Shown here piece by piece: positions 1 to 64,000 of a stretch of 64,000 nt of DNA; the first letter of the stretch is position 1, and every line of letters begins with the position of its first letter. The stretch covers positions 53,878,001-53,942,000 of the forward strand of contig NC_059431.1 of NCBI RefSeq assembly GCF_021028975.2, written 5' to 3'. This DNA is from Sphaerodactylus townsendi. Taxonomy: Eukaryota. Below the pieces are notes generated by a model. That model saw only the letters and a program-made list of their open reading frames with translations. It did no database searches and was not told where the DNA came from. The position numbers and the translations under genes are program-made.

Positions 1-258
1 GGGCCTCCCAGCTAAAGCCAGAGAAAGGCCCCCCTGGGCCATGCTGCCAGTCCCCAAGTGTGCGGCTCGCTTTGAGGCTGGCCACCTCCCACAGCTGGCC
101 AGTGAAAGAAGCTGGCCCAGCGGTACATGGGTCAAGCCGCAGCTGCCACCTTCCATCGCCTCCGTGACCCAACATTGAAAAGGAGGGCGCAGCAGCCAGG
201 TAAGTGGGCAGCGGAGGAGGGGCAAAACGGTAGTCAAATGATTAGAATACCACCACTG
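1..258. mobile_element. Right end of a GC-rich non-autonomous hAT-like DNA transposon (runs off the window start, intronic in MAN2A1)
   Basis: Ends in GAATACCACCACTG (245-258), resembling the terminus GAATCCCAC(T/C)(T/A)CTG of the TSD-flanked hAT MITE at 43470-43693. Abrupt GC-rich to AT-rich transition. Confidence 0.45.
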
Positions 259-790
259 ACTATATGTGTGTTCTAAAGTTCTTTGATGCTAAATTCTTAA
301 AATATTTGGATGCGACTTTCATGTACCAATATATTTCCAATATTGTTGAGGGGCATATTTTAGCTGTGACTGATACCATTTTATTTTCTGTATTAGTGTC
401 AAGTGAGTTGTCTCTTACATGAAATAATTGTATTTTTGTTTATTTTATTGAGGTGTACGAAATATTCTTACCTGGTTCTGGACAGTGCCTTGATTTCCTA
501 CAAATTTAAATTTTGGGATCCAAGGGTGTTTTCCGCCCAAAATCTTTAAATTTCAGTTATACCATTAGAACAACATGGAACATAACATCAGAACAAAACT
601 GATGAGCATGTAACTGAACTCTGGTATAGTATTTACCAGTATATTTAGGACCGAAACCAACAATGCAAATTGTAGCACAGTTTCTACCTTTTTTATAGAA
701 ACATGCTGTGTCAGAATGGTTGGTATGCATTGGTATTGAATGTTTTTGTGTGCCTGTATTGCTTGAAGCTGTTAATTTTCTTATTTTCAG

Positions 791-901
791 GCTGGTCCAG
801 GACCATCTGATGAAGCAGCCCTGATCCTTCACAGGAAAGGATTTGATTGTAGATTTGCAAACACAGGCCTGGGGCTTGTCTGCTCTACAACTCAGGGAAA
901 G
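791..901 (+). CDS. MAN2A1: Penultimate coding exon of Golgi alpha-mannosidase II
   Basis: ttattttcag| acceptor and |gtactt donor; 111 nt, phase 0/0. Translates [37 protein letters not shown], matching the MAN2A1 C-terminal segment [15 protein letters not shown]...CSTTQGK. Confidence 0.95.
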
Positions 902-2038
902 GTACTTCTTCAGAATTTAACTTACTGTTCATCAGGAAATTGAGAATTATGGTGACTGAAATCCAATAACCACTTTGGGGCATAGTTTGAGTATATCCAG
1001 TACAGTCTGACATTTTCCCCTGTAACAGCAGGCATCCATGAAGGTGCTGAAAAATTTCCCTCTTTTGAAAGAAAAAGATGAGTCATTGTTGGAGAAACAG
1101 AACCCAAAAAGTGTCCTTCTGAGAAAAATTAATATTGCTGCGTTTGTATTTTAGTTTAAAATGGCAGAGGTATTCCATATCTTTAATTAGTTTTATGAAA
1201 CTGCTGTGTGTTGCCAAGTTATGGAACAAAAGTGGGTGGGGCTGTGATCCTAGTGAACATATGCCACAATTTCGAAAGCAGTACTTTAATAGCATAGGTC
1301 TGTAACTAACTTCTGCTAAATTTACTAGCCTCCTTGTTTTGGGGTTTCTGGTATATTGAATATCATGTTTTCTTTAGTTAACATGGAGAAGCTATCAGTG
1401 GAGCTTAGGCAGGGGATGGAGGTGGGCTGGTGTTCTTAGGAGTTCTATCAAAATTCCAGAATCACCATGTTTTAAACTTAGAATTTATCAAATTAGTGTC
1501 CCAATTCTCCTAACATCTTGCATTTGAAATATTTTGTTTGCTGTAAAAAGAGCTGTTTTTCTTAATGTTGAGTTGCCCACCTGTTGCATAAGTATTCAGT
1601 GCATGTATTATTGAAGGTGACTAACAGTGAAATCTTTTTAGTGTAAGTTTCTACATTATAAAATGGACACTTGGTTAAAAGTTCAGCCATCTGTCTGCTA
1701 TAACAGAGTGCTGGTATCAACATACCTTCTGTCTCTGGGACCCATATGACAGGAGTCACAATCTACCTAATGCGGTTTTCCTTTAAAAGATATAGGAAAT
1801 AACTAGTGTAGCTTTAGGATTTTTGTCCAACTCTTTCACATCTCTCTTGTTATGTATTTGAAGTGGGTCAAGAGGTAGAGTGCTGACCCTGCTTCCTCTA
1901 CAATACAAAGTTTTCCATTGATTAAGGAGAGTCATTTTCATAAGCAAAAATTAGGAGGTTAAATCCTGTCTCTTCCCACATGTGTTTTCCAATTCAGATT
2001 GTAGCCTCCACATTTCATAAATCAAAAACACATTTTTA

Positions 2039-2116
2039 TAATAATAACAACAACAACAACAACAAAATCCAGCATATTGATCTTGTTTGCTGTGTATAAC
2101 TGTTTTTGTATCAATA

Positions 2117-2157
<41 letters not shown>

Positions 2158-2160
2158 ATA
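2039..2160. repeat. Intronic microsatellites (AAT)n/(AAC)n and (TAG)n
   Basis: (aat)/(aac) run at ~2039-2064 and ~14 copies of tag at ~2117-2158. Confidence 0.95.
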
Positions 2161-2252
2161 CAATTCTGCTTTCAAACAAACTTACGGGTAAAATTTAAAA
2201 CTTAGGTTGTATTGCATGTGAAAATAATGATCTTCTTGTTTGCAATTTTTAG

Positions 2253-2402
2253 CTGAAAGTGCACAAACTCTTCAAGTTCCATGTGGAAAGTCTTACACCT
2301 ACATCTTTATCTTTGATGCATTCACCTCCAGATGCCAGAAACATGAGTGAAATCAGTATGAGTTCTATGGAGATAAACACATACAGAATTCAGCTGAGAT
2401 GA
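2253..2402 (+). CDS. MAN2A1: Last coding exon of Golgi alpha-mannosidase II (to TGA stop)
   Basis: Acceptor tcttcttgtttgcaatttttag|, in frame with the previous exon. Translates LKVHKLFKFHVESLTPTSLSLMHSPPDARNMSEISMSSMEINTYRIQLR*, matching the mammalian MAN2A1 end (VESLTPSSLSLMHSPP...MEISTFRIQLR) better than the paralogue MAN2A2. Confidence 0.95.
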   Translation: MKVHKLFKFHVESLTPTSLSLMHSPPDARNMSEISMSSMEINTYRIQLR

Positions 2403-4700
2403 AACCTGACTTTGGAACACAGAAAGTAAAAAACTAATCTGCCGCTTTTGTCTTCTCAAGATCAGTGTGCAATAAAAAGCACATTTTTCCAGCTTCTGAA
2501 TACTGTGACAGAACATGCATTCTAGAACTTATTTGATTCAACACAGTAAAAAGCCATGATGCAAGAAACTCTTTTCTCTCAAATAAAACCATCAACATCA
2601 GTATAAAAATACGAGAGGGGAAAAAACAACGGATGCTATGTCTCATCAACAAAGTGAATCTCAGGTTAAACATTAGTTTTTGGTTTCTGAATTTATGATA
2701 CCTTATTTGAAAGAGTGGAAAAATCTGTTTTTTAATTGTTTTGTTTTTCATAGATGGGTCTAAATATGTAGTGTTTAAATCCCAGACACATGTTGGAATT
2801 AAACCTGAAAATGCTCTAGCAAAGCTATTGTCCAAATATTTTTAAAGACTTCTATAAATGAAGAAATTTCAATTTGTTCCAAATGGAGTCTGAATTTATC
2901 CTACTCCAGACGTAGAGTGAAGTTCAAGAGCCTTTGAGGCACATGTAATCATATTTAATCCAGTTGTCCTAGCATCTTGAAGTGCAGAACTTAATTTCTG
3001 GAATTTTAGATTAGTCTTTCCTTGGAAAATATTGACTTTTTTGTTACTTGACACATTGGGATATGTGCAATTACTCCATTATATAGAGTAAGGAAAGTCA
3101 AGTCTATAATTTCATGAATACAATTTTTATAGAACATTTGGATACTAATGCTCTCTGAAATGTGCTTTGTACTTCAGAATTACCATATCAAAATAAATGT
3201 GCCTTATTTTTTATATGTCTTGTTATTCCTTTGTTGTCCATGCAGTATGTTGTTTTGGAGGAAGCTGTAATGCTATTAAACCATGTATTTTTTTATTTGA
3301 CTATGATGACCACATTATTCTTTCCAGCACCAAATTTGTCTTGATGGTTTCTGAATGCTCTGACTATTTGAATGTAGAAAACTGATGTCATAAAGTAAAA
3401 CAATGGAGGAATAAATAATATGAAAATCAGCTGCTATCAACTGCAACAGACACAGATTTGATGGCATGCAGGGCACACTGTTTGTTAAAAGGTATCATAC
3501 AATGTGTATTGTAGCAAACAGTACATTGAGAATCACGTGCCTATATTTTTAAAATATCCGTATTGTGACCTCACCACATGTTTATGTTGCCAATATTTGC
3601 TGTTGACGTAATAACTTCAACAATGTTTATTTTCACATCAAATATTTTCTATTGAGTTCTCGAAGCCATGTGGGTTTGCAGATTCTACATCCCTGAATAA
3701 AACCATTGTTTACAATTAAAGTCAACTCGACTGCATTTCAGTATGATTCTTGTTCTTACCCTGACCTTGATTTTGCTTCAGCTTATACAAACATAAGTAA
3801 TTTCCTTTGAGACTAATAAATATTTAATAAGTGGGAAAGTGATTTTGACATTTTTATACTGGTAGATCTTTTAGTTATGCTTCCAGTCTTGAAGATGGCA
3901 TTAACATGCCAATTTTCTTTATAACTTTCAAATGGGGGAGGGTGTTCTCATTGTATGGTTACCCTATTTCAGTTTTAGCAGTGGCACAATTTCATGTGAA
4001 TTTTTGAAGAATGATTGTAAATGAATGGTTTTATGCAATAAATGTACAGTTTTGTATATTTTCCTTTAGGTAAAATCTTGAGCTTTCAGAAGAAAGTTTC
4101 TATAACTACTTTTAATTTAATAGACTCTGATAAAGACACATCAAAGTTCTCATATCTCAAAAAAAAGTACTTAAAATCTGAGGAAAAAATGATGCAATAA
4201 CTTGTTACGTTGGCTTGCAGAACATGCTTCCAAAGGGTCAGTGTCATATGGCTGGATTGTAGATGGTTAAACATGGTTACTCATGAATTTAATGGAACTT
4301 TACTTACTAACAAGCAAGTTTTGGACTAGAGTATATCTTTTCTGTACAATCAATCCTGAGCAATCTTCAACCAGCAGATTTTTGCTTTATTTCAAAGTAG
4401 TTTGAACTTATTTTATGTAAGTTCCTTTTGAGGTAATGATGATTGGTGCAAACTTGAGCCAAACTTTTGCAGAAAAAAATTACTATCAGACACCCATCTC
4501 CTCCAGTAATAAATTGAAAATTTTCTTGTTTTATTTCTTGTATTCCTTGTGAATGCTTTTCCAGTATTTGTATTTTTAAAAATATTTTGGTGGTGCCTTT
4601 TTATGCCTATACATGTTTTCTGACCAATTTGTCACACGTTAATTTTTAAAGTAATTGTTTAAAACAGTTTTCTACAATAAATTGTTTAAAGCATTCTGTC
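2403..4700 (+). other. MAN2A1: MAN2A1 3' UTR (approximate extent)
   Basis: TE-free, AU-rich sequence after the stop. AATAAA at 2471, 2582, 3696, 4037 and 4676; the last is followed by CA and a U/GU-rich tract. Confidence 0.6.
4676..4681 (+). terminator. Candidate distal polyadenylation signal of MAN2A1
   Basis: AATAAA with a U-rich upstream region, CA ~11 nt downstream, then ttctgtcttactcttcctct. Confidence 0.4.
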
Positions 4701-5423
4701 TTACTCTTCCTCTCAGAATTATCCTATGAAGGAATTCTACTATGCTAAAGATTTACATTGTATTTCATTTTCCTCATACTGTCTCTTAATAACAGCTGAT
4801 TTGATTGGAAGGGTTTCATATTTTCTTCGGGGAACATTTTATATCTTTTGGGGAGAAATGTAATATAAGTTTGCTAATAAAAATGCTGTGATGGTACATC
4901 TGTGTCATGCTACCTTGATCATAATTTTCGATACAAAAAAAGTAATCTCAAAATAAAGTTGGCTTATTTTTTGAAAGAAGATTCTTATAAGTGAATTATG
5001 ATAACTTGATCAATGGGGAGAGGCTAGGTTTACCAGTATGTTCATTGCCTCTGAAAATAAAATAAAAAGGTAAATAGCTTTCCAGTAACATCTGCTGCCT
5101 TGTATTTTGAACAAGTGACATCGATTGACAGCATAGTTTTGAGTTACTGTTGAAATCTTCAACAACAGCTTTTGTGTACATATACTTTGCTTCAGTGATG
5201 CATATTCTTCTTACTACATTCTAAGACTGTAGTCTTCGATGCAAGTATTTTTGTAGAACAAAGGATGTTTCTACTGTGCCCACCGCCTGCCATATTAAAA
5301 CTATATCTGCATAACCAAGGCAATAAAAACAGCACAGAAGAAGCCAGAAAAAATCAAAACACAGAACCAGTTTTGGTTCTGGTGGCGTGGGGTGGGGTGG
5401 GGTGGGGTGTGTGTATATGTGTA

Positions 5424-5556
5424 TGTGAAGTGCTGTCAAGTCACTTCTGACTTGGTAAACCGTATGAATTAATGCCCTCCCAATATCCTATCATTAACAA
5501 TCTTGCTCAAGTGTTGAAAACTGAGGGCCATGGCTCCCTTGATTCAATCAGATGCC
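5424..5556 (-). mobile_element. RTE-clade (BovB-related) LINE 3' end fragment
   Basis: gtgctgtcaagtcacttctgacttgg...tcttgctcaagtgttgaaaactgagggccatggctcccttgattcaatc resembles the reverse complement of RTE/BovB 3' termini common in squamates. Confidence 0.55.
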
Positions 5557-6887
5557 ATTAAATAATTAATTTAGGTGGCACTTAAATACTGGAAAATTAG
5601 TAGCCTGTCAGATAGATTTGGGAGGTAGTTGCATATTTTAAAGTTCATATGGATAGAAGAGGCTGCTACAATCAATTCCAGCATCCTCTCTGTCAGTAAA
5701 ATTGCCAACAACCTGGAGGGTAAAGTTGCCAACAACATGAGATGACCCTTTAACTTCTGCCAATAGGCATGTGAAACTTTTAATGGTGAGGAGGAAAATA
5801 ATGTCAGCTATTAAATAACATCCCATTGAAGGTGGATGACATTTCTTTTCCTCCAGGCTGTTGAAAAATCTGTCATGATTCCACATTTAAGTTCCAACCA
5901 TTTCAAAAAGGCAAAGAATGCATCCAATGTTGAACTACTTTGCAGGAAAAATTAGCTCTGAGAAGTTCTGTTTCAGCTGCCAGAGGCAGCAGGGTTTTTT
6001 TTCCTAAGTATCAGACTTCAGTTTTGGTCTCATAATGATTATTTGGTCAACTACTAAAGGAACAAGAATCCCTGCAATAACTTAAGTGATCTTTGTGAAA
6101 ATGCAGTTTAAAGTTTGTCTAGAAATTGAAGATAACAGAAACACATGCATATGCTGTTCTTCATCTCTATCCAGTATCTGCTTAGAAACCATAGGAGATG
6201 GATTGATGAGGTAGGAAGAATATCCCAGGGAGAGGTATTGCTGGATCTAAGTGAAAGCCCATGGCTTTAGAAGCTTGATAGTGTCCAGGGTTGCCAAAGA
6301 AATCTTCCTGGGGAAGTGAAGGGTGGGGGGCAGGAGGTTGGATCAGAGAAAGAGGTTGTTTGGGCCATGAAAGAGTTAACTAGACTGAGTTTCCTTCCAT
6401 TTGCTGGGTCAGCTTAGGAGCTTTGTCTTCCTGCTGACACTTCAGATAATCCAAAAGTGATACTTTATCAAAGAAAATTTTATGGACTTATAAAGTGATA
6501 GTGGATTTAACAAAGCCTGACAACAGACTCATGCCTGGTGAATAACTGGGGCAACATATCAGTTGTGTCAGCCAGCCATTAGAATAATTGTTTCAGTGTT
6601 CCTATAGGAGTATACTTTTTGTGAAGAACTAAACACACATGAAGCAGTGATTTAAATAGTTGATGGCTAATTCCAAAATCTCTTTTGTGAACTGTTCTTC
6701 TGTTCCAGCAAAGAGCTGGAACTCCTCTTGAAATCTTAAATACGGTTAGGTCAACTATACACAACAGAGGTAAAGGAGGAAGGGATTGTTGCCCTATCCT
6801 TCACACCCCACTTTACTGAAAATATGGATTTTATATTTTCTCTGCAATATGTACTGGCAAATGCCAATTCTCACGTGTGTGTGTGTG

Positions 6888-7800
6888 TGTAGCAGAGTGT
6901 CCACCTAAAAACAGGCCAAAGGCAAAAGGTCTGTTTGCAAGATTAGATCAGTGAATGAGTTACTCCAGTCAATGGAATCTGGAAGCCCCATGGACATGCA
7001 TCTTGAATACCACACCCCGCCAAAGCTGCTGAAACACAATGATTCCATGCTACTCCCTGCACAAGGTTTTTACATTTCCTCTACCTTTAGATATCATCTC
7101 CCTAACAAACAATCCCTTCCTGATTCACTCAAAGCCTCAGCCAAATTTGAATACCTGGGCAGAGTCTTTTAGAAGACACTCTGCTCAAAGCCATTCAGAG
7201 CTTCCTGATATAATCTAGAAACAATTGACGCTATTATCCCAACCTTAAGAAACAATAGATGAGCCACTGATTAGCTCAAGCCAGCGATCCCAGCATGGGA
7301 AATCCCAAAGGATCCAGGAAAACGAAACTGAAAGTTACCTGATCCCGTCCCTACCTGCGCAAAGGGGTATAAAAGTACTGTGCACATTAGACTCAGTGCT
7401 CTTTACTGGCTAAAACTCCCTTGGTCTAGTTGGATTGAGACATGATATATTGTTCTTCGCTTGGGTTCCCATGCTGGCATAGGAATCCTTGCCTTCTTCC
7501 AGACTTCTTCAGCTGAATTTAGGTAACGTATAAGTCCCCCCTCCCCCTCCCACTCTATCATCCAAACCTATCTTTTTCTCCCTCCTTATATCCAATAGGA
7601 ACTGTGTGTGTGCTTCTCAACGTCTCACTGTATGAATGTTTGCAACCAAAAACTTATATAAAAATATTTTAACTACAATTTGGTCTCTTTGTATTCTCTG
7701 TGGAATGTTTCAAAAGCTGTCTAAAAGATCCCACCTAGCCTGCCTCTTGCATTGGCAAGCCAAGTTATCCCTCATTGCTACTTAAAAAATATATTCTAAC
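6888..7800 (+). mobile_element. Solo LTR (ERV-like), family shared with 20634-21879
   Basis: TGT start and TATA-like ggggTATAAAAg at ~7364-7374. An identical 25-mer cttcagctgaatttaggtaacgtat (7507-7531) and the acttatataaaaatatt...caatttggtc block recur on the - strand at 21033-21057 and ~20860-20912. Boundaries approximate. Confidence 0.6.
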
Positions 7801-8049
7801 TGTTAAGCTAGGTAACAGATTGAAAATGTGTAGGATGTTTTGCACTCAGCATGCTATATTTTGTTATAGGTTCAGTGCCCTCATTGCACTCCTGAGTAAC
7901 TGCAAGTACCCCCCCCCCCCCCCCGCAATTCTGTCTTATTAAAAGAAAACTGAATTTTATAGGATGTTTTTTGAGCAGGTCCAAATCTTGATCCTCTCTT
8001 TTTGAATATTAAGCAGTGACTGTCTGTATTTACAGATCTATCTTATTTT

Positions 8050-9000
8050 GATACTGCATAAATGGATGGCAATAACAGTGATAAGGGGTGAGATGATCTT
8101 CCCTCTTCTAGTTCTGCTAATCTGGAACAAGGAGTCCTTTTCTGCAACTCAGCCAGCAAAAATGGGCCAGTGGCAGTGATTGGACTTTCTGCTGTTAAGA
8201 ACCATTTTTTCTCCCCAGATAGGAAACATTGTCTTTTCTTTTTTTGCATTCAGTTGAAGGCATATAGTCAACGGATGCCATCAATAGCCCTGTCTCTATG
8301 AATATGTCCACTCCCCTCTTAAAGCCTTCCAAGTTGGCATCCGTCATCACATCCTGGGGCAGAGAGTTCCACAATTTAACTATGTGTTGTGTGAAGAAAT
8401 ACTTCTTTTTGTTTGTTTTGGATCTTTCACTTTTCAGCTTCTGCAGATAACCCCACATTCTAGTATTATGAGAGAGAGAGAGAAAACTTCTCTGTGTCCA
8501 CTTTCTCCACATCTTGTATAATTATGTAGAGCCCTTTTTCTGAGATAAACAGGCCCAAGCATTTTAACCACTTCTCATAGGGCAGTTGCTTTAGTGAAGG
8601 CAATAGAAAGTAATGAATGTTTTCGAAATCATTTTGATTGCTTTCTTCTGCACCTTCTCAAGCTCTTCAGTATCATATTTTAGATGTGACCAGAATTGTG
8701 CATCGTATTCCAAGTGTGTGTCAACATAGATTTGTATATGAACTGTGTGATAGCAGCAGTTTTATTCCTTGTCTAATTATGGCCTGCATAGAATTTGCCT
8801 TTTTCACAGCCGCCACTCACTGAGTTGACATTTTCATTGAACTATCCACTGCCACCCCAAGATACCTTTCTTGGTCTGTCACTGCCAGCACAGATCCTAT
8901 CAGTGGATATGTAAAGTTGACATTTTTTGCCCCAGCATGCATCATTTTTACACTTGCTCACATTGAATCTCATTTTTCCATTTTAATGCCTATTTCTCCA
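8050..9000 (-). mobile_element. CR1 LINE, 5'-truncated 3' fragment (end of ORF2 + 3' UTR)
   Basis: ORF 8195-8512(-) gives LSHNTR..G...KL...KKYFFTQHIVKLWNSLPQDV...NLEGFKRGVD, the canonical CR1 ORF2 C-terminus. The upstream part (8700-9000) decodes to degenerate FNVSKCKMMH.G..N and DLGV.VD motifs. Confidence 0.9.
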
Positions 9001-11933
9001 AACTGCGTACACTACAGTGGAAGTCCTACTGAACTAAGTGGTTTTCTGAATAAACACACTTAGGTAGCCTGCCAATGTGCTAAAAAAATTATCTGGAGAG
9101 AAAAAAAATCCAGTACAGCTTATTTTTGGATAGCCTAGTATGTTCACAGATTTTTTTTCTAGGACATAAAACCTTGAGACCCTTAAGCATTTTATAAAAT
9201 ACAAATTTCTGTGCAGTCCACCCACCCACCAGCACACAAGTGACAGAGCCATTCATATCTGATTGCAGTTGCCATGACAATGGCTCTGGTCTCCTGCTCA
9301 GCATTTATTCTCCTGGTCCTTTCTCAGCATATGATGCTTAACTTGCTCTTCCTGCTCCAATTTTTTTAAACAAAAGATAAGATAAAGCTAATAGAAGATT
9401 AACAGCAAACATGAAGATAAAACATGTTGGATGGTATATGTCTTCCAATAAAAAGGAAACTGTTCTCTGAATACAAAATGCCTTAAAATCTAGTATGCTT
9501 GGATGGTGAAGTAACAGGAGCATGCCATTTTCTACTATATAGTGTTCTGTATGTGCTAGCAGCATTTTATATTTTTCCTTTGAAAGCAAGTTTGTGTTTA
9601 GATTCAGGACTGGTTATGGGACTGAAACAGCCTTGGTTGCTGTGGTGGATTACGGGTGCTGGGAGATGGCTGGAGAGAGACAATCTTGTTGATTGTCCTA
9701 GACCTCTGTGTGAGTTTGGATGTTACAGCTTTCAGTGCTGGGAGTGGGGGGGTATGTGGTGGTTTTATTCCTACCTGAAAGGAATGTTTTAGAAAGTGAT
9801 ACTGGGGAGCTGCTATTTGATCCCTTGGTTTCTGACCTATTGGGTCCCTCAGGATTCAGTCTTGCTCTCCCTGCTGGTTGAGGACATCTGGAGATTTGGG
9901 CTGGGTTATCACCAATGTGCAGAACATACATTTTTCTTTATTGTGCTTCACAGATCTCAGAAAAGCTGTAGAAGACTTTAATCTCTGAGGTAAAACTGTC
10001 ATGTTAGTCAAAGAAAACTAGATCAAACAACATCTTATATGGAAAAAATGACTGCTAGTAAATCATAGATATGTACGTTCTGTAGTTGTTTTCACTGGCG
10101 TAAATCTGTATCTGGGCTGGACCATATCGCAGCTCACATTATTGGATGCTCCTTAAAAACTCCCAAGGGGGTGGAGTCATGTAGAAGAACACTGAATGAT
10201 CTCTCCCTTCAGTATAAAGTGATTCAGCCTTCTCTATTTTGGTTTATGACCTCCAAGAATGTTAGCAGACAAAAATGCCTGTGGTCTGAATCAAAAACAC
10301 AGCAAGAACAAAACGCTGAAACAAATTACAACTTATAAGGTAATTACAAGTATATTTTGTGTTGGTTCTTCTAATTCTGCTCCCCCAAAAAAGGTAGAAC
10401 AGCTGTCATAATGGTTTCTAAAATGCCACTGTGATGGATTTGAGTTGTATACACTGTGGCTTCTACAAAATGAACTGTAACTTTCCTCATCAGCAAGTCT
10501 GCAAGTTTAAGATGAGTTATACATTAAACAATCAATTTAGGGACACTAATTGGGAGAAGGAAGAACTTGAAAGAGATGTCAATTTTTAAGGAGAAATTGA
10601 TTAGTCTAGCTTTACTACCCTATTTGTCACTCGTTTTATCAAGAATGGGTATAGGGCCAGCTGTTCATTATTCAAAAATAAAGTTTGCCAAAAAGTCTTC
10701 TCAGTGGAAAAGATTACAAGATAGAAGACTTTCTGTGTATGAAGAACCAAAGATTTGATTTTAGAATGTTTTTGTATTAACCTGTGAAGTGTACAGAATA
10801 GGAATGTTGTTTGATGCTGAGTTCTTTCATGCATCAACCATTAATAATACTTAAGAATAAAATGATAAAATTGATTGTTTTTAAAAAGATGTGTCAAGAT
10901 GAGGGAAACACAGAATCTAAATCAAGATTTAAAAGCTGACAAGCATAATTAAACTAGTGCACTAAAACAGTGCAAAGACAAGGCTTATTACTAGCAAAAA
11001 TTATTACTAGCAAACATTGACTATTAATCAAAATCAATGGTTCCACTTTTAACGTGTCACATTCAGAAGTAATCAAGAACAATATAGAATGTGGAACCAG
11101 AAAATTGTTTACTTTAAAAGTTTGCTCAGTGAGCCTGTGCTACATTTTACAACGTCTTGAATCTGTTGCACACTTCTGCTTCTGTCATTGAAGCAAATAG
11201 AGTGAGGATTTGCAGCCTTTGGGAATAAAGTCTACTTTCCTATCACAGCATGGATTTTCAAGAAGTAAGCTCAGGTTTTCCCTTCCACTGAGTGTGCGTG
11301 TTCAGACATTTCCACTGCTTATCAGTATCAGCTACCATTTTCTTATTCATTCAGAGATCACACATTTTAAGAGGGCAATCTAGTATCATAACCATGTTTT
11401 CCAAACTGGATGCATTGCTTGTTCATGTATTAAAATATAAGGTGACTTAAAAATTCTGTTGCAGTTTTTAATTCTTCTGTTTATTTTATGTTTATAATTT
11501 TGGGGGTTAGTACCACAGACAGATTTATTGTTGATTGATTTGATTGATTTATTAGATTTTTATACCACCTCTCGCTATATAAGCTCGGAGTGGTTTGTAG
11601 GCTCAGGACGGTTGGATCCATGATCAGCTCTTGGCTTTTAAATGTTAATCGTTTTAAAAATCTATATAAATGGAAGCTACTCAAGTAATAAAGTAAAGGG
11701 GAATGTCATGGAATTGGCTATCTGCTGAAGAAGGACGATAAGCTCAGGGAGGAGCATTTTATTCTCAGCATGCTGAGAGGATCTTAACACAGAAGAAAGA
11801 AGATGAAGAATGGGAGATACAATGTTGCTGAGGAACCAAAGAAAAATCATTTGTAGCTTTGTATAAATTTGGTAATTCTAAATTGTAGAATTCCAAGGTA
11901 AACAGTTTTTTTAAAATGCCAAAGTAACACAGG

Positions 11934-12431
11934 GGCCCTTTCCACATAGGCCAATAAACATGGATTAAGGGTGGAATAGAACCCAGGTTGGGGGGGGGGA
12001 CTTCACACGAATCCTGCTCCTAAAGCGAGTTCACTCTGCGATTTCCCCTTCCAACCTGGATTTTTCAAAAATCATGTTATGTGTGATTCTTTTAATGAGC
12101 CTCACAGCCATGGACGAGCAAATAGCCGCAGCTGTGAGGCGCATTAGGCTGTTGCAATCCAACAAGAGAATCACAGTCCCCGACTCCCATCTGCAGAGTC
12201 ATGTAGGGACAAAGGGCTGTTTCATGGCCCTGGAGTTCAGTCATGCCTGCCTCTGAAGCTGTGCTTTGAAGGGAGGCAGCCCCCCCAAAAAACAACCACT
12301 TCCGTGCGAACGCACATGCCCTGTTATCATGGCTTATCCATGGGACAGACAGTCATGTGAACAGGTCAGGGCAAGGATGGGTTTGTGTAATCTGCCTTTC
12401 ACCTGTGTTATTGGCCTGTGTGGAAAGGGCC
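11934..12431. mobile_element. MITE with ~24-bp TIRs (PIF/Harbinger-like)
   Basis: Left GGCCCTTTCCACATAGGCCAATAA, right TTATTGGCCTGTGTGGAAAGGGCC; no coding capacity. Confidence 0.75.
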
Positions 12432-15217
12432 TAAGTTTACTTTTTTGTCCCTATAGTACTCAAATGAAGAAGGCATAAAGTTTCACTGGGAAACCAGATA
12501 TAAATTAATGCAGTTTGTCAGTAAGACATTTGAAATCTTAGCCCAGTAAAGCTCATCATTACCTTGAATGGAGAAAACAGTGTGTCTGGTCCTACTTTCT
12601 GAAGAGCTTGTGCAATATAGTCTAAAGAAACTAGTCAGGCATTTTAGAAACTTGTACTATCCAGAGCTAGTTTATGTGCAGAAATATTGTATCATTTTTG
12701 ATGAACATGTGAGCAGTTAGAAATGTATTATTCTTAGTCACCCACACCCCCTAGTTTTACTTCTTTAAACAGACCTTTTCATATGGTATGTGGAAGAAGA
12801 ACCTTTTCCAAGCTGATGCAACTGTACAGTAATTTCCTCCCCTTGCTAATATGATATAAGAGGCAACATTGATAAGGACTGGAGCACATAATTAATTGCA
12901 TACTTTTGAAGTCAAAGGCTCTGACAATCAAGAGTTTTCTTAACTTTATGTACTGAGGCCATTCTACCTTAAAAGTGACAAGCGTAGTATATCTCTTCCT
13001 AGCCAAAGTTATAAGTGCCATCAACTGAGCTGTACTTACAAAATGCCTTTTGAAAGTCCACAGCTATACCATAACAGTGCTTAATTTCAGCCAAGGATGC
13101 AGAAAGGCCTGGAACTTATAACCATAAATCTCCCTACTGTCCCTCAGCTATCTATAGGCTAAGTTAAGACTTGCAAAGCTCTCTGTGCAATTACTGCACC
13201 TGCACAAATGGCCTGACTGGTTGTATCAGACATCACTGGCAAGGTTAGGGTCAGGCAACATGAATAACAGAAGCTTACAGGGTCAGTGCAATGGAGACAA
13301 CACATGATAATAAGTAAGGCCAATAGAGTTTATTGAAAAGGATGTTTATGACCCTGGTAGTAATAAGTTCTTAACTAGAAATGTGGACAAAAGGGACACA
13401 AGAGCTGTGGAGGCTCGCTTTCAGCAGACTCCTTACATGGCCTCCTCCTTCATTTAAAATTTGCTTGCACATGTGGCTGTAGAAATGATTCTGTTAACTC
13501 ATTGGAATGGTTGTTAATCTGAAAGGTTCTGAAAAACAACATTTCTCAGTATAGCTCATATTCATCCTCACCCATTAGATGCTCAATTAGCTGAAACAAA
13601 GTTTAAATCATATGCCAGGGGCTTAATTTAATTTGCCCAGGCTAAGCTGCTCACCGTAGCATTTAAACCTGCATTTTGGAGAAATTACTATGGAGTAGTC
13701 ATGCAAAAAACTATTAAGGCCTGGAAAACCATAGGCAAGCTAAAATTGAGCTGCTTGTGTGTTGTGGAGCAAAACACAGTTATATTAAGAATATTTGTTA
13801 AAACACGGAAGTTTTCCTGCAAGAATCTGATGAACTGAGGTTCTATGAGGGCAAGAACTTCTACATGGGGTTAAATCTGAAGTTCTACTTATGTAAATGT
13901 GAAAACATTATGTTTTGATACCAAGAGAGTTTTTTCCTTTCTACTTTTTCTTCCATGTCTCCTCAGTGATAAATCCTTCTTTATGTTGTGCTTCATGATT
14001 GCCTGACAGACATTTGCCACAGAAGTAAAACATATTAGCTAATCAGCAACTTTTTTGGCACTTTGAAAATGGCTTTGGACCATTCATGGATAGTTTTGAA
14101 CATGTGCTTTTATATCAATAAGATTAAATAAACAACTTCTGTTGTTGTGGGTCATACTGAACTTTCGATGTCCATGAAAGAAGGAGGAAACCAATGGTTT
14201 GTTCAACAGCTCTGCACCTCTCTAGGGGAATGCCACCCTTTATCTGTCCATCCTGCTACCTTCCCTTCCAGCCATTGCTACCATATATATTTTGTAGCAA
14301 TTTTGTAGTCAGCTTCCTTGCTAACTAGGGAAGGAGGAAAGGGGGCTTTTGAAAAGAAGGAGGAACTTAGACCTGAGATTACCAATTTTAGGACAAAAAG
14401 TGACACACAAAAACAGAATGGTTTCTAACTATACAGCCTTATCTAGCTGACCACTTGCTCTCCCCCTGCTTGGTCTTCTTCTCAGTTCCTTTGCATGTTA
14501 GACTTTGTCACTTCCAACAGAAGGGAGGTAGAAAGGCTGTGTGAGACTCACTCTGTTCCCTTCATCAAGAATTATAGTCCTATTGCTAATTAAAATGCAC
14601 CTGTCTTCCCAACAGATCCATGAATATACCAAACCCTTAAAAATGTCTTAAAATCCCTGCAGTGGATTGGTACTTAAATCTGAAATGTTTGTCAGGTAAG
14701 CATTCATATGAGTGATTCTTGTGCCTGTAAAATATCTCAGAACTGAATTTGCCCTTAAAGTCTCTAGAACCTATTCTGAGAAGTCATTACTTGCTAACAC
14801 TCAAATCACCTTGGGGAAAAAAGCACATGGAATGTTGAACTAGTTCCATTATTGTCAACAAAGTCACGTTGGATGCTTGGGGAGAGCCCAGAAGGGGACA
14901 CTACATAATGAAATGTATAAATAAAGCAGCAAAGACTTAAAAACTGTAATCACAAACTTTCAAGCAGAACATAGTTTCCACAAGCACAAAATAACTGAAG
15001 CAAGTTATTCTCACTATATGTCAGACCTGTGCGGATACAGAATTACAGAAAAGCCTCCAGTCTTTGGGGCTGTCCCAATGACCCAGGGATAGTCTTTCTT
15101 CTTTAAAGGAACCTTATAACCACCAACACACAGTACCTTGTAAGTAATAAGTGAGATAAAAATAATTCAATTAATAATTTACTTATGTGTTAACTAATAA
15201 AATTGCTATCTAGATAT

Positions 15218-15605
15218 CTAAGGCTTTTTTTGGCCCTGGCCCCAGTCTGGTAGAATGCTCTGTCAGATGAGGCTGGGGTCCTGCAACATTGAGCACAGTA
15301 TCACAGGGCTGTTCTACCAAGCTTATAGATGCTGCAGCAACGGTATTCCATGGCAGGCTTCCCGCTTCCCCTCTCCATCCCTTCATATTTTAATTTGTTG
15401 TTTTTTCCTTGTAGTACCAGGTATAAATGTGATTGGGGTAATTATAATCGGTCCCTATTGGAGATTTTTACACCAACTGAAATGAATTGTCATTGTTGTA
15501 TTGATCGTATACTGGTTGTCTTATTATTATATTTAATGTTGGAAGCCACCCTGAGCCTACAAGGAGAGGGGAGCTGAGAAGTCAAATAAAATAAACAAAT
15601 AAATA
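15218..15605 (+). mobile_element. L2-clade LINE 3' end fragment
   Basis: ggccctggccccagtctggtagaatgctct matches 58335-58365 of the L2 copy. Ends in gccaccctgagcc...aataaaataaacaaataaata, an L2-type tail. Confidence 0.7.
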
Positions 15606-16429
15606 TTGTTTCCAGGGGTAACATATAATTCACAGCTCTTATCCTCAAATATCATCTTTGTAGCTATTGGCTGCAAAAGGTGATAGCTTTGCCAGGACTC
15701 CTGCCTTTGCAAGAAAGAGAAATCTATTATTGGAGGCAATGTATTATCTGTGAACCAATATCTGTCAATTACCATATGTACATTCAGCTTAGAGTATATA
15801 TACTCTGTAATAATAATAGTTTCAGGGTGCCTCTCTGAAAAATACAAATATATGCTTGGATCAGATTGTGGAACTTTTCCTAGTGTTCAAGTAAAGCTAT
15901 ATGCTGTGTCTAGCAACACTTCAGGAAGTAGCTTGAAATGAAGCACAGATGTGTGGCCTGATATTATCAAATCATGCAGTTTGCTCATCACCTCAGGTTT
16001 GCCTAGAAATATCTCTTGGCAGATAGATTTACCAAGTGCAGCAAGCCTCAATGAGGGCTTGCTGGACATCATGTAGCTAGTAATGAAATGTTTTGGTACT
16101 ATGGATGTCCAAGTTCCTGCAGGTTCAGGTTCCAGGTGTGAATATGCCACTGGTTTATTGATGATGACTACATTGACTTATCAATGAGCCACATGCCAGA
16201 ATTCACTTGGAGGCTATTCAGTACCACTTATGGGCAAACTTTCATGTGTGCATGTTGTCTCTACAGCCCAATGGTGCTGCTGCATAGATATCATTCTTTT
16301 ATCTGCAGCCAAATTTCCATCACAAATGCCTTCCAAAATAAATTTGTTTTAAAGTTGTTTCTCCTTTTTTTGCTGTTCCCATTAATGATTTCACAGAATA
16401 GCTACCTCAGCTACCTGTTGTTGTTGTTA

Positions 16430-17004
16430 CCCTGAAAGTTTGGTGCTGCTAGCTTAACAATTGCACCCCTGACAGCAGGCACCCCCCAAATTTCCCCAGA
16501 TTCTTCTTTTAAATCTACCCCACCTTTGGCATGGATTTAAAGGGAGAATCTGAGGTCTCCAGTTTAAACATTGAAAGTGATGCTGTTTCAGGGTGGGGGA
16601 TAATCCACCCCAAAATAGCATCACTTTCAATGTTGTTTTAACTAGGGACCCCAGATTCTCCCTTTAAGGTGGATTTAAAAGGAGAATCTGGACTCCCTAG
16701 TTTAAACACCACTGAAAGTGATGCTGTTTAGGGGTGGACTCCAGCATCACAGTGACTGCCCATGGGAGGGGGGGGGGGCAAAGCTCAGATTTTGCACTGG
16801 GCTCCATTTTCTCTAGCTATGTCTCTGCCCAGAGGGGAGGGCAGAAGGGACTGCCAGCTGGGAGCCCAGCTGGTGGGGGGGGGAGTCTGCCACCCCTGGC
16901 CTCAGAGAGCTGCTTTTATAAGCACTGAGGCTGGGGGCAGGCCTTGGGGAGATGTGGCTACACACCCCGAACCGCCCCATAAAAAATCTATAACTACATC
17001 ACTG
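16430..17004. mobile_element. Non-autonomous DNA transposon fragment (hAT-like) with internal sub-repeats
   Basis: Inverted copy at 60294-60769. Repeated aaagtgatgctgttt/ggatttaaa.ggagaatctg modules. Terminus ctataactacatcactg (reverse CAGTGATGTAG), related to the TSD-flanked element 40528-41261. Confidence 0.65.
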
Positions 17005-18709
17005 ATACCTACATACACTCACCTGTTCCATGAATTATATGTTATTAAAATTCAGCACAGTCTAGAAATAATGGGGTAGATCCAATCATTATTCCAAATA
17101 GCCTTCCTCCAGCATAAGGAACCTTTCTCCAACTTAAGTGGCACTTTTTTCACTTCAAACATGAGCCAAAAAAAGTGGAGTATAAGTATTTTAATCAACA
17201 AACAAGGTTTACTCCATGGAGGGGTAGCATAGGGGTAGTATCCCCATCATTTGCTATGAAAGAATCACGGCAATCTGAACACAGTCTGGTTCTGGCAATA
17301 GCCATCCATGTTAAGCTTGCATTCAGTAATTATGATGCCATGTCAGGAAGGGGTTATGAGTAACTAGTTTGCTTACTCCACCCCTATTATTGACAGTGAA
17401 TAAAATAATTTTGGTATAGCCTTAGTTTTGCAGAGAGCTTCTGCCATAGGAAAAGAACTGAGGTACATTTTAAAATACTTTATTGGCCGTTGACATAGTT
17501 CCCTGTAAAAAAAATTAAAATTTTGCCTGTAAGTATGTATGTGCCACTGTGTAGATTGGTAACATCTACCCAGTTAAAAATAGTTTTTCCAAGAAAATGA
17601 AGTGTAATTTTGATGTAGTTGATTAACTCAACCGAAGTGAACTGAGGCAGGGAAAAGAGGATAGCTTTGATCTGATATGTGAGGATTTTAACAAAAATAT
17701 ATCCCTGTGACTTCGGATGGTTCCGTTCCGGGGAAGTCTTGAAAGTCTGTAGATGGAGAGAATGGGAACCTCAGGGCCAAGCTTTCTTGTTTTTTTTCCC
17801 CAATTACCACTTTGCTTTGTACCTTGAGCCGATTCAAATATGTACCCAAAACAAACAAAAGTTCTGTAGTTCCTTAAAGTTTCTGTAGTCAGAGCTCATG
17901 ACTTCAGGGGCAATGAGAAGATCCTCAGGCTTTACAAAATATGACTTGTGTTCCTACCCATTGTGGTGTCAACTGTCTTTGCACAGCTAATGGTTAGTCA
18001 TTATATTTTTATTGATTAGAATTTTACATGATGGCATTTCACCCAGTGCTTCCTACCCTTGATGCCCTTTGACCTTGATGGCTTTTTAAAAATGTTTTTC
18101 ATAAATTAAAAAGTCTGCAACTGAAAAAGTGGGCTCTGTTCACAAAACCTCATGTTGGAATAGTATTGTAAGTCTTTAATTCACCCCACCCCACCCCTCC
18201 CCTTCCCTTCCCCCCTTTTTTGCTGCTACAGGAAAGACTGGCCAGAACAGTAGAAGTCACTATCATGGCTCCAAATGGATGCTTAATCACACATGATTCT
18301 GTTCTTGCTGCCCTTTAGGATTTAGAGATGCTTCAGTTCTCATATAAATATCCAACTTCAATAAACAGGAAAGTTTTATGCATCCAGAAATAACTTTTAA
18401 TGTTTTTGCCCAGTCTAACTTTATATTATATCTTGTTTTATATTCATTCTGTAAATGCCAAATAAGGGTTACTGAACTGAACTGACTTACAGTGCAATCC
18501 TGCAACAAGATGCTCCAGTTTCAGCTGCATAGGACTGAATTGCTAATTGCATTCTGTCTGCAGCCAATTCACATACCTAATTCCTCCCACAATGCAGGGT
18601 CTCTGTATGTGGATGGAGTGAGTGGGGCTGGGGCAGAATAGCTTGTCTAAGACCACTTAGTGAACAAGGTAAGATCTGAACCAGCAACTTTACAGCTTAC
18701 AGCTTAGTC

Positions 18710-19208
18710 CAGTGATATCAAACCTTTTCGAGATCGAGTGCCCAAATTGCAACCCAAAACCCACCTATTTATCGCAAAGTGCCAACATGGCAATTTAACC
18801 TGAATACTGAGGTTTTAGTTTAGAAAAAATGGTTGGCTCCAAGGCATGCATTACTCAGGAGTAAGCTTGGTGGTAGTCGGTGGCTTTGCTTTGAAGCAAC
18901 CGTGCATCTCTTCCGATGGGTGAATCAAGACCCTAGAAGGGTTCACTCAGAAGCAAGCCCCATTGCCAGCTTACTCCCAGGTAAAGGATCATGCTTTAGT
19001 TCTTCACATGAAAATCAGTGGGGTTTAACAGCGCTTAACAGGATTACCTCCACTTCTTCCCCAAAACTAGGTCTTAGGTTTAATGCTAATAATCCAGCCC
19101 AGCAGCCCAGGCCAGCCTAGATGGGGGGGGGCACTCTGTTTGTGCGTGCCCACAGAGAGGGCTCGGAGTGCCACCTCTGGCACCCGTGCCATAGGTTCAC
19201 CACCACTG
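18710..19208. mobile_element. hAT (Charlie-like) MITE
   Basis: Termini CAGTGATATCAAACC...GGTTCACCACCACTG, perfect 8-bp TSD GCTTAGTC (18702-18709 / 19209-19216). Same family as 48773-49240. Confidence 0.9.
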
Positions 19209-20633
19209 GCTTAGTCCCTCTGAGCTATTATGCTCTCTTAGTTATTGTGATGCAATAACTCCTGATTGCTGGGATGGCAATGAAAGACAAGGCTACAAAA
19301 TAAGGTACAAAATAAGTAAAGTAGTATATTTAGCAAAAATGATCATGAAGGCCTTTAGAATACAATCTTATTGTGGTATTAAAATATCAGTCTCTTGGAA
19401 ACACAATGCTAATGTTATGAATAAAGCACATAAATAGGACATCAGTTCCATTTGGTTGCTTTTTTCAGTTTGACACTGAAGGTCAGAAATGGGACACAAT
19501 TTAAAAGCAAATTAAGAACAAAATGTTTTCCCCTGCACCATTGAATATACGCTCCAAATCTTCATTGTATGTTTTGTTTAAAAAAGAACAAAACTTGTCC
19601 TAGAGATGCATCATGCAAATTGCCTCTTCTCTCTTGAGAAAGCTTGAAAAGCATCATATGAAATTTTGTTCCAATTTAGTATTTCATAGAACAGAAATCC
19701 CTGTGGTGTTCTACATATTAACATTAGTCTGCATTCCTAAAACACTTTTTTTTGTAGATCTTAATTGAGGGAATGAAGGATATAAATGTAGGACACTTTC
19801 TAGCTGGTTCAAGGAATTCCTTTTAAAAACTCCTATAACATCTATAGCCATATCCTGCAAAATACTCATCAGTGGTTGTTTGTCCTTATATGACTGAGTG
19901 GAATTTACTCACCATTTTGTGAAAAAAGAATAACTACTCTTCATTATTATATCAAATTTCCTTTGTGTGACACTCCACCTCCCCAGCCCTGACTGCTAAG
20001 GCCTGGTCCTTCCCACCTTCCCTTACTCGTGTGTTGTTCGACCCATTCTTGGCCTCAGGCTGTTGGCCTGGGGTTCCTAGGAGCTTGCACACCCACAGTT
20101 TGTCTGGGGCTCTGGCTGTTCCTAGCAAAACACCCTCCTGGCCAGTTCTTCCACAGCCTCCTCCCCTCCACCTGCCTGTGTCCCTCACTCTCTGCTCCTT
20201 CTATCAACTTCACTTCTCTTTGCTTTCCACCTCATCCTCCTTTCTCCTCCACTCACAACACCCACCCCATTTCTGCCTCCTGTCCTCCTTTAAATTCTCT
20301 TCCTCCCTCTTCCCTCCCAATCACTGGCCTCTTCCCCTTGATTTGCAATATTTTGTTTTGTTTTGCAATATTTGTTTTGTTTTGCAATATTTAAATAACT
20401 GCCTTAAACACTGTTGAAAAAAACAATTCTGAAGAACCCTTAGAATATTGGGAATAAAAAATGGCTCCCTCAATTGATTCAGCTGAGGCTAACCTCTCAT
20501 AATACTGAAACTGAAATTATTTAAGAGCTCTGTTGGATCAGACCACATGCCCATCTAGTTCAGTAGCCCATTTCCAAAAACCACAGAAGTGCAGAACTGG
20601 GTTGTGTGTTACCCTAAGCTGCAGTCTCCACTT

Positions 20634-21879
20634 TGGTTGGGGGAATTTGCTGCAGACAGAGCATGAAAGGGGATAACTGGGTTCAACAACCTATGTATAC
20701 CAGGAGAGTCCTGGGTGAAAACTCTTCAATGAGTGGAAAGTTGTACAGCTGAAAGGAGTTTTTTATTGAAGAATAAATAACTCGGCTTGGCAATGCTAGA
20801 GGCAGGCTGGGTAGGGATCTTTTTAGACTATGTATACCAGAAACGGCTTGAAACGTATCTGCAGAGAATTCACAAAAGACCAAATTGCAGTTTAAATATT
20901 TTTATATAAGTTTTTGTTGAAAACAATCACACAGTGAGACGTTAAGACACATACACACAGTTCCTAAGTATATAGATGGGGAGGAAAAGATAGGTGGGAT
21001 GATAGAATAGGATTTGGGGAAGCAGGGGGGTCATACGTTACCTAAATTCAGCTGAAGACGATCTTGGAGAAGAAGGCAAGGATTCAAATGACCAGCATCT
21101 GAATCCAGGCGAAGGACGAATTCGTGTCTCACACCAACAAGACCAAGGGTGGTTCAGGTTAGCAATGAGCAATGAGCTTAAGGTGTGCAGGACTTTTATA
21201 GGGTGGATCGCTAGTTTGGTGGGAAAAGGAGACCCTTTGCATTAGGTTTCATTTCTTGCCTCTATGCTGGTTGCAGGGCTGAGCTAATTAGGGCAGCTCC
21301 TATTCTTATTGATCTATTTCCCCGACAAGGGGCAAATAATTGGTCCTAGGATTACACTCAGTAGCCTCTGAAAGGCTTTTATTGATGCAGAGTGTTAATC
21401 TCCTAAAGCTCTCTGCCTTATTTTGTAAATTTCTAGCTGAGGTTTGGAGTGATTTAGGATCGGATCTTGTTGTTAGGGAGATTGTATCTGAAAAGTGCGG
21501 GGAAATGCAAGGAAGCAGCAATTGTTTGAGAAATATTTTCTCAAAGGTACAGTATCAGGGACTTCCAAAGAAACATCTTAGCGAGGTGTGGTGCTCAGGA
21601 GTTCTACAGACTCCATTATGTTAACGGAGTACTCTGGCAGGGTGAGATAATCAAAGAGACATGTCCTTGTTATGAGACGTCCAGATAGTTTCCTGGAGTA
21701 ACTCATAGATTTGCACACAGATTGTTTTGCTTTAGGCTTGCTTTCAGCTTGGACACTCTGCTATCCACCCATACAAACATGGAAACTGGCATTTTGCAGC
21801 ACATAGCATGAGAAACAATATGAAATCCAATATTGCATAAGGCAGGGTATACAGGGCAGGGTTACAGCCTGCTATTACA
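20634..21879 (-). mobile_element. Solo LTR (ERV-like)
   Basis: On the - strand it starts TGTAATAG, with TATA (ccctataaaag, ~21192-21202) and AATAAA (~20762-20767). Shares conserved blocks with 6888-7800. No clean TSD found. Confidence 0.6.
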
Positions 21880-23230
21880 AGGCTATGCTCCACACTGAAA
21901 TTATTGGCTGGATGCATGTGTTACCAACTGCCAGGGTAACAAGAAGTGAGTTCAGTGATTTAGTGATTTCAGCTCAGCAGCAATAAATGGACACGAAGAT
22001 GGGATTTTTCAAGAAAGATTCTTTTACCGGCACACCAAAGAATCTCTGAAACATCGCTTCTCCAGGCAAGTTGCCCTGAGCAGGGCTTGTGCAGAAGTTT
22101 TTATACAGTTACAAACAAAAAGGAAAAGGTGTGGGTACACAAAATACAATAGAGAAACTTTAACTTCCAATAAAAACACTTGAAAACTTATTACAAGGTC
22201 TTCAGTGCTTTTGTGAATGGGTCCTGTAAACGCTTGCTGTCACCGTGACCTCGTGAGAGTTCGTAACGGCGGGAAGAAACAAGCGGCGTGGGGGGGGATC
22301 TTCTCCTTGGTCAGTGACTTCAGGAAGAAGGTGGATTCAGGGGGCTCCGCTCTCCGCCTGGGGCTCTTGTCAGGGGCTGCGTGATGCAAAGTCTGAAGTG
22401 AACAAAAGAGAGCAGGGTTGTGCGTCAGGTCTTTGGAGATGTCCTTTTGTAAAGTCACAATAAAGAATTGCATACCCTCTTCCTGGTCTCTTTGTCATAT
22501 TCTGCTTATAAGTCCAATGTTATTGTGGTCTGTGATTAGCTTACTCTTCAGGAATGTTGCAAGGGAATGTTGTCCAATTTACACATTCCTGGGACCAGCC
22601 TTTGAGCAGGGAGAAACTGCCTGACAACTATAATCAAATAATGGTTCCTATATTCTTCTTACAACAAAGTATCAAATACAACAGACAAAACAAACAAACT
22701 AAAATAATAATAAAAATAAATTTATTAATTTGGGGTTTCACTGATAACACATGTGCTGAACATCTCTACTGTCATGAGAGACATTGCTGTAAGTAGGAGG
22801 GATGCGTCAATGGGCTTCATGATGACTACTGGCAATACCAACATTAGGGCAGTGGCACAGGCTATAGGCCTGAAAAGCATTTATTGTGAGATGTCCTTGC
22901 ATCTGGGGGTCATAGGTCAGGCAATTGGTTTATCTGGAAACATGAGGCACCTAAGACAGGTGGTTGCAAGAGCAGGAGAAACTTGCTGAGCCCTGAGAGT
23001 TGCAGTCCATCAAACTGCTGAGCTACTGAGCCATGAAAGATCCAGTCTGGCCAGACCTCTCTGTTATGGCTAAGAGGCTCCTCTCATGCCCTTCAGTGAG
23101 CATGAAGAGCGAGTATGTTTTCTCCAGATGGGTAACACTGTCAGCCCACATCACTCACATTTGCTCCCCTGGAGAGTTGAGCAGTTGGTCTTTCTCAAGG
23201 TTAACTTACTGCTCTTCAGCTATTCAGTTC
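21880..23230 (+). pseudogene. Decayed, internally deleted hAT (Ac/ZBED-like) transposase, interrupted by the LTR at 21919-22749
   Basis: 23033-23210 gives WPDLSVMAKRLLSCPSVSMKSEYVFS + (frameshift) MGNTVSPHHSHLLPWRVEQLVFLKVNL, the hAT C-terminal dimerisation motif (WP.L..A..L..P..S..SER.FS...R..L.P..VE.LVFLK.N). 22810-22890 gives GFMMTTGNTNIRAVAQAIGLKSIYC, resembling the vTDNg.N...C catalytic segment. Confidence 0.75.
21919..22749. mobile_element. Solo LTR with intact termini
   Basis: TGTTA...TAACA inverted termini flanked by the 4-bp TSD CATG (21915-21918 / 22750-22753). Confidence 0.8.
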
Positions 23231-24303
23231 TGGACTTTGAGTTTATGAAGTGAGCACATGCTTGTACTTGTATCCCCTTTGGATCTGTGTTGGTACATCA
23301 GAGAAAAATACTCCTTCCCAAAATTTAAATAGCATAAGAAGGAAACATCAGGACAGTTACCCAATTTCACCTACAATATCCTCCTTTCTCAAATTGCAGC
23401 CCCCCCCCCAAAAAAAAACCTTACAGGAAATCCCTTCCTCTGAATCTTAGTAGCTGTGCAACACAGGGAGATGTGTGTGGTTCACCGGCCACACCAAAGC
23501 ACAAATCCCTGCAGAAAGCAATACAGCTGCACCAAAACTGTTCTTCATCTTGTTAGAACAAGATATGATAAGGATAGGCTTAAGGACCAGTGTGTCACAC
23601 ATTTGAATTTAATCCAGCAAAAAGCATAGGAGTTAATGAAATGATGCCAGCTTACATGCATGCTTTAATATTGTTGTTGTGTGTTTTTCTTTACATTGGT
23701 GGAAGAAGGTAACATGAGCACCAGCAATGAAGGGCAGCTGCAGCTCCTGAGGTTCTTCCTCTGAACCTGTAATGGTTGCAGATTCCAGAGACAGAAGAAT
23801 CTGGGTGCACAAACCCCCTTTCACTTTCTGATCTTACTCTATATGCTTTTTTTTCTCATATCTGTGTCTTACTGGGTTTACCTGGATGTCTGGTTCTTCT
23901 GGATGTTTTGCTGTTGATTCTGTTGGGCTTGCAAAAATTCCCACCCTCAGCCGAATGCTTAAGTTTGCTCTGGGACTTGCACTGGTTCTGTGGTTCACTT
24001 GGATTTGCACTGCCAAATTGATGTCTGGTTCTGCTGGACTTTTGTGGACTGTCATTTGTTCTCTTGGGCTTGGAAAAGTGCCCCCTCCCCAATTGTTTAT
24101 GTTTGTTTTGCTAGGATTCTCTGTTTTGACATTGGTTATGTTGGGATTCATTTCCCACATTAGCATCTGTTCTGGTGGGATTCTCCAATTTTGGTTTTGT
24201 TGGGCATGTTGTTGTTTATGTTTGCATGGCAGGCATCTGACCAGTGGTTGAATGCTCAAGTGTGTTTGATTGCTGCTTTTTGTCCTGCAGAAAAGATGAT
24301 GTC

Positions 24304-25184
24304 TGTGATGGATTAGGCCCAGGTAAAAGGGTTAATTTTTAGAAGATGCAGAAAAGCTGGCCTTAGCAGCACTTAATGTAAATGTAGACACCTCCTGATT
24401 GGCTGGCGGAGACGCAGTTAGCCCAGAGCCACAGGTAGGGGGAGCTAGGAACTATAAAAGCAGGAAGAAGCCTGTCAGAAAGCAGATGATGAATTGAGAC
24501 TGTTGGTGAGAGATGCAGTTTTGAGTAGTCAGACATAGATTGTGTCAGTCCACAGATCCTTCAGTCTGAGATCTTGTCTAGTGGCAGTGAGGCCAGTGAG
24601 AGACAGAGAGGAAGGCTAGGTGGCCAGATTCCTCTCAGTGATCTCTGAGAGACTGAGAGGAAGGATCAGTGTATACCAGAGGCTAGAAGCCTAGTTGGTG
24701 GGAGATTGAAGGGAAACCTATTACACGGAGACCCTCCTACGCCAGTGAAAATTCCCTTTGGAGATAAGGGTGAGTGTTTAAGGAGTGGGTTCTGGACCGT
24801 GTGTGGAAAGTTTACCCGAAAGTCTGTACTGAAAGCCATCTTACTGAAACTGTTGTTCTGTGACCATTAAGAAGTACCTGCCCAAAGTAATGCTTATGTG
24901 CCTCTCTGAACCATCATCCTGAGAAGAGAAGTCTGTTAACATAAAATCTAGTTTTTGTGTTTTAAACTTTCAAGAGCCTCTCTTTAAGTTCCAGTTATTT
25001 TGCTTCAGCTTATGGTGACAGCGTTTATAACTACAGTATAGTGTCCCCTGACAGGATTTCTGTGTGAGTTGAGGGGAGTGCCTTAGGCCAACAAAGTCAT
25101 CCACCCAAGTATCCACCTTCAGAAACAAGCTTCCCTCCCTTTTTGGGGTCTCTCTCTTCCCTCAGGGAGTGGGTGCTCATTACA
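24304..25184 (+). mobile_element. Solo LTR (Gypsy/ERV-like)
   Basis: TGTGATG...CATTACA termini, near-perfect 5-bp TSD ATGTC/GTGTC, gattgg (CCAAT) at ~24397 and ctATAAAAg TATA at ~24453. Confidence 0.75.
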
Positions 25185-25829
25185 GTGTCCCATACACTGG
25201 AAATAATTGAGGATGATTGGAGGCAGCTTGTTCAGGGGGTCATAGAACTGGACTCCTTGATCCAACCTACTTGAAATGAGGAAAGTTCTTTGGTGGACAA
25301 ATATCAGCAGCTGTGGAGCAATTTTGGCACCATTGTCTTAAAAAAAACAGCTCTTCCACAACCACCAGCCCAATAAATTTCCCATAGGCTACAATGGAGC
25401 CAAATAATATCAGATTCCCCAAAACAACCTGGAGCCAAATACCAAATTTGGAACCTGAAAAACTGGAAATAGTGATGTTTTTTCAGCTCCCTGATAGCTA
25501 GATCTGAAAAAAAAAACTGATTTTTTTCAATCTGCCCATCCTAACTCTGCCCCAACTGGGGTTCCTTCCTTCTATGACAGATTGCTGCTACTGATTATTC
25601 AGTGCACTTTTATAGTGGAGCTGGGACCAATAACCATGCCTGGGACTGCCACTCGCTATGGGTGATTGAGCCCTGGGTGGGACCTATCTGACCCTCTTTT
25701 GGTGATCTCTGCCCTGGAATTCTAGACAATTCCCTAGGTTCTCTACTGTCTTTCCCTCCACATACTGCCAATAGATATAATGTATTGTGTATTGTGAGAT
25801 CTGTTGTGAAAAAAAATCATTATGCTTTG

Positions 25830-26020
25830 TAGGATTGCCAAGAATTAGAACTGATCTCCAGGTGACATGAATCTATTTCCATGGAGCAAATGGCTGCTTT
25901 GGAGAGTGAACTCTATGGCAATATGCCCCACTGATGTCCTGCCCCCTCTCAAACTCTTCCCTCCCCAGGCTCCACCCCCAAACCTCCAGGTATTTCTCAA
26001 CCCTCAGTTGACAACCCTGA
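25830..26020 (+). repeat. Dispersed unclassified interspersed repeat (gggttgcc...gatctccag...aaaatggctgctttggag family)
   Basis: Homologous copies at ~36880-37048 (-), ~39933-40140, ~43385-43469 and ~59968-60175. Confidence 0.65.
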
Positions 26021-28639
26021 TGCGTTGGCATCTATTTTTGCAGAAGAAGTACAATTACATACAAGCAGGATTCCAGATTTTTGACCATAATTCATTTTTT
26101 CAAGCAATCACATGCACTGGAACATCCACAGTTTTCTTCCCAACTTAACATTTATAAAGTGCTACTCTCTTTAAGCTCTCAGAGTACATTACATATATTT
26201 TCCTTAGAACATCCCTGTAATTTAGGCCAATATTTTTTCACCAATAATACAGATTAAAGGAGAGAGGGAAGATGGCTTTGTTAAGCCCATGCAGTTTCCT
26301 AACAATAGCTGAATTGTGAACCAGAGATTTCATACTCCTGATTCAAGCTCCTAAGCACTACCCTGGTGATCCCCAGCAATCAGATTATTTGTATTCCTAA
26401 ACATGCACAGAAGCAAAGAGAAAATGACTGCTGGGTTGTTATTCACTGAGGGCCCTTTGTCATTTGTGAGTGAAACATGTGTCAAGAACTTCTTGAAGAC
26501 TGACTATTATTCACTCAGATTGCACTGGCTTCAGGCTCCTTGTGTAATGTATGTCTTCAGTCCAGTTTCCTAAATAAAGAACACAATGGGAAATGTAACA
26601 TAAACATTGCCTTGTGAACCATTGTATTTGTGTCAGTTCAGGAGCACATACAAAGAATCTTCTGTAATGATGTATGAAGTTTGCAAGATATTTTGCAATC
26701 AACAGATATAAACAATGTACTCCTAGCAGTTACATATGGCTACAATGTTTATGACAAACCAAGCACAGAAATGGATTCAGTTTCCTGAGTATATGACAAA
26801 GAACTAAAAGCCCCGTGTGTCAAATAGCATTAGAGAATGTCAAATACCCAAACTGATTTTTTGTTGTTGTCAGTGAAACATTAGCCCTTATTGCTTTTAA
26901 AAAGAGGAAGGTTAAAAGGAAGGTTAAAAGGAGGGCACTGAATACTGATCTATCTCCAGCCTCGGGAAATTTCGTGACTGCTAAGAATAAAAATAAAGTG
27001 CAGAGGGTTTTTTGGTCAAGTATTGAAAAAGTCCAGGAGTTGAGAACAGAGAAATTATCCCATGGTTAGAGCTCTGAAAGAGAAGCTGGAACTTGCTCAT
27101 TGAACCCTTCCAGCATAAAATGTCTCAAGCCTCCACAGCAAATTTATTATCCTGATGTTAGGTGTGGAATTGCGGCTCTTGAGCAGTAGCTGCTCTGAGA
27201 CCAAGCTCTGCCAAGTTGGAGTTTGTTACCAGAATAACCATTTTGCTTAATGGGTGAGTTTGTGTCCTTGTACCTCAACATCTTGATTGCTCCTTTTCAA
27301 GCAGAGTTATTATTTTACTATAGGCTTTGAGAAAGGGAACGGGGGAACCTGACAGCACAGAGCTTCAAATAATTTCTGTCCTTTAATTTCTTTTCAGATA
27401 TTTTCTTGGACTACTTTCCTGTTTATCTATTTTAATTGAGTTATTAACTGATTCAAGGCAAGACAGTTAAATATTTAAGAGGCTTTAGCAGAGTCAGAGG
27501 AGCCCTTTCAACTTTGTAACTCATCTCCCACCTCTGCCAGGTCTGGACACCTCAGAGAAAATGAGGAATAGCAGAGCTACTCATAAATTATTCCAGTTAC
27601 TTTCTACAGTTTTCAGCTTCTGTCACTGTAGTGCAACCTTCAGATTGAGGGTTCCTGAACTGACAGTTCATATCCCTAGGTTGTTGGAACCAATTTGTAC
27701 TTTAAAAAATGAAATGTAGATATTTAGTTTGAAGTAAAATGTTGAAAGCAATGCCTGCCCCTTCTGACCTTCCACACCAGATCACCTACTGCCATTATAT
27801 GATTTGTTAAAAACAAACAGAATTCAGACCCACCTTTGTAGTTCATAGAAACACACCAGATTCCCTCTTTTTCTTCTCACCCTCCAATGTCAATGCTACA
27901 GCCTTTCAGAGAGTTTGTTGAAAATTGCTTCTAGATGGCAGCACTTCAGGCAGTGGGTATACTATTGGAAAGCCTCATTACTATAGTTGTTGATGCAAAT
28001 ATGTGAAGTGTCTCCATACTAGAACTGCACATCTTTGATTTACAGTTGATGCATTCAACTTAGTCGATGCAAGTGGTAAGGCCCATTTAAATACTGTGCT
28101 TGCCACATGTAATCCTGCCTTGAGGGAATGTTTTTCAGTGGCCTCCCCTTGCATACTGTAAAAATTTGACTCCTGATCTACAATCTCCCTTAGTTAGTTG
28201 CTGCTGTTCATTATATTCGATCTGTATGCCGCCCTTCCCCATTGTTACTCCTCTGCACCCTTTATCTATCCAGCTAGAGTTACTTGATTACTTCTGCATA
28301 TGTCAGTTGCTTGAGTTCTCTTAAAACCAGGTTGTGTAGCTTTCCTTCAGTTTGCAGTAGGCAGAAGAAATAATAAACAACTAATTCCTGAATGTTAATG
28401 TAGGTTGCTTGAAATTTGTTCCACGCAAGCAGGTGTCCCAGTCAGTTAACAGGTAATCTGGCTGACTGCATAAGCAAGGGCTCAGTTCCTTCAATACACT
28501 TGACACATGGGATTTTATTTTATATTTATAAGGGACCACTTGCAAACCACCAAGGAGCCAGAAGACAGGGATCTTCCACATTCACCCAATTTACAATATG
28601 TTAATATTTCCTCTATACTGAAGAAGAAGCAATACCAAG

Positions 28640-28711
28640 CCAGGCCATCCCTTGCCATGCCTTTCCATTCCTTGCCTTGCCTTGCCTTACGATGCCATGC
28701 CATGCCATGCC
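28640..28711. repeat. Pentamer simple repeat (CCTTG/GCCAT)n
   Basis: Directly visible degenerate 5-mer array. Confidence 0.8.
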
Positions 28712-29753
28712 AACTGAGAGGTTAGGGAATACGTGGAAAAATTTTTTACACAAATTTGATTTGTGATTTTATTTTAGTCAATCTGATGGATTAATTAAAA
28801 TCTATTTGATTTATTAAGAGAGGCCATTGATTAACTGGGCACCAGATTAATTTTTCTGCACAGATGTGTGTATATATAATTGTTTGAGCTTGTGTTTTGC
28901 AGTGTAATGTAGTGGAGCTCATCATCTTGGTTAGGAGCTGTTACACTCTAGTTCTATGCAAATGTTTATGTGTTACACTGAACATGTGCAGGAGGAAGTG
29001 GGATCATGGTTGCTGACCTTGCCCCTGACCTCCACATATTTATGTTTGCATGGAGTCCTGCGCATGTACATGAATATATACAGAGTCCCCACTTCATAAC
29101 TGAAACCCTTGTAACCCCCTACACCCACCCCTAATTAGTTACTGAATGGCCATGGCATGTGTTGACAGGAAGCAAACAGCAGCTCCCTGAGGCTTTTTCA
29201 AGTTCACAAAAATGGAGTTAGTGGTGGCAGCAGAAGACTATAGCATATTGCGTGCAGATGGTGAGACCCTTCTCCAGCAAATAATACACAAACAACGACA
29301 GGCTTGGAAAATGGATTGAGCTGCAGCCCAATTTATTAATTATTAACATAACTATATACATAGAAGCTGGGCAGCAAATGGGTCGCAACATCAAGCGATT
29401 CCCCAATCTCCATTGGGGCCACCTGCAGGAAGCTGGGAGCCCCAGGGGCGAACCCCCGGCTTCAACCCTTCCTGCTGCTGAGGAAGCGGGCACTGGAGAA
29501 GCCTACCGACTTGCCTACCAGCCCGCTGTTCTCCCAAGCTTGCTGGGGTGTCAGGCACCGGCTAAGCCTACCGGCTTGCCTACCGGCCCACCAAACACCC
29601 CGGCCCTTCTGCAGGAATGGGACAAGAATGGGACAAGACTGGCCACAAGAATGGGACAAGACCGGCCGCCTGGCTCGGCTTCTCCCCCAGATGTTGCGAC
29701 TCCCGTTGTCAACCCGCCATGAGCTGACCCCCTGCAGCTCTCACCCAAGCTTC

Positions 29754-30347
29754 TCAAGCCTGAGCAATTTGGAGAAGGGTATGCCTGATGGACTGCAGCC
29801 AGAGGTCCATCCCCCACTGGGAAAGGTGAACACCGTCGGACAAATACAGTTCGTGGAGCTCATGCTGATTATCGAGGTGATCGGCCACTGCACCCCCCAG
29901 AGACAAAACAAGCTTGGCCGCCGCCTTGTCCACCTTGCGACTTGCCCGGTCCACTTTGTTGGGCTTTTCTGCATCTCTCCAGAGGATCCTCTGTAAGAGC
30001 CGTGACCAAACCAGGATGGTCCCGGGGAGCCGTTGGTGAAGTGTTCTCAGCCGCCGTCCACCTTCCACAGCAGCTGCAGACCAGACATGGCCGGCTAGTC
30101 GTTCTTGCCAAGTTATATCACCAGCACGTCCAGGCGGCCACAGTGGAACACATAATTGAAGACCGAGTACTGGAGGTCATCCCATTGCATGCCGCCCTGG
30201 CCAAGCCATGCGATGCACATCACTGGGTCTAAGCCAAGGTTCTGGCCCCAGCCGGAGGAAGATGCATACCTGCTTGCCCTTTCAACCACGCTGTGTCCCA
30301 TGATCCACACCCACCAGATGGCAGTCTGTGGCACCGCTGCGGCACCG
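29754..30347 (-). pseudogene. SGNH/GDSL hydrolase (esterase) ORF of the Ngaro element, disrupted
   Basis: Block I VWIMGHS, block II WLGQGG, block III DVLVI*LGKND, block V DGVHLS. Contains in-frame stops and a frameshift near 30050. Confidence 0.8.
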
Positions 30348-30362
30348 CTGCAAAGTGAGGAA

Positions 30363-30500
30363 TCAACAAGATAAATGAGGACGAACGTAAGCCCGAAATG
30401 CACCTGAACGCCACCTGCCCACAGCCTGAATCTCCTCTGGGGCCCTGCCCTCCTGTGCTGCAGAGGTGGCTGCTCCTATGCGGAAAGAGTGGAGTTGGAA
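30363..30500 (-). pseudogene. Tyrosine recombinase C-terminal fragment
   Basis: Translates FQLHSFRIGAATSAAQEGRAPEEIQAVGRWRSGAFRAYVRPHLSC*, with the HxxR, GRW and catalytic Tyr motifs. Confidence 0.9.
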
Positions 30501-30917
30501 AGGTGGCTGCTCCTATGCGGAAAGAGTGGATCCTCACTGGGATCACAGCCTTTTAATCAGCGTCCGAAACAACAGTCCAGCTTCTTCTTGGTCCAATGCT
30601 CGAAAACTCGTGGACGATAGCACCACGCCATTCCTGAGTCTCAGCAGCCAAGAAGGCTGAGCTCAGGGTGTGGGGTCCTTTATACCTTGGCTCCTCCCAC
30701 CTTTTAGGCTTGGAGCCAATCAATGCAGATCCCTGCAAACTTTCTAATAGGCATTGCCTCTTGCAAGCAACCACCCTTTGCCTGTTTTGCTCACCACAGC
30801 CGCAATGGCTGCCCCCATTGAGTCGGTTGCTGCTATTTGTCGAAGGCTTTCATGCCCAGATTCAACTGGTTCTGGTGTGTTTTCTGGGCTGTGTGGCCGT
30901 GGTCTGGTGGATCTTGT

Positions 30918-30959
30918 TCCTAATGTTTCACCTGCATCTGTGACTGGCATCTTCAGAGG
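30918..30959 (-). ncRNA. Minimal type I hammerhead ribozyme motif (PLE-associated)
   Basis: - strand reads cct-CTGAAGA-t-gcc-(13 nt)-ggt-GAAA-catt-agg: CUGANGA and GAAA core boxes, stem I cct/agg, stem II gcc/ggy. Confidence 0.7.
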
Positions 30960-31018
30960 TGTACCACAGAGGGAAGTCTGTTACACCTAATGTGTAACAG
31001 ACTTCCCTCTGTGATACA

Positions 31019-31060
31019 TCTCTGAAGATGCCAGCCACAGATGCAGGCGAAATATTAGGA
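31019..31060 (+). ncRNA. Minimal type I hammerhead ribozyme motif (PLE-associated)
   Basis: tct-CTGAAGA(31022-31028)-t-gcc-...-ggc-GAAA(31049-31052)-tatt-agg. Confidence 0.7.
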
Positions 31061-32375
31061 ACAAGATCTGCCAGACCACAGCCACACAGCCCGGAAAACC
31101 CACCAGAACTATAGCATATGTTCAGAGGACTATAGCATATGTTCATACAGAATATAGCCCTTGCAAACTTGAAATTTCCAGAGTATATGTGATACTTCAC
31201 AGTCATATGTGGTAACTTCACAGTCATAAGAACTTTGTATTGTGTGAATTAGCCCAGCCTGTGGAATCTGATATAGACTGATCCCTGTAGGAGTGCCTCT
31301 TTTACTCTATCTGTGCTATGCATATTAAACTTCAAATGGTACTTTTAAAAAATTAAAATTCCAGTGTACTTGCCTCCAAAGAACCGGTCAGGAAGCACTG
31401 CCCATGGAATGTCTCACCATCTGGAAAAAGGGGGGGGGGGGTGTTATCCAAATTGATCTACACATGTCAGGGCCATAATGTGCAAAGGTATCTCCTTGCT
31501 AGCCCAGAGCAAACCTGTGTACTTTGGGTACTTTAATATACTTGGGATCTTAAACCTGTGTATACCAAAGACCAACAGTGGGAAAAATGAGGACAGGAAG
31601 AGTGTTTTCTTTTATAAACAGAAAAAAACAGACCAAATTAATCTATGCAAGTAGAAAAAGAGCAATGAAAATTGCAGAAAGGCAAAAGCAATGTGGTGAA
31701 TGACACACAAAACCTTTCCTTAGAAAACTGCCAACTTACTAAAGAATAAAACTAAAAGGAGCAGACCTTGTGGATCAATTTACAAGAAAAAAACATGTTT
31801 ACAGCAAACTTACAGGTTTCATCTGAGCCACATTTGTCTTCCTTTCCTTGCAGGTACTTAAAGCCTGGGAGACTGGAGGCATGAACACTTGGACTAGAGC
31901 CAGATGATTGGCCCATAGCTTGCAGCCTTGTCAAGTCAAAACCAGCTAAAGAGCTATTTTCTTTGTTTGTTCTTTGATAGCCCAACCCAGTTCCTGAGGG
32001 CACCCAGCCCCCCCCCCCACACATCTGAATTGGGCTGCCCATGTTTTATTTGAAAAAATTGCATGGTGGTAGTTTCCTGTACATCTTTTTGGGAAGAAAA
32101 GTAGCATTGAAATGTCATAAATAAAAATTCATGTACATTTTCTTTTAAAAAAATACCCAACAATTTCATACTGACTGACAGCTAACTAGTTTTCTTTAGA
32201 ACTTTCTTTACGTGATCATCTATCCTGGCCTTGCTGATTCACTTTGGATACTGCTGGAGTAATACAGACAGTAAATTTGCAACTGCAGTTTTTGGAAAGA
32301 ATCTGGCAATTCTGAAACAGTTCCTTTCAAAATGTGTAGAACAAAATGTGTAGAAATGTGTAGAACAACTCACAG

Positions 32376-32655
32376 GGCCTTTTCCCACTTTCGTCCTTCC
32401 CCTCTATGCCGCGCGCTGCTCTCAGCGCGCAGCATCCCAGGCGCGCGCCCGGCCGTCCCCACGACCCCGCGCTCTGCGCGGGGCCATCAAAAGGCGCCTT
32501 TGAGAAGAGCACCTGGGATGCTGCGCGCTGAGGGGCACGACAGCAGCAGCTTCGGGGCGGCTGCGCTGTCGCCGCCCCTCTCAGTGGGGAGTGCCGAGGA
32601 ACCCCGCGCTACTCTCCTTGAGTAGCGCAGGGTTTAAGGGAAGTGGGGAAAGGCC
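32376..32655. mobile_element. Young, CpG-rich Harbinger-like MITE
   Basis: TIR GGCCTTTTCCCACTT / AAGTGGGGAAAGGCC; internal inverted repeat ctcagcgcgcagcatcccagg / cctgggatgctgcgcgctgag; CpGs not decayed. Confidence 0.75.
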
Positions 32656-33025
32656 TGCAAGTTAAACCACACCTTCTGTTCTGCTAATTGAGTCCCCGTT
32701 TCCTTCTGATTTTTTACTGTTATAATCATATCCAATTCATCATTTCCATGAAGCATCATAACCAATTGACTGTGCAGTAAACATGCTATAAATATAACAA
32801 GGTAATAAAATAATTTCACTGTCTAATAATTAGCACAGGGCTCTTTATATACTAAATCTTACAAGAGACTCTGATTTCATGACTCCAGCTTCATCTGCCC
32901 AAACAAAAAATGTTGACCTTAGTAAATTTACATCAAAAGTCCTCCTCCTTCCTATTCCACTTTCACTGCTAAGAAAATAGCTGGTATAAGAAAAGGAATC
33001 AGGATAGAGAGATTGGAGGAACTCT

Positions 33026-34064
33026 GACCTGTTCCACACAGGCCTCGCAAGTGGGGGTGCACCTTCATGCTTGACACTGGTGCACCACCCAGGACCATTC
33101 GTATGTTACCCTACGAATGGCCCCAATGTCCCTGTGGCCCACGGGGCCTTTGCATGGGGCCTGCTGACTCAGATCCCCTCTTACCTCCATTCAGCTGCCG
33201 TCGCCCTGCAGAGGCCAGGGGATACACCCCCATGGCCATGGCGATGCCTCTGGAGTCGGAGACCCGGAGGTGTGTCCCCTGGGCTCTGCAAGGCAACCGC
33301 AGCTGGGAGAAGGTAAGAGGGGAACTAAAGCGGTTCAGGGAAAACAGTGGCGTTCACTCAGCACTGGGTAGATGTTGCCATTTTTCAAAAGTCTCGCTCG
33401 GCTGTTCTGTGCTGGCCAAAGTCATTGGTGTTGGCCCAGAAAAAAACACAGTTTGGGTGGGTGGGGGGGAGGAACTGCACAAATAGAGGCAACACCACTC
33501 TTTTTACCCCCCCCCCCATGGTGTTTTTGCTTGTTGAGTGAGGCTTTTAGAAAATAGCGGCTTCCACCCGGTGCAGAGCAAACGGCACTGGGTGGAAAGG
33601 CGCCATTTTGTGCGCCTCCACTTTTGTTATTAAAACTTACCCCCTCTTCCTGCGTTGCTCCATAAGGACAATGGGACATGCCTCCTGTCCTCTGGTCCCC
33701 AGGGCATTGCCAGGGCTATGGGGGTGTGTCCCCTCATCCTGACAGAGCGACGCAGGAAGATGGGGTACATTTTAAAAACAAAAGCAGCACACCTCATGCA
33801 GAGGCACTGATGTGGGAGCACTGGGGCCACAAATGCACAACTTTGTAAACAGCCCCAGGCCAGCGCCAGTGTCATGTACACCTGTGATCCAGTGCTCCTG
33901 GAGCCAATGCAGAAATGGCCTTTGAATGAGTCAGAAAAATGCCGTTGTGGGGGAGGTGGGCTGATGTGGCTTCGCTCCAGCTGCGGCTGCTGTGCAAAGT
34001 CCTCCCACACAATAGTGTTTTTACTGGCCTCATGGTGGTCTTTATGGCTTATGCAGAACAGGCC
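33026..34064. mobile_element. Harbinger-like non-autonomous element with internal inverted repeats
   Basis: Imperfect termini GACCTGTTCCACAC / ATGCAGAACAGGCC. Internal inverted pair ~33213-33278 vs ~33673-33734. Confidence 0.5.
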
Positions 34065-34094
34065 ACAGTGTACAATGTTGCTAATACTCAATAT

Positions 34095-34284
34095 AGGGCG
34101 ATTCCCCACCGGCAGATTTCACCTAGGTTCGACCCGGTTCCTGTAAACTAGGTCGACTCAGGGCGATTCCCCACTGGCAGATTTCACCTAGGTTCGACCC
34201 GGTTCCTGTAAACTAGGTCGACTCAGGGCGATTCCCCACTGGCAGATTTCACCTAGATTTGACCTGGGTCCTGTAAACTAGGTC
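34095..34284. repeat. 65-bp tandem repeat, ~2.9 copies
   Basis: Unit agggcgattccccactggcagatttcacctaggttcgacccggttcctgtaaactaggtcgactc starts at 34095, 34160 and 34225. Confidence 0.95.
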
Positions 34285-34914
34285 AAATAGTCAATCAATC
34301 AAAATGCTACAACCAAGAGTGGAATCTTGAGAACTTCTTCAGGTGCATTTGAGACTTTATGAATACCCAATGGGAAAGTGTGATTTTTTTGGTCACTACT
34401 ATGCCCACTATTGCACCACAAATTGTGTTAGACATTTATTCAAGTTTCCAGAATTGTTTGCTGAGCAGGAAGCCCGGTACCTACCTTACTTTCCAATAGG
34501 TGCCATGCCAACACATTTCTTTTAACCAAGGCTTTTAAATAAGAGGTGTGCTCTTTTTTGCTGGTCTTATGATCAGCTTCTAGCTTGAAGACTTTTATCG
34601 GTATTGTTTTAAGTTAACCAGTGTTTGTTATGTGCCATTTTATGTTTTTTAAATAGCTTTGAATTGTATTCAGTGGATTCTTTCTAATGGTTTTGGGTTT
34701 TTCTAATGGCTATTTGGCTTCACTTCATTGTTTTATATGTAAACCACCTCAAGCAGTTCTTGAGGAGTATTTTTTACATGAATGAAAGTGTATGCCGATA
34801 AATGCTGCTGTTGTTGTTGATACATGAATGAATCAACGAATACATGAAATTATGTGTATTATGTGTATTATACAAACAATGTATAAATGTTGTAATTTAT
34901 TTGTGAGGCTAACC

Positions 34915-35062
34915 CAGGGGTAGGGAACCTGCGGCTCTCCAGATGTTCAGGAACTACAATTCCCATCAGCCCCTACCAGCATGGCCAATTGGCCATGCTG
35001 ACAGAGGCTGATGGGAATTGTAGTTCCTGAACATCTGGAGAGCCGCAGGTTCCCTACCCCTG
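34915..35062. mobile_element. 148-bp palindromic hAT MITE
   Basis: Near-perfect hairpin CAGGGGTAGGGAACC...GGTTCCCTACCCCTG, centre GGCCAATTGGCC, TSD GGCTAACC. Confidence 0.92.
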
Positions 35063-35085
35063 GGCTAACCGATGAATGGCTAGAC

Positions 35086-35233
35086 CAGGGGTAGGGAACC
35101 TGCGGCTCTCCAGATGTTCAGGAACTACAATTCCGATCAGCCCCTTTCAGCATGGCCAATTGGCCATGCTGAAAGGGGCTGATGGGAATTGTAGTTCCTG
35201 AACATCTGGAGAGCTGCAGGTTCCCTACCCCTG
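35086..35233. mobile_element. 148-bp palindromic hAT MITE (second copy)
   Basis: Same family, with its own TSD GGCTAGAC (35078-35085 / 35234-35241). Confidence 0.92.
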
Positions 35234-36292
35234 GGCTAGACTATATGAATAATTTGTTTATTGAAGGAAGTTGTCTTAATATCTGTGGAAACTGCTGCCA
35301 GGATATTATAGGTTCCTTTGCCAGGAGTTTGTTATTATGTGACCTGCATTTTTTGCCAGCAGAATTTATTTTAAAAGCATATAAATAAAGTAATGAGCTG
35401 GATGATGTGAAGAGTAGCTACAGAGATGTGTGCCCTTGGTCTGATTTCTCCTTTTGACTTTTATAATTCTGTTGCAGAAGAGAGGACAAAGAGACTGATC
35501 ATTCCCTCCACACACACTCCAGTTAGGGTGGAGGCTATTCTAATTCTATAATACTGCATTTTAAATCAATTAATTGATTCCTTAATTGAGCTAAGCACCA
35601 CTATTAATAAACCAAAGGTCTATAATCAATTCACTGTCCCACTTTATTTTGCAGACATTAGTTATCAGCCCAAGCCTTACAAATTGCTTACGCAAGGTTT
35701 CTTATGCTAGCTAGCCATTTAGGAGAGAGGAGAAAAGGGCAACAGGAAAGGATTAAATACAGCTGAAGTAACTCCCTAAGGCTATGAACCCTTTATATTA
35801 GGACCAATCAAAATAGCTCAAAACAGCATGTGAGTTTTCAAGTTCTTGCACATTGTTGTACGTGTGTTTTGGTAGATCCTGAAGAAAGGGTATTACAAAG
35901 CTCTTGTTTTTTGCTTGGATCATGACCCAAGAGACATGTGGAACTGGCAGCAGAACAGTCTGCCCCCATGGTTATTTTCTTCTAGCAAATGGCATGGAGT
36001 GGAAGGAAGGGAGTGTTAAAACCCCTCCTGCAGTCACGCTGTACTCAGGAATCAATTTTCCCTCAATTCTGGTTCACACATTAAAGCATAAGTTGGGTGG
36101 GCATTTCCCCCAACCCAACTAATTTTTCAGACCCCAAGATGCCCCTGTGAAAAACAGTTTCTCATTCTACAAGTACTTGTATGCAGGAGTTTACCTGTGG
36201 GGTTTTCCCCCAAAACCAATGGATAAATTCTTTGACCACTTGTGTTGGCATGGAGAAAAATGCACAGTTCCTTGGTGACCTTTTCCATTTGA

Positions 36293-36530
36293 ATTTATTT
36301 ATATTTATTTTATTTTAATTCACTTGTACCCGGCCATTCTCCCCAATGGCAAACCAAAGCAGCTTGCAGTATTTTCCTAATATTTGTTTCAACCTCACAA
36401 TAACTCTGTAGGGTAGGTTAGGCTGACTAGCCAGGGATCACCCAGTGAACTTTCATGGCACAAGTAGGGATTTGAATGCAGCTATCCACAATACTAGACC
36501 AAAACTCTTAACTACTACACCATATTGGCT
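36293..36530 (-). mobile_element. tRNA-derived SINE (old copy)
   Basis: - strand head agccaatatggtgtagtagttaagag (A-box-like), CORE-like ctgggtgatccctggctagtca, AT-rich tail. Confidence 0.7.
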
Positions 36531-37066
36531 CTTCACGAATCGTTCTTCATTCTGTGACATCTATCTCATAGAAACAACTTGTTTAGTGGGTAGTACTGTG
36601 CTTGTGCTGGGATGATCTGTGTTAAATCTTCCATTTACTGGGTGATCTCAGGCAAATCACAGTGAGGGATATGAAAGGTTCTCTTCTCATGATCTAGACT
36701 GAAGTTTCCTAAAGTGAGCTAATTTGAATTCCCTCGGCCTAAGATGATGTTGACTCATCCCCCATTTGATGGCTTATTGAGAGTATTACAAGCTCTAGTG
36801 TCCTCCCAATCAAAAAGAGGTGAAGATGAGAAGTAAAAGCAGAGTTGCTATTTTTGGTTTGGGGAGATATAATGGCAGTGTTGTGAAGAGCAAAGTCTGG
36901 AGAGAGAAGGGACCTCAGCAGTGATTTAATTTCACAGAGTTCACCCTATGAAGCTGCCTGTTTATCCAGGGGCACTGATCTCTGTAGTCTGGAGACAAGC
37001 TGCAATTTTGGAAGAATTCTGCACTCCATCTGGAGGCTGGTCACTCTAGATGTCAGGGCTTGATAG

Positions 37067-37210
37067 GAGAACCGGGGTGAGGCTTTCCAGATGTTCAGGA
37101 ACTACAATTCCCATCAGCCCCTACCAGCATGGCCAATTGGCCATGCTGACAGAGGCTGATGGGAATTGTAGTTCCTGAACATCTGGAGAGCCGCAGGTTC
37201 CCTACCCCTG
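37067..37210. mobile_element. Palindromic hAT MITE (third copy, left end damaged)
   Basis: Near-identical to 34915-35062 from tccagatgttcaggaactac onward. Confidence 0.85.
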
Positions 37211-37489
37211 CATTAGACAAACTGAAATCTCTATTTTTGCTCTGATCACAATCCATTCCATTCTGAATTCTGTCTTTCCCTGGTCACAATCTTCAGCCTA
37301 ACCTACCCCCATTGATGTTCGGAAAATCAAATGGTAAACACCTAAGCTTTTCACAGGAATTGTGGGATTTATGATAAATAAAGGCAGTCTGTATGGGGAA
37401 ATAGTATGCATCCATGCTACCTTTAATATTGATCTGTGGATGTCATAATAATACAGTCTCTGAGAGAATTAAATAGCTATTGCTGCTTT

Positions 37490-37771
37490 AAGAAGAAGAG
37501 TTTGGATTTATATCCCCCCTTTCTCTCCTGTAGGAAACTCAAAGGGCTTACAATCTCCTCCCTCACAACAAACGCCCTGTGAGGTAGGTGGAGCTGAGAT
37601 CTCAGAAGAACTGTGACTAGCCCAAGGTCACCCAGCTGGCATGTGTTGGAGTGCACAGGCTAATCTGAATTCCCCAGATAAGCCTCCACAGCTCAAACAG
37701 AATGGGGAATCAAACCCAGTTCCTCAAGATTAGAATGTACCTGCTCTTAACCACTACACCACTGCTGCTCC
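37490..37771 (-). mobile_element. tRNA-derived SINE (full length)
   Basis: - strand ggagcagcagtggtgtagtggttaagagc (A box), gggtttgattcccc (B box), ctgggtgaccttgggctagtcac, tail ...aatccaaactcttcttct. Confidence 0.85.
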
Positions 37772-38349
37772 TTTTAAGATATCATTTTCTTACCTAACTT
37801 AGATGGCTGTTTCTACAGTAATTCTGCTGCTGCTAAATTAAAAAATATATAAGCCCTCTAATCCAATACTCTTATTATCAGTCCATGTATACTTGCACCA
37901 TGTCCTTTTCTTCTGCTACAGAAAATTACCTCACCCATATTTAGGAGGAGGAAGTAGCAAAAAAACCAACATCCTAACCTAAGGTCCTCACTGAGAAAAA
38001 AATGCTGTGCTAATATGATCTGGTTGATTTCTCTATATCTATAATATATACTATTTTTCCATGTGGAACAACATATTTCCTATTGGAATAGAGCTAAAGG
38101 ATTAAGCAATAGCTACCTAAATTCAATCTGAGACTTACTTGTAACTTCAGAGTGATTCTGATCAGGCCAAAAGATAAGCAGGGGCTTTATTATAAATCTC
38201 AGAATGATGAATCACCAGAAAATATACCCCTGATATCTAAGTTCCAGTGGGAGCAAGTTTTATTGCCTTTCATAACAATTTGGTTTTGCTACCAAGTGTT
38301 ATATTTAAGTCTTAGATTGTTCTCTAATTCCACGAAGTAGAGATTATAG

Positions 38350-38595
38350 AACCAATGTGGAATAGTGGTTCAGGTGTCAGACTGGGATCTGGGAAACTCA
38401 GGTACAAATCCCAGCTCTGCCATGGAAATTTGCTGGGTGACCTTGGTCTAGTCATACACTCTCAGCCATGACCCTGGCGTGTATTTTAATGGGAAACCTC
38501 CAAGGAATACCAGGGTTGTGACACAGAGGCAAGCAATGGCAAACCACCTCTGAACATTTCTTGGAAGCCCTACATGGTTGCTGTAACTTGATGCT
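38350..38595 (+). mobile_element. tRNA-derived SINE head joined to an RTE/Sauria-like tail
   Basis: gtggaatagtggttcaggtgtcagac...gctgggtgaccttgg head, then gcaatggcaaaccacctctgaac. Confidence 0.6.
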
Positions 38596-38609
38596 ATTAC
38601 CTAAAATGG

Positions 38610-39630
38610 TGAGAACTTGTCTCTTTTAGAATTAGCTAGAGCAGACTCCTGACTTAGCAAAAGGTCAGGCAAGCTCAGGGTCTTTGTTGCCTATGTATAT
38701 CAAGGATAGCAAATAAAGTTTTATAATTTTATTTAGGGATAATTTGGGTATACACACACAATCAATGAACAAAGCAGCAGAACACACACACAATCCTAGG
38801 ATGTAAACTGTGCTGAGTGGATAGGTTTGGAATAGATTAAGGGAATTAGAGAGTATGGGTTATAGTCACCTGATCTTGGAGTGGAATGGTCCGATGAACA
38901 GAGCTGAGTGGCCCATGCTTAGCTCTGATAGAAGAAAGAACAACACATTGTGGGACAATGTCAACAAGCAGGGAGGTATCTAGAGATTTTGGGAGAGGGA
39001 GAGGCTACTGTGAGAGGGAGTTTCTTATAGGAAAAAGGGGATCCTCAGGGTTAATCTCCCAGAAAAAGACATCAACCTTAATGGTTTGAGTTTTTAATCT
39101 AAATGGTGGAGACATTAGCTTGATGGGCCAAGTATGGGACTGCTTGAAGGTGGAGGAAACTGATGAAATTACAGTTTCTATAACAATGTAAGTGAGGTGG
39201 TTGTTCTAAATTATTTGGCGGAAGAAGTATTGGGTTAATACAACATTGGCAAGAACATTTGGGACATATACATTAACAAGTCCTTTGTGTTCATGGGGTA
39301 GATAGTCCAGGGCTGGAGAATGGAAGTGACAGTTTCCTAGCAGAGGCATCACCCTTTAGGAAGGGTGTGGCAGCTATTTGCAAGGCAGATGTGGGTGAGG
39401 GCATGCCCAGATAGAATTTATTGGTACTCTAGCCAATGTAGAGAATGGGCTTCCCATTTTGACACTGCACTGCTAGGCACCTCAAGGATTGACAGGATGA
39501 GTAGAGACACTGCTGTCTTAAAAGCAAGGTTCCTCCAACCCACCATGGGTCAGTCTGGTACTAATGCTAAAACACACAAACACACCATTAATTTAGGAAG
39601 GCCGCTGTGCCTCTTTAATATATATTCTCA
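38610..39630 (-). mobile_element. Probable solo LTR
   Basis: TGAGAA...TTCTCA inverted termini and TATA-like cctataag on the - strand (~39024-39031). Layout resembles the other solo LTRs; no TSD found. Confidence 0.45.
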
Positions 39631-40527
39631 AGACTGTTTAAACACCAATAGAACATAATATTCCTGCATATTCAAAACTACCATATGAAAGCGGTTACAT
39701 TGTTGGAAAGCAGTTGTTCTGAAAGCAAACCCAGTTTTGTCTCTGAGGAACTTCCTTGCCTCTTACACTGGAGGAATAGAAAGTGGAACAGGTTCTGGGT
39801 GCTGAGTAGGATATAGAAGACACCACTCTTAGAAGACTCTTAGCATGTTTACTAACAAGTAATACCCATTGAGTTCAATTATTCTTACTCCTTGTGTGTT
39901 TAGGATAGCAGGTTTAGCCTTTTTGTCTGAATTGGGTTGCCAATCTCCAGGTGACATCTGGCAATCTCCCACTATTACAACTGATCTCCAGACTACTAAA
40001 TTCAGTTCTGCTGGAAAAAAAATGACTGCTTTGAAGGTGGAGTGTATCATGTGTGTATGGAATTGTACTTTGCTGAGATCCCTCTCGTTCCCAAATCTCC
40101 TTCTCTAAACTGCACCCCAAAATCTCCAGGTATTTTCCAATTCACTTTCTTTGTTTGAAGCAGTGAAAAAGATGCCAGCACTCCCTGACTTGATGATCTG
40201 CGGATGCAGTTTCATTGCTAACCATTGCTGCATCATAGTGCTTTTGCTCTGGCCTACCTCTATTTACACAGTGAAATGCATAATTATTCAGGGCTGATTG
40301 TGGATGTACATTTCAGTGCATATGCCCATCCTCATCCCCATCACTATGAGAAAGTGAATCAGCACAAGGAAGCATTATCATGGGGGATGCACTTCTCTCT
40401 TTTCCCAGGCTGTGAAAGGATTCAAAAAGCATGAGAAAAAAAAATCTCCAAAATGTGTCTATCTTTCAAAATGAATGAGATTCTAACTTACAGCAATATC
40501 TAGATGAATATTACTGGCCCAGCATGG

Positions 40528-41261
40528 CAGAGGCGTACTATGGGTAAATGGCACCCAGAGACAAATTGTCTCTGGGCGCCCTGCCCCTGTGCCTGAGGGC
40601 AGAGCTCTGCCTCCCTTGCTGCCACCCTGCCCCCATGCCTGGGGGTGGGATGGGTCAGGTCTCTGCCTCCCTCCCAGATGGCAGCCAGCAGTTCCTTATG
40701 CCATCCCCTTCGGGCAGGCCAGAAGAGACAGAGGTCCCCAGCCTTAGAGAGCTGCTTTTATAAGCACTGAGGCCAGGGGGTGGGACTCAGGGGGTGGGGC
40801 CACACAGACCTCATTCCTGGGGGCATTGCCATGCCTCCCCAAGCTGCACCCCCAGCCTCAGTGCTTATAAAAGCAGCTGTCCGAGGCCGGGGACTGCAGT
40901 CTCTTCTGGCCTGCCTGGAGGGGAGGGCAGAAGGGACTTCCAGCTGCCGGCTGGGAGCACAGCCGGCAGGGGGGTAGAGCTGGGGGGTGGGGGGTGGAGC
41001 TGGGTTCCTTCAACCCTGGCCATGTCAATGATGACATGGACGGGGTCGAACGTGCTTGGAGACAATGAGGCAGCAGGAAGTTCAATGATTCTTACTCCCC
41101 ACCCGTGTGTCATTGACATGGGCAGGGTCGAGGGTGCCCGGCTCCGCCCCCCACTGCTGTCTTCCTGGTCATGTGGGGGGCCGATTTTGCACCCCCATGT
41201 GACCAGAAGAGGGGCGCCCCCCATGTGACCAGAAGAGTGTCCCTAGGCAAATATGCCACTG
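40528..41261. mobile_element. Non-autonomous hAT element with an internal palindrome
   Basis: Termini CAGAGGCGTA...TATGCCACTG, 8-bp TSD CAGCATGG/CAGCCTGG. Internal inverted repeat agctgcttttataagcactgagg / cctcagtgcttataaaagcagct. Confidence 0.8.
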
Positions 41262-41470
41262 CAGCCTGGTACATTGGTTAGAGAGCTGAAATAGGATCTG
41301 AGAGACCCTGGTTCAGTTCCCAATTCTGCTATGGAAGCTTGCTGCGTGGTCTTGGGTCAATCACACACCTAGCCTATCTTTATTATGAGGGTAAAATGGA
41401 GGAAAGGAGGACAATCAAAGCCACTTTGCTTCTCCTCTAGGAAGAAAAGTTGGGTATATGAAGTTAATAA
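41262..41470 (+). mobile_element. Degenerate tRNA-derived SINE
   Basis: cagcctggtacattggttagagagctg...ggttcagttccc (A/B-box-like) and the usual body. Its 5' end coincides with the hAT TSD. Confidence 0.55.
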
Positions 41471-43469
41471 GAATTATAATTGTGGGCCCATGTGACCAAA
41501 TTCATACTTCATTCATTTAGGGTGCTATTAATGACAAAAATTCTGAAGCATATTCCTAGAAATGTAATATATAAGACAGATAGAATTGCCCATAGTTCCT
41601 TCATGAGTGTATGCTTGGTATTGAAGCCAAGTTTGCTGCTACGTAAAAAGTAGAATTCATAATGAAGAACAGATTCTAAGCAATGTTATTACCCATAAGG
41701 CTCATGATATCTGAGAAAATTAAACCACACATTTTCCATCTACCTGGAAACTTCTTCTTGTGAGCTGTTCAGCACATACCCTGAATCCACTGGGAAGCCT
41801 CAGTAACTAAATTTGTCCAAAATATTTTGGTGTCCAATTGGCATTCTGAGCCATTTACAAAACCCTGATGCATCTCAGTCCTCCCTACCATATGATGTGA
41901 GAAGGGAGGAAACTGAACTTTCCCTTGTTGAGGAAGATGTAAAAATAGCCAATAACTTCTCCATGTTTTTAGCATTCAAAGTACAGAAACAGCTGATAAC
42001 TATTTGCCATTGCAGAACTTGAAATCGATCCAACTTCACAATACAACTATTCCTCTCGTCTGGCCATCCAACTCCCACTCACTGATAAGTCTCCCAACAG
42101 CAAAGTGGAAACTTTCCAAATGTCACACAAGCCTCTCAGGTCTAAATCTACTGCATATTCACTCCATTACAAAGATTGGTTTGGGAACTTTGTTTTAAAG
42201 TTGTGGCACTTCATCATGACTCGCATATGAATGAGCTAAATGAATTCATTACTGAATAGCTAGATTATGGTCTGCAGCTGTTCTGTCCCAAGACTCAGTT
42301 CAGAAGATGGTCAGAGCTGCTGAACATTCTTTCCCTTTTGAGGATGCATTTTAGGAGAAAGTCAAAGGTAGAAAGTTGCATTAAAATTCAATAAGGAAAG
42401 GGAATTGGAAATGACATATCTGCTTATTGCGCCTGAGTTTTGGAGAGCAACTGAGCATCAGGTACATATGAGGCATGGATTCCCAGCTGCCTGACATTGA
42501 GCGTGCTAATTTCTGTCTTTGGTGCAGCTGTGGCTATTACAGTGAAGCATTCACATTCAGTGTGTCAAAGGAGCTTTACAAATTGAAAATCAAACACAGG
42601 ATGTTAGTAACGATAACAAAACCCCAAAGGAAGCAGGTGTGCCTAGCCAGGCAAGCACACCAGTGCTCAAGGAAAGGGACTGGCCTGTTCCTGACTTTCA
42701 TTGGCATATTTTGATTATCATCCCAACAGAGGCTTTCCTCCTTCGTTGTCATGTGGAAACGTATGCCAAAAAACACCCAAGTGTCAGCTGCTTTGCTAAT
42801 ATGATCTCTAGGCATAGTAAGGAGTTGGCTCATTAATTTGTTTATGTCAGGCAACTGGGAGAAGCTTTAGATATGACCCTGTATGCTGACAGAACAGGAA
42901 GCACATTGCTTCAGTTTCTTTCATCCAAAATGGGACTTCTGCTCCTTTTTGCTTAGGGGATATATACTTGACATGAGCATTTTTCCATTAGATAAATGTT
43001 CTATTCTGAACATGGCAGAGATGATGTGGAACTGGAAGCAGGAAGTATTTTTACTTCCAGCTTCCTACTTGTCAGTGTCACATTTTCAGTGCTTCTTGTG
43101 CATGCATTCTCTCCCCATGTTCCCATCATTTCAGAGCTCACTGCCTCTTATTATTCAATCTAGCATTTTAAAACAAAGGCTATTGTTTTATAATGCCTAC
43201 AGCAATTAGCCAGATGGGATGGACTTGGCAGGAACCTATTTTATTGATTTGCATCATACATACAAATCAGACACATTAGACAATAAAAGCAACACTTAGG
43301 TGGCTAAGAAAGCATAGCAAAGGGTAAGTGTGACAATAATGCAAGAGCTAGAAATATGAATATAGAATGGTTTACCTTCTTCAAGGCAGGACTTGGAGTT
43401 TTCCTGGAATTACAGTTGATTTCCACATTACTAAGATCAGTTCACCAGGCAAAAATGGTTAGCTCCAGA

Positions 43470-43693
43470 CAGTGGTGGGATTCAAACATTTTAACAACAG
43501 GTTCCGATAGTGGTGGGATTCAAATAATGACTGTTAAAAAGTATTTTAAAATATTTTTAATACCACTTTTTTATTTTAAGTATTTAAAAATATTAATACT
43601 TAATAAAAATATTTTAAGTATTAAAAAAGTGATATTTTAAATTTTAACAACAGGTTCTACAGAACCTTCGGAACCCCCTGAATCCCACTTCTG
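43470..43693. mobile_element. hAT MITE
   Basis: CAGTGGTGGGATTCA...TGAATCCCACTTCTG termini, perfect 8-bp TSD GCTCCAGA (43462-43469 / 43694-43701). Inserted into an older repeat. Confidence 0.9.
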
Positions 43694-46025
43694 GCTCCAG
43701 AGGATGGACACCAAGCTGAGCCTGGCAGGGCAGTGGCAGCAAGCCACCACTACTTCGCCAGGACCTGCATCAACCCTTCCAGGCCCCCTCCAACACTCCC
43801 CCCCACAACCCGAACACCACGGGACTATTTTCTTCTGCAGAAGCATGGTTGTCTTCTGCCAAAGCATTATTGACTGCACTTGGATCTTTTTGTGGGAAAT
43901 AAGTACCAGTACTTACTTAAGAAAACATTTTAAAACTGTTTTAGGTGATTTGTGAGGAAAGGGCCAATGTTGACTTGGATGCATTTAATCCATTTTTATT
44001 GCTTTAGCATAATCTTTTCAGTGCAATATCCCTTCCTCTAATGCATAAATGGCATAGAACTGTCAATAAAGTGCTTGTCCTGATGAGGGGCACCCTCCTC
44101 CATATGTTTTCCAACATGTAAATGCTCCTGCAGTCCTTTTCTTAACTTCTTTCATAAACTACAACAAGCGAAAGTAATTCCCTCTGTGATAAATTTGGCA
44201 TAAGTGCAACAGGAGAGATAATTGATGATTCCAGACCACATAAGTATACAAGCAATGACATATTCCTCAATGTGATGTTCATTCATGTGAAGCAATCTTG
44301 GCTGAAACATTCTTGTACTCTACAAAACACACAGTCAGTGTCTTTAAAAATACTAGCTATCTGCACATCACAGCTGCCACTGTGACCCAGGAACAGCAGA
44401 GAGGGCATCAAATCATATACTTGTAAAAAATATTCTATTCTGAACATGGCAGACCCACCTCTGGCATGACAAGCATCAGAATACTCCATGTAGTTTAATC
44501 TGAAATTAAACTCAAATAAGGAGTGAACATTTCAAATGCATCACCTTTCTAGCTGCAACCTTTCAGCCTAACAATGATCTAGAGTATCATTTTGAAAGCA
44601 TAGTGACAACGATGACACTTGGAAAGCAAACAATATTTTAAACTTCATAGATACAATATAATATTTTCAGGCATCTATTGTCAAAGCTCTGTTTTCCTTT
44701 TGTTTGGAATGTCATGGGTGATTTTTTTTTAAAAAAAGTTTCCTAGTGTAAAATAGCAGCTAAATGAATTAAATTCAGGTGTCAGGAGACCCATGTCTCT
44801 GAGGCTGCATTCCGATATTCCAACAGGGTTTGACTATGACAGGCACAAAAACAATTGGTTGCTGCCATGCTTGCACACTTCCCTTGCTCCTCTCACTATC
44901 CTGTGCATGAAAAGAAGAATGATTCTGGACTCAGGAAGCCTGGGATGAATTGGAGTATGCCCCTCCCAACAAAAATGCAATGATTCTCCACTTGGACTAA
45001 ACTGTAGTTTGGAATTCTGGTTTGTGGGAAGAAAACTTATTTCAATTTGCCCATTTGAATACCAAGCTGAGCCTGGCGGGAAGCCTCAATCAAGTCTTCA
45101 CAAACAGGGAAGCCTTCAATCATGCTACACACAATATGAGAAGAGAGAGAGGAATAATAAGGGAAGCACATGAGCATGGCAAAAAGCAGTGTTTGTGCCT
45201 ATCACGACAAATCTCTGGATGGGATGTCCTGAAAGCAAAAGAACAGGGTGCACTTCCAAGATGCTTAAAACTGGTAATAATGTAGGAGCAAGCCTTTTGA
45301 AGATCAATTCAGGTAAGAAAGAAGCAGTTGGTGGTAAGAGAGAACAGTAACTTCCTGCTTCTCATGGTCACTGAAGTCCACAGTCTTGGAGAGATCCTTG
45401 ATCTGTCAGCTGTAACTGAAACCCACATTATGATGAGCACAGCCATTCATCAACTCTATCTTGTAGGAAGACGGCGATGCAAATATCATTTGTGCCTTTG
45501 CAACCTGGAGGATGGATTGATGAAATGCATTCCAAGTGGGGCTGCTGCAGTTTAACAGATGAAAAGCTTGAGTCTGTGAAGAATGGTAGTGTTCAGGGGC
45601 AGAATCACAGGCATGGGGCTGCACATTATACCACCATTTCAGCATTGGGAATGGCACTGGAGACAAAGGAAGGGGTGCATTCCAAGGTATGCCAATAATG
45701 CCACAGATGTCTAAATAGGAAGCCGAGTCATCTGCAAATTTCTCTGTGGTATGATTGGAAAAGGAATCCTACATCTCTCCCTCGGTTCTTTGCAATAGGA
45801 ACACTATTAGGGGGCAAAAGATGTTTATTTGCCTCCACTTGGAGGCAATAACAGCTGGTGTCTTGAGGGTTTTTAATATCTGTTTGTATGCCACCTGGAG
45901 CCAAGACAAAAGGTAGGGTAATTTTTAAAAAATAAATAAATATGATTCCTTTCAATCAAAACTTCTTCTCTCTCCTTACAAATTCTGAAATGACAACCCT
46001 GTCTCACAACTGTATACCAGTTTTT

Positions 46026-46170
46026 AAAAAGTAAAGGTAAAGGTAGTCTCCTGTGGAAGCACCATGTCATTACTGACCCATAGGGTGATGTCACATCACA
46101 ATATTTACTAGGTCGACTTTGTTTATGGGATGGTTTGCATTGCCTTCTCCAGTTGTCATTTCACACCCAG
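46026..46170 (-). mobile_element. Sauria SINE 3' fragment
   Basis: (ACCTTT)n-type tail on the - strand (aaagtaaaggtaaaggt) plus the tggtttgc.ttgccttc body. Confidence 0.7.
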
Positions 46171-48040
46171 TAATTTCTAGTTAAGAACAAAAGAATGCAT
46201 TGAGGGGCATAGCTACTTATAATGGTACCTGGGCTCACCCTGGGTGCTGCACACCCCCTCCACAGCTGTGCCAGCTCATGCCACCCCGACCTTCACATGG
46301 AGCAGAAAAGGCCCCTCCTTATAATTTCTTGTTCTGTAGATATTTTTTCCTCTGGATTTATGTGTTATTCCAGGTCAGTGCAACATCCATACAATTCACA
46401 TGTCACTAGCTTAGATTGCTAAACCTGATAGCTAAATGGAACATCCATGTTTGGCTGAGTGCACAACTGAACACTTGATATTGGGGACATAAACTGTGAC
46501 AGAGCATTGAGCTTCATGCCATGTTTCTAAGCTTCTTAAAGGCAAATGGTTGACTATGGGTAGTTGGGGGGCAGCAATGCATACTTCATATCAGTCAAAA
46601 TTTCATTTTCATTTTTTATGAGCTAATCATGCCAATTTATTCAGGCATAAGTGTTATGTATGTTAAAAACCTTTGTTGTCTCAGACCTGCATATCTCTGG
46701 ATAAAGAAAAAAGATAAAAAGTAATTTTCAGACTAATATTAAATATTTCCTTGAAATTGATGAGTAAATTGTTCTTAATAGTTTCCTTCTGGAATATTGT
46801 AGAATTTAACTAAGTAAAAAAAAGAGGAAGGTGTGTGGAACTTTACAGCTGTTTCTCACTTAAAAACATCAGAACTCTTTCTTCAGACAATGGAGTTTTT
46901 ATCAAAATGGAATACCAACTGCTTGAAGAACGGAGATTTTCTACACAGAAAACCCCTCAGACATCCCTTTCATCTTCTTACTTTGAGAAAGGCAAGTTGA
47001 CAGCCATTTCAGAACTCTGTATTATATATGCACCTGAGAGACATTTTAATTGACTTCATTCAGTCATTCACAGGCAAGGGAGAGAAGAATTAATTAGGGT
47101 TCATGCCTTTCTGGCAGTTCTGGTAGGGCTCTTTAAAAGTGGTAGCGCTCTTATTCTGCTTTTCAATGAAAGCTATTATTTGATCAAATGTTTAAGGTGA
47201 CCTTCCTTGTTATTGTTTATTTGCAGTGAGGTATTGCCTAGAGGCACCAGGAACTGAAGAAACACAGAGTTCCATGGTGTGGCTGAATAGCTAAAATATG
47301 GAGGTTTGGAAGGTGATTTTGCATTTGAATGAAAAATCACTGACAGGGCGTATATAATCTTCAGTGCATGTATTACAGTTTACAAGAGAGCATCTATTAT
47401 TCGATCTCAAGTAGATTAATTAGAGGTGAAACCAAGGATTTTTCTGCCACATTGTGAATATCCCATTTGAATGATGAACATTTATTCCAGATCATATTAT
47501 TGCTTGTTAAAATCTTTGCCTCATCAACCCATCAGAAGCTCTAGTTTCCATTTTCTTACTGTTATTGGACTTTTTGTAGACCTGAACCAAATTACTAAGC
47601 AGAGCCATCTTGAGCAGCTGCTGTGAATTTCTCTTTTCACACATGAAAACTGCAGAAATAGTTGAAGTCAGTCTTGCTCTTATGCTTTTAATGATATTTG
47701 AAATCATTTTATCAGGTTTTAGAGCATATTTGTATCTTTCTGAAGTTACTGGTATTGTCTATTTTCTATGGTTTTGTTACTGATTTTATTTTCTGTTTTC
47801 TTGCATTTTTGTTTGTCTTCTTTCCTTTACAATATTGACTAACTTTAGTTATATCCTGGCTTGCTCCCCAAGGGGGTGTCAAATAACTTCCACCATTCTC
47901 CTGTCCTCTATTTTATTCTCACATCTACCCTATGAGGTACATTCGAGTGTGTAACTAGTCCAAGGTCACACAGCGAGTTTTCCTGGCAGATGTTTGAAGC
48001 TGGATTCCTTGATCCAATACTATAACCAGATCCAATAGTC

Positions 48041-49359
48041 CAGGGGTCTGCAACCTGCGGCTCCGGAGCCGTATGCGGCTCTTTCATCCTTGCACTGCAG
48101 CTCCGCATGGCTTCGGTTCTCTCAGCCTCCTTTGGATAGTTGCCCTAAGGGTTAATGGGAAAGAGTCCCCATTCCTAGAGAGGCACAGCCCGAGATGGCT
48201 ATCCCAAGCCACTTCTGGCTTCCCTGTCAGGAGTGCATGGGAAAAGACTTGCACGTGGATTTTGGAAGGTTTACTTCAGAGTTAGCCAGTGGAGGGTAAG
48301 CTTGTCGATCATGGAAAGGAGGAAGGCCGAGATAATCCTCAGCCACAGTTGATGCAGGTTGCCAACTCCTGGCGGGCAAATCCCAGGACACTTGGGGGTA
48401 GATTCTCCGAAGCTGTGGCTTTTGGGACCAGGGCGGGGGCCATGTTCAGTCAGGAATATGGTTGTTGAGTCCACCCTCCATGGCAGACATTTTCTCAGGG
48501 GGGGAGTTCACACCCCCCCCCGGAAGTTGACAACCCAATTAAAGGCACCAATTTTGATCCACCATCCAAGTGAAATTTGAGGGGGTTCTTTTGGGGAGGC
48601 ATAATCAGTGTCTTTCAACACAGGAAAAGAGAAATGTGTGAAACGGGGGTTCTAGTGATGGTCATTTGAATTATGTATAAAACAACAGGCTTTTTACCCC
48701 CCCTTTTTTTTGCTTTAATGGGTAAAAATGGGCCCCCAAGAAGGGAACTTCTCCCTGCATGAGAATATATACCAGTGATGGCGAACCTTTTTAAGACCGA
48801 GTGCCCAAATTGCAACCCAAACCCCACTTATTTATCGCAAAGTGCCAACACGGCACTTTAACCTGAATACTGAGGTTTTAGTTTAGAAAAAACCAGTTGG
48901 CTCCCTCTTCTTCTGCCCCACCCACTTGAGCAGGGGCCAGTCTGCTCTAGCCTCCAGTAAGTCCCATGCGCACCACTCTGTACCTCTCTAGCATCTCTGC
49001 CTCCTCTGCACCCCCCCTCGGGCAACAGCCACCCAGAGCACAGGCACCAGGCCCACCAGCTGAGTCCTCCCTGCCCACCGTGGTGTGCACATGTCATGCT
49101 CAGTGGCCCAGGTCAGCCTAGATGTGTGGGGTGTGTGTGTGATTTTCTGCCCCATACATGAGGAACTCTGTGTGTGCGTGCCCACAGAGAGGGCTCCAAG
49201 TGCCACCTCTGGCACCCGTGCCATAGGTTCGCCATCACTGATATATACAGTGTTATCTTCATTTTAGATGTCAAAAAGTATTTGCGGCTCCAAGTGTTTT
49301 CTTTTCCATGGAAAACAGGTCCAAATGGCTCTTTGGATGTTAAAGGTTGCTGACCCCTG
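48041..49359. mobile_element. Non-autonomous hAT element (outer)
   Basis: TIR CAGGGGTCTGCAACCT / AGGTTGCTGACCCCTG; TSD CAATAGTC/CATTAGTC. Confidence 0.85.
48773..49240. mobile_element. hAT (Charlie-like) MITE (inner, nested)
   Basis: Perfect TIR CAGTGATGGCGAACCT / AGGTTCGCCATCACTG; perfect TSD ATATATAC. Confidence 0.92.
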
Positions 49360-50117
49360 CATTAGTCAAACAACTATGCAACACTGGCTATTATAATAAC
49401 AGGCAATAATAGTGTGGTAAACCAAGTTTTGATGTGCAAACTGGGGACTGAAAGATTAAAGCCCCTCTGTTAATATGTGCCTTCAATTTATTCTTTAAAA
49501 GACTGATGGGTATCTTTGATGGGCATCATGTTTGTTTTTACAGCTTTCAGATGAAACTTTTGAAGGGTGACATGCAAACTAATTGAGTATTTGGAAACTG
49601 TGGGCACTATGGTGATCCATGTAGGTCCATACGGCAGACCAGAGACTCATAGGATCAATCTATGTGGATTAGCTTAAAGAGGGATTGCAGAGCAAAATTA
49701 CCCTGTTGCCTGGTAATTTTGCATTCAATCCCCCTCTGCCCCTTCAATTTCTGATTTAGTACTTCTAAACCAGCCATGTGAAAAGTAGCATCTGGAGAAC
49801 CTGAAAGGAGTTTATAACTCATTCTAATTATACTTTATATTTATTTATTTTCAAAATTGACCTGTCTCCTTTTTCAGAAGTGCCATTTACACCCTGGTTG
49901 CAGCTGCTGGACTGTATCAGTGCTACGGTGGAATGACTGGAGCCATAAGATGTTTTTCAAGCACCAAAGTTAAAAGACAGTTAAAGTTAGCAGACTCCTG
50001 ATGGAATATCAAGCAGTTGTTGGAGCTGAACAAATAATGGACCTACTAAAGGAAATGTTGGTTTTAATGTTCAATGTAAGCACACATTTTGTGCAAAATC
50101 ACCTTCTTTTTGAAAGA

Positions 50118-50189
<72 letters not shown>

Positions 50190-50204
50190 AACAACAACAA
50201 CAAC
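50118..50204. repeat. (ATG)n microsatellite followed by (AAC)n
   Basis: ~23 perfect ATG units; this run produces the poly-Met and poly-His ORFs in the ORF track. Confidence 0.95.
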
Positions 50205-51420
50205 CCCAGAGGGCTCAGGGTTAAAAACATGGTTATGGACACTAGTCACAGTAAAAACATGGTTATGGACACTAATATAATTAACATCTGCTGTGAGCCT
50301 TGTTTCTTAAGGAAATGTTTAGTTTGCAGGTATTCTATAATTTTCTTCCTTCTATACACTTTCAGTTGCTCAACCCCCCTACTCTCATGTTCAATGACTA
50401 CTAAAACATAGAAGCATTTGAATTAAAATAAGGAATTCCTGTTGTGTATAAAAAAGAAGCCATTATTTGCCAGCTGATTTGGGAGGATTAGATTTATCCT
50501 GGATACATCCAGGAATATATTTTCCTCAAATAGGTTATTAGAATGATCTGTAACTGGATCTCCCAGTGTTTGCAGCTTAAACTTTTTGTGTAATAAGGGA
50601 GGGGCACAGTGCTTGAGCATCTGTTTTGCATACAAAACTTTCCAAATTCAACCCCCCTCATCTCTTGTTAAAATAAAATCAGATATTAGGTGATTTAAAA
50701 AATCTCCACCTGAAATTCTGGAGAGCCTCTGCCAGAGTAAACAGTACTGACCTGGACAGACCTCGAGTCTGACTCACTATAGGGCAGCCATGTCTTCATG
50801 ACAGTTTTAAAAGCTGTTGATTTGGATTTGATACACATGGGTGGGAGGGGGATTAAGTCCTTCACCAAGGATCTTTTCCCAAAAAAGATTGCCTCACTCT
50901 ACAGATAGTACTTGTCCCATCAGGAAAAACAATAAGCATCCATACTGTGCTTTCATTTTTCCTAGTTGGAACTACAGCATGTTTGGGACTTTGATTTATA
51001 TCAAGGAGATGCTAATGGCTGCTTTTGAAAGCTAAACCTACATGTCTGTATAACCAATGCAAAATGCCATTTGCAGCTTATAAAAGAAGTGCATTATAGA
51101 AAAACCACTGGTCACAGGGTGCTTCATGTTTGTTAGGTCTAGCTTTGGATGTTTGTGCATCCTGAATGAAAACTTGGCTCTAAATACATCCTGATCTCAC
51201 ATCAAACTTCCTTCCATTTTTTAAAAAACTTTACTACTAAGTACCCACTGTCTCAAGATGTGGCTGAACTTTGAGACACCCTTGGCTGCACATGCATTAT
51301 TCCCCTAGCCTTCTAGTCAACTTCCATCCACATTATGTTTCGTTTCCTCAGTCTCCTGGCTCCTTCTCTTTGTTCCTCTCATTCTTGCATGCTGTTTCTC
51401 CCATATCGCATACCTCTAGC

Positions 51421-51454
51421 AAATCAAATCAAATCAAATCAAATCAAATCAAAT
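51421..51454. repeat. (AAATC)n microsatellite
   Basis: Six perfect units. Confidence 0.95.
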
Positions 51455-54400
51455 GACCTTTATTGGCATGTGATACCTCTAGCATTTCAATATTAATTCT
51501 GAAATTATACTATGTTCAATTTGTAACACCCTTCAATTTCTTGAGTAACACTGTATCTTCCCTTTCCCCTGTTAGTGATGTACACTTGTGTACTTTTAGA
51601 AAACACTGCTAAAAAGCAATCCTGATGTGATTGTATAGCTGCATTATTTTTGTGTAGTGTTTTATCAATATGTTCACTGATTAAAAAATCATCCAAAAAA
51701 GAATCTTGATGCAGCCATACATCCAACTATTTCAAGATTGCTTTTTAATAATGTTTTATCAATGCACCTGTTTATATAGCATTGGCAGAGGGAGAAAAAC
51801 ACAGATGACCTGATAGAACTGTGAGCTGTGTCAGCATAGCATTCTGTACAAAATTTAGAAATAAAAATGGAATGAAAAATTACTAATTAGATCCATTTCT
51901 GGAAGAAAAGTTAACAAGACTTAAAAGCACTCCTAACTGTAACAACTTTCATTTGGGGGGAAACAAAAAAACCTGACTGGGGCTGATGTTGCACTTTCTA
52001 AATGCTCCGTGGCTTAGCCAGGGAGCATACCTGCTGTGGGGCTTCTCACCCTGCTTGTAGTTCCCCACTCCTTCCTTCACTTGAGTCAAGGTCGGTGAGG
52101 GAAGCTCCAAATGATTCACCATGAGCCCGAGGCTTTCCCATAAGCACCACAAGCTCTTCCATAGTCTCTTTCACGCAGGAGAGGGCAGCCTGTTTCCTGC
52201 AATTGGATTGGCTGAATCTTGCCCCATTCCTCCCACTCATTCACTGTTTTAGTTGAACACAAAACAGATGCTGAGAATCAGTGCCCTCACACACACACCC
52301 CATCTAAAATCCTTGCATGTTCGACGGGATTACCATCCTCTACCTCCCCATCTAAAATGTAAATCCCAAATTCCTTGCATGTGCGATGGAATTGCCGTCC
52401 TCAAACCCCCCCTCCGTCTAAAATGTACATCTAAAATCCTTCCGTGTGTGAGAGAATCGCTACCCTCCTGTTCGCGGTGCCTGCACAAGCCGCTTTTCTG
52501 CCCAAGGTTTCTTACTCCTTTCTAAAAACCAAGGTTTCTCCCTCCATTTTTTCACTGCGGGGGGGGGGGGGGGGCGCTGCTTCTCAGTGCCTGTCCATTG
52601 GTAGGGCGGGCCAGAGCGATGAGGCGGGACAACTGGCCCCATTTCTGCAACGGAGGAGTTTTGCCTACGGCAGTGGAAGCTTCCAGAGCAACAAATGGGC
52701 ATTTCAAAAGGACCTTTGCGGTTCAGAAAATTTGCCGAGCAAAGCCATTGCCACGGGGCAGTTCCAGGGCAGAAATGTGGCAGCCACATTTCAGGACCGG
52801 GAGCTGTGCAAAACTCCCGATTGAATCGGGGCATTCCCCGTGCCAATCAAGGGGCAATTTCCATGCACAAAATCAGCCTGGTTGTTTGCCTCTCCCACCC
52901 AGAAAGTTCCTGGTGGGCCAATGGGGACCAGGAGCAAAATTACCTCTGCAGAGATCACAGCTTTGCTTGCTCCAGATCTGTTTTAACATCATGATCTTCC
53001 CCTGTCAGTAGTGAAATGGACATTGAGTGGTTGTGCAAAGGTGCTAACTTGAAAAGCTAATGGAGAATTGCCTAAGTTATGGAAGAAAAGTTTTTTAAAA
53101 CCCCTTTGCTATATCAAAGCAATACATTGAAGCCATTTTGTATCTGCAGAGAACAGTTCTGTCGCTCCTTCAATACAAAACAGAGCTGACTAAATCATAG
53201 CAATATTTGGTATAAAACGAAATGCAGATTAGAACAACTTTATTACCTGATAGATCAAATGTGCACATGTCATAGTTAATATAACATTTACTGAAACAAA
53301 TAAACCAGGAAATGAATGGAATTAATCATTGAACAAGCAAACTTGCTGGCAAAAGACAAACCTCCTGTTCCTCATATTCACTCAGATTTAGCAAGGGAGT
53401 ATTCTACATAGAACTGGATATGAGAACAGCTGTTCTGCTTCAATATGAACAAAGAACCAATATTCTTAGCAACAATGCTTTGAATAGATCAATTTGGTGT
53501 AGGGCTTATCCTCTTGCTAGACACTGTAATATCAAGGGCTTTTTAAAAAAAACCCTGCCACCTTGTGCTCAATGTTTGTGAACATGTGCAGAATCCTCCC
53601 TTTCTCCCACTGAGGGGAACAAAGAACCTAAAAACAAAATGGTTCTGAAAACTTGCTCTGCTTCCATGTCCTGCTTCACTCTGATTCATTAAACTGGAGG
53701 CAGTCTTCATATTAAAGTAAAAATGATGACTTAGTGGTAGAATATCTGAGGCTCCAGGTTCAATCCCTGGCATATCTTGTTATAAGAATCAATTGGTAGG
53801 TCATGTGAAAGCACTGCCATAGAGACAAACTAGACATTATGTTTTTTCACTTGTCCATACTTGTTTTCCTGTATTCCCCACAGTCAGACAGCAGCTGCAA
53901 GGAATGCTTCTTAAAAAATAAAGTACACTCAAATGCTTTGGCCCTCAGTAGGCTCCCTATCCCCCAAGTGGAATATTAAACAATTGTGGGTATTATCAGG
54001 GCCCACGCTCTTAATATAGTACTTCCACAAAATGGCAGAGCTGCTCTCCAAGCTTTATTCTGCTATTTATGGGGATGCATTTTGTCTAAGTGCAGCATTT
54101 TTTGATAAAAACCTAATTTCCTCATGTCTGCTACTTTTATTCTTTAGGGCACAGATTTCATTGTTGTTGCTACATTCCAAAAATGCCTATGATTGGCAGT
54201 CTTCTACTATTGTTAACAGTAATGTTTAACTAGCACATTGTGAGCTAATGGGGTGTAGTAACTGAAGTGATAGATGAAGACTGTGGAGGCTTGGATTCCA
54301 GTCACAACCTTTTAGCCTACCTTTCCTTACAGTGTTGATGTGAGAATAAAATGTGATGAGAGTGGAGGTATAACATCCTAAGCTTTTTGGAGGAATATTG

Positions 54401-54864
54401 GGATAGAAATCTAATAAAAAGTGAAATGGAAGCATATTGCTTTAACTTCATGGCACAGTGTGGATGTGAACCTGGATACCCTAGATCCTAGTCCAGCATC
54501 GTAACCACTATCATATTGCAACTGGATATTACAAGTGTGGAGGTTTTGGGGTTTTTTGCAAAATGCCAATAAAAGACCACAGGTTGCTAGTATTCCAAGG
54601 GTCTTTGCTGCAAACTTGTAATAGTTTTCCATCCCTAGTTTGATATCAGTTCAGTGTTCCTCAAAAAATTGTAGTTCAATGAGGGTGTTGATAATTGCTA
54701 CCATGTTCCCACAATGGCTGTTCCCAGGGTTACCCAAGGATAAAGAAAGACTATTGTACTAGTTTGCAGCTAATTATGAAGGTCCTGCTACATCAGTATT
54801 GTATTGTAGTCTTAGAATGCTGGCTATGATTTCACTGCAGAATTATTACTTTAAAGGAGATGGG

Positions 54865-55184
54865 AGCACAGCAACAGTACTGTTGCTGCTGCAGGGAATG
54901 CAAATGTGAATCACTCCCTGGACTGAAAACCCCCACCCACAATATAATACAGTCAACCACACCTTTGCGTAGCACGTTCCACCCAAACACTTACTGATTG
55001 GTTCCCCACCCTGGGACATGGACAATATATACCCCACTAAAAACATTCCCTTCTCACTGAACGCAGCATGTAACAGGCTTCTCTCTGTGATACACCTTTG
55101 AAGATGCCAGCCACAGATGCAGGCGAAATGTTAGGAACAAGATCTACCAGACCACGGCTACACAGCCCAGAAAACCCACCACAC
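54865..55184 (+). mobile_element. Penelope-like element terminal repeat with a hammerhead motif (55095-55136, core C>T)
   Basis: Homologous to 30992-31109 and 56174-56296; reads cct-TTGAAGA-tgcc...ggc-GAAA-tgtt-agg. Left boundary approximate. Confidence 0.75.
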
Positions 55185-56178
55185 TGACATTGGGAAATGT
55201 AGTTGGGATGTTCTGGAGGCTAAATTTAGGCTGGCAGCCAAGGTAACAGGTTGAAGTCCAGGATCCCCAAGGTGGAATTCTCAGAAATGTTACCTGTTCC
55301 ACGTGCAGGGCGAGCTAGGCAAGCGGAGATATAGGTTCTCAATGCATGGGTGAGAAGGTGGTGTAAGGTAAAGGGTTTCAGATTTGTCAGGAACTGGGGA
55401 ACCTTTTGGGACAAGGAAATCTGTATAAAAGGGACGGGCTTCTTCTCAACTCAAAAGGAACCAGGCTGCTGGCGCTCAACATTAAAAAGGTGGCAGAACA
55501 GCTTTTAAACTGATCCCTGGGGGAAAGTTGACAGGAGCAGGGGTGACTTTGGTTCAGAATACAGTATCTATGGGGATGTAGACAGAGAGGGAGGTTTTTT
55601 AAAATCAACCACATACAAGCATAGCAATGTGCATATGATAAGTGATAGTGTCTACAAAGGGCTAGAGGGCAAAGCACATAAATCTCAGGTTAGGGACAGG
55701 GCATACAGGTGTCTCTATGCTAATAGTAGAAGCCGACCTAAAATGGGGGAGCTGTAGTACAGGGTTTTGAAGGAGGACATTGATATAGTGAGCATCACAG
55801 AAACATGTTGGAATGAGGAGAACCAGTGGGATGCTTTGATCCCAGGTTACATGCACTACAGGAAGGATAGGACAGGGCCTATCAGGGTGGTGTTGCCTTC
55901 TATGTCAAAGAGAGCATAGTGTCACATAAAATAGACTATGCAAGGGCAGCTTCCTACAGAAGCACTGTGGATATCAATACCAGGTGTGAAGTATAGTCAA
56001 ATATCTGGAATATATTATTGTCCCCGACCAAAGCGCACAGGAGGATTCTGAGATGGAAAAAGAAATTAGAGAGTCCATCAAAAGCAAAAACGTAGAGGTA
56101 ATGGGTGATTACAACTATTCCCACATAAACTGGAAAAAATGCATGATCAGGTCATAGTAGGAGAGAGCATTCCTGGAC
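55185..56178 (+). mobile_element. Internal CR1 LINE fragment: ORF1 esterase C-terminus + ORF2 APE endonuclease N-terminus
   Basis: ORF1 remnant DIGKCSWDVLEAKF...FSEMLPVPRAG...LNAWVRRWC..GFRFVRNWGTFW..LYKRDGLLLNSKGTRLLA..LLN* (stop 55511-55513). ORF2 remnant CLYANSRS..DIVSITETCW..GY..YRKDR..GVAFYVKE..VMGDYNYSHINW..AFLD. Confidence 0.85.
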
Positions 56179-56296
56179 AGTATATACCCGAATAAAAACA
56201 TTCCCTTCTCACTGGACACAGTGTGTAACAGACTTCTCTCTGTGACACACCTCTGAAGATGCCAGGGACAGATGCAGGCAAAACATTAGGAACAAT
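56174..56296 (+). mobile_element. Penelope-like element terminal repeat with a hammerhead motif (56250-56291, GAAA>AAAA)
   Basis: Direct repeat of 55019-55140. Confidence 0.75.
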
Positions 56297-57519
56297 GTAT
56301 TACCCTAGCAAATGGAGGGGTGTGTATTATTGGGGAAGGGTTTTGTGCAGAATAGGTCCACCCTCGGACAGCAACTGGTTACGCATTAAGAAATTTCACC
56401 TTCCAGAGAAATTAGCTTTGACCAGTTCCCAAGATGACTGTGTTTGCAGTCATCTAACAAGATGATTTAAACATAAAATAACTGACTTGCATTAGAAGAC
56501 ACAGTTGTCAAACCTCTGATCCTTTCATTGTAACTATCATAAAATATATTGTTTATTGTTTCTTCTTAAATATAGGCTCCTTTTCTCCAAGCTTATTAAA
56601 CTTTAATTTTTCAATTTGCAAACACGCCTCCAGAAAATTTATACTAATGTATAAATTACTAATGTACAAATTTCCCCTAGGGGGAACAGAAATTGTTTCT
56701 ACAAATGATTGTTTCAAAACATATACTTTGCTGTTTTATATTCCAAAGGCTCAATTAGAAATTTAATAATTCCAGATAGAAAATTTCTCTTGCTTCCATA
56801 CCTATCCTGTAGGTGGAGCTGAGTGTTGTTATGAGCATATATATTTAATTTCTAAATGGATTCAATTTGGTTTTCATTCTCACTTATTTTTTAATTGGTT
56901 TCGGAATTAATTGTAGTGAAAAAAACCTTGAAAATCTGAAGCCCTAGAAGCACAACGCTTTTCTTTGTTTCATTTATCAGAACAAATTTTATTAACAAGG
57001 AGAAGGAATAAGCCATAAGTTGAGAAAAAATGAAAGTTCCACAAGTCATCAAAGGGCCAAACTACACATTAATTTATATCTTTTTGCTATGCAAACCCAA
57101 ATCTCTTCCTCCTTCTGGCTGTTTATGCTGTTTATGCTGTGAGGGAGAAAAAAGAGTAAAAGTACCCTTTATCTCCTGCAGGGAAAAATGGCACCTTAGG
57201 AGAAATGGGGCAGCAAGGGAGAAAGAGTTAAGCTCTCATCCTTTTGCTGATGCAAGCAAATTCACAGCATTCCATCAGTACATTTCATTTCAAGTGAAGC
57301 TAAAATATCCAGTCATAGCTCTCTCTCATAATATATTGTTGGTTGTAAGATTGTCTCCTTTTTATTCAGCCCTTTTGTTGTGGAAAAAAAGCAAACTTTG
57401 TGGAGAGCTGTTGGACATTAATAGGCATATATTGCTTTGCCCAGAATTGTTCTCCACAGCCAAACTAAAAACAATTGTTGCCTATTTGAGAGATCTATCT
57501 GTTGAAAGTCCTAACTGCG

Positions 57520-58690
57520 AGGATCAGGTGGGAGGACCAGGCCTTCCATCAGTGTCCGCTTCATTGCGGTGTGCCCCACTGTCCCCGCAGTTGTTTAACA
57601 TCTACATGTGACCCCTTGCTCAGCTGGTGCGGAGTTTTAGACTGATCTGTCACCAGTATGCTGATGACAGTCAGCTCATTCTGTTGATGGGGGGGCAGCC
57701 ACTGCCCCTGCGGCTCTACAGCATTGTTTGGAGGCAGTTGCTGGGTGGTTGAAGCAGAGCAGGTTAAAACTTAATCCAACGAAGACGGAGGTCCTTTGAC
57801 TGGGCCGTGAAGGGGGGGATTGAGGATTTTCAGCTGCCAGTGTTGGAAGGGGTCTCTTTGACATTGAACCTCTTCGGCTCGCAACCTGGGTCCACCTGGA
57901 TTCGTCTCTCTCAATGGAGACCCAGGTAGCACTTGTAAGCCGGGTTGCTTTTTTTCATTTTCGCCAGGCCCAGCAGCTGGCCCCTTATCTCTCCCAAACT
58001 GACCTGGCCACTGTGGTCACCTCCAAGTTAGACTATTGTAACTCACTCTACATGGGCCTTTCCTTGCAGCTGATCTTGAAACTGAAGCTGGTCCAGAATG
58101 CAGCGGCCCGCCTTCTTACAGGTGGTTCGGACAGGAATCATATCATCCCTGTGCTGTGCCACCTGCACTGGCTCCCAGTGGAATTCCAGATCATCTTCAA
58201 GGTGTTGGAACTGACCATTAAGGCCCTTTACATCCTGGGGCCCTTATACCTTCGAGACTGCCTTACCCCATATGTCCTGACTCTGTTTGGCAGAAGTGAA
58301 TTTGCTGGTGGTCCCCTGCTTTTATGCTTTTATGGCCCTGGCCCCAGCCTGGTGGAATGCTCTTTCTCAAGAAGTTAGGGCCCTGTGGGACCTTGGCGAG
58401 TACCTCAGGGCCTGCAAAACTGGGCTGTTCCACCGGGCTTTTGGGGAGGCTGGCTGCTGAGTTCCACCCCTTTCTGATGCCCATGTACCACCAGTTTATT
58501 TTCTGCAATTTGCTAACCCCTTCCTGGGGTTAGGACCGTATGCCATCCATCAATTTGAGGGTGGGATGTACTGTTGCTACTGTTTTAACTGGATTTTATG
58601 GATTTTAATGATGTTATTCGATTTGTTTTGTATACTGTTATTTATTGTCTTCTGTTTATCTTGTACACTGCTCTGAGCCCTTTGGGGATA
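57520..58690 (+). mobile_element. L2-clade LINE, 5'-truncated (RT end, C-terminal domain, 3' UTR)
   Basis: LSPQLFNIYM, HQYADDSQL, WLKQSRLKLNPTKTEVL, SKLDYCNSLY.GL...KLVQNAAARLLTG..HI.PVL..LHWLPV. Confidence 0.9.
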
Positions 58691-58849
58691 NNNNNNNNNN
58701 NNNNNNNNNNNNNNNNNNNNNNNNNNNNNNNNNNNNNNNNNNNNNNNNNNNNNNNNNNNNNNNNNNNNNNNNNNNNNNNNNNNNNNNNNNNNNNNNNNNN
58801 NNNNNNNNNNNNNNNNNNNNNNNNNNNNNNNNNNNNNNNNNNNNNNNNN
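58691..58849. other. Assembly gap
   Basis: Run of N. Confidence 1.
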
Positions 58850-60293
58850 AGGATTGCACTGCAAATATAGCAGCTGACTGCGGGTAATAAAACACAAATG
58901 TATATGATTAGGATATGGAGATAGTCAAAAGTTCCAGTTATGTCTGGCACTATTGTCCTTAGCTGCAGAGAAAAGATTTCCAAATATTTCAGTTGCTATA
59001 TATATATTTCTTTTAATATAGGCTTTATGTATTTCACAGACTTTTCTCTGTCTTAAAGAGATGACAGCATTTATTGAGTACATTTTATGTCATTCTTTTT
59101 CCAAGGAGCTCAGGCCAATATATATCATTCTTTACTGTCTATTTTGTGCTCAAAACAATTCTGTGAGGTAGGTTATGTTGAGAGAGAGTGACTGGCCCAA
59201 GATAAACTCTTCAGTGCATATATGCAGTTCTGAAAAACTGTTTATTGTCACATTTAAAATTAACTTTAGCTGCATCAGCTTAGGGTATTTATCAATTTAT
59301 TATGTCAAAAAGGAATCAAAAGGCACAATAACAAACTATAATTCCCTTTCAAACAGGAAAGGAATTTTGTAGCACAAACCTAAAATGCTTTCCTGATATT
59401 AAGCCCTGTTAAATAGACACCAGCAAGATTCTGAGTTGATTACCTGCTTACAATTGTTCTCTAAACCATTCAAAGAAATTATATTCAGAACTGAAAGGGG
59501 TTCTGAAAATCTTGGGAAAACATTTTTCAATTAACTATCCACATAAATGTGATTTTTTTTTTAAAAAAAAAATGATACACACAACTGAAGCACAGTGTAC
59601 TGGGACATTATTTCTCAAGGTTTCAATTGGGCAAAATTCTTTGTGGTCCAAGCATTATTTGAAATGAATAGGGCTGTTAGATAATAAGGACTAGAGGAGC
59701 TATGACCTTGTTACTTCTATTTTACACTTTTGTTCTTTTTGTCATAAGGTTTCAGCTATTCACCAGAAATGAGCCTTCAGTCATCATAAGAGTAACTGGT
59801 TGAATCATTAATTTGTCTTCATTTTCTAAAGAGATGGGTGTCTTTATTTTAGATATGAAATATTTAACATAGTAACTAGACATTCATCCAGTTTCTATGC
59901 CCTACATTTAGGTCGTCTTTGCTTTTATGTTGTTTTATATTTTGTGGGAAACCATATTTGGGAAACTAGGGGTTCCCATGTGGGAACTGGAGAACACCCA
60001 AAATTATAATTGCTCTCTCGATGACAAAGACCAGTTCTCCTGGAGAAAATGGCTGCTTTGGAGGGTGGACTCTATGGCATCACATAATGTCAAGGTTGCT
60101 TCTCCCCCTCCACCCCCCCTTCCACAATTCTACCCCCATGTCTCCAGGAATTTTCAAACCTTGAGCTATCAACCATCAGGACTGACTTTCTGTCTATACT
60201 TTGGAGGAGCTGAACATTCTCTGTAGGGACAGTGGAACCCACCAGAGGTTTCTTCAGGTCTGGGGGCTACCTCAGAACTAACTTGCCACCTCC

Positions 60294-60769
60294 CAGGGAT
60301 GTAGGTATAGATTTTTATGGGGGGGTTCAGGGGTGGGGCCACACCCCCACCCGCCCCTAGGGCATGGCCACGCCTCCCCAAGCCCCGCCCCTGGCCTAGT
60401 GCTTATAAAAGCAGCTCTCCAAGGTCGGGGATGGCAGACTCCCCTGCCCTGCCCTGCCCTGCCCTGCCCTGCCCTGCCCTGCCCTGCCCTGCCCTGCCCT
60501 GCCCCCCCCCTCCGCTCTGGGCAGAGGCATAGAGGGAAAATGGAGCTTGGTGCAAAATCTGAGTTTTGCGCCCCCCCTCCAGGCAGCTGCTGTGATGCTG
60601 GAATCCACCCCCAAACAGCATCACTTTCAATGGTGTTTAAACTAGAGAGCCTAAATTCTCCTTTTAAATCCACCTTAAAGGGAGAATCTGGGGTCCCTAG
60701 TTAAACAACATTGAAAGTGATGCTGTTTTGGGGTGGATTATCCCCCACCCTGAAAAAGCATCACTTTCA
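60294..60769. mobile_element. hAT-like non-autonomous element fragment containing a (GCCCT)n microsatellite
   Basis: Inverted copy of 16430-17004; (gccct)~12 at ~60443-60503. Confidence 0.7.
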
Positions 60770-60875
60770 GTGTGGCGTAGTGGTTAAGAGCAGGTGCATT
60801 CTAATCTGGAGGAACCGGGTTTGATTCCCTGCTCTGCCACTTGAGCTGTGGAGGCTTATCTGGGGAATTCAGCCT
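60769..60875 (+). mobile_element. 5' part of a young tRNA-derived SINE
   Basis: A box TGGCGTAGTGG (60773-60783), B box GGTTTGATTCC (60818-60828). Same family as 37490-37771, 3'-truncated. Confidence 0.8.
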
Positions 60876-62289
60876 GTTGTAATGAACTTGCCCCACCCTG
60901 AAGGGCTGGCGTACAGCAGGCCTAATGGAGAAGGTAGATTTCATATACTTGGACTATTCAACATTAAGAAGATTAAAAAGAGATACTATTTCAGGATTTG
61001 ATGTGGCTGTGATATGCAAGGATATCACTGATTGAAAGATCTAGAGAGGTAAGAAGATCCATGCTTTAACTGTGAATGAAAGATCTCAGAAATTCTAAGA
61101 ACAAAGATCTCAGAAATTCTAAGAACAAAGTAAAGTAGATTAAACAAGAAATATTGGACTTAAAATACAAACTCTAATATAGGTTCATTTTTTGAAATTA
61201 TTCTGTGAGAAGATAAAACAGAAATAAATGTGTGTGGGAACTTATGAGATTTAGAAGATCCGAGTGGCTACTGTAAGAATATTTACAGAATAGAGAAGAT
61301 AAGCAAACCAGACACTGTGTAATTGAAACTTGAATTGCCTTCAGGTATTGGACTTCCGGTTCCGGGTTTTGGACTTCCGGTTCTGGATTGGTGCCTGCCA
61401 AACGTCTTTGGGGACACTCCGGAGAAATCCATCCCAATCCTTGAAACCCCCCAAAGGGGGAAGAAAATTCTCCACTCTATTGGTAGAGGAGAACGACAGA
61501 AACAAAGCGAGAGGAGAGCTGGCTGCAAGCAGCTTCCCCAAACCCGCTCAAAACAGCAAGCAAGGGATGGCCATTGGTATGGAGAAGGTAGCACCATAGG
61601 AGCCACCGGAGAAAAAGCGATAAAAAAACCAGAGAGCCTAAAGAGGTCCTTCAGCAAATAATAGCTAACTATAAGAAACAAAACGTATAGAAATAACGTC
61701 AACGGGAGAAAAAGAAAGCGGAGCGGTGCATAGCGGAAAAGCGGAGAGGCGGAAGAAGAGCGGCGCCTTCGATGCTTACATAATGGGTACAGCCAGATGC
61801 CAGCCACTCAAATAATAACCTAGAAGTGAAAAGAACTTTTAGGCTGACCCGTTAAGCAAACAAACAAAGGCAAATTAAAAGGTACCTTCCAAGGGTAAGT
61901 GCGCGAAGTGGAGGTGGCGAGGAGGTCTTTGTCCCAGGGGGGGTGAGACTACAGTAGAAAAGCGGCCCCTTTAAGGGAGGGACTCCCCTCGGCTACAAGT
62001 AAACATAACGCTTGCCCTGACCTGGAAGTGCCTAAATTAAACCAATAAACAGCTGCAGAACAACAGGAAGTATTTGCACAGCTAACCAATGTGGTGCAAA
62101 CAGGAAGAAGAAATCACTCAGATAGGCGACGGAGAGTGAATGAGCAATGGAGCCTAAACCAGGAAGTAACGTAAATGGGTGTAAAAAACAAAAAGCTGCG
62201 ACCTGAGCAACTCAACTTGCGGTTTTGATATGAAACTGGCAACTGACCATATTTAATTTCCTGGAAACAGACAAATAAAGGACAAAGCA

Positions 62290-62936
62290 ACTAAGTTGAT
62301 GACTCATTAAACCAAATTAAAAAAGCATTAAAGGAAAATGCAGAACACATCGAAGAAGTAGATGGTAAAATGGAGACAATAAAAGAACAACAGGAAAGGC
62401 AGTCTGACTACATGGCCATGGTCGAATACAGGCAAAAAGAGACATACTTAAGAATCAGGGGTTTCCCAGAAGTCGAGAATGAAAGATTGGTAGAACGATT
62501 ACTGCCAATTTTGGGAAACGTCTGGGGATTGGGAGAGGACGATGCCAGCAAAGAAATCGACAGAGTATACCGAGTGAACTCAAGAATTGCGAAAGATAAA
62601 AAATTACCAAGAGACATAGTCATCAACTTCGTGAGGAAATGTATGCGAGATGAAATACTGCGCTTTCATTCAGCATATAAGTTACAAGTCGACGGAATAA
62701 TTTTGATTGTATTAAAAGAAATACCTGTCTCAATCAGACAAAAACGTAAGGACTATGCTGAATTGGTAGAGCTGCTCCACATGAACAAAGTGAACTTCAG
62801 ATGGAACATACCTGAAGGACTCTTTTTCCAATTCAACGACAAAAACTACAATATCCACAGTGTAACCAAGGCTTAGGAATTCATCTCTAAGAACAAGAAA
62901 CACCTGAAAGCCTTAGACCAATAAGGGAAGGGGTAA
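62290..62936 (+). pseudogene. L1 ORF1 (coiled coil + RRM + CTD), disrupted
   Basis: LRIRGFPE, EIDRVYRV, PRDIVINF, VLKEIP...RK.Y, FRWNIPEGL motifs; premature stop at 62874-62876. Confidence 0.88.
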
Positions 62937-62964
62937 GCATCTAAGCACTAAAACAGTATAAAAA

Positions 62965-64000
62965 ATGTCTTGTAAAATTTTATCCTGGAATGTTAATGGG
63001 CTTAATAATCCAATTAAAAGAAAGAACGTTTTTCATCAGCTCAATGAAGGTAAATATGACCTTATCTGTATCCAAGAAACCCACATTAAACAAACCGAAA
63101 TTAAATACCTTCATAACCCTAAAATAGGTAAACTATTCCATGCCAGCAGTGAGAAAAAAACACAAAGGGGTTGCATTATATATTAAAGAAAAATTAGAAC
63201 CAAAATTGATATATTCAGACCAAAATGCAAGATTTTTAATAGTGGAAGTAACAATAAATAGCAAAAAAACACTAGTGGTTGGGATATATGCGCCCAACGA
63301 CAACAAAGCCCAATTCTACCAAAATCTGCAAAAACATTTAATGAACCACCACCCTAATAATTGGATGTTACTGGGTGACTTTAATGGAGTGGTAGACCCA
63401 AACAAAGACAAAAAATGCAAAAAAAGAAACCTGAGCTGATGAAAGACAGTGAACTGCCAAAAACTTTTTTTTCAATGATACAGGTATTAAGATTACACGA
63501 CATCTGGAGGGAAAAAGCAGGTAACTCTCTTGAATATACTTTCTACTCTGGAAGGCATTTATCACATTCCAGAATAGACATGATCTGGGCCTCAAAACCA
63601 CTGAACTTACACACAAACAATATCTCAATTAACTGTAGAACAAATTCAGACCACAACCCAATAGTATGGGAACTTGGCTATAGAAGGAGAAACCCTAATA
63701 TGAGGATTAAAGATTGGATATTAAGGAAAGCAACATGTAAAAAAGAAATAGGTAAAGAAATACAACAATTCTGGGAAATAAATACAAATTCAATCACAAA
63801 TAAGGGAACTATATGGGATGCTCATAAAGCCGTAATTAGGGGATGTTGTTTGAGCACAGAGATAAAGCTTAGAAAACAAAACGCACAAAAAAAGAGACAA
63901 CTAGAAAAAGAACTGGGAAAACTGGAGAGAGAACTAGTCCACAAACCAGGAAATAAAAAAATTAGCAAACAAATAAATTTCTATAAAGCTCAATTAAGTT
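62965..64000 (+). pseudogene. L1 ORF2 N-terminal APE endonuclease, frameshifted
   Basis: KILSWNVNGL, DLICIQETH, KGVALYI, GIYAPN, LLGDFNG, SRIDMIW, SDHNPI, WDAHKAVIRG. Confidence 0.92.

Follow-up and report, generated by a model that had tools for sequence, protein, structure and literature searches.

The window analysed here is the whole 64,000-nt stretch G000:C7:53878001-53942000 of the Sphaerodactylus townsendi genome (1.81 Gb), and positions are counted from its first letter unless a contig is named. Within AT-rich DNA, with no N nearby, it contains a compound unit of repeat pieces that all read on the + strand, with the PLE and CR1 parts in sense orientation. From left to right, the unit consists of an inverted arm (54865-54878; no strand assigned), whose sequence almost perfectly reverse-complements the opening 14 nt of the next piece (10 nt exact); PLE-L (54879-55183), a 5′-truncated PLE repeat ending 3-4 nt before the commonest 3′ end of its family; an internal piece of an older CR1 subfamily with broken reading frames (55182-56177); PLE-R (56174-56295), a PLE fragment cut at both ends; and the last 83 nt (56293-56375) of a rare GC-rich repeat, here called R3. 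An 8-nt direct repeat, a candidate target-site duplication, brackets these pieces. Its left copy lies at 54868-54875 (9/10 when one mismatch is allowed), and its right copy (56368-56375) coincides with the natural end of R3, beyond which the flank (56376-56471; no strand assigned) is single-copy. An earlier sequence-only reading had taken the locus as two PLE terminal repeats bracketing a CR1 fragment. Two co-oriented repeats do surround an internal CR1 piece, but the fourth piece was overlooked and the right repeat is truncated: it is not a terminal repeat with its natural end but breaks off 43 nt short of the usual 3′ position, and what adjoins it on the right is the 3′ end of R3 and not unique DNA.

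Over 122 nt, PLE-L and PLE-R form a direct repeat (55019-55140 and 56174-56295) that is 88% alike. Upstream of the terminal repeat, the family carries a reverse transcriptase (RT) frame, which in copy L038 matches RVT_1 in Pfam (E 3e-7); a GIY-YIG-like motif with CxC is visible by eye in the L038 translation, and Pfam gave no match on that decayed frame. We provisionally apply the clade name Penelope/Poseidon-type, by likeness to the published description of PAc, the Poseidon element of Anolis carolinensis. At non-CpG sites, PLE-L differs from the family majority by 5.1% (15/294) and PLE-R by 6.0% (7/117), and both carry the same two-site haplotype, which is present in 10 of the 32 family copies that could be scored (37 of 69 were unscorable). 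The 3′ ends of the family cluster near +4 and +37, forming two ends ~35 nt apart; of 44 unbiased family segments, 24 have their end at -1 to +10 and another 11 fall at +27 to +42. PLE-L ends near the family's RT start. PLE-R begins at a non-canonical site and stops at -43 relative to the main 3′ end, and therefore lacks both RT start sites. An internal AC-rich RT start has been demonstrated in vitro for Anolis Poseidon (PMC11167929).

The usual PLE layout is a partial tandem with a 5′ inverted arm (PMC8557442), and inverted arms are common in the family of the window repeats. In a contiguous 1.664-Mb sample, target duplications of 9-13 nt accompany 9 of 17 head-to-head PLE insertions, and a second PLE subfamily, ~77% identical, shows the same head-to-head and target-duplication pattern. 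A typical head-to-head pair of the same family lies elsewhere in the window (30873-31105), with one arm ending at the short site and the other at the tail. The window also contains a MITE-like inverted repeat at 60599-60773 with 39-nt arms and a third partial copy, where matches to miRNA models were weak and far below the cut-offs. Further, a head-to-head PLE hammerhead pair lies inside a ~550-nt unit found at G000:C1:50029738-50030281 and G000:C7:53823223-53823800, in copies ~90% alike that both end in a motif resembling a hAT-MITE terminal repeat. Two such copies within 1.66 Mb point to an amplified DNA element that carries a PLE.

The repeat of the PLE family contains a minimal hammerhead of the type known from PMC4209133 and PMC11167929. 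The motif had been noticed in both window repeats and is present in both, but neither core is intact. In the left hammerhead (55095-55135, in PLE-L), the core box reads TTGAAGA at 55098-55104, which corresponds to C3>U with G8 unchanged, that is, without a compensating G8>A. In the right hammerhead (56250-56290, in PLE-R), AAAA replaces GAAA at 56280-56283, which corresponds to G12>A, and G12 is essential for the hammerhead. C3G abolishes cleavage in PAc, and C3U is not among the changes assayed there (PMC11167929). Since the right-hand change is of the CpG-decay type, both hammerheads were probably intact at the time of insertion. Both core boxes are kept in 15 of 29 other, selected family copies, and the core is kept in 32 of 65 unbiased copies from the 1.664-Mb sample. 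An Rfam scan of 50000-62000 gave no hammerhead match, including at the two window copies; the motifs are minimal and lack helix III. Single-strand folding of both window motifs and a third copy gave no z-score signal (0.4-0.7) and is uninformative.

The CR1 piece runs from the end of the ORF1 esterase (stop at 55511-55513) through a spacer into the ORF2 endonuclease. Copy L007 of the source family matches GDSL lipase (PF13472), Exo_endo_phos (PF03372) and RVT_1 (PF00078); the window piece is 87-88% identical to such copies and 5.6% diverged from the majority of the older subfamily (52/928 non-CpG sites). In all 29 fetched copies the CR1 sequence continues past both junctions, and within 54000-57500 none of these copies matches outside 55182-56177, so that the 3′ end is not retained. 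The proposal that the piece is purely internal and has no other recognisable CR1 beside it thus holds. Among the older copies compared, no donor locus was found, at most 7 of the 52 rare alleles being shared; L271 was considered as a donor and rejected, its best local match being 91% over 141 nt but the difference reaching 9.7% over 601 nt. At one of the 29 CR1 loci, L015:3528-3636 (G000:C9, near 67142292), a near-full-length young CR1 that differs from the young majority by 0.5% abuts with its 5′ end the tail of an old, 88%-identical PLE in the same orientation, and is interrupted before its far end by an element that we take from its motifs to be Gypsy-type. A bias of CR1 for PLE ends is possible from this single case. 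Because L015 shows one, a plain CR1 insertion can give the left type of junction, and an internal-only CR1 is a weaker sign of capture than had been claimed, because the right edge may also be a deletion scar. Downstream of the unit, at 57500-58500, there is a decayed RT-like frame with no Pfam RT match, which resembles an L2/CR1-group LINE.

R3 is a ~644-nt repeat with fixed ends (loci L086-L104 and L267-L270). Its 3′ end motif is the same as that of the window piece in 18 of 19 fetched loci and lies 4 nt earlier in the remaining one; the motif has 38 matches genome-wide, and no other R3 copy was found in the 1.664-Mb sample. The window piece differs by 9.0% from other R3 copies, which differ by 7.0% among themselves, and is like the PLE and CR1 pieces in age. 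R3 carries TATA-like and AATAAA motifs, which would place the window piece in sense orientation. It lacks TG..CA ends and a consistent duplication, and AA is common to both ends and to the tandem junction in L090; a recombinase may be what integrates R3. The idea that R3 is an LTR with a primer-binding site behind it was considered and rejected: its ends are as just described, the end motif with the following 7 nt has five matches, only one other of which shares the extension, and 56372-56480 is single-copy.

The junctions are joined by short microhomology, of 2-3 nt, CA(A), between PLE-L and CR1 (random joins P 0.17-0.06), of 4 nt, TGGA, between CR1 and PLE-R (P 0.019), and of 3 nt, CAA, between PLE-R and R3 (P 0.059). 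The second of these had been given as 5 nt (TGGAC, 56174-56178), but 25 of 29 CR1 copies read TGGAT and none reads TGGAC. Both 5′ truncation and the repair of deletions would leave such microhomology just as readily (PMC2912911; PMC11702581). The 8-nt bracketing repeat has a chance of 1.0-1.4% against random windows, or 2.8% for at least 7 nt over all fold-back points, and mismatched pairs reach it in 1.1%, as against the 9-13 nt duplications of head-to-head insertions. Its two copies belong to the end of R3 itself and to a part of the arm; it lies in a CAG/CAA-rich word and was noticed after looking at the data, and around the three-piece PLE-CR1-PLE unit the bracketing repeat is only 5-6 nt, which is not above chance. 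The 8-nt repeat is a possible target-site duplication of the four-piece unit. An exact 10-nt inverted arm appeared in 0 of 20,000 random trials, and the arm could represent either fold-back synthesis or target DNA that matches by chance.

Thirteen runs from five organisms contain part of the stretch, and six runs were aligned. The left outer junction, from the left flank into PLE-L, is found in contigs of organisms A (one run), B and C, and the right outer junction, from R3 into the right flank, in contigs of organisms B and C. At 54819 and 54864 the four runs compared, one of them from organism A, differ from the window, which has either private variants or assembly errors there. Contig breaks with overlapping ends at 54088-54090 and 54479-54488 suggest separate insertions in organism E and organism C. 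Organism E is ~8% different in the flanks (26 differences over ~330 nt). It matches the window through the arm to 54882, 4 nt into PLE-L; beyond that point come 229 letters of different sequence, and the match is regained at 56472 after 99 unaligned letters. No E contig aligned at 56341-56461 or on the single-copy right flank (56376-56471), a hint that R3 is missing from E and arrived after PLE-L. The first 30 of the other letters are absent from G000 at ≤3 mismatches and from 100 kb either side; compared with CR1, PLE, R3 and the nearby flank, they gave 9-11 mismatches at best.

Two readings fit organism E. On the one hand, it could represent the ancestral state, in which the arm is target DNA and at least 229 nt were lost at insertion; this reading has to set the exact 10-nt arm against its absence from the random trials. 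On the other hand, E could have inherited the unit and later replaced 54883-56471, which fits the arm and both anomalies and poorly fits the missing R3 contigs. Reading the 8-nt repeat as a duplication needs E to be secondarily rearranged. As one outgroup, E gives no clean empty site, and with the pieces 5-6% diverged and the E flanks at ~4% per lineage, the order of events is not derivable from divergence.

Weighing these observations, we lean towards the locus being a single-copy PLE/CR1/PLE/R3 patchwork produced by one faulty insertion, in which a PLE RT switched between RNA templates. A one-event origin is favoured by the co-orientation, the equal age, the microhomology and the possible 8-nt target duplication: all four pieces point the same way, R3 is rare, the two PLE pieces share a haplotype, PLE-L ends near the RT start of its family, and no CR1 donor locus turned up among the older copies compared. 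The divergences behind the age comparison are uncertain by 1-2 points. That the PLE RT switched templates onto CR1 RNA, as originally proposed, is still the best single explanation, on circumstantial grounds and with four pieces to explain instead of three. Against it stand a low prior for capture, because a screen of 131 PLE loci turned up no second PLE-internal TE-PLE unit, together with the non-canonical start of PLE-R, the plain insertion of the L015 type and the lack of a clean empty site. The weights given to the explanations here are rough counts and do not come from a formal model.

In such an event, the nicked target would prime at the R3 end via 8-10 nt of pairing, and the RT would copy 83 nt of R3 before moving via CAA to PLE RNA (122 nt), via TGGA to CR1 RNA (~990 nt) and via CA(A) to the normal internal start of PLE RNA (305 nt). 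The cDNA would then fold back and join the left flank, leaving the 8-nt duplication; afterwards the unit would not have spread, and its ribozyme cores would have decayed. We infer the priming at the R3 end, the three jumps, the fold-back, the duplication and the enzyme that nicked the target. A variant would keep the PLE-CR1-PLE capture and explain the R3 junction as a deletion scar or as a priming site inside a resident R3 copy. The fullest form of the scheme, in which a vertebrate PLE RT began on the RNA of an unrelated repeat with the help of 8-10 nt of target pairing, jumped through three RNAs, left a target duplication and briefly gave a product with two intact hammerheads 1155 nt apart and an RT start between them, amounting to the aborted birth of a retrozyme, is a tentative proposition that we regard as rather doubtful.

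Nested insertion followed by deletion is a serious rival, though in our judgement the less likely one. PLE-L with its fold-back would have been joined by a 5′-truncated CR1 at its 3′ end, PLE-R would have inserted into CR1 and R3 downstream, and a deletion would then have removed the 3′ part of CR1, the end of PLE-R and the first 561 nt of R3; alternatively, PLE-L may have entered CR1 with target loss, or the PLE-R insertion may itself have made the loss. A PLE-R without its 3′ end facing an R3 without its 5′ part is what a single deletion would leave, and the same deletion could have removed the 3′ end of CR1. The co-oriented young CR1 on an old PLE tail at L015 (1/29 loci) speaks for the scheme, as does the frequency of paired repeats: among 65 hammerhead-bearing segments in the 1.664-Mb sample, three direct pairs 100-1500 nt apart were seen, including this locus, against 1.9 expected (P=0.30), and ~2,100 are expected genome-wide. 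Organism E, with the arm and apparently no R3, fits two time points, and its extra letters, absent from G000 and from the neighbourhood, could be a deleted spacer. The nested scheme nevertheless asks for four co-oriented insertions of much the same age in a space of a few kb. PLE-R must have only one arm, the pieces at the left junction must abut exactly and the deletion must stop inside a rare repeat; the scheme also leaves the 8-nt bracketing repeat and the shared PLE haplotype to chance. Junctions of the window type are moreover rare, at 2 of 57 single-armed 5′ ends and 6 of 147 3′ ends, including this one.

A patchwork made by DNA-templated repair, in which a break was mended by copying short genomic pieces via microhomology with no RT involved, is improbable. 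Mechanisms of this kind are of the polymerase-theta or break-induced type, and short microhomology at every junction, the fold-back and the single copy would agree with them. All pieces are co-oriented, however, the ends of PLE-L and R3 coincide with the RT start region and the natural repeat end, respectively, and no locus that could have donated the CR1 piece with its rare alleles was found among the copies compared.

It is very improbable, and already largely refuted, that the unit is an amplified or re-mobilisable, retrozyme-like hammerhead-cargo-hammerhead cassette, as the sequence-only reading had suggested. The two motifs do lie 1155 nt apart in direct orientation and, as argued above, were probably intact at insertion; both cores are now mutated, and minimal hammerheads cleave poorly even when intact (PMC4209133). 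PLE-R lacks an RT start site, and in Anolis Poseidon the template has to include the first 172 nt of the ORF (PMC11167929). Searches with the junctions for an amplified composite family found the window alone spanning any junction among the best 40 of 1522, 1087 and 266 candidates scored per search, and in a whole-unit search 0 of 39 other matches extended past the CR1 ends (best 40 of 8725 candidates). This single-copy result is a lower bound, as only the best candidates were scored, and a true copy would rank first. The same reading had also named chance-level pairing as one of two results that would count against it, and the pair counts above are at chance level; the spacers of the other two direct pairs and of three targeted loci are not continuous TE. 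The least credible explanation is an assembly chimera of collapsed repeats. In its favour, the inner junctions are not among the read matches listed; against it, organisms B and C each have both outer junctions in single contigs (organism A has the left one too), the best run contains 0.78 of the sampled words of the stretch, of which the unit makes up 31%, and the pieces carry private old mutations. The patchwork is predicted to be inactive today and, because both ribozyme cores are mutated and no second copy was found, the locus is likely a dead accident rather than a new mobile cassette.

If one event made the locus, it would be a natural record of PLE RT jumps onto unrelated RNAs, and if the reading of jumps through three RNAs is true, it would show that PLE RT shuffles LINE RNA in the germline, which would offer a route from pLTRs to cargo-bearing retrozymes. 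We give the case modest weight, because the single copy is decayed and shows neither spread nor function, and because sequence capture between PLE repeats is already published for Adineta. A literature search of limited coverage (few subscription journals, no supplements) found no report of a PLE capturing CR1 in reptiles.

Several known systems share parts of this layout. Animal non-LTR retrozymes (bioRxiv 10.64898/2026.07.22.740005) are likewise hammerhead-bearing, non-coding and related to PLE pLTRs, but form multi-copy families of 51-972 bp units, often in tandem; the window unit is single-copy, has 1155 nt between its motifs and has both cores mutated. With neither intact cores nor a multi-copy family found, it is not a retrozyme. 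Two-transcript L1 insertions (PMC11702581) also join co-oriented pieces of different RNAs by microhomology and arise by template switching or end joining. They were made by the L1 enzyme from poly(A) priming in cell culture, whereas the window unit involves three RNA species and no poly(A), is germline and is old. In Poseidon PAc (PMC11167929), the hammerhead overlaps the ORF start, two internal RT start sites correspond to the short end and the tail, and both strands are extended. The PLE family of the window similarly ends at about +4 and +37, whereas the cores of its two copies here are broken, and the available part of that source reports no jumps to RNAs of other kinds. A further parallel comes from Adineta vaga, in which an NRPS gene lies between Pen3a pLTRs and spacers are known for Pen1, with 'a few other cases' (PMC3846280; reviewed in PMC6431247). 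A single event is proven in that case by an 8-bp duplication together with an empty allele, whereas no empty site is available here; in the window, moreover, the right pLTR is cut (-43, without a natural RT start), a third repeat closes the unit and the cargo is a LINE fragment. In both, foreign sequence sits between a direct pair of pLTRs, the 5′ end is inverted or palindromic, and movement is attributed to PLE enzymes.
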